From a virus: a stretch of 35,668 nt of DNA. Made by a program: the position numbers and the translations under genes. Below, piece after piece: positions 1 to 35,668 of the stretch. Below the pieces are notes generated by a model. The model did no database searches. It was not told where the DNA came from and saw nothing but the letters and a program-made list of their open reading frames with translations. The stretch covers positions 1-35,668 of the IMG/VR virus record IMGVR_UViG_3300045988_166040, one strand, 5' to 3'. Position 1 is the first letter of the stretch; every line of letters begins with the position of its first letter.

Positions 1-52
1 GAGCGCTTCCTTGCCATGGAAGAGGCCAGGAGTTAGAGTCTCCTAACCCGCA
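1..52 (+). repeat. Direct repeat = 3' 52 nt of the tRNA-Gly-like gene (candidate att core or circularisation overlap)
   Basis: Exact copy of 35617..35668. It begins in the 3' strand of the D stem and ends at the discriminator base. Confidence 0.9.
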
Positions 53-74
53 CCAGTAATTTAATTTTGATAGT

Positions 75-99
75 AGACGCTTCGGCGTCTTTTTGTTTT
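75..99 (+). terminator. Intrinsic terminator downstream of the tRNA 3' end
   Basis: Hairpin agacgc-ttcg-gcgtct followed by ttttgtttt. Confidence 0.7.
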
Positions 100-138
100 C
101 TATAAAGCTCACCTTGTGGGTTTTTCGTTTATGCAAAA

Positions 139-181
139 GAGGGATACGTACCACAAGGCGTATCCCTCTTTTGTTATTCCA
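139..181 (+). terminator. Second (tandem) intrinsic terminator
   Basis: 11-bp stem agagggatacg/cgtatccctct with loop taccacaagg, followed by tttgtt. Confidence 0.5.
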
Positions 182-493
182 ATCGGGACAACTAAGGCTC
201 TAGCTGTTCCGTAGGGCTAGCAAAACTCCTAATTAAAGTTGCGAACGTTAACAATCTGGTTTTGAAATAACAATGATAGACTTCCCTGTTATTCAACAAA
301 TCGGCTGAAGTATTAATTAAGTGCAGCGACAGATTAGTTAATAACTGAGAATATCAAATCATTAAACTGCTAGGTGCTGCTTTGGCGAGCATGTGTTATC
401 TGAGGATCCTTTGCTGCAGTGTTAACCTGTGGAATATTTTAGAACTACGTGTTCGCCGACGCAGTACTTAGCGTAATTTAAAAGGAGAAAACT

Positions 494-667
494 ATGAAAA
501 ACAAAAACATCAACTGGAAACAGCTTTTTGAAAAGGCTAAATCAATTTTACTAATCATTCTTGTTACGGCGGGTGTGGCATTTTACGCCGGCATACAATA
601 CCAAACGAGTAAAACAGTAGAAATTGACAGCAAGATTAAGCAAGCAGTTTCCCAGTTAAAAAAGTAG
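494..667 (+). CDS. Small membrane protein (57 aa, one N-terminal TM helix). Probable upstream part of a -1 frameshift fusion (see findings).
   Basis: ATG at 494 preceded by AAAGGAGAAA. Translation MKNKNINWKQLFEKAKSILLIILVTAGVAFYAGIQY... ends ...SQLKK* on the heptamer tta-aaa-aag-TAG. Not in the ORF track because it is under 60 aa. Confidence 0.55.
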   Translation: MKNKNINWKQLFEKAKSILLIILVTAGVAFYAGIQYQTSKTVEIDSKIKQAVSQLKK

Positions 668-777
668 CTCGGGAACCGGCAGCAACTCCCGAGAACAATC
701 GAAATGCTGCAAAGCTAGCCAATGCCGTCGAACCAACCGTACCGCAACCAAAACTGGCTGCGATATCGGGCTGCGAA

Positions 778-1077
778 TTGGTTCGACGAGAGCTAGCAAA
801 GTATCCAGGATGGAATGTGCGCTTGATGATGGCGATTGCCAGAGCCGAAAATAGGAACTGTGATCCATTAAATCATAACCTTTCGGCGACGGAGAATCAT
901 CACGTGTGTATCGGCTCGTATGGTGTACTGCAAGTTGCTTGTGTACACTTCAGACCCGACGAAGATAGAAACGATACGGCAACCGTTGTAAAAGTTGCTT
1001 ATCGAGTTTGGCAGAGTGGCGGATATAGCCCCTGGAGTATGTATCGAAACGGAAGATATAAGGAGTTTCTAAAGTGA
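778..1077 (+). CDS. Transglycosylase-like (Rpf/SLT-like) domain protein. The annotated TTG start is weak; it is probably expressed as a frameshift fusion from 494.
   Basis: Motifs AENRN...GSYGVLQV...WQSGGYSPW resemble the transglycosylase-like domain (E...YGGLQ...GWGAWP). The frame is open from 640 with no ATG/GTG/TTG until 778 and no SD. Confidence 0.35.
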   Translation: MVRRELAKYPGWNVRLMMAIARAENRNCDPLNHNLSATENHHVCIGSYGVLQVACVHFRPDEDRNDTATVVKVAYRVWQSGGYSPWSMYRNGRYKEFLK

Positions 1078-1153
1078 ATAATAACGAAAACAGTCTGCTA
1101 GATAGTTTTAAATTGAAGTACGAACAGCTAGAAAGCGAGGACTATCTAATTTC

Positions 1154-1387
1154 ATGACAAATTTTAGGTTCATTGTTCGCTGGACCGACTCTGACAATAA
1201 AGAACATTCAAAGGTCTATAGCGACGAGGCTACTGCTAGAAAGGCTAAGAAATGGCTAATTGAGCAAGGTGTTTTATCGGTAGACATTGCAGTACGAATT
1301 AACGATAAAGACGTTGGTAATCTGAAAGAAGCTGAAAAACAATCTCAGAACCCCAGCGAACAGAAAGGATTTTGGTGGCAAGATTAA
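1154..1387 (+). CDS. Hypothetical protein (77 aa)
   Basis: ORF with upstream GAGGA. Confidence 0.4.
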   Translation: MTNFRFIVRWTDSDNKEHSKVYSDEATARKAKKWLIEQGVLSVDIAVRINDKDVGNLKEAEKQSQNPSEQKGFWWQD

Positions 1388-1600
1388 ATGGCAGGAACAA
1401 AGTTAGGAGGATTGAAAGCCAGAGATACTAATCTCAAAAATAACCCCGACTTCTACAGAGAAATTGGTAAATTGGGGGGTCAGAAGTGTGTGATGAAAGG
1501 TTTTGCACTCAATCCGAAATTAGCTCGCCAGGCTGGTGCTAAAGGCGGCCGCATTAGTCGCCGAGGAATAAGTGAAGATGTACATAAAAGCAACTCATAA
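1388..1600 (+). CDS. KGG-repeat (YciG/GsiB-like) stress-protein homolog
   Basis: DFYREIGKLGGQK and ARQAGAKGGRISRRG match the KGG 'stress-induced bacterial acidophilic repeat' motif. Confidence 0.55.
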   Translation: MAGTKLGGLKARDTNLKNNPDFYREIGKLGGQKCVMKGFALNPKLARQAGAKGGRISRRGISEDVHKSNS

Positions 1601-2111
1601 AAGGTTCGACATAAACGACGTGCGCTCTACTGCGTCTTGTCCTGAATGCCAGTCAAAGCACTTAATGCTTTCCCGGGGTAGCCTATCCTGCCGTAATTGC
1701 GGTGTAGAGATTGGCAGAATCGGGAAAACCAATAAGTACGGTGCTAAGCGTACTGAAATGAACGGTAAGATATACGATTCAAAATTTGAAGCACAAGTAG
1801 CCGCTGAGCTGGAGCTTGAAAAGAAGCTCGGTCAGATAAAGGACTACGACACGCAATATCGGATTGAAGGCTGGGTATACGATGAAAACGGTAATAAAGC
1901 ATTCCCCTACCGACATAAAGTAGACTTCAGGATCCATAACTTAGATGGCTCATTTACTTTACGAGAAGCTAAGGGAGTGGAAACCGACGACTACAAGTGG
2001 CGGCGGAAGATACTAGAGAATGTTTGGCTTCCTGCCCACCCTGATTATACGTACGAGGTAGTATTCCAAAAACGTAACAAACGAAGTTTTAAGACTTCGA
2101 GACAATCTTAG
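1578..2111 (+). CDS. Zn-ribbon + DUF1064-family (VRR-NUC-like nuclease-fold) phage protein
   Basis: CPEC...CRNC zinc ribbon. KYGAKRTEMNGKIYDSKFEAQVAAELELEKKLGQI...KVDFRI...REAKG matches the DUF1064 pattern. ATG at 1578 follows GAGGA; the track start at 1572 is GTG. Confidence 0.6.
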   Translation: MYIKATHKRFDINDVRSTASCPECQSKHLMLSRGSLSCRNCGVEIGRIGKTNKYGAKRTEMNGKIYDSKFEAQVAAELELEKKLGQIKDYDTQYRIEGWVYDENGNKAFPYRHKVDFRIHNLDGSFTLREAKGVETDDYKWRRKILENVWLPAHPDYTYEVVFQKRNKRSFKTSRQS

Positions 2112-2121
2112 GAGGTGAATA

Positions 2122-2295
2122 ATGAAACTAATCGTAACAGTTGATCATAAAAGTAGTGAGATATCAGGATATATTACTTCAGACGCTAAAAAAGAGAATA
2201 TTGTGGCAGAAGTCTGGAAAGGCATCCAAAAACAACTAGAAGAAAAAGGTTATAAGATAGTCAATCTTTCTGTAGAGGAATATAAGGATATATAA
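2122..2295 (+). CDS. Hypothetical small protein (57 aa)
   Basis: Strong RBS AGGAGGTG 8 nt upstream of ATG. Translation MKLIVTVDHKSSEISGYITSDAKKENIVAEVWKGIQKQLEEKGYKIVNLSVEEYKDI. Not in the ORF track. Confidence 0.55.
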   Translation: MKLIVTVDHKSSEISGYITSDAKKENIVAEVWKGIQKQLEEKGYKIVNLSVEEYKDI

Positions 2296-2306
2296 GACGA
2301 GGATCT

Positions 2307-2636
2307 ATGAATATAGCAAAAGAGCTAAACGACGTTATACAAAAAGTACTTGGCGGAACTAGAACTCCAGAACTATTACAATCCATAACAGATATTAATA
2401 TAAAAGTTGCTGAGCTAGAAGGTAAAGTAAAAGGTATGCACGATGGACTTCTCTATGCCAGCACCGATAAAGCGCCAGCAGAGAAAACCGAACGACCGCA
2501 TGTTGTAGATGTTTACCATTGTGTTTATAGAGATGTAGATAGACGAGAATTTACACAATATACCATAAAATTCTCAGACGGCTCTGGTTGTTATTTTAGG
2601 AAACCTAAAATGGAGATATGTAATGAAACGCTATAA
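2307..2636 (+). CDS. Hypothetical protein (109 aa)
   Basis: ORF in the co-directional early operon; it overlaps the next gene. Confidence 0.45.
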   Translation: MNIAKELNDVIQKVLGGTRTPELLQSITDINIKVAELEGKVKGMHDGLLYASTDKAPAEKTERPHVVDVYHCVYRDVDRREFTQYTIKFSDGSGCYFRKPKMEICNETL

Positions 2637-3204
2637 ACTACTTAAAGATTTACCAAACCTTAAAAAAGGCACTATATTGTCGGAAGGCGAGCCGATTTTT
2701 GGCGTAAGGACACTGATAACTAAAAATAACGGTGTAGGTCCTACTTTCATTGATAATGAATTTTTTGAAGAGTTCTTTAAGGAAATCCAAGAAGAGCCGA
2801 CAGGTAGTATTCACTGGAAGCCTGAGTATGGCGAAGAATATTGGATTGTCAACAGCTATGGGGTAATTGTAAAGAGAATTTGGTCTGATAGCATCGAAGA
2901 TCTCAATATGTATAAGCTGGGCATTGTCCATCCTACTGAAGAAGAGTGCGAAAAAGCCCATAATCGTAAACTAGCCGAAGTGAGACTACGCCGAACATCA
3001 ACATTTGAGCCAAATTTTGAGAACAGAAACGGCGGGTGGATTGTTGTCTATGAATATGCGCATTATAAGCTACTTGCAAGAAGTATTCGAATTGAAGACG
3101 CTGGTGAGCCTGTTCGTTATGCTACCAGAGAAGATGCTGAAAAATCTATCGAAGAAAATGAGCAAGATTGGAAAATTTATTTTGGAATTGAGGAGAAGAA
3201 ATGA
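2623..3204 (+). CDS. Hypothetical protein (193 aa)
   Basis: ORF with ATGA overlap at both ends (translational coupling). Confidence 0.5.
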   Translation: MKRYKLLKDLPNLKKGTILSEGEPIFGVRTLITKNNGVGPTFIDNEFFEEFFKEIQEEPTGSIHWKPEYGEEYWIVNSYGVIVKRIWSDSIEDLNMYKLGIVHPTEEECEKAHNRKLAEVRLRRTSTFEPNFENRNGGWIVVYEYAHYKLLARSIRIEDAGEPVRYATREDAEKSIEENEQDWKIYFGIEEKK

Positions 3205-3431
3205 AAGAATTTAGTATTCCAGTAAAGATAACTTTAGATTGTTGTTTATCAGTGAAAGCCAATAATAGAGATGAGGCTTATGAAAATGCCGATGATATCA
3301 TGTATTGGGCATATCAGAATGGTGCGCCAGAGCAACATAAAGATTTATCTATCTTAGATTGCGACATCTCGGTTGATGGTGAGGCTATAGATTTAGATGA
3401 GTATAGAGACCCGTCTGATATAGATTCGTAA
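3201..3431 (+). CDS. Hypothetical acidic protein (76 aa)
   Basis: ORF overlapping the previous stop (ATGA). Confidence 0.45.
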   Translation: MKEFSIPVKITLDCCLSVKANNRDEAYENADDIMYWAYQNGAPEQHKDLSILDCDISVDGEAIDLDEYRDPSDIDS

Positions 3432-4172
3432 ATATGTACTCTATAGGTGACCTGAGTAAGTCATTAAACTGCTCAATCGGGTACAAATCGTACCCTGTTA
3501 AAACCATTTTCGACAAGTGACGAAATTGGTTTAGAACATTAATAATTCAAGTGCAGACTGCTGGCGATAAGGCGGTTCTTTTCATGGTTATGCCAAACCA
3601 GAAACCGTTGCAACGGCGCCGCAAGAGCGCAAAGAGGGAAAACCTGAGTATACGTATCGTGTCTTTGAAAAATGCTCTGTCGCTAGCATCCTGTACTTGA
3701 ACGAACATTAAAAACTCAACCGTATAACTGGACAGATGATATGCACAACCTTTACTCTGGCGCGCCATACCCACTCGGCGCAAGAACTAATGTGAAACGT
3801 TGTGAGTCGGTTTTTTATGTTTTTGACGCAGTGCAACGTGTATCGTCTGTTCAACTGGTAGCACCAACGCACCTTTAATTTTCAGGGAAATATTGTATAC
3901 CTATTTCTAGCTATTCTAAACAACTATTATTTGGTGCTATCAACTGGCTATATAAGTGGCGGAATAGGTAGACGCTTGTATCCCTCTGGAAACCAGGGTG
4001 TGGCGGGAAGACGGCTCACGAGCCCACTAACCATGCGATAAGGGTCGTCATGTGATGTGGCTTTCCGAAACTTAATTCCCTCACATTCGAGGAAATTAAA
4101 ACTCGGCAAATCATCACCTTGTATAGCCAACCAGTTATGCGGTTGAAAAAAATAATAATATAAGGAGATAAA
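3432..4172. other. 740-bp gene-free region of higher GC: candidate replication origin, structured ncRNA or decayed gene
   Basis: No convincing ORF on either strand and no RBS. It contains the palindrome ccgttgcaacgg, a gggtac-aaatc-gtaccc hairpin, GC-rich blocks and cgcaaga repeats. Confidence 0.4.
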
Positions 4173-4544
4173 ATGTCTAAAATAAGAACTTTTTGGGAAT
4201 ATGTCTTAGTAACATTAATGTTTGCAGTGCCTATTTACTTACTGTTTTCAATACGGATTCAGCTTTCTGATAATGTAGTTTCTGGAATTGTTTATAACAA
4301 CCAAAACAATAGCATATTCGGCGGTAAAACACTTTTCAGCATTCGTGCATCAGAAAATACTGTAGTAACAAAAGAAAACGTCAGTAATTTCTGTCTACCG
4401 CCAAATTCGCCATATATCAAATTAGTAAATGAAGCCGCGAGAGACAAGAATATTAAGGTGGTTGTTACGAGCAGTAAGGTGTTTATGTTAATGTCGTCCC
4501 CTTGGCAGTGTGTTGATAATGTCAAGGTTGAGCGGTTGAAGTAA
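4173..4544 (+). CDS. Membrane-anchored protein (N-terminal TM, 123 aa)
   Basis: RBS TAAGGAGAT. Hydrophobic N-terminus VLVTLMFAVPIYLLFSI. Confidence 0.5.
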   Translation: MSKIRTFWEYVLVTLMFAVPIYLLFSIRIQLSDNVVSGIVYNNQNNSIFGGKTLFSIRASENTVVTKENVSNFCLPPNSPYIKLVNEAARDKNIKVVVTSSKVFMLMSSPWQCVDNVKVERLK

Positions 4545-4581
4545 ACTACACGAAATCGTGTAAATAAGAAGGGAGATAATA

Positions 4582-4950
4582 ATGAAAGTGATTAACTCTG
4601 GAGAGGGATATTTAGAATTTGATAATGGGCTTATACTTGAGAGTTTCTATAGTCAGGATTGTTGCGAACATAACTATCTTGATTTTGAGGAGGGTTTGCC
4701 TGTTGGGACAGAATTGCCCACTATGAATGCCGTGGAATTTCAGAAAGCTATAAAAATTAAAGAAGATGGCTTTAGCGTTAAAGATATACATGGCGTACCA
4801 AAATGGATACAGGCACGTAGTGAGCAGAATGGCTATTATTCATCTGGTATAAATTTAAGTATTAGAGATGATACTCAGGAAATTATACCGAAAAAACCAA
4901 ACCAAAAATCGTACGAAAACTTGTTTGAGGGTACGGTTATAGATTATTAA
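4582..4950 (+). CDS. Hypothetical protein (122 aa)
   Basis: RBS AGGGAGAT upstream. Confidence 0.5.
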   Translation: MKVINSGEGYLEFDNGLILESFYSQDCCEHNYLDFEEGLPVGTELPTMNAVEFQKAIKIKEDGFSVKDIHGVPKWIQARSEQNGYYSSGINLSIRDDTQEIIPKKPNQKSYENLFEGTVIDY

Positions 4951-5046
4951 CCTGTATAGCGTTTTACTTCAGAAACACGTTATACGGGTAAACTACGGAT
5001 AAAATACGCGTACTTTACGTATATTTAACACAGGGAGAACTTATTC

Positions 5047-5247
5047 ATGAAAGTAAATAACAACAGCAACGGCATCGGTTTTGTCGGTGCGCTAACTATC
5101 GCATTTGTCGTACTTAAACTAATGAAGATTATTGATTGGTCGTGGTGGTGGGTGTTATCACCATTATGGATATCTACGCTTGTGGTGATAGTCGTAATTG
5201 CCGTAGTTTTCTTGGTTGTTTGGCTGATGGAAGCTAAAAGAGGATAA
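5047..5247 (+). CDS. Small hydrophobic membrane protein (66 aa)
   Basis: WSWWWVLSPLWISTLVVIVVIAVVFLVVWLM forms two TM segments. RBS AGGGAGAA. Confidence 0.45.
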   Translation: MKVNNNSNGIGFVGALTIAFVVLKLMKIIDWSWWWVLSPLWISTLVVIVVIAVVFLVVWLMEAKRG

Positions 5248-5301
5248 ATTGTCGAATTCTAATAAACTACACTATTTTGTGTAAATAAGGGAAGGCTAAC
5301 T

Positions 5302-5622
5302 ATGAACGAATATAAAACAATGATGTACGAAGAAACACTTGAAGAATTAGAATTTGCAATGAAGCACAGTATTGATTTTACTAAGCGTAATCTTGGTAGG
5401 CTGTTGTCTAAGGACGATGTTGAGAGAATAGCTAGACGATTGGGCATTGTAGCTAAATATAAAGCATGGATTATAGAGGATGATAGGGCATATTGTGTAT
5501 TAAGTTTTAACGATACAAAGGGTGAACAGCTTTACGGTAGGTATTTTGGCGAAGATGTTATTAACCAATATGATAGTTATGTAATCGATGGCACAATCTG
5601 CGAGGAGGCAGATATCAACTAA
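5302..5622 (+). CDS. Hypothetical protein (106 aa)
   Basis: RBS AAGGGAAGG upstream. Confidence 0.45.
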   Translation: MNEYKTMMYEETLEELEFAMKHSIDFTKRNLGRLLSKDDVERIARRLGIVAKYKAWIIEDDRAYCVLSFNDTKGEQLYGRYFGEDVINQYDSYVIDGTICEEADIN

Positions 5623-5658
5623 ACCACTAATTTTGTGGACATTAGAAAGGAGATGTCA

Positions 5659-5892
5659 ATGATTTACGAAGTAGAAATTAGACAAACTGCTGTGGGCAGG
5701 GTTTTTATTAAAGCCAACAGTGAGAAAGAGGCAGAGGAAGCTGCTAATCGATATATAAAAGACGAATATAACCTTAGCTCAATATATTTTGACGAGATTT
5801 GGAATAATGAGGTCTGGGACGTGTCAGAGACGGATGTTGTTGATCTTATTTTAAATGATGAAGAAATTATCAAAGCGGAGGATGTGCTATGA
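5659..5892 (+). CDS. Hypothetical acidic protein (78 aa from the preferred start)
   Basis: AAAGGAG 8 nt before ATG 5659; the ORF-track start 5635 is further upstream. Confidence 0.45.
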   Translation: MIYEVEIRQTAVGRVFIKANSEKEAEEAANRYIKDEYNLSSIYFDEIWNNEVWDVSETDVVDLILNDEEIIKAEDVL

Positions 5893-5996
5893 AATACACA
5901 ACTCGTACCGATAAATCATGCTATTGCCATACATGCGATAAGGACTTTCATTACCTTGGTATCAATCGTCATGTAGCAATGCATCGAGATAAATGA
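5889..5996 (+). CDS. Tiny zinc-finger protein (35 aa, C-x-C-x2-C...H-x4-H)
   Basis: ATGA overlap with the upstream stop. MKYTTRTDKSCYCHTCDKDFHYLGINRHVAMHRDK. Confidence 0.35.
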   Translation: MKYTTRTDKSCYCHTCDKDFHYLGINRHVAMHRDK

Positions 5997-6108
5997 CAGC
6001 GCTGTAAAGTTACCTATACGTATGGCGACACGTACACATACCCTTTTGACGAGCTGAAAAAGAGAAATAATCAACCAACGATCAATAAAAATAACAGGGG
6101 TGAAGGCA

Positions 6109-6330
6109 ATGAAAAGTAGCAATAAATCAACCAGCGGTCAACAAAAGCTGGCTACCAAAGATGCTGTTATTGCTTTCCTAGTCCTATCAGCATTTGCCCT
6201 ACTACTCGGCTTAAGTTCAAGTACCAGTGAATACGATGTTGATAAGCAATCTGAGCTGTCTGCCCACTGTAGGTCTCTTGGTGGACAAATAGGCAATGGT
6301 AAATGTTTTAAGGACGGGAAGGAAATATGA
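6109..6330 (+). CDS. Small one-TM protein, paralog A (C-terminal CxSLGG..G..KCFKDGKEI)
   Basis: MKSSNKST..., one TM helix, conserved Cys-containing tail. It is near-identical at the nucleotide level to the 6576 gene start and end. Confidence 0.55.
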   Translation: MKSSNKSTSGQQKLATKDAVIAFLVLSAFALLLGLSSSTSEYDVDKQSELSAHCRSLGGQIGNGKCFKDGKEI

Positions 6331-6373
6331 ATAGTAAAAGCTACAGCAATGGAATGTAGAAAAGGAGACGTCA

Positions 6374-6586
6374 ATGAAAGATAAAGATCACTATATAACA
6401 ACTATTAATAATAGACTTGATAAGTGCCACGAACTACTAAAAATACAAGCCAGTGTCCTTACTGACGAATATATGAAAGGTATGTATAACGGTATGGAAT
6501 TCATATTGGCTGTAATTGAGGATAGAAAACCAGTTTATGCTAGTAAAGTTTTGAGAAGTAACAGTGGTAAGGGTAATGAAAAGTAG
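6374..6586 (+). CDS. Hypothetical protein (70 aa)
   Basis: RBS AAAAGGAGA upstream. Confidence 0.5.
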   Translation: MKDKDHYITTINNRLDKCHELLKIQASVLTDEYMKGMYNGMEFILAVIEDRKPVYASKVLRSNSGKGNEK

Positions 6587-6782
6587 TAATAAATCAACCA
6601 ACGAGCTACGAGTATTCAGGGATTTAATAATGACAGCGTTGATTTTTATCGCTGTATTAGCAGCTCTTGTGCTCATATTCAGTAGTATTGGGCAAAATGC
6701 AAAAGACCTAGAAGCTCGCTGTAAATCGCTTGGCGGCGTGGCTGGTCAATCTAAGTGCTTTAAGGACGGGAAGGAAATCTAA
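6576..6782 (+). CDS. Small one-TM protein, paralog B
   Basis: MKSSNKSTNELRVF...CKSLGGVAGQSKCFKDGKEI. The 20-nt tttaaggacgggaaggaaat is identical to 6307..6326. Confidence 0.55.
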   Translation: MKSSNKSTNELRVFRDLIMTALIFIAVLAALVLIFSSIGQNAKDLEARCKSLGGVAGQSKCFKDGKEI

Positions 6783-6783
6783 A

Positions 6784-6972
6784 ATGCCAAGAATTGATTA
6801 CGAACCACCTAAAGCTTGTAGGCTCAAATACATAATAGCTAGCGCCACAAATATGCCTGACTTACACGACAAAGTGAACGAACTTTTGTCAGAGGGGTGG
6901 ACACTGCAAGGGGGTATCGCAGAATTTAGAGAATATATTTGTCAAGCGATGGTCAGAGAGGAGGAAATCTAA
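6784..6972 (+). CDS. DUF1737-like small phage protein
   Basis: MPRIDYEPP...KYIIASATNMPDLHDKVNELLSEGWTLQGGIAEF. EGW..GG motif. Start ATG at 6784 just after the upstream stop. Confidence 0.45.
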   Translation: MPRIDYEPPKACRLKYIIASATNMPDLHDKVNELLSEGWTLQGGIAEFREYICQAMVREEEI

Positions 6973-7400
6973 TGCGTGAAATAAAATTCAGAGCTTGGGG
7001 TAACCGCCAAAATAAATATCTTAACCCTGATGACGTTTCTATTAGTGCCGACGGCTTCATAACAATATCTAATGTGGACGGTAAGCATAGCAGAGCAGTA
7101 CAACCGCCGGGCGATTTATCGCCATGGTTCATTATCGAGCAGTACACTAACTTAAAGGACAAAAACGGTACAGAGATTTATGAGGGCGACATTGTCTCCT
7201 TACGGCTATGGGGTAGCAACGGGTATGAATATGAAAATGGTATTGTGCGGTATTATCCACCCTCTGCTGCCTTTAAGTGGTTCAGTTTAGAAGATGATGA
7301 GAATGATTGTAACAATTATTGGTTACAACACGCTGATAGTGACGGGCGTGAGGTTGTTGGCAATATCCACGAAAACCCTGAACTATTGGAGGAGAAATGA
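6972..7400 (+). CDS. YopX-family phage protein
   Basis: N-terminus MREIKFRAWGN... is the hallmark YopX start. TAATG coupling. Confidence 0.7.
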   Translation: MREIKFRAWGNRQNKYLNPDDVSISADGFITISNVDGKHSRAVQPPGDLSPWFIIEQYTNLKDKNGTEIYEGDIVSLRLWGSNGYEYENGIVRYYPPSAAFKWFSLEDDENDCNNYWLQHADSDGREVVGNIHENPELLEEK

Positions 7401-7651
7401 AATTTATTTGGATTGGCCGCCGACCACTTGAGAACGACATTCAGATGGATATTTTTATTTTTGACAGTATGCTTGTTGAAGCAGTGCCAATTGATAGAAT
7501 GTGCGGACATTTGCTTAATAAAGACTGTAAAAAACTAAACGAATTACTAGATAAATACTCTGACGCTCAGCCGTTTGATAGAATCCTCTGTTATAAAGAC
7601 ACCGGAGGGTTGACTGAGCGCTTTATCAAAGAAATTAGAGATACATTGTGA
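7397..7651 (+). CDS. Hypothetical protein (84 aa)
   Basis: ATGA overlap with yopX-like stop. Confidence 0.45.
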   Translation: MKFIWIGRRPLENDIQMDIFIFDSMLVEAVPIDRMCGHLLNKDCKKLNELLDKYSDAQPFDRILCYKDTGGLTERFIKEIRDTL

Positions 7652-7666
7652 AAGGAGTTGAAGATA

Positions 7667-7933
7667 ATGGATAAATATCTTACGAATGTTAGAAAAGAAA
7701 TAAACTTCAGCTATAAGGGATACGATGTATCAATGACTATCACTATTGACGGAGGATCGTGTAAGGTGTTTAAGGACGGCAAATTGCAGCATGGAGGTGG
7801 TATATTCCCCTGTTTCGTTCCGCCGCAAAATCTCTTAGAGGCTACAGAGCGAGGTGTATATGCAGCATTAAACGCTATGAACATTGTAGAAAATATTATT
7901 AAACATAATGAGAGTAAAGATGAATATAGTTAG
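7667..7933 (+). CDS. Hypothetical protein with a CKVFKDGK motif shared with the 6109/6576 paralogs
   Basis: AAAGGAG 9 nt before ATG 7667. Confidence 0.45.
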   Translation: MDKYLTNVRKEINFSYKGYDVSMTITIDGGSCKVFKDGKLQHGGGIFPCFVPPQNLLEATERGVYAALNAMNIVENIIKHNESKDEYS

Positions 7934-8168
7934 TTTTATACGTCAAAAAAGAATCAAGTGGCTGAAGTGGCGAATTAAACGAAATGGAGTTTGGCTTGAT
8001 TGTGCAAGAGATGCTTACAGCCGTGCCTGTGCCAAGGGAATCCGGAGCTACCACAGGGCTCAGCCGTTTGTGCAGCAAGTACTCCACTACGAGAATAAAA
8101 TATTGTTATGTAGCGCAAAAATCGTTTACCTAACGGAAAAAATGAGCAAGAGAAATGGCGAAGAATGA
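7920..8168 (+). CDS. Hypothetical basic protein (low confidence)
   Basis: Overlapping ORF, weak RBS. Confidence 0.25.
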   Translation: MNIVSFIRQKRIKWLKWRIKRNGVWLDCARDAYSRACAKGIRSYHRAQPFVQQVLHYENKILLCSAKIVYLTEKMSKRNGEE

Positions 8169-8697
8169 ATCAAAACCATCCATCCAGTGTGACAAGTGTC
8201 GTAAATGGATAGAATACAACTACTCCTCTGGCTACAGTCACCACTGCAGTGGACGCACAGAAGAGATCCGTAGAGCTATGCATAAAATGTTTTACTCTGT
8301 AAACTCTTTTCGAAATCGTGATGCTCGTTTTTTCGGAATGCATGATCTTGCTAACGATTTAGACTCTGCGAGCGTAGTGTACGATCCAGAAGTCGATAAA
8401 ATACTAAGAAAGGATATTGAAATGAAGAAAACTATAACAGACCTCCCTGCGCCAGAAGAGGTCACCCAAATCACTGCAACCTTAGATTTAGCGAGCAAAC
8501 TAGATAACGCTGTGATTGCTAAATTAAGCAGCTCCAAAAGCAAAAGCTCTACACCAAAAATTGGCGAACTGTGCGGCATGGATTTACTACTTGATCTGTC
8601 TAATGCACCAGAGGAAGCGAAGTATGAGCTGTATTTTAAGGCGCGGACTACGCTTGAGGATATTATGAAACAGGAAGTAAAAGAAAACCGCCCTTGA
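8155..8697 (+). CDS. Hypothetical protein (180 aa), last gene of the + strand block
   Basis: Its stop lies in the loop of the terminator hairpin. Confidence 0.5.
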   Translation: MAKNESKPSIQCDKCRKWIEYNYSSGYSHHCSGRTEEIRRAMHKMFYSVNSFRNRDARFFGMHDLANDLDSASVVYDPEVDKILRKDIEMKKTITDLPAPEEVTQITATLDLASKLDNAVIAKLSSSKSKSSTPKIGELCGMDLLLDLSNAPEEAKYELYFKARTTLEDIMKQEVKENRP

Positions 8698-8733
8698 GGC
8701 GGTTTTTTAACTGTTCGGTATTTCCGAACAGTT
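8684..8733. terminator. Bidirectional intrinsic terminator pair at the convergence of + and - operons
   Basis: aaaaccgcc-cttga-ggcggtttttt plus the palindrome aactgttcgg-tattt-ccgaacagtt. Both have U-runs on both strands. Confidence 0.75.
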
Positions 8734-8981
8734 CAGCTCTTTGCCACTGGCGGTGTCTTGCCCCGTGGCTCGGTCAACAATTTGCCGGTTTTCGGGTCAT
8801 GCCAGCGACTTAAACCTGGCACGCTGTGTGTGTCAACTAGGCATTGTAGGCAATCATTGTATGTCGAGCCTGGCGACATTTCTGGCATAGCCTTACCTAC
8901 ATGTAGCGTAACGCAACCGCAAGCCTTGCACTCACGAAAGTATAGGCTTGATTTGGTGATGGTTATTTTCTGTAAGTTCAT
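8733..8981 (-). CDS. Cys-rich small protein (possible zinc ribbon), distal gene of the lysis cassette
   Basis: CKACGC...CLQC motifs. Confidence 0.35.
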   Translation of the reverse strand: MNLQKITITKSSLYFRECKACGCVTLHVGKAMPEMSPGSTYNDCLQCLVDTHSVPGLSRWHDPKTGKLLTEPRGKTPPVAKS

Positions 8982-9250
8982 GGGTTACCTTGTATATCTC
9001 CTTTTAATGAACTATAAATAGCACCAATAATAGGCATTAGGCGGCTTATACCAGCTGCTATTATAGCGGCGGTTGTAGAGAACACTGCACTTCCTGTAAG
9101 CGCGTCCAGGCTTGCCATAAAGTCCCTAAATGCGGAGACGCCATACAAAGCTGTAAATGTTGTCATAGTGCCTAAGAGCCCCTGTAGAAACGTTCTCATA
9201 GCCCTTCCGTTTTTGGTCTCTACACTAAATAGTGATTTTATTTTTTCCAT
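8978..9250 (-). CDS. Holin-like two-TM membrane protein
   Basis: Two hydrophobic helices (LLGTMTTFTALYGVSAF; AVFSTTAAIIAAGISRLMPIIGAIY). Immediately downstream of the endolysin. Confidence 0.55.
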   Translation of the reverse strand: MEKIKSLFSVETKNGRAMRTFLQGLLGTMTTFTALYGVSAFRDFMASLDALTGSAVFSTTAAIIAAGISRLMPIIGAIYSSLKGDIQGNP

Positions 9251-9259
9251 ATTTTCTCC

Positions 9260-10264
9260 TTATTTTTTAAACTTAAAAATACTCATTAGAAAATCGATAA
9301 TCTTCTCTAATAGACTTTTATTCTTGGCGATATCTTGGCTTAATTTACTAATAGACCTCATTACATCTTCATTGGTTGGTTGTGGTGCCAGTGGTTGCTC
9401 CTGTGGCTTTTCTTTGGGCTGAAGTGTCTGCTGTATCTCTGGTGTCTTTGGAGCTGGTTGTGGCTGAGGGCGTTTTTCTGGTCGAGGCGTACCGAAATCA
9501 TTAGGCGCTAACTCTCTAGTACGTTCTGCAAGCACCCAGATGGACTCATCACCCATTTTAACCAGTACGTAATTGTGTCCGCCGTCATTTTCTCCACCTA
9601 CAACGTCCATTCCACCAACTAATCGGAAGTAATCGCCTGTATTAATATCTCCATCCATTAAGTAGCCATCTCTATCTACTTTAGTTGCCACTGCTACTGG
9701 AATACCATTATCTTCCCAATCAAAGGCGTGTGTAAGGCGATTACAGCGGATTTGACGAATATCAAATACAGTAGCAACCTCATCAGCATAATACACCTCT
9801 GGTAATGCTACACGACGTTGTGGGGTTAAAATTGGCTTGCCTACATATCGATAGAATGTATATGGAGGTTGCCCTGACACGTTCCATAGCCAGTCATGGT
9901 TATCTTCAACGATACCCGCTTGATATCGACAATTAAGAATATTATCTGGTGAACTAAAAATTCCCGTATGTCCAAGAGCTCCACCAGAATTACCACGAAT
10001 ACCCCAAATAAATATATCGCCTCGCTGACATTGTGCGTCGCCATTAGCGTCAATTGGCACTTTCACCCAGCCGTTCTTTTCTAATGCATCAAATAGTGTG
10101 TCAGTGTTACCGATCCAGTAGCTCGCCGGTAATAAGCCCACCTCCTTGAGGGCGTGATACACCGAGCTTGAGCAATCATAGCTGTTTGGGCCATTGCGAT
10201 TGGCCATTGAATAACTTACTCTACCCTTTCGTGCATAGAACCATGCTAGTGCTTTTTCTATCAT
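9260..10264 (-). CDS. Endolysin: Amidase_5 (Pal-type N-acetylmuramoyl-L-alanine amidase) domain + putative binding domain + Pro-rich linker + C-terminal amphipathic helix
   Basis: ARKGRVSYSM..R.GPNSYDCSSSVYHAL...RGDIFIWG...GHTGIF closely matches the catalytic motifs of the pneumococcal phage Pal / Amidase_5 family. Confidence 0.85.
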   Translation of the reverse strand: MIEKALAWFYARKGRVSYSMANRNGPNSYDCSSSVYHALKEVGLLPASYWIGNTDTLFDALEKNGWVKVPIDANGDAQCQRGDIFIWGIRGNSGGALGHTGIFSSPDNILNCRYQAGIVEDNHDWLWNVSGQPPYTFYRYVGKPILTPQRRVALPEVYYADEVATVFDIRQIRCNRLTHAFDWEDNGIPVAVATKVDRDGYLMDGDINTGDYFRLVGGMDVVGGENDGGHNYVLVKMGDESIWVLAERTRELAPNDFGTPRPEKRPQPQPAPKTPEIQQTLQPKEKPQEQPLAPQPTNEDVMRSISKLSQDIAKNKSLLEKIIDFLMSIFKFKK

Positions 10265-10668
10265 TTTGTTACCTCCTTTACTTCCTTTATGACTTCACGG
10301 GTTTCTGGTTTAACTTGTTGAATTGAATTGATAAATTGAGTAAGTATGAAAAAACCAATCGTACCGATTAAAACAGTTAATCCTGTATATTTGACTATTA
10401 AGCCAATAATTTTCTTCTCACCAATAATAATTGCTTTGATAAACACATTACCATCTAGCTTCTCGTTTCGCTCATTGATTTTGACAATAGACTGCTCCAG
10501 GTTAGACAGTTTTCCATCTACATAATTCTTGCGTTCAAGATATTCATCTCTGTTCACTAGACTATCTAATTTACCTAATATCTGCGCTAATGAAGGCTCA
10601 ACTACTTTTTCATTGAATACTTCCAGTCGTGCTAAGCGCTCATTTTGTTCGTTGTCTGATTTTTGCAT
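10261..10668 (-). CDS. Coiled-coil + C-terminal TM membrane protein (holin/lysis accessory candidate)
   Basis: ATGA overlap with the endolysin. Hydrophobic IIGLIVKYTGLTVLIGTIGFFILTQFI. Confidence 0.45.
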   Translation of the reverse strand: MQKSDNEQNERLARLEVFNEKVVEPSLAQILGKLDSLVNRDEYLERKNYVDGKLSNLEQSIVKINERNEKLDGNVFIKAIIIGEKKIIGLIVKYTGLTVLIGTIGFFILTQFINSIQQVKPETREVIKEVKEVTK

Positions 10669-10674
10669 ATAAAA

Positions 10675-10723
10675 AACGGAAGCCTTTCGTGATTACGCGT
10701 GCTTCCGTTTTTTTGAGATCACA
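10675..10723. terminator. Bidirectional hairpin terminator between tail genes and lysis cassette
   Basis: cggaagc...gcttccg stem flanked by A-run and T-run. Confidence 0.65.
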
Positions 10724-10845
10724 CTTTGTTTAACTTATGGTTATATTTTACCACTTATACGATAGACAGACAAGGTTGATATATTTAACCCAAGTACCTT
10801 TACGGCTAAGGTTCCTAAAACAGGCATATATCGTGTAGTTATAAA

Positions 10846-11733
10846 TTAAACTAAACCTATGAATCTCATGCTAAACTCACTAACAGTGGAACCGCCACCA
10901 TAGTCGCGTTCGTCGCTACAAAAGGCACGTATATCAATAACATCATTCTTTTTTAAGAGCAAGTCGACAGACAAACTTGGTCGTGGCAAGTGTCGGTCGT
11001 TATCAGTACCTCTAGTGCGGGTAGATTCTTTGATTAACTTATCATTCTTAAAAATACCCATAAAAGCAGTATAATTAGAAAATAAGCCAGTCGAGGCTAT
11101 GCCTACACGTGCGTCAATATGATAAATACCATTCTTAGGTATTGTTGCTGTGAATGAGTTAGGGTCATACATATTGCCTATATTATAATCTACTGTATCA
11201 TACCTTACTTTATTCCATTTAGGATTGTTGTCGCTAGTTTTTTCTAAGGCTATCCATTTAGATGTCGTTGCCGAAAACATCGGTAGCGACGCGAAATCAA
11301 CCTTGTCTGGAGTGATAGCTTTATCCTTTATGTTCTTAGTCTCAACTATACCCTCTTTTAATTTTCCGTCTGTATCAAGGGATTCTAGTAGAGCTTGCGC
11401 CAGACGATCAGCCCACGAAGCAGAGGCACATGGTTGGACTATGTCACCGACATTACTACCATCATCTTCAGGACCTGCTAATAGCTTCAGGTTTATAATA
11501 CTGCTATTTGCTTTGTTAGCCACTCCTGTCCAATCGCGAACAGTCCCCTCAATTACGTTGCCAGCAGAGTCGGCTCTATAGGTTATGAAGTTCATTGCCG
11601 TTTCTGTACTCCAGCCGCTTAAGCCGTCAGTCATCAATGTGTCGGATCCTGTCGCGCGCGGGCTTATCACGTGCGCTACATTTGGATAAGAGCCGTCCAT
11701 TACTCGTGTAATTTTATCTTCAATACTTGCCAT
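10846..11733 (-). CDS. Tail fiber / receptor-binding protein candidate (295 aa)
   Basis: Last structural gene before the lysis cassette. The call rests on position only. Confidence 0.4.
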   Translation of the reverse strand: MASIEDKITRVMDGSYPNVAHVISPRATGSDTLMTDGLSGWSTETAMNFITYRADSAGNVIEGTVRDWTGVANKANSSIINLKLLAGPEDDGSNVGDIVQPCASASWADRLAQALLESLDTDGKLKEGIVETKNIKDKAITPDKVDFASLPMFSATTSKWIALEKTSDNNPKWNKVRYDTVDYNIGNMYDPNSFTATIPKNGIYHIDARVGIASTGLFSNYTAFMGIFKNDKLIKESTRTRGTDNDRHLPRPSLSVDLLLKKNDVIDIRAFCSDERDYGGGSTVSEFSMRFIGLV

Positions 11734-11744
11734 AATTTCCTCCT

Positions 11745-13763
11745 TTAGCTTAGATCTTTCGTACCAATATTGACGTACTCAAATACCACCCTTGACATCG
11801 CATAGCTTACTCCAGATTCGGATGATGACCACCCATACTGTACCCACTGAGCATCCTCATCAATTTCCAACTCTATATCTTCGCTTGCTGAATTAAATAT
11901 ATCTGGAACATTCTTTATTCCGCTCCACTGCACGCCTGGTGTGCTCCAATACACTCCCGGCTCACTCCAACCAGTGCGACTTGACGATGCGCCAAAATAT
12001 CGTGTTTCAGAAAAGTTCTGAAGCCCATCTTCAGTTTTAACGGTAGCATTTAACGTTATTCTTCCTTGTGGGCGCAGCAGGGTAAATACAGCTCTTAATA
12101 CTCGTGCCCAATCGCGACCGGTTTCTTCGAATCGGAGTTGTCCGCTTTGCGCGCTCGTGTTGAATAATCTTCCGTCATCTACCGTTTTGACACTCTTTGA
12201 TAGTTCAACGATCTTATCTCCTTGAACAATGAGAAAATGAGTTATACCAGAATTATCGTTATACAGCGTCATCCAGTCAGCGCGAATATTCCACGGCTTC
12301 ATCCATGCACCCTTGCGCTCAGCATCATAAACCCAAATTTGATTATTATAGTTAGCTGCGACTGGTAATGCCCAGTACACACGCCCTTCAAATGCTAATC
12401 CAACAGCTTTCTTAATAACTTTAGTATTCAGAGTACTAATCGCATCTTGAATAGTGTTAGTTATTCTCTTGGTGGATAATACGTTTTGTAATTGAGGCAG
12501 CGTACCAGTAGTCTTAAATCCATCGCGGCTTGGATATAGTAAATCGTTGTTGTAGATGACTACCGCGTCAGGACTGTCAGTGCCATCAGCTCCAGTATCT
12601 TCTTGGACCTGCCAAACAGTGATTGTATCTTCTCCATAAGTGATGTTTGTCGGTGCGATATAGAACCGCTTTCCTGTGCCGTTTGTGCCGCTGCTAAGCA
12701 CGGTAACCTTTGGGTCGCCTTTTCCGTCGCGGTACGGTCTCACTGCAAACGGCACTTCCTTGGTACCATGGCCAACTGCGGTATATCCACCGCCGTAGCC
12801 TGGTGAAAAGTCTAGTTCATGTCCGTAGTCTCCACCACGCCAAACGTAGAATGGGTTTTCTTTATCGCCCGTCATCCAAATGCGACCGTTTATCACGTCA
12901 GCGCGAGTTGTTTTTGGACCGGCTGTGTTATTGTCTTTTGGTAGCGGCACTGATACGTCTAGGCTTCTTGAGCCATTGTCTACAAGTGTCGTCTGATCCA
13001 TTGGTAAGGCACTTGCTAATCGATATAGAGTTGGATCGCCGCCGCCGTCCACACCGACGCCGCAGTAAAGATTCCATGATTTAGCCTCCTTGCTATCTGG
13101 ACGTTTAATAGTCAAGCTTTGCTTCTCGGCATTCCACATATCGCGGTCAGTTGATACCGCTTGAGATAATAATGGAGATCCTGCTGTCTCACCAACGGTA
13201 GAGTTAAAAGTAACTGCATAGAAAACCTTAAATCCATTACCTGTAAGCCCAGTATTTTTGTCTAATATCGGTACTGCTGGATCTGCTATCTTCTGGAAGG
13301 CTACGATTTTCATAGTTGGGATATCTAGGTAGCTCAGTGTATCCTCACCGTTCATAATCAGCAGATTGTTACGTATTTGCTTAAAATGTCCCCGCGCTGA
13401 TTCGTGGTATTCTTTTCCTTCGATCACCTGCCAGGCGATATCTTCGCCTTTGGCGACGCATAATTTAGTCTTGTTTTTGATTCGTTGTAAGCAAGCTAGC
13501 CAGTTGACCGAGCCGCTACTTGTCGTGCTACGGAATTCAGTTAGTTCCCCCAATATTTTGCCTAGAGGCTGAGGACCGTACTTTGCTGTACCGCAGCGAA
13601 CAGTAATAACAGAGTCTTGGTCAAGGATTAGGTTCTCTGACGACCTTAGCCCTCTTAAAGGCGACCGTCCATCGTCAAAAGCTGTCACCACTCCATTTTG
13701 CCAATCCTGCACCGCCAATCGCTGTATCTTTGGCGACTTCATATTTTTGGCAGGCTTCAGCAT
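11745..13763 (-). CDS. Large tail / baseplate-knob structural protein (672 aa)
   Basis: Position between giant protein and fiber; Gly/Thr-rich. Confidence 0.4.
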   Translation of the reverse strand: MLKPAKNMKSPKIQRLAVQDWQNGVVTAFDDGRSPLRGLRSSENLILDQDSVITVRCGTAKYGPQPLGKILGELTEFRSTTSSGSVNWLACLQRIKNKTKLCVAKGEDIAWQVIEGKEYHESARGHFKQIRNNLLIMNGEDTLSYLDIPTMKIVAFQKIADPAVPILDKNTGLTGNGFKVFYAVTFNSTVGETAGSPLLSQAVSTDRDMWNAEKQSLTIKRPDSKEAKSWNLYCGVGVDGGGDPTLYRLASALPMDQTTLVDNGSRSLDVSVPLPKDNNTAGPKTTRADVINGRIWMTGDKENPFYVWRGGDYGHELDFSPGYGGGYTAVGHGTKEVPFAVRPYRDGKGDPKVTVLSSGTNGTGKRFYIAPTNITYGEDTITVWQVQEDTGADGTDSPDAVVIYNNDLLYPSRDGFKTTGTLPQLQNVLSTKRITNTIQDAISTLNTKVIKKAVGLAFEGRVYWALPVAANYNNQIWVYDAERKGAWMKPWNIRADWMTLYNDNSGITHFLIVQGDKIVELSKSVKTVDDGRLFNTSAQSGQLRFEETGRDWARVLRAVFTLLRPQGRITLNATVKTEDGLQNFSETRYFGASSSRTGWSEPGVYWSTPGVQWSGIKNVPDIFNSASEDIELEIDEDAQWVQYGWSSSESGVSYAMSRVVFEYVNIGTKDLS

Positions 13764-14422
13764 ATATCAGACACTCCTGGGATCATATGTAGTGGTCGAT
13801 AACTTGCTTGAGCACCATTGTTTTCAATCATCTTCTGCATCAGCTGATTTGCCTCTTCAATTAGGTTGCCGTATTGATTTTGTAGAAGAATATCGTTGCG
13901 GGCGTATTCTGCAGCACACATAACAACTAGCCACATCGGATTATCTACGGGAACTGTACTGGATGCTCCTGTGAGCATAGATGCGCGTAAATACACTGGC
14001 ATTTCGATTTTTCCGCCAAGCATTGGGTCGTCGTCGGTAATCGGGTCGATAAGTAGTAACTTATTGCCGGCTATAGTGCAGTAGTTGCTGCCCTTATACA
14101 TTCCTAATTGTTCTGGTGGGACCGTGGCGTATTCTCGCACCTGATTATCTTTCCTAATCTTAATGGTGTCGCCTGGTATATCGCTTATTTTAAGCACTTC
14201 GTCTGTATCGATGTCGTATGACTGTTTAGTGGATAATATACCGATGGAATATGACGGATCGTAAAGTGATTGCCAGTCCACATTTGGTTCACTCTCCCAT
14301 TGCTGTATGTATAAATTAGCAATACCCAATATCTTCTGATATTTCTTGTCGGTCTCAGGTAGATTTCTTACTTTGCCAGTGGCTTTCAGCATGACTGCTG
14401 ATATAAGTTGTTTAGTATTCAT
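13757..14422 (-). CDS. Virion structural protein (221 aa; adaptor/tail-hub candidate)
   Basis: Overlaps the downstream gene by 7 nt. Confidence 0.35.
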   Translation of the reverse strand: MNTKQLISAVMLKATGKVRNLPETDKKYQKILGIANLYIQQWESEPNVDWQSLYDPSYSIGILSTKQSYDIDTDEVLKISDIPGDTIKIRKDNQVREYATVPPEQLGMYKGSNYCTIAGNKLLLIDPITDDDPMLGGKIEMPVYLRASMLTGASSTVPVDNPMWLVVMCAAEYARNDILLQNQYGNLIEEANQLMQKMIENNGAQASYRPLHMIPGVSDIC

Positions 14423-14446
14423 AGCGTCGTCTTCCTAAATTAAAAA

Positions 14447-14490
14447 CACGGAGCCGGCTTATTATTGCCAGACGCTCCGTGTTTTTTCGG
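14447..14490 (-). terminator. Hairpin (attenuator/terminator) just 3' of the giant gene
   Basis: acacggagc...gctccgtgt stem with a flanking T-run. Confidence 0.4.
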
Positions 14491-14533
14491 TGACGCTGTT
14501 TTCTTGTTTACTATTATAGCATAATCGTTGCAA

Positions 14534-17500
14534 CTATGCTTTTTTGACGCGTATCCTCGGACTCTTCCACTGTTTCAGTGCGGCATTTACTTGTTTTTGG
14601 GTATTCATCTTACTAATGAGATTTTGACCGATTTGGTTGATATTCATACCCTGCACAGATGTTTGATTTGCTTTTGTAGCAGACGATGAGATATTTACTG
14701 CGGCTTTTATTCCTATAGAAGCAACGCCAGAGTTAGCGGACCGGCCACCATGACCACCTCGACTACGACCCGAGCCGCTCCAACTACTGCCACCAGACGC
14801 CTCTTTAGTAATTCTATTGCCATCAACATCAAACTGAGCAGCGTTGAGAGCTTTTGCTTCCCATTTAGTAATATACCCCTCGGCACGCAGCTTATTGATG
14901 ATGCCGTTTTTGGCAAACATCTGCCCGGTAATACTCTTACGTCTTCCGTTAGTTAGTGCCTGCATCAGCTCCTCGTGGGACGATTCTTGCGCTTTCTGAC
15001 GCCAGTAATTGTCCATTAGGCTCACTTCCTTATGAGTAGTCATTGCACCATACTCGATTTGCTCCTTGGTATAACCAGACTCCCGATAGTAGCGTTCTCG
15101 TACCCAATCTGGCAAGTCCTTATGTTTGCCCATGAGTATATCTACGGCACTCTTGGCCTTATTAACCTTCTTCTCACCGTTTTCCAGTTTATTAAGGATA
15201 TCGTTAGATGAACTGAATTCTTTCTTTATGGTCGATGCACCATCAATGTTGTAGGCCTTCATCCAGTTACTATAGGCTTCGTCGCTAACACTTTGACCCT
15301 CTGCTAGAGACTTATAGTAGCTTCTCTGTACATTACCGTTCTTATTAACCAATAAGCCGTCCTGGATCTTGTATGTACCTTTTTTCAGCCCACGTTCAAA
15401 GTCTTTTATGGTTTTGCCTGTATCATCGCCAGCAGCTGTTGATGTGGAGGCTGATTTTTCGTCTGGGCGCAATGCATTTTTGCCGAACAGTAAAGCCTTG
15501 GCTTGATTCCATGCATTTCCAGAGTCTACTTCAAAGTTCGTATGCTCCTTGCCATTCTTGTCAGTATAGACATCTCCACCATCCTGTAGGACCTTTATGC
15601 CACTCATGGTTTTCTTTATTTGATTGCCTACTGGGATTAACCCTTGCAAGTTTTTCTGAGTATTCTCGCTATCACCTTGTGTGGCATAGAATCCAGCACC
15701 TAGTATATTAGCAGCAGTCTGCGCCACACCAGTAGCACCATCGAAACGACCCAAATCACTTGACTTGCCAAACATCTTCTCTCGCTCAGATTTAGGAATT
15801 AAGTTAAGCGCTGCAGATGTAACTGGATTCATCTTTGACATTTCCGATCCAATTCGAGCTATTTTCTGCCCTAATTTGTCATCTTCACCATCATCATCCG
15901 CATCATTGCTCAGCACGTCCTTAATAGCATCATACATATTAGCCAATGGTTCATTACCGGTTACTAGCTTCATCAACATATTCATCCCGTATGCAACTGC
16001 AAATGCTTCTGCGGCTCGTGTTGCCGTACCGCCTGCATCTTTAAATTGTAGTTGTCGTATTTCAGAGCCAAACCTCTTCACGTTTGCAATATTATTTTTC
16101 CAGCTCTCGTTAGTTTCATAGGTGAATTGCAAGAACATTTTGCCCAAAGTTGATTTATATACTTGCGGCATAGCACCAACGCCACGTCCACCAACAGCAC
16201 GTTCAGTTGCCTGATCGGCTGCTTTTATCAGCTGGTATCCTGTTAGCCCTTTTCTCTGAGCGCTATAGTAGTTAGCAGCCCAGTTTAGCTGTATGAATTT
16301 CTTTTCTACTAGATTCATACCCGAGACTACACTAATTTTGTCTGTAGCCTTTTGATACCTGGACCTAGTAAACTTACCGTCCGTATCTGTATAGCGTTCG
16401 CGCAGGAACGGAGACTTACGCATCGCTTCTTTAGTATCTTTCTGGAATGCCATTAAGAACGCACGACCAGTGTTGCGCAGTCCATTATCTCGGACCGTTT
16501 CTGGTAAGTTTAATGTTTGTGCTAAAGTCGACGATAAATTACCTAGGATCTTATTAGCACCATTGACACTCTCTAATCGCTGAATAGACTGGACCCACTT
16601 ATTGGTTTGGTCAATGTACGGACGATCTAATGAGCTACTTTTCCCTGCCATTTCATTGACAAAGTTCTGTACGGCAATAGTAGCCTTGCTGGATATTTTG
16701 TCACCTTTAGCTAGATTACTATCTGGATCAATGTTAGTGCCGCTCTTTTTAGCCATATCAATTGCACGCATCGATGACTCTATTTGCCTACCGCGAGCAA
16801 TAACTGGCTCCATATGAGTGTTGTACAACATAACATCTGCATAATATTCAAAAGCCTTGCGCGGATCTTTCTCATAGCTCATCATACCGCCAAATCGACG
16901 CTTCTCATTAGCATTGAACTTATGGGTTGGCTTAAAGTCGGCAGATAAACCAGCAATTGAGGCTGGTATTTCACCACGAGCTTGCCCTTCCATATCACCT
17001 CTCACGCCTGTCGGCACGGCGGCTAATAGTTTATCTACTGCTCTACCTAGAATATTACTTCGCTTTTGAATGTGTGGCATGTAGTTCTTGAGATATGGAA
17101 TCTCTTCCTTGCCATACATACGCCTAACTGAGTTAAGGTTAGATATCATAGCATCATAGTTGTTGCGCATAAATGTATCATATTCTCTGACGCGCTTAGC
17201 TGCTTGTGGACCGTACTTCTTAGAAAATGCTGCATTCATGTTCTCATCAGCACTACCTACAGGGAACTTGCCCTCTGTGTACGCACCAATATCCTCCCAA
17301 AACTTTTTACTACTTACAAAGCGAGGACGTGCTTTATCGATATGCTTAGCTAGTGCGGCATGTTTACCTAGCAGGCTCTCGATTTCATCAGCATAGTTAG
17401 CGTATGCCTCGGTCTTTTGATAGTACAAATCTTTAAGCAGTCTTTGACCTACCTTATCCTGAATATTCTTCTCAACAAGGCGATTAAAGGTGTCTGTAAT

Positions 17501-25675: not shown

Positions 25676-25712
25676 AAAACCATTTCGTTCACGTCAACGA
25701 AATGGTCTGTAT
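25676..25712 (-). terminator. Strong intrinsic terminator ending the head-gene transcript
   Basis: On the - strand: accatttcgtt-gacgtg-aacgaaatggt followed by ttttttgttt. Confidence 0.75.
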
Positions 25713-25728
25713 GTTTATGCTGTAGTCG

Positions 25729-26016
25729 CTATTTGTATCCCATCCGCCGCGAGTAATCATATATTTCATCAGTTATCTTTTCGGCGGCTTCAGTGTCATT
25801 TGCTTGATGAGCTCGGATTAACCTACGACGTAATTCAGTGAGTTTTTTGTCTTTTACTTGGCGTAATATCTTGTTGAATGTGTCGTGGGCTAGTCTGCGC
25901 TCATGACGGGACTTGAGAGGGTTATTAAACACCTCGTGCAGTCGTTTTAGTTCGCCCTCTCTTGTTCCGTCCATTTGCTTAACTCCAAGCTTCGGTGACT
26001 TCAACCTCTGGGTCAA
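25729..26016 (-). CDS. Small basic protein (95 aa), head-associated candidate
   Basis: Overlaps the upstream gene by 38 nt. Confidence 0.4.
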   Translation of the reverse strand: MTQRLKSPKLGVKQMDGTREGELKRLHEVFNNPLKSRHERRLAHDTFNKILRQVKDKKLTELRRRLIRAHQANDTEAAEKITDEIYDYSRRMGYK

Positions 26017-26359
26017 TGTCGTCTAGCGGTTCAAACTCTGCGCTGATTACTCTAATAACCTTTTGCATATTATCGTCATTGACGTTGCCATAGAACTTCC
26101 GAGCAATTTCCATATGGCTCATGCCATGGTTGTAAGCGTCGACAATATCCTTTTTAGAGACACTACGGCTAACGACCTCGTCGTCTGAGCTAGCTTCCTT
26201 AGCGTCAGCGATAATTTTCTCGGCTTCTGCTTTAGCCTGCGCAATGATATCAGCGGCGCTGGCTTCAGCCTCTTTCTTTGCCGCAGCAATCTGAGCCTCT
26301 ATGTCGTTTGGAGCTTCCGCTTTAGCCGGCTCTGGTTTCGGTGGAGTTTTCTCTGCCAT
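25979..26359 (-). CDS. Ala/Glu-rich acidic protein (126 aa), head decoration/accessory candidate
   Basis: Directly downstream of the capsid gene. Confidence 0.45.
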   Translation of the reverse strand: MAEKTPPKPEPAKAEAPNDIEAQIAAAKKEAEASAADIIAQAKAEAEKIIADAKEASSDDEVVSRSVSKKDIVDAYNHGMSHMEIARKFYGNVNDDNMQKVIRVISAEFEPLDDIDPEVEVTEAWS

Positions 26360-26410
26360 GTTATTTCCTTTCTTTGGCGGGGCGGCTCACACCGCCCCGG
26401 TTAATGGTTA

Positions 26411-27331
26411 CTAGTCCTTAGCACCCGTCTTAACGTTGATGATCCACTTTGGATCAAGCACTGCTGATGCAAACGCTTCAGCCTTCCAACCAACCGTCAT
26501 GAATTGGTTAAGTGGGTTAGAGGTATCGCCCTTATCGCTGATCTTGATGATAATCTTCTTCAAGCCGCTACCTGCCAAGTCCACTACGCCGAATGCCTCT
26601 TGACCGTGGATGAAGTTTGAGTAAACAGTCTTAGTGCTGCTCTCCTCCATCTGATTGCTTGATGCCTCGATAAAGCGAACTTTATGCAAGCGCCCCAACT
26701 CGCCCTTGTACAGTTCTGGACGGCCAGTATACTTCTGCGCATCAACCCATGCAGTATCGCTGGTGATGTTGTAGGCAGTATCTGGACCGACCTTACCCAA
26801 GAAATAGCCGTCAGGGTAGACCATCGCGTTGTTTTTCTTCAACGTGCGGACTGCTTTGCGAACTTCCGTAACGGTTAAAATGTCGTCGTCGGTAATGCCT
26901 GTTAACGCACTTTTACCATTAGCAAACTGAACGGTTGCGCCTTGGTGCAGTACATTGCGAACCAATGCATCGATTGTCTCGCCTGCGTTTTGCCCCATCA
27001 TCTCAATCGTTTCTTTCATCTCACGATCAATTGATGTGTTATACAGCATACTCGAGACCTTTGTCCATTTACCGTAACCCTTTAGGGTAGCAGTAACCTT
27101 GTTACTCTTGATCTCGTCGTCCTGCGGGTTTTCACCTTCCACGAGCGGTGTAGTCGCTGGGGCGAATGGTGAACGTTTGGTGAAGGTAACGGTTGTACCG
27201 CTGTTCTTCTCCAGGGTTTTCTTTTTTGCACCTTCAGCATGAATTGTGCGCGCTTCACTACGCTCCAAGAATGTTTTTTCCAGGTACTGGATCATCTCGG
27301 CTGAAAGTGTTGCGGTCGTGTTTGTTGCCAT
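26411..27331 (-). CDS. Major capsid protein candidate (306 aa)
   Basis: Position immediately after the scaffold gene, size, and strong RBS. Confidence 0.6.
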   Translation of the reverse strand: MATNTTATLSAEMIQYLEKTFLERSEARTIHAEGAKKKTLEKNSGTTVTFTKRSPFAPATTPLVEGENPQDDEIKSNKVTATLKGYGKWTKVSSMLYNTSIDREMKETIEMMGQNAGETIDALVRNVLHQGATVQFANGKSALTGITDDDILTVTEVRKAVRTLKKNNAMVYPDGYFLGKVGPDTAYNITSDTAWVDAQKYTGRPELYKGELGRLHKVRFIEASSNQMEESSTKTVYSNFIHGQEAFGVVDLAGSGLKKIIIKISDKGDTSNPLNQFMTVGWKAEAFASAVLDPKWIINVKTGAKD

Positions 27332-27345
27332 CTTTATAGCCTTTC

Positions 27346-28248
27346 TTAAACGTCATGTCCCTTTCGGCGAAGATAAGCTTCCATCTCTTTAGTGGACATC
27401 TTCTCAAACGGTTTCTCGACTCGGGCACCGCTACCGCGGAAATCACCTGCATCGTTTATCACCGTTCGTTTAGCACCCTTGCCTCTCGCCTTATGGAATG
27501 ACTGATATAGTTGATATATACTCTCTCGCGAACCAACAATATTGCCAGCGTTATCATAAATGAGCATTCCTTGTAGGAATTCATTCACATCAGCATCAAG
27601 CTCTGGATCATATTCATCAGATTCTGGGTCGAACTCTGGAAAATCCTTGAGTGCCCGTTCAGCATCTGACGACATGCCGCTAATTGATGCACTGACTTGG
27701 GCTTCGTAAGCCGCTTGTTCTTGAGCTTCCTGCATACCCGCTATCTGCTGCTGTAGCTGCAGGTTTTGCAACACCGCCTTAGCTTCAAATTCAGTGAAGA
27801 AATCTCCAGTTTCTGGATTCTCCGTCTGCATAATCTGTTCTAGCGTTGGTAGTGGCTGGTTTTGCATTTCAGGTGGTGTTTCCTGATACTGCTGTGCCTG
27901 CTCTTGCTCCAACTGTTGACGGGTAGCTCTCGCTTGGTTTCGCTTGGCAACCAATTCACGGATAGCTCGATTATCTTCGTCTAACTCGCGTTCTAGTTGC
28001 TCTTGGCGGACTTCCTTGCCCCGTTTTGGCTTCGGGTCGTCGTCTGACTTATCCTCAGACTCTTCCTCTTTGGACTTATCGACTTTGACACGTACCACCT
28101 CACCGCTATCTGAGATAACCGCTTTAGTGTTTGACTCGCTCGAAGCCTCAGAGTTTTTCGTTTCAGCTGCCGTCGACTCAGCTTGGGTAGACTCCTGTTC
28201 TACCTCGGTATTTACGACTTCTTGGCTTTCCGCTTCTGCTTGCGGCAT
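27346..28248 (-). CDS. Scaffolding protein candidate (300 aa, acidic, Q-rich)
   Basis: Lies between portal and capsid. Strongly acidic N-terminus and helical/Q-rich composition. Confidence 0.55.
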   Translation of the reverse strand: MPQAEAESQEVVNTEVEQESTQAESTAAETKNSEASSESNTKAVISDSGEVVRVKVDKSKEEESEDKSDDDPKPKRGKEVRQEQLERELDEDNRAIRELVAKRNQARATRQQLEQEQAQQYQETPPEMQNQPLPTLEQIMQTENPETGDFFTEFEAKAVLQNLQLQQQIAGMQEAQEQAAYEAQVSASISGMSSDAERALKDFPEFDPESDEYDPELDADVNEFLQGMLIYDNAGNIVGSRESIYQLYQSFHKARGKGAKRTVINDAGDFRGSGARVEKPFEKMSTKEMEAYLRRKGHDV

Positions 28249-28370
28249 AGCACCCTCCTTCTCATTACATTATTTTGACGTCGATTACAGGTGACGAACC
28301 TGGGCTGCGTGAGATGCGCTCCTCTGGTCAGCTATTAGCGAGGATTAGCCAACCAAAGCAACACACCTCC

Positions 28371-28673
28371 CTAAATGGGATCGATGATACTTTCCAATAC
28401 ACTCCTTTCCTCTCGTAAAATCCGCACAACTTCCTTATGGGCTAGTATGTAAATCGATAACTGCTCTTTGTCGGTAACAGCTTCATTCGGGATAGCATCA
28501 AGTGATTTGTAATAATCGATCCGCTCGTTCCATCGGTCTATAATTTGCTGCAACTTATTCAGCTCCTTAGCTACAACAGCATTTTCCTCTTTCTTGGCTT
28601 TTTCGCGCTGCTCATCCATGTCAGCATTTGGCACAAAGTACTCGGTACTACGTGGGTATAGATTGTCTTCCAT
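28371..28673 (-). CDS. Hypothetical coiled-coil protein (100 aa)
   Basis: One-nt overlap with the portal stop. Confidence 0.4.
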   Translation of the reverse strand: MEDNLYPRSTEYFVPNADMDEQREKAKKEENAVVAKELNKLQQIIDRWNERIDYYKSLDAIPNEAVTDKEQLSIYILAHKEVVRILREERSVLESIIDPI

Positions 28674-30604
28674 TATTCATCCTCCTCTTTCTGGATAACG
28701 CCCATAATGGAGGCGATTATCTCTTCCTCGGTAAAACCTTTTTCAACCATGCTTGGCACCTCCGCGATTAAGTCTTCAGGGGTACCTATCTGACGCAATT
28801 CATCTACAATGCTTGGCTCTACATCTTCTTGTGGCTCTACGGGGTTTTCAGCAACCTGCACCCCATCTTCTACGGGCTGTTCGGCCGTTTCTTCTGCGGC
28901 TGTTTCATCAGTAGCAGGAATTGCGGTTTGAGTTTGTGCCTCCTGCATTTCTTCTTCAGTAACTTTTAGCTCGTCTAGTCCATCAATGCCAGAGTTAGTA
29001 ACAATAGCGTTCCATGCCGCCAACTTCTTTTTGATTGGTACGACCTGATTGAGTGATTGGCTTGAGTCTAATGTCTGAATGAGTGTTTTCAGTGCATCAA
29101 GCTGTGCCGCTTCACTGTTGACTTTGGTGGTTGAGGCGTCAATCTTAAACTTCAATACACCTTGTGCTTTAGAGAAATCAATAGTTGCTACGTTATTTTT
29201 ATCTAGCTCAATACCGTCCAGCTTATGACCATCGCGCTCCAATGTTCGTAACTTCTCAGCCGTTTCATCATCAAGCTGCATTTTCTCCACTCCGCTACGC
29301 TCAGCAAAGTAGAGGTTAATAGCTGTCTCGCTCCATTCTTCAAAGAATGCTTCAAAACCTTTGCGGAGGGCGTTATCATCAATGGATAATTGTGCTTGTT
29401 GAGTCTTGAGTGCTTGTGGGGTTTTACCGAATCCTGGATTGCCGACCTCAGCACTGATTGAGGTGTCTGGGCTATTGACCAGGTTGAGCATTTGCGACTT
29501 CTGTAAACCGTACAGGTTCGGGTATTCGCGTAAGGCCGTCGTGTCAATATTCATAACTTCAATACGTGCATTTGGGTCTGGTATCTTATTCAGGGCGTTA
29601 GGCCCAAAGTTCAATCGCCTCTCGTTCACATTACCGTAAACATTAGTAGTAGGTTGCAAGGCGATAGCACGGTTGTACTGGTAGGCTTGCATATCGCCAT
29701 CGATGAGGTTTTGCAGAGGACCGATAAGCTCCAGTACGCTACGACCAAGAGGGTTTGCACCATCGGCGTCATAGAAATACCAAGATATAGGTATCTTACC
29801 GCGCGGGTCTTTATTTTGCTTGCGTCGCACAATCTTTTCAGTAGTAGGATTGAAGGTGTAGAACGTTGCACCAATACCAACCTGAAAACCGGTTACAATT
29901 TCAATACCTGATGGGTCAAGCGAACGCTCCTGCTCAGCTTCATTCTGTGCTTTATCATCTTTGCTGATAATAGCTTTCTTGATTTCATCCAAAGCTTCCA
30001 GATCCCATGACGGCTCATATTCTGCATTCTCTTCCTTAGCTTTGCGGCGGCGTTCTTTTTCAGCATCAATAAGCTGCTCGACGTCAGCCTCTTGCCACCA
30101 TGAACGCATGAATACATAGCTGCAATCACTAGCAGATTTCTTACCTGGTTGAATAAAAATATCTCGCCAGGATACGATCAGGTAGTCTGGCAGGAGCTCG
30201 TCGTCGTTATATAGCATTGGCGTATACACACCCTGCGCGCCAAATGTCTCACCGCCCTCTACTGTCATCCAGCTTTTGTGAATCAAGTTATATTCAGTAT
30301 TGGCGTTAGGCAGAATTTTCTCTAGGTAGACAAGCTCGGCGATAATCGGCCATGGACTGTTTTCATCGACAGTACTAACTACACCAGTTGGCAACTGCTG
30401 AATCGTACGTCGCGGCGATTTGATGATAATTGAAGATGCTGTGCCGTCGGTAGTCTTTGGAAATGCCTTCGGGATTTTTGGGTGTGGCTTATTTCGGGCA
30501 ATGCGAGAAAACTCCGGAAACGGCTTGGTTAGCAGTTCGGTCTGCTCTTTAGCAGTACCGTATAGGTCAAAGATATTTTTCTCTGTTAGAAAAGAAAAAG
30601 CCAC
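28673..30604 (-). CDS. Portal protein (643 aa)
   Basis: Large ORF between terminase and scaffold with an acidic C-terminus. Confidence 0.7.
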   Translation of the reverse strand: MAFSFLTEKNIFDLYGTAKEQTELLTKPFPEFSRIARNKPHPKIPKAFPKTTDGTASSIIIKSPRRTIQQLPTGVVSTVDENSPWPIIAELVYLEKILPNANTEYNLIHKSWMTVEGGETFGAQGVYTPMLYNDDELLPDYLIVSWRDIFIQPGKKSASDCSYVFMRSWWQEADVEQLIDAEKERRRKAKEENAEYEPSWDLEALDEIKKAIISKDDKAQNEAEQERSLDPSGIEIVTGFQVGIGATFYTFNPTTEKIVRRKQNKDPRGKIPISWYFYDADGANPLGRSVLELIGPLQNLIDGDMQAYQYNRAIALQPTTNVYGNVNERRLNFGPNALNKIPDPNARIEVMNIDTTALREYPNLYGLQKSQMLNLVNSPDTSISAEVGNPGFGKTPQALKTQQAQLSIDDNALRKGFEAFFEEWSETAINLYFAERSGVEKMQLDDETAEKLRTLERDGHKLDGIELDKNNVATIDFSKAQGVLKFKIDASTTKVNSEAAQLDALKTLIQTLDSSQSLNQVVPIKKKLAAWNAIVTNSGIDGLDELKVTEEEMQEAQTQTAIPATDETAAEETAEQPVEDGVQVAENPVEPQEDVEPSIVDELRQIGTPEDLIAEVPSMVEKGFTEEEIIASIMGVIQKEEDE

Positions 30605-30707
30605 TGATTACTCCAAAGATTACTGTTATTCGCAGTAAACTCTGGTTGTTTTCAGTGGTTTACGCTCGTATTATATCACAATTATGTTTATTGGGAAACG
30701 TCCCTTG

Positions 30708-31010
30708 CTATGTTCTGATTCTCGTATATTCAAAGACAACATCGAATGAGCCTTTGTATAACATTTTTGCTCGGCCGTCATAGCGGATTGACGGATTAAC
30801 TAGTCCCTCGTCTTTCTCAATCCGTATCGCTAATTCATCGACCTTGTCCCGCGCCTCCGCCATAGACCCAACACGAAAACGTTCTTCGTAATGCAATTTT
30901 GTGCCGATGACACTACTGTTCTGATAGTTTTTCTCAACTTCAACCGTCGTGTTCTCGTTAAGCTGCTTTTTCTCTTTGACTTTGCCAAACTCTGGTACAA
31001 ATTTTTTCAT
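30708..31010 (-). CDS. Hypothetical protein (100 aa) between terL and portal
   Basis: ORF with RBS. Confidence 0.4.
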   Translation of the reverse strand: MKKFVPEFGKVKEKKQLNENTTVEVEKNYQNSSVIGTKLHYEERFRVGSMAEARDKVDELAIRIEKDEGLVNPSIRYDGRAKMLYKGSFDVVFEYTRIRT

Positions 31011-31020
31011 AATTCCCTCC

Positions 31021-32526
31021 TTAATTCCATGTTGCCATTACGTCTCTATCCGCAAGCGATTGATTATACGCTTCACCACTGCCGACGTCGTCCTCTGGGC
31101 GTTGAGCCAGCTGTACTTGATATGCTAATGAATCGCTTGCATCATCGTTGGTGGCTTTTGGAAACATACTAAGCTCGTCTTCTAGGTCTTTACAGAAATT
31201 TGTATCACCGTGTTTAATATGGTAAATGCCGCCACGTTCGTATCGTGGAACTAGAGCTTCAATTCTCAGCGCCTTGTTGTGTCCGCCGTGCTTCAGTAGC
31301 TCAACATCTATGTAGACGCCACGACGTAACATCCCCTCTTCCCAGACAGACTTCAGGGCTTGAGTGAACTGGTTGTCCTCGATGCCAATCTTGTGTAGGT
31401 TGTACCGCTTCCAGTTCGTAAACATAAGATCAATCAGGTCTGTTGCTGATAGTTTTGTCCGATAACATATCACGTTCCATTTGCCTTCACGATCGATAAA
31501 GTTGAGGGTGATACCAATATAGTCAGTACCCTGCTTCACGTCATCCGCACCTCGCGGGTCAATGGTCATGACGTTGTAGGTATCAAGTTGCAACACCTTA
31601 CTGAATTCGCGGTATTTGTACCACGCCTGCTTGAACTTGCGGTTCTCTTCGTCAATTGGGTTTTGCTGATAAAGTGCCGAGAACTCGTAACTGCCCATCT
31701 CAGCACGCTTTTTTAACAGTTTCTCAAGCGAAAACTTTGCTGGCCATAGTGCCTCACCTGCTTTGCGATGTTCGTCGTCTTCAGTGGCGATAGCCTTGTA
31801 TTCAATGATTTTCCAGTCGTCGTATGGTTCGCCGCGCAGTCTCGCTTCACGTGAGGCTTGTATCACGCGCCCCGCTAAATCGTCATCATGCCAACGCGTA
31901 AGAATAAATACGACCATCGAATTACCTTCTTCTCGTGTAGAGAATGTTGATTTATACCAGCCGTCACGAGCTTCACGGATTACAGGACTGTCTGCTTCCT
32001 CACGGTTTTTGAATGGATCGTCGATGATACCAATCTTAAAACCTCGTCCGGTCAATGCGCCACCAACACCGACTGCGGTGTAGCCGCCACCCTCTTTAGT
32101 AATCCAGTGCCCTTTGGCGCGGGCATCTGCACGTAGTCGTGTTGAGAACATAGCACTGTACGTATCTGACTGCATGATATCTCTGGTTTTTTGACCAAAG
32201 TCGGTAGCTAGCTCAGCAGAATATGACGATACAACTATTGGTATGCTTGGGCTTTTGCCTAATACCCATGACGGGAATTTCTGGGTGGCGGTGTCGCTCT
32301 TGCCGTGTCGTGGAGGCATAAATATCATCAGGCGAACATCTTCACCTGCCATTAGCCGCCGATAGCCACGCTCCAATTCCTTTGCAATCTCAGCATGAAA
32401 CCATTCCAGCTGATATTTCGGATCAATAGCAATACAATACTCAGCAAATGAGCCATATTCAGCAATCTCTCTAAGAATCCCGATTGTCTGCTCTTGCTCT
32501 GAGAAGCTGTTCGGCTTGGCTCGCAC
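31021..32526 (-). CDS. terL: Terminase large subunit
   Basis: Walker A FMPPRHGKS. Walker B-like IGIIDDP. C-terminal RNaseH-like nuclease region with conserved Asp residues. GTG start. Confidence 0.9.
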   Translation of the reverse strand: MRAKPNSFSEQEQTIGILREIAEYGSFAEYCIAIDPKYQLEWFHAEIAKELERGYRRLMAGEDVRLMIFMPPRHGKSDTATQKFPSWVLGKSPSIPIVVSSYSAELATDFGQKTRDIMQSDTYSAMFSTRLRADARAKGHWITKEGGGYTAVGVGGALTGRGFKIGIIDDPFKNREEADSPVIREARDGWYKSTFSTREEGNSMVVFILTRWHDDDLAGRVIQASREARLRGEPYDDWKIIEYKAIATEDDEHRKAGEALWPAKFSLEKLLKKRAEMGSYEFSALYQQNPIDEENRKFKQAWYKYREFSKVLQLDTYNVMTIDPRGADDVKQGTDYIGITLNFIDREGKWNVICYRTKLSATDLIDLMFTNWKRYNLHKIGIEDNQFTQALKSVWEEGMLRRGVYIDVELLKHGGHNKALRIEALVPRYERGGIYHIKHGDTNFCKDLEDELSMFPKATNDDASDSLAYQVQLAQRPEDDVGSGEAYNQSLADRDVMATWN

Positions 32527-33013
32527 TGAGAGAAACTCCTATGTCGTTACCGTTTGTTGTCATGTCCAGCTTATCCCCGTAAACTTTTGGATTCTGCTTA
32601 GCCATCAGCCATTTGCGTGTATCAATTCTTAAGCGAGAACGCTGCACATGTTCGCCGTTGAGAGTGTATCCAAGAAGATTACCAGAATCATCAAGCTTTT
32701 CCATGTAATCATTTCTGGCGTCGTCAGCAATCTCCAGGATTTCTTCAGCATGCATATACGACCGCTCCTCACACGCGCGCGCGTATTGCTCACTAAACTT
32801 ATCATTTTCTCGCAGCCAGCGAAAAAATGTCTGCATTGAGATCATATCCTCTTTTGAACAAATAGAACGGACCGATTGTCCTTGGGCAATCATCTGACAG
32901 ATTTTATCTGCAAGTTTATTTGTATACTTCGAAGGACGTCCAACCCTCTTTGGTGGACGTTTAGGTGGTGTTTTATGAGTGGATTGGTCTTTAGTTTTAG
33001 TGGTTTTTGCCAC
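32471..33013 (-). CDS. terS: Terminase small subunit (Terminase_2-type HTH)
   Basis: VGRPSKYTNKLADKICQMIAQGQSVRSICSKEDMISMQTFFRWLREN is the classic TerS N-terminal HTH. GTG start with GAGGAA RBS. Overlaps terL by 56 nt. Confidence 0.85.
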   Translation of the reverse strand: MAKTTKTKDQSTHKTPPKRPPKRVGRPSKYTNKLADKICQMIAQGQSVRSICSKEDMISMQTFFRWLRENDKFSEQYARACEERSYMHAEEILEIADDARNDYMEKLDDSGNLLGYTLNGEHVQRSRLRIDTRKWLMAKQNPKVYGDKLDMTTNGNDIGVSLSASQAEQLLRARADNRDS

Positions 33014-33134
33014 TTAATATTCCTCGCGGTGGAATATTTAAACTAGAGGACCTTTACTGCTTTCGATTATATAATATTGTTGGCAATTTAGTAAATAATC
33101 TTTCAAAAATCCCTAAGAATATTTACAAAAGGTA

Positions 33135-33163
33135 TTGACGTTTGGCACTACTTTTGCTATACT
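33135..33163 (+). promoter_or_regulatory. Consensus-like sigma70 promoter (TTGACG-17-TATACT) for the + strand lysogeny operon
   Basis: ttgacg tttggcactacttttgc tatact. Shares tttgctatactaa with the tRNA promoter. Confidence 0.7.
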
Positions 33164-33263
33164 AAAGACAGTCAAGAAGGAAGCGGCGCAAACAAATCAC
33201 AAGGCGCGACAGCACAACACTCTGACTAGCGACTAAGCTAACTTTCTCGAAAGGAGAAACACA

Positions 33264-33485
33264 ATGGCAAAAATAATAGGTGAATACACGAAAACGGTTC
33301 ACATCGTTGTTTATACATATTCTGGCACAGAAGTAAGAGAAGCGGTGATCATTGATAAACACACTATCGCAGTTATGGGCGACAGACCAGTAAAACATCT
33401 TGTGACGGCAACCTTACAGAACCTGAAAGACTTAGGTGTACTAGAAGGACCGTGCCACTGGATTAACCTTAAGAGAAAACAGTAG
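33264..33485 (+). CDS. Hypothetical protein (73 aa), first gene of the lysogeny-side operon
   Basis: RBS AAAGGAGAAA upstream. Confidence 0.5.
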   Translation: MAKIIGEYTKTVHIVVYTYSGTEVREAVIIDKHTIAVMGDRPVKHLVTATLQNLKDLGVLEGPCHWINLKRKQ

Positions 33486-33530
33486 TAAATATTGCCTCGC
33501 CGGCGGCATTGTAGCCGGCAGGAAGGTCAA

Positions 33531-33674
33531 ATGAAAAAAACTAAGCATATCTACGTCAAAATATCAGAGAGTGATCACCAGCAAATCGTCAAGCGAGCGG
33601 CAGAGCTTAATTTGACCATCAGTGAGTATATCCGACGGTTGGTTTTGGTGGATATTGCGAAAGCTGAGAAATAG
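33531..33674 (+). CDS. Ribbon-helix-helix (MobC/CopG-like) DNA-binding protein
   Basis: KHIYVKISESDHQQIVKRAAELNLTISEYIRRLVL matches the RHH pattern. GGAAGG RBS before ATG 33531. Upstream GC palindromes cgccggcg / gccggc are candidate operators. Confidence 0.5.
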   Translation: MKKTKHIYVKISESDHQQIVKRAAELNLTISEYIRRLVLVDIAKAEK

Positions 33675-33710
33675 TGCTAAACTGTGAGTGCTAGTTTAGT
33701 CGCTAGTAAA

Positions 33711-33745
33711 AGACCGCTGATTTAGTTTAGCGGTCTTTATTGATT
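33711..33745 (+). terminator. Intrinsic terminator after the RHH gene
   Basis: aagaccgct-gatttagttt-agcggtctt followed by a T-rich tract. Confidence 0.55.
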
Positions 33746-33771
33746 GTTTATCGACTATTCTTCAAAACAAC

Positions 33772-33798
33772 TTGACAAATCATCTTAATTGATATAAT
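33772..33798 (+). promoter_or_regulatory. Promoter (TTGACA-15-TGaTATAAT, extended -10) upstream of 33900 ORF/integrase
   Basis: Read directly from the sequence. Confidence 0.5.
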
Positions 33799-33899
33799 CT
33801 CTGAATACTAGAGCCTTAGTTGAGAATCCCGTTGCCAGTTATCTGGTGCGGGATTTTTACGTCCCACTGTATAAAATAGTACTTTTGCGAGGGTAATTA

Positions 33900-34289
33900 G
33901 TGGATGGTAATAAGGATTCTGAAAAACGTGTCAAGACCTTGCGTAAGCGACTTGGCGCGGCATCAGATTTAATAAAGGACGATGTGTACTTGCCCCTTTT
34001 TAGAAATCGGCAGATACGCTATCCGAAAGAATTTGAAGAAAGTATAGCTCAAGCCCAGCGCAAGAAACACCCAGACCGCTGGTTTGCTAAGGTGTGGTCA
34101 TGCGCTAATACGTTTGATTCTCTTAAAATGTTAGCTAAATATGTGGCACGCAAAGTGGCAGAATGCGCCAAGAAAGTACACGACGAAAAGCTAAAGAAAC
34201 AGATGAAGCGAATCAATCCAAATGGATTATTAAAGCTGGCTGAAATTAAAAAACAGCGTAAATCAGTAGCTGGTAATTTACTGCTGTAG
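33900..34289 (+). CDS. Hypothetical basic protein (129 aa)
   Basis: ORF between the RHH gene and the integrase. Confidence 0.45.
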   Translation: MDGNKDSEKRVKTLRKRLGAASDLIKDDVYLPLFRNRQIRYPKEFEESIAQAQRKKHPDRWFAKVWSCANTFDSLKMLAKYVARKVAECAKKVHDEKLKKQMKRINPNGLLKLAEIKKQRKSVAGNLLL

Positions 34290-34554
34290 TTTTTTCTGAT
34301 CATCTTTCTGGACACGGCGACGACCGTGTATTTCTTGCTGTCTGAACTCTGTTTTTATATAACAAAATGCTTATATTTTCAAATAATAAGACTTTGTCAC
34401 ACTGAATCCTCGCCGATTCTTGTATTATTTTTTAAGAAAGGTGGGTATTAAGCATGATTTTTATATTTTTTAGCCAATAAACAGCTCTATAAAGAACTAT
34501 TTTAGTAAATCTTTCATTATAACGATCTTTATAAAGAGACCAGTGGAGTTTTTT

Positions 34555-35439
34555 ATGATGAATAATATTTCAGATTGCTTTAGTGACTTTTTGCGAGACG
34601 AAGTCATACTATGCGACAGGAGTAGCAAAACCATAGAGCGTTACCAATGCTTTTGCAGACTACTAATCAATTTCTTAGGAAACAAACCTATCAATTCCGT
34701 ATCTCTAGAAGATACAAGAAAATGGCGTGAGATGCTCTACTCATACCAGAAGCCAGATACTGTCAGAGGCTATATAGTTTGCCTCAAGTGTTTCTTCAAA
34801 TATTGCCAGCGCAAGGGTCGCCAGCTATTATTTGACACCGAAGACATTAAGATACCTAAGCGTGAAAAACGCACCCTAGATATTCCAACCGAAGATGAAG
34901 TTGAAGAGTTTATTTCCATCTTAGCCATGAAGCGGCGCGGCTACTGTAATGCTAATAGGCTGCGTAATGTTGCCATTGGCAGACTGATCTTCTCATCAGG
35001 TATACGCGTTAGCGAAGTCTGTGCGTTAAATAAGAATTCAATCAAGAATAGGCAATTCACTGTCATTGGTAAGAGTCGTGATCCAAGAATATGCTTTATT
35101 GATTCACAGACTGAAGAGGCTATTTCAAACTACTTAAACATCCGTACAGATAGTAACCTGGCGCTATTTATTTCACATCAGACAGAACGAAGAATGACAC
35201 CAGGTAACGTCCGTAATGCGTTTGAGGCAGCTTGCGCTCGCTCTGATGGACAATTCGTTGGCATTAGACCGCACGCCCTGCGTCATAGCTTTGCTACCAA
35301 AATGTTGAATAGGCATGTAGATTTACGCTACATTGGCGACCTTATGGGACATGCTGATCTAAACACGACCAAGGTGTATACGCACTATACCAACCCGCAA
35401 TTACGAGCCATTTACGACCGCGCCCACGGCGAAATATAA
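34555..35439 (+). CDS. int: Tyrosine recombinase / integrase (XerC/D-like)
   Basis: C-terminal catalytic signature ...RPHALRHSFATKML...LMGHADLNTTKVYTHY (R-H-R-Y). GGAG RBS. Confidence 0.92.
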   Translation: MMNNISDCFSDFLRDEVILCDRSSKTIERYQCFCRLLINFLGNKPINSVSLEDTRKWREMLYSYQKPDTVRGYIVCLKCFFKYCQRKGRQLLFDTEDIKIPKREKRTLDIPTEDEVEEFISILAMKRRGYCNANRLRNVAIGRLIFSSGIRVSEVCALNKNSIKNRQFTVIGKSRDPRICFIDSQTEEAISNYLNIRTDSNLALFISHQTERRMTPGNVRNAFEAACARSDGQFVGIRPHALRHSFATKMLNRHVDLRYIGDLMGHADLNTTKVYTHYTNPQLRAIYDRAHGEI

Positions 35440-35469
35440 GAGGTGAATTTATAAAGTAGTCACTGCTTA

Positions 35470-35498
35470 TTGACATAAGCAGGTTTATTTGCTATACT
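35470..35498 (+). promoter_or_regulatory. Consensus sigma70 promoter (TTGACA-17-TATACT) driving the tRNA-like gene
   Basis: ttgaca taagcaggtttatttgc tatact. Confidence 0.7.
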
Positions 35499-35588
35499 AA
35501 CCACATAGTCGGAAGACATGAACATTGCATCACACAGATTAAAGCTTATAGAAAGCAAAATCTACTGTCAAAAGCATGTTTACTACAT

Positions 35589-35668: not shown

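Follow-up and report, generated by a model that had tools for sequence, protein, structure and literature searches.

A putative phage-type polyvalent protein of 2,620 amino acids with exchangeable effector cassettes in a prophage of Candidatus Saccharibacteria

Polyvalent proteins, as described by Iyer, Burroughs, Anand, de Souza, and Aravind (2017, J Bacteriol, PMC5512222), unite unrelated effector domains in one chain, are encoded among late genes, and feature cassette mosaicism. Zincin-type HExxH domains represent a hub domain of these proteins, and the families ART-PolyVal and LPD3 were established on the basis of proteins that phages or conjugative elements deliver (PMC5512222). The active site of the polyvalent-protein ARTs is composed of H in strand 1, Y in strand 2, and D in strand 5 (PMC5512222). 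Carriage of an ART in the capsid and its injection with the DNA are established for T4 Alt and predicted for MuF fusions (PMC5512222).

The giant protein analyzed here shares the single chain with unrelated effector domains, the late-gene location, and the cassette mosaicism with the polyvalent proteins of that study. With moderate confidence, it is regarded as a phage-type polyvalent protein built of two scaffold modules and exchangeable cassettes (cassette X, an H-Y-D ART, a zincin, and LPD3), for which delivery is proposed.

The giant gene, its prophage, and the host

The window, i.e., the whole stretch of 35,668 bp analyzed in this study, contains the giant gene on the minus strand, read from position 22396 to position 14534 and accounting for 7,863 of the 35,668 bases (22.0%). 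Both this share and the description of the gene as a single unbroken ORF with a strong ribosome-binding site, as given in the first-pass annotation, were reproduced. The gene and its immediate surroundings comprise the following features:

22419..23606, minus strand: upstream partner gene, 395 aa, Q/N/G-rich and cysteine-free
22407..22413, minus strand: Shine-Dalgarno sequence GAGGAGG, 10 nt 5' of the giant-gene ATG
14534..22396, minus strand: giant ORF, uninterrupted, 2,620 aa, 292.7 kDa (~293 kDa), zero Cys
14437..14486, minus strand: hairpin plus U-run, intrinsic-terminator-like, directly 3' of the giant-gene stop codon
11745..14422, minus strand: downstream partner genes, 221 aa and 672 aa, moving as a block with the giant gene

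The exact sequence of the giant protein was found on four independent contigs (JGI, Logan, and ENA), and therefore an assembly chimera, which would have spoken against the first-pass annotation, is excluded. A 97%-identical copy is present on additional contigs, and comparison of the giant gene with this copy resulted in a dN/dS of 0.15. The size of the protein had been considered extreme; it is indeed large, but relatives of 2,400–3,070 aa number hundreds in the same phage lineage, so that 2,620 aa is a typical size for this lineage. Not a single cysteine occurs among the 2,620 residues, compared to 1.03% in the other proteins of the window, and 132 distant family members together contain five cysteines in 240,663 aa. 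PDB searches on the sequence and profile levels retrieved only Q-rich low-complexity matches, such as SWI1, TBP, and huntingtin. Among cultured phages, the giant gene, the universal core of its C-terminal module, and the head module were without match by megablast, blastn, and tblastn, weak matches to the ART segment excepted. Page_20, a cysteine-free protein of 1,679 aa from podophage Page, was tried as a homologue and rejected, since phmmer and the family HMM revealed no relationship.

The giant gene is part of a late cluster, in which the head genes lie to one side of it and the endolysin gene to the other, and the genes for TerS, TerL, portal, scaffold, MCP, and endolysin surround it on the same strand. 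It thus lies among the late/virion genes of a phage possessing portal and terminase, as expected for a polyvalent protein. The order of the 395-aa, giant, 221-aa, and 672-aa genes is kept down to 28% identity, the 395-aa gene remaining adjacent to the giant gene even in these relatives. An internal-protein-like gene on one side and tail genes on the other had been proposed as neighbors; no profile search provided an identity for them, and the products of the 395-, 221-, and 672-aa genes and of the portal gene found no match in PDB, Pfam, PHROG, or NCBIfam, the copies of distant relatives included. Public names of the flanking genes are all 'hypothetical', save 'portal' and 'C1q-like'. Among cultured phages, the capsid and terminase proteins are most closely related to those of the Page-group Bacillus podophages, and the order of the head genes resembles that of podophage Page.

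The term phage genome used in the first-pass annotation can be refined: the window is a complete integrated prophage that encodes an integrase and is bounded by exact att repeats of 52 bp located in a tRNA gene. The terminal tRNA was detected by Rfam and missed by ARAGORN. The prophage sits within a 255-kb contig of an oral metagenome, and all genomic matches (11 out of 11) were located in Saccharibacteria or Nanosynbacter assemblies. The host is Candidatus Saccharibacteria (TM7), a group of ultra-small oral bacteria; its chromosome is very small, the largest host contig seen being 714 kb long. One of the genomic matches (L007) is an oral Candidatus Saccharibacteria MAG (isolate P-B-F_MAG_00020), the MAG set containing it presumably being that of Shaiber et al. 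A relative at 40% identity (L008) is harbored by Nanosynbacter sp. TM7-076. The phage is temperate, probably podovirus-like, and lysogenizes Candidatus Saccharibacteria.

Scaffold modules and exchangeable cassettes

Within the giant protein, the following modules, cassettes, and junctions were distinguished, listed from the N- to the C-terminus:

20723..22396, minus strand: N-module, aa 1-558, 61 kDa, pI 9.4
21251..21295, minus strand: Gly-zipper-like segment GALGALGGGMMATAG, aa 368-382; consensus of the relatives ALGALGGGxMxGAGKG
20711..20722, minus strand: junction motif 1, RYKL, aa 559-562, boundary of N-module and cassette X
20069..20710, minus strand: cassette X, aa 563-776, 24 kDa, pI 4.4
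20057..20068, minus strand: junction motif 2, KYKL, aa 777-780
19553..20056, minus strand: ART cassette, aa 781-948, with Pfam ART-PolyVal PF18760 at aa 795-941
19541..19552, minus strand: junction motif 3, RYKL, aa 949-952
18899..19540, minus strand: putative zincin-like metallopeptidase cassette, aa 953-1166, with HExxH at aa 1017-1021
18887..18898, minus strand: degenerate junction motif, AYKI, aa 1167-1170
18356..18886, minus strand: LPD3 cassette, aa 1171-1347, with Pfam LPD3 PF18798 at aa 1193-1307
18344..18355, minus strand: junction motif 5, RYKL, aa 1348-1351, preceding the C-module
14537..18343, minus strand: C-module, aa 1352-2620, about 1,270 aa, 141 kDa, pI 9.3
15467..17224, minus strand: universal core of the C-module, about aa 1725-2310, with many near-invariant polar residues
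14537..15403, minus strand: terminal sub-module, aa 2332-2620, a stand-alone protein of ~288 aa in some other phages

The N-module combines an N-terminal peptide and a region at aa 170-400, both of them conserved, with low-complexity stretches rich in Q, N, and P. Its Q/N/P-rich character, noticed before, is reflected by 34-36% Gln plus Asn and up to 13% Pro in the first 200 aa. The segment formerly described as Gly-rich and hydrophobic is present and conserved in the relatives, but its hydrophobicity is too low for a classical transmembrane helix. From aa 1446 onwards, the C-module contains a beta-rich domain and a long body of alpha helices as well as an alpha/beta sub-module and a Gly/Ser/Arg tail that is disordered (pI 12). 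It was modeled, with moderate confidence, as a helical body of compact shape accompanied by a beta domain. Neither a solved structure nor a Pfam family matched this module. Its family includes 1,034 clusters at 50% identity, is unannotated and nearly Cys-free, and shares the universal core (query aa 1760-2310), which was detected in 144 of the 149 distant cluster representatives. Together, the N- and C-modules are conserved non-effector scaffolds representing ~70% of the protein, neither of them matching a Pfam family, the LPD families included. The earlier impression that most of the protein is devoid of a recognizable domain was accurate insofar as ~70% of it has no family match, but this portion turned out to be made up of two conserved scaffold modules.

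The effector cassettes occupy aa 563-1347 (about 790 aa, ~30% of the giant protein). In close relatives, the N- and C-modules are 94-98% identical and the central cassettes differ, the alternatives being PBECR3, with or without ART, HTH or DUF3990. Cassette X has no family match, and a homology search using this cassette by itself yielded zero matches; it was found in 16 of the collected relatives, and its model features a helical hairpin and an alpha+beta domain with a weak cystatin-like fold hint only. For the ART cassette, the Pfam search with the whole protein assigned ART-PolyVal PF18760 with 58 bits against a cut-off of 31.2 (E 2.3e-15, model positions 1-137 of 140), and 65 bits were reached on the isolated tile. 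Its catalytic residues are conserved in the homologous segments (H805 in 88 of 88, Y829 in 88 of 88, and D918 in 87 of 88) and match the H-Y-D configuration by residue, the model of this domain, and with it the placement on strands, being of low confidence. The high dS of the ART cassette was also considered as a trace of a cassette swap at the junctions; this was rejected, the divergent tract being a 45-codon patch inside the ART domain.

The cassette at aa 953-1166 is the most widespread one, occurring in 162 of the 310 family proteins examined, and is proposed to be a zincin-like metallopeptidase. H1017, E1018, H1021, E1079, E1080, and Y1089 are invariant in 40 relatives, and the HExxH motif with the downstream EE and Y is likewise invariant in nine divergent sequences, down to 19% identity. 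The predicted topology (pLDDT 80-90) runs from a beta-hairpin via the HExxH helix to a Glu-bearing helix. Searches against Pfam with the nine divergent members gave no match (best Tox-MPTase2, E 0.049, for one member), and Foldseek against the PDB returned nothing at E 1e-3 or better, the PDB profile search being negative as well. Since neither a Pfam metallopeptidase nor a solved structure matched, the zincin status rests on the motifs and the predicted topology. LPD3 PF18798 was assigned to the last cassette with 42.8 bits against a cut-off of 27 (E 7e-11, model positions 5-112 of 114), and in most relatives PBECR3 (PF18812) replaces LPD3 at the same position. Structure models of low confidence were obtained for the ART and LPD3 cassettes and for a large part of the N-side region.

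The two toxin- or enzyme-like signatures that had been noticed in the middle of the protein correspond to ART-PolyVal (aa 795-941) and the HExxH motif (aa 1017-1021), the latter invariant in the 40 relatives. The chain thus carries the at least two unrelated effector-type domains expected of a polyvalent protein (ART-PolyVal, LPD3, and HExxH). Furthermore, the comparison with the LPD domains of polyvalent proteins, recommended in the first-pass annotation, resulted in LPD3 above its cut-off. The polyvalent-protein reading put forward there is supported, because ART-PolyVal and LPD3 exceed their gathering scores and an invariant HExxH...EE domain lies between them.

Junction motif, proposed mechanism, and competing explanations

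Between the cassettes, the motif D-x-[RK]-Y-K-L recurs. Four copies of [RK]YKL were observed, compared to 0.06 expected by chance, and none of 20,000 shuffles reached four. Their positions agree with the cassette boundaries, which were mapped independently, and correspond to linkers of low confidence in the structure model. DNA microhomology as the origin of the motif was rejected, because each copy is encoded by different codons. The motif was present in 154 of the 162 proteins possessing the HExxH domain versus 6 of the 148 proteins without it (p = 0.001 for representatives at 50% identity or less). Based on this pattern, the D-x-[RK]-Y-K-L junctions are proposed as candidate autoprocessing sites.

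According to the mechanism suggested here, the giant protein would be made late, be loaded into the capsid, and thread unfolded via portal and tail along with the DNA; such an unfolded passage would explain the absence of cysteine throughout the family. Packaging and injection, considered probable in the first-pass annotation, have indirect support from this avoidance of cysteine and from the gene position. The scaffold modules may represent the ejection or DNA-piloting part. The embedded zincin would cleave at the D-x-[RK]-Y-K-L junctions to produce fragments of ~61, 24, 19, 24, 20, and 141 kDa, and the units released in this way (ART and LPD3 or, in relatives, the RNase PBECR3) would hit host targets early in infection. 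Taken further, the protein might combine a self-processing effector train with a new class of phage ejection/DNA-pilot protein. The Cys-free C-module would then form the center of a new ejectosome used by phages that infect Saccharibacteria and related hosts, and in oral TM7 it would carry swappable anti-host cassettes freed by the zincin at D-x-[RK]-Y-K-L; this extended version is tentative and, in our opinion, rather doubtful.

It is quite possible, if short of probable, that, instead of being protease sites, the [RK]YKL junctions serve as conserved elements of linker or first-strand type, which mark the module boundaries and tolerate cassette exchange, and that the zincin acts on host proteins or at one site only, the domain assignments being kept. 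Co-occurrence of motif and protease would also be expected for a plain linker, as cassette-bearing proteins would carry the linkers and the commonest cassette anyway, and the degenerate AYKI copy was modeled, with low confidence, as a beta-strand. Moreover, transfer without processing is noted for some polyvalent proteins, N4 vRNAP and ArdC being examples, and MPTases may be effectors themselves (Iyer et al., PMC5512222). A plain linker is nevertheless disfavored by the retention of the motif at the protein level with different codons in each copy, by its position in predicted disordered linkers 14-18 aa beyond the Pfam domain limits, and by the finding that neither the 1,270-aa C-module nor 125 of the 134 distant relatives contain it.

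A siphovirus tape-measure protein with embedded effector domains, followed by Dit, Tal, and a receptor-binding protein (the next genes of 221, 672, and 295 aa), is an unlikely explanation. The order of the giant protein and proteins of ~220 aa, ~665 aa, and ~300 aa (C1q-like) resembles the TMP-Dit-Tal-RBP order of Gram-positive siphophages, a large, mostly helical, cysteine-free protein with Gly-rich segments is tape-measure-like, and the flanking genes are without identity, hence a long tail is possible. However, neither the whole protein nor its tiles matched a tape-measure or tail-fiber family in Pfam, PHROGs, or NCBIfam, such a match being what the first-pass annotation had named as contrary to its reading; the tiled searches gave nothing past ART-PolyVal and LPD3, and Dit, Tal, major-tail, and tail-chaperone families were not matched either. 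The distance of 22 nt between the giant gene and its upstream gene leaves no space for G/GT chaperone genes, that upstream gene encodes the Q/N/G-rich 395-aa protein of no family instead of a major tail protein or chaperone, and the small connector genes are too few for a siphovirus. The Page-like capsid, terminase, and head-gene order also argue against a tape measure, as does one relative (L016), in which terminase and portal genes flank the block, outside any tail module, and the tail fiber gene directly follows the capsid gene. In addition, the modeled C-module, with its invariant polar residues, is compact and shows no extended coiled coil. Very improbable, finally, is a secreted or surface toxin expressed by the prophage in the style of polymorphic toxins or lysogenic conversion and directed against competitors or the actinobacterial host cell of Saccharibacteria. 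Cysteine exclusion is typical of exported proteins of Gram-positive-type bacteria and would fit such a toxin, three genes near the giant gene encode membrane/secreted-type domains (G5/DUF3761, Excalibur, and CAP), and the ART and RNase cassettes are toxin-like. Against this, the giant protein shows neither an evident signal peptide nor an evident transmembrane helix, its gene is co-oriented with and inside the late structural cluster, synteny with late genes is kept in distant phages, and ART-PolyVal and LPD3 owe their definition to delivered proteins of phages or conjugative elements.

Comparison with known systems

Considered as a phage-type polyvalent protein, the giant protein has several relatives in kind. 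Oral Saccharibacteria prophages (Shaiber et al. 2020, PMC7739484; Liu et al. 2023, PMC10746230) share its host group and lifestyle, and text searches of PMC10746230 and of the phage and prophage passages of PMC7739484 found a giant or polyvalent protein mentioned in neither. Tape-measure proteins of siphoviruses with enzymatic domains are alike in size, helix content, lack of Cys, and position before genes of Dit, Tal, and RBP size; they are unlike the giant protein in matching TMP families and being accompanied by tail chaperone and tube genes, and the predicted fold of the giant protein is compact. With T4 Alt and the MuF/SPP1 gp7 fusions, the protein has an ART or toxin-like domain in common, packaging being what we infer in the present case; it differs from them in containing no MuF domain, in featuring neither a recognizable T4-type capsid-targeting sequence nor a prohead protease, and in comprising more modules. 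The virion-packaged giant and ejection proteins of podoviruses, namely N4 vRNAP, the crAss-like virion RNAP subunits, and T7 gp16/PhiM1 gp48, also count among the known systems nearest to it.

How phages take over CPR/Patescibacteria hosts is almost unstudied. One gene accounting for 22% of a prophage in a host with a small chromosome indicates a heavy investment in proteins probably delivered with the DNA. An active H-Y-D ADP-ribosyltransferase is predicted, and the putative zincin together with a candidate cleavage motif makes it possible to test the old proposal of a cleavage of polyvalent proteins into functional units. The unannotated, Cys-free C-module family may represent ejection machinery of a new type, and cassette swapping on near-identical backbones amounts to a natural catalogue of effectors directed at Saccharibacteria, a group with some members that can now be cultivated.

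Compared to the polyvalent proteins of PMC5512222, a paper from which the terms 'Saccharibacteria' and 'TM7' are absent and which names no autoprocessing site for them, the giant protein originates from a CPR host, consists of two conserved scaffolds for ~70% of its length, and possesses a defined inter-cassette motif and a putative zincin without Pfam family. If the extended reading as a self-processing effector train is true, it would give polyvalent proteins their first defined cleavage code and phages of CPR bacteria their first described protein of this kind.

The giant gene, its composition and its modules

As described in the first-pass annotation, the giant ORF encodes a protein of 2,620 aa and occupies 22% of the window (7,863 of 35,668 bases). 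It is preceded by a GAGGAGG ribosome-binding site located 10 nt upstream of its ATG. The N-terminal enrichment in glutamine and asparagine noted therein was likewise confirmed (34–36% Gln+Asn within the first 200 residues), and the segment GALGALGGGMMATAG was found at residues 368–382. An assembly chimera, raised as a concern in the same annotation, was ruled out, because four contigs from three sources encode exactly this protein, and further contigs encode a copy with 97% identity to it (dN/dS of 0.15 between the two). In contrast, the size considered extreme in the annotation is unexceptional within the lineage, in which relatives range between 2,400 and 3,070 aa.

Cysteine avoidance is the most revealing trait of this family. 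The giant protein contains no cysteine among its 2,620 residues, compared to an average of 1.03% in the other proteins of the window, and 132 distant family members contain only five within 240,663 residues. By analogy to ejected virion proteins, such strong selection against cysteine would suit a protein that is kept unfolded or refolds outside of the cytoplasm.

The module layout was deduced by comparing the protein to 120 close homologues. Two regions, the first 558 aa (N-module) and the last ~1,270 aa (C-module), are 94–98% identical in the closest relatives, whereas the segment between them, consisting of exchangeable cassettes, differs.

Features of the giant gene and its product (aa, residues of the giant protein)
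22396 to 14534, minus strand, giant ORF
aa 563–776, minus strand, cassette X, with no relative found outside the lineage
aa 795–941, minus strand, ART-PolyVal domain, above the curated Pfam cut-off
aa 1193–1307, minus strand, LPD3 domain, above the curated Pfam cut-off
aa 559, 777, 949 and 1348, minus strand, four [RK]YKL motifs, between the modules
aa 1167, minus strand, AYKI, degenerate junction motif, between the modules

Within the ART domain, H805, Y829, and D918 are each conserved in 87–88 of 88 homologous segments, H-Y-D being the configuration of polyvalent-protein ARTs according to Iyer et al. (PMC5512222). A domain of ~210 aa is placed between ART and LPD3. Its residues H1017-E-x-x-H1021, E1079/E1080, and Y1089 show no variation in 40 relatives, nor in nine divergent sequences with identities as low as 19%. 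No match to this domain was obtained among Pfam peptidase families or solved structures; its AlphaFold model (pLDDT 80–90) features a beta-hairpin followed by the HExxH helix and a Glu-bearing helix, and this predicted topology is the minimal zincin layout. In most relatives, LPD3 is replaced by PBECR3, a predicted RNase, while some lack ART and some carry additional domains.

Within the N-terminal half of the gene, almost every difference from the 97%-identical relative is confined to a 45-codon patch with a 4-aa indel in the ART domain (window positions 19859–19993, minus strand; aa 802–846), spanning the catalytic His and Tyr region. The cassettes on either side are 99.7–99.8% identical, and the patch resembles a tract of gene conversion or an exchange of a specificity region.

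The junction motif and the zincin domain

The four [RK]YKL motifs compare to 0.06 expected by chance (a count of four was not attained in any of 20,000 shuffles), and their positions match the cassette limits, which were mapped independently from homology breakpoints. Since the codons differ at every copy, the junction motif is conserved at the protein level. The motifs are located in low-confidence linkers outside of Pfam domain limits. The C-module is free of the motif, as are 125 of 134 distant relatives. It was detected in 154 of 162 proteins featuring the zincin domain vs. 6 of 148 without it, the co-occurrence having a p-value of 0.001 for representatives that share at most 50% identity.

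Iyer et al. (PMC5512222) proposed that polyvalent proteins are cut into functional units by a metallopeptidase, and a text search of their paper revealed no defined cleavage site for these proteins. We propose that the junction motifs represent zincin cleavage sites, in which case fragments of 61, 24, 19, 24, 20, and 141 kDa are predicted. However, a simple shared linker would likewise give the co-occurrence of motif and zincin, and this explanation, although less likely than not, has an appreciable chance of being correct.

Prophage, host and gene neighborhood

Features of the window
9260–10264, minus strand, endolysin (Amidase_5 and zoocin A target-recognition domain)
10846–11733, minus strand, 295-aa protein with weak similarity to C1q/TNF-like head domains (Pfam E 0.0014)
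14437–14486, minus strand, strong hairpin with A-run and U-run directly 3' of the giant stop codon (fold z-score −4.0)
22419–23606, minus strand, upstream partner gene (395 aa; Q/N/G/R-rich, cysteine-free, bearing a GYYGGGGGGGYYGGG run)
23665–25371, minus strand, three genes for membrane or secreted-type proteins (G5+DUF3761, Ca-binding Excalibur, and CAP domains)
34555–35439, plus strand, tyrosine integrase at the right end of the window
35589–35668, plus strand, complete tRNA gene (Rfam, 49 bits)

Bases 1–52 of the window recur exactly at 35617–35668. Because this 52-bp terminal direct repeat is the 3' part of the tRNA gene, which adjoins the integrase gene, the window represents a prophage whose ends are attL and attR. 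ARAGORN failed to call the terminal tRNA, whose D-loop region is unusually long. Past the tRNA, the DNA of a 255-kb contig from a human oral metagenome encodes a restriction-modification system and the housekeeping genes RarA and BipA. On the host contig L017, a serine recombinase, an HpaII-type restriction-modification pair, and a reverse transcriptase lie directly past the tRNA att site of the prophage (11095–16717), and this tRNA locus may thus harbor another mobile or defence island.

Searching 185,579 species genomes with the conserved C-terminal half of the giant protein yielded 11 loci, all 11 in assemblies of Candidatus Saccharibacteria (TM7) or Nanosynbacter, among them a contig of 714 kb and the assembly of a cultured strain. 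Prophages are already known from oral TM7 (PMC7739484, PMC10746230); text searches found the giant protein in neither of these two papers.

All structural genes are located on the minus strand. TerS (Sf6-type), TerL, the major capsid protein, and the endolysin were identified by PHROGs and Pfam, the portal was named by public annotation, and the scaffold was placed by position only. Capsid and terminase proteins are ~35% identical to those of the Page-group podophages infecting Bacillus megaterium, the only cultured, albeit distant, relatives, and the head-gene order is identical. In phage Page itself, a cysteine-free, 1,679-aa hypothetical protein (19786–24825) ends the structural module; it shares no detectable sequence similarity with the giant protein, and may be its functional analogue. 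The domain architecture of the endolysin is associated with streptococcal phages, and its occurrence in a Saccharibacteria prophage may bear on TM7 peptidoglycan cross-bridges.

The gene order 395 aa, giant, 221 aa, and 672 aa is kept even in relatives at 28% identity, and no profile or structure match was obtained for any of the three partner genes. In one relative (L016), this block is flanked by the terminase and portal genes, and a tail fibre gene directly follows the capsid gene. Head proteins are cysteine-free except for the portal (one Cys), and the three genes downstream of the giant gene contain cysteines. The hairpin suggests termination or attenuation ahead of the three genes encoding proteins of 221, 672, and 295 aa. 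The G5+DUF3761, Excalibur, and CAP genes, the last of which holds the same position in a distant relative (L015), separate the head genes from the giant-gene block, and may represent morons or encode virion proteins that act on the envelope. The 295-aa protein, labeled 'Complement C1q-like protein' in nr, is a plausible receptor-binding protein.

Interpretation and comparison with known polyvalent proteins

The polyvalent-protein reading of the first-pass annotation is supported by ART-PolyVal and LPD3 scoring above Pfam cut-offs, with the invariant HExxH domain between them, and the giant protein is very probably a phage-type polyvalent protein. We consider it rather probable that it would be loaded into the capsid and exit via the portal alongside the DNA, that the N- and C-modules would accomplish ejection or DNA-piloting, and that the zincin would then free the cassettes to act on the host. 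The main rival, a tape-measure protein carrying embedded effectors, agrees with the sizes of the three genes following the giant gene, but is improbable: TMP, chaperone, and tube genes are absent, the head module resembles that of podophages, the predicted fold is compact, and the block position in L016 likewise speaks against it. A secreted toxin appears more unlikely still.

The polyvalent class is already known, and related metagenomic entries in nr are labeled 'PolyVal ADP-Ribosyltransferase' or 'nuclease'. New aspects are a CPR bacterium as host, the conserved, unannotated, and cysteine-free scaffold from a very large family that makes up ~70% of the giant protein, the junction motif tied to the zincin, and the cassette mosaicism over near-identical backbones.
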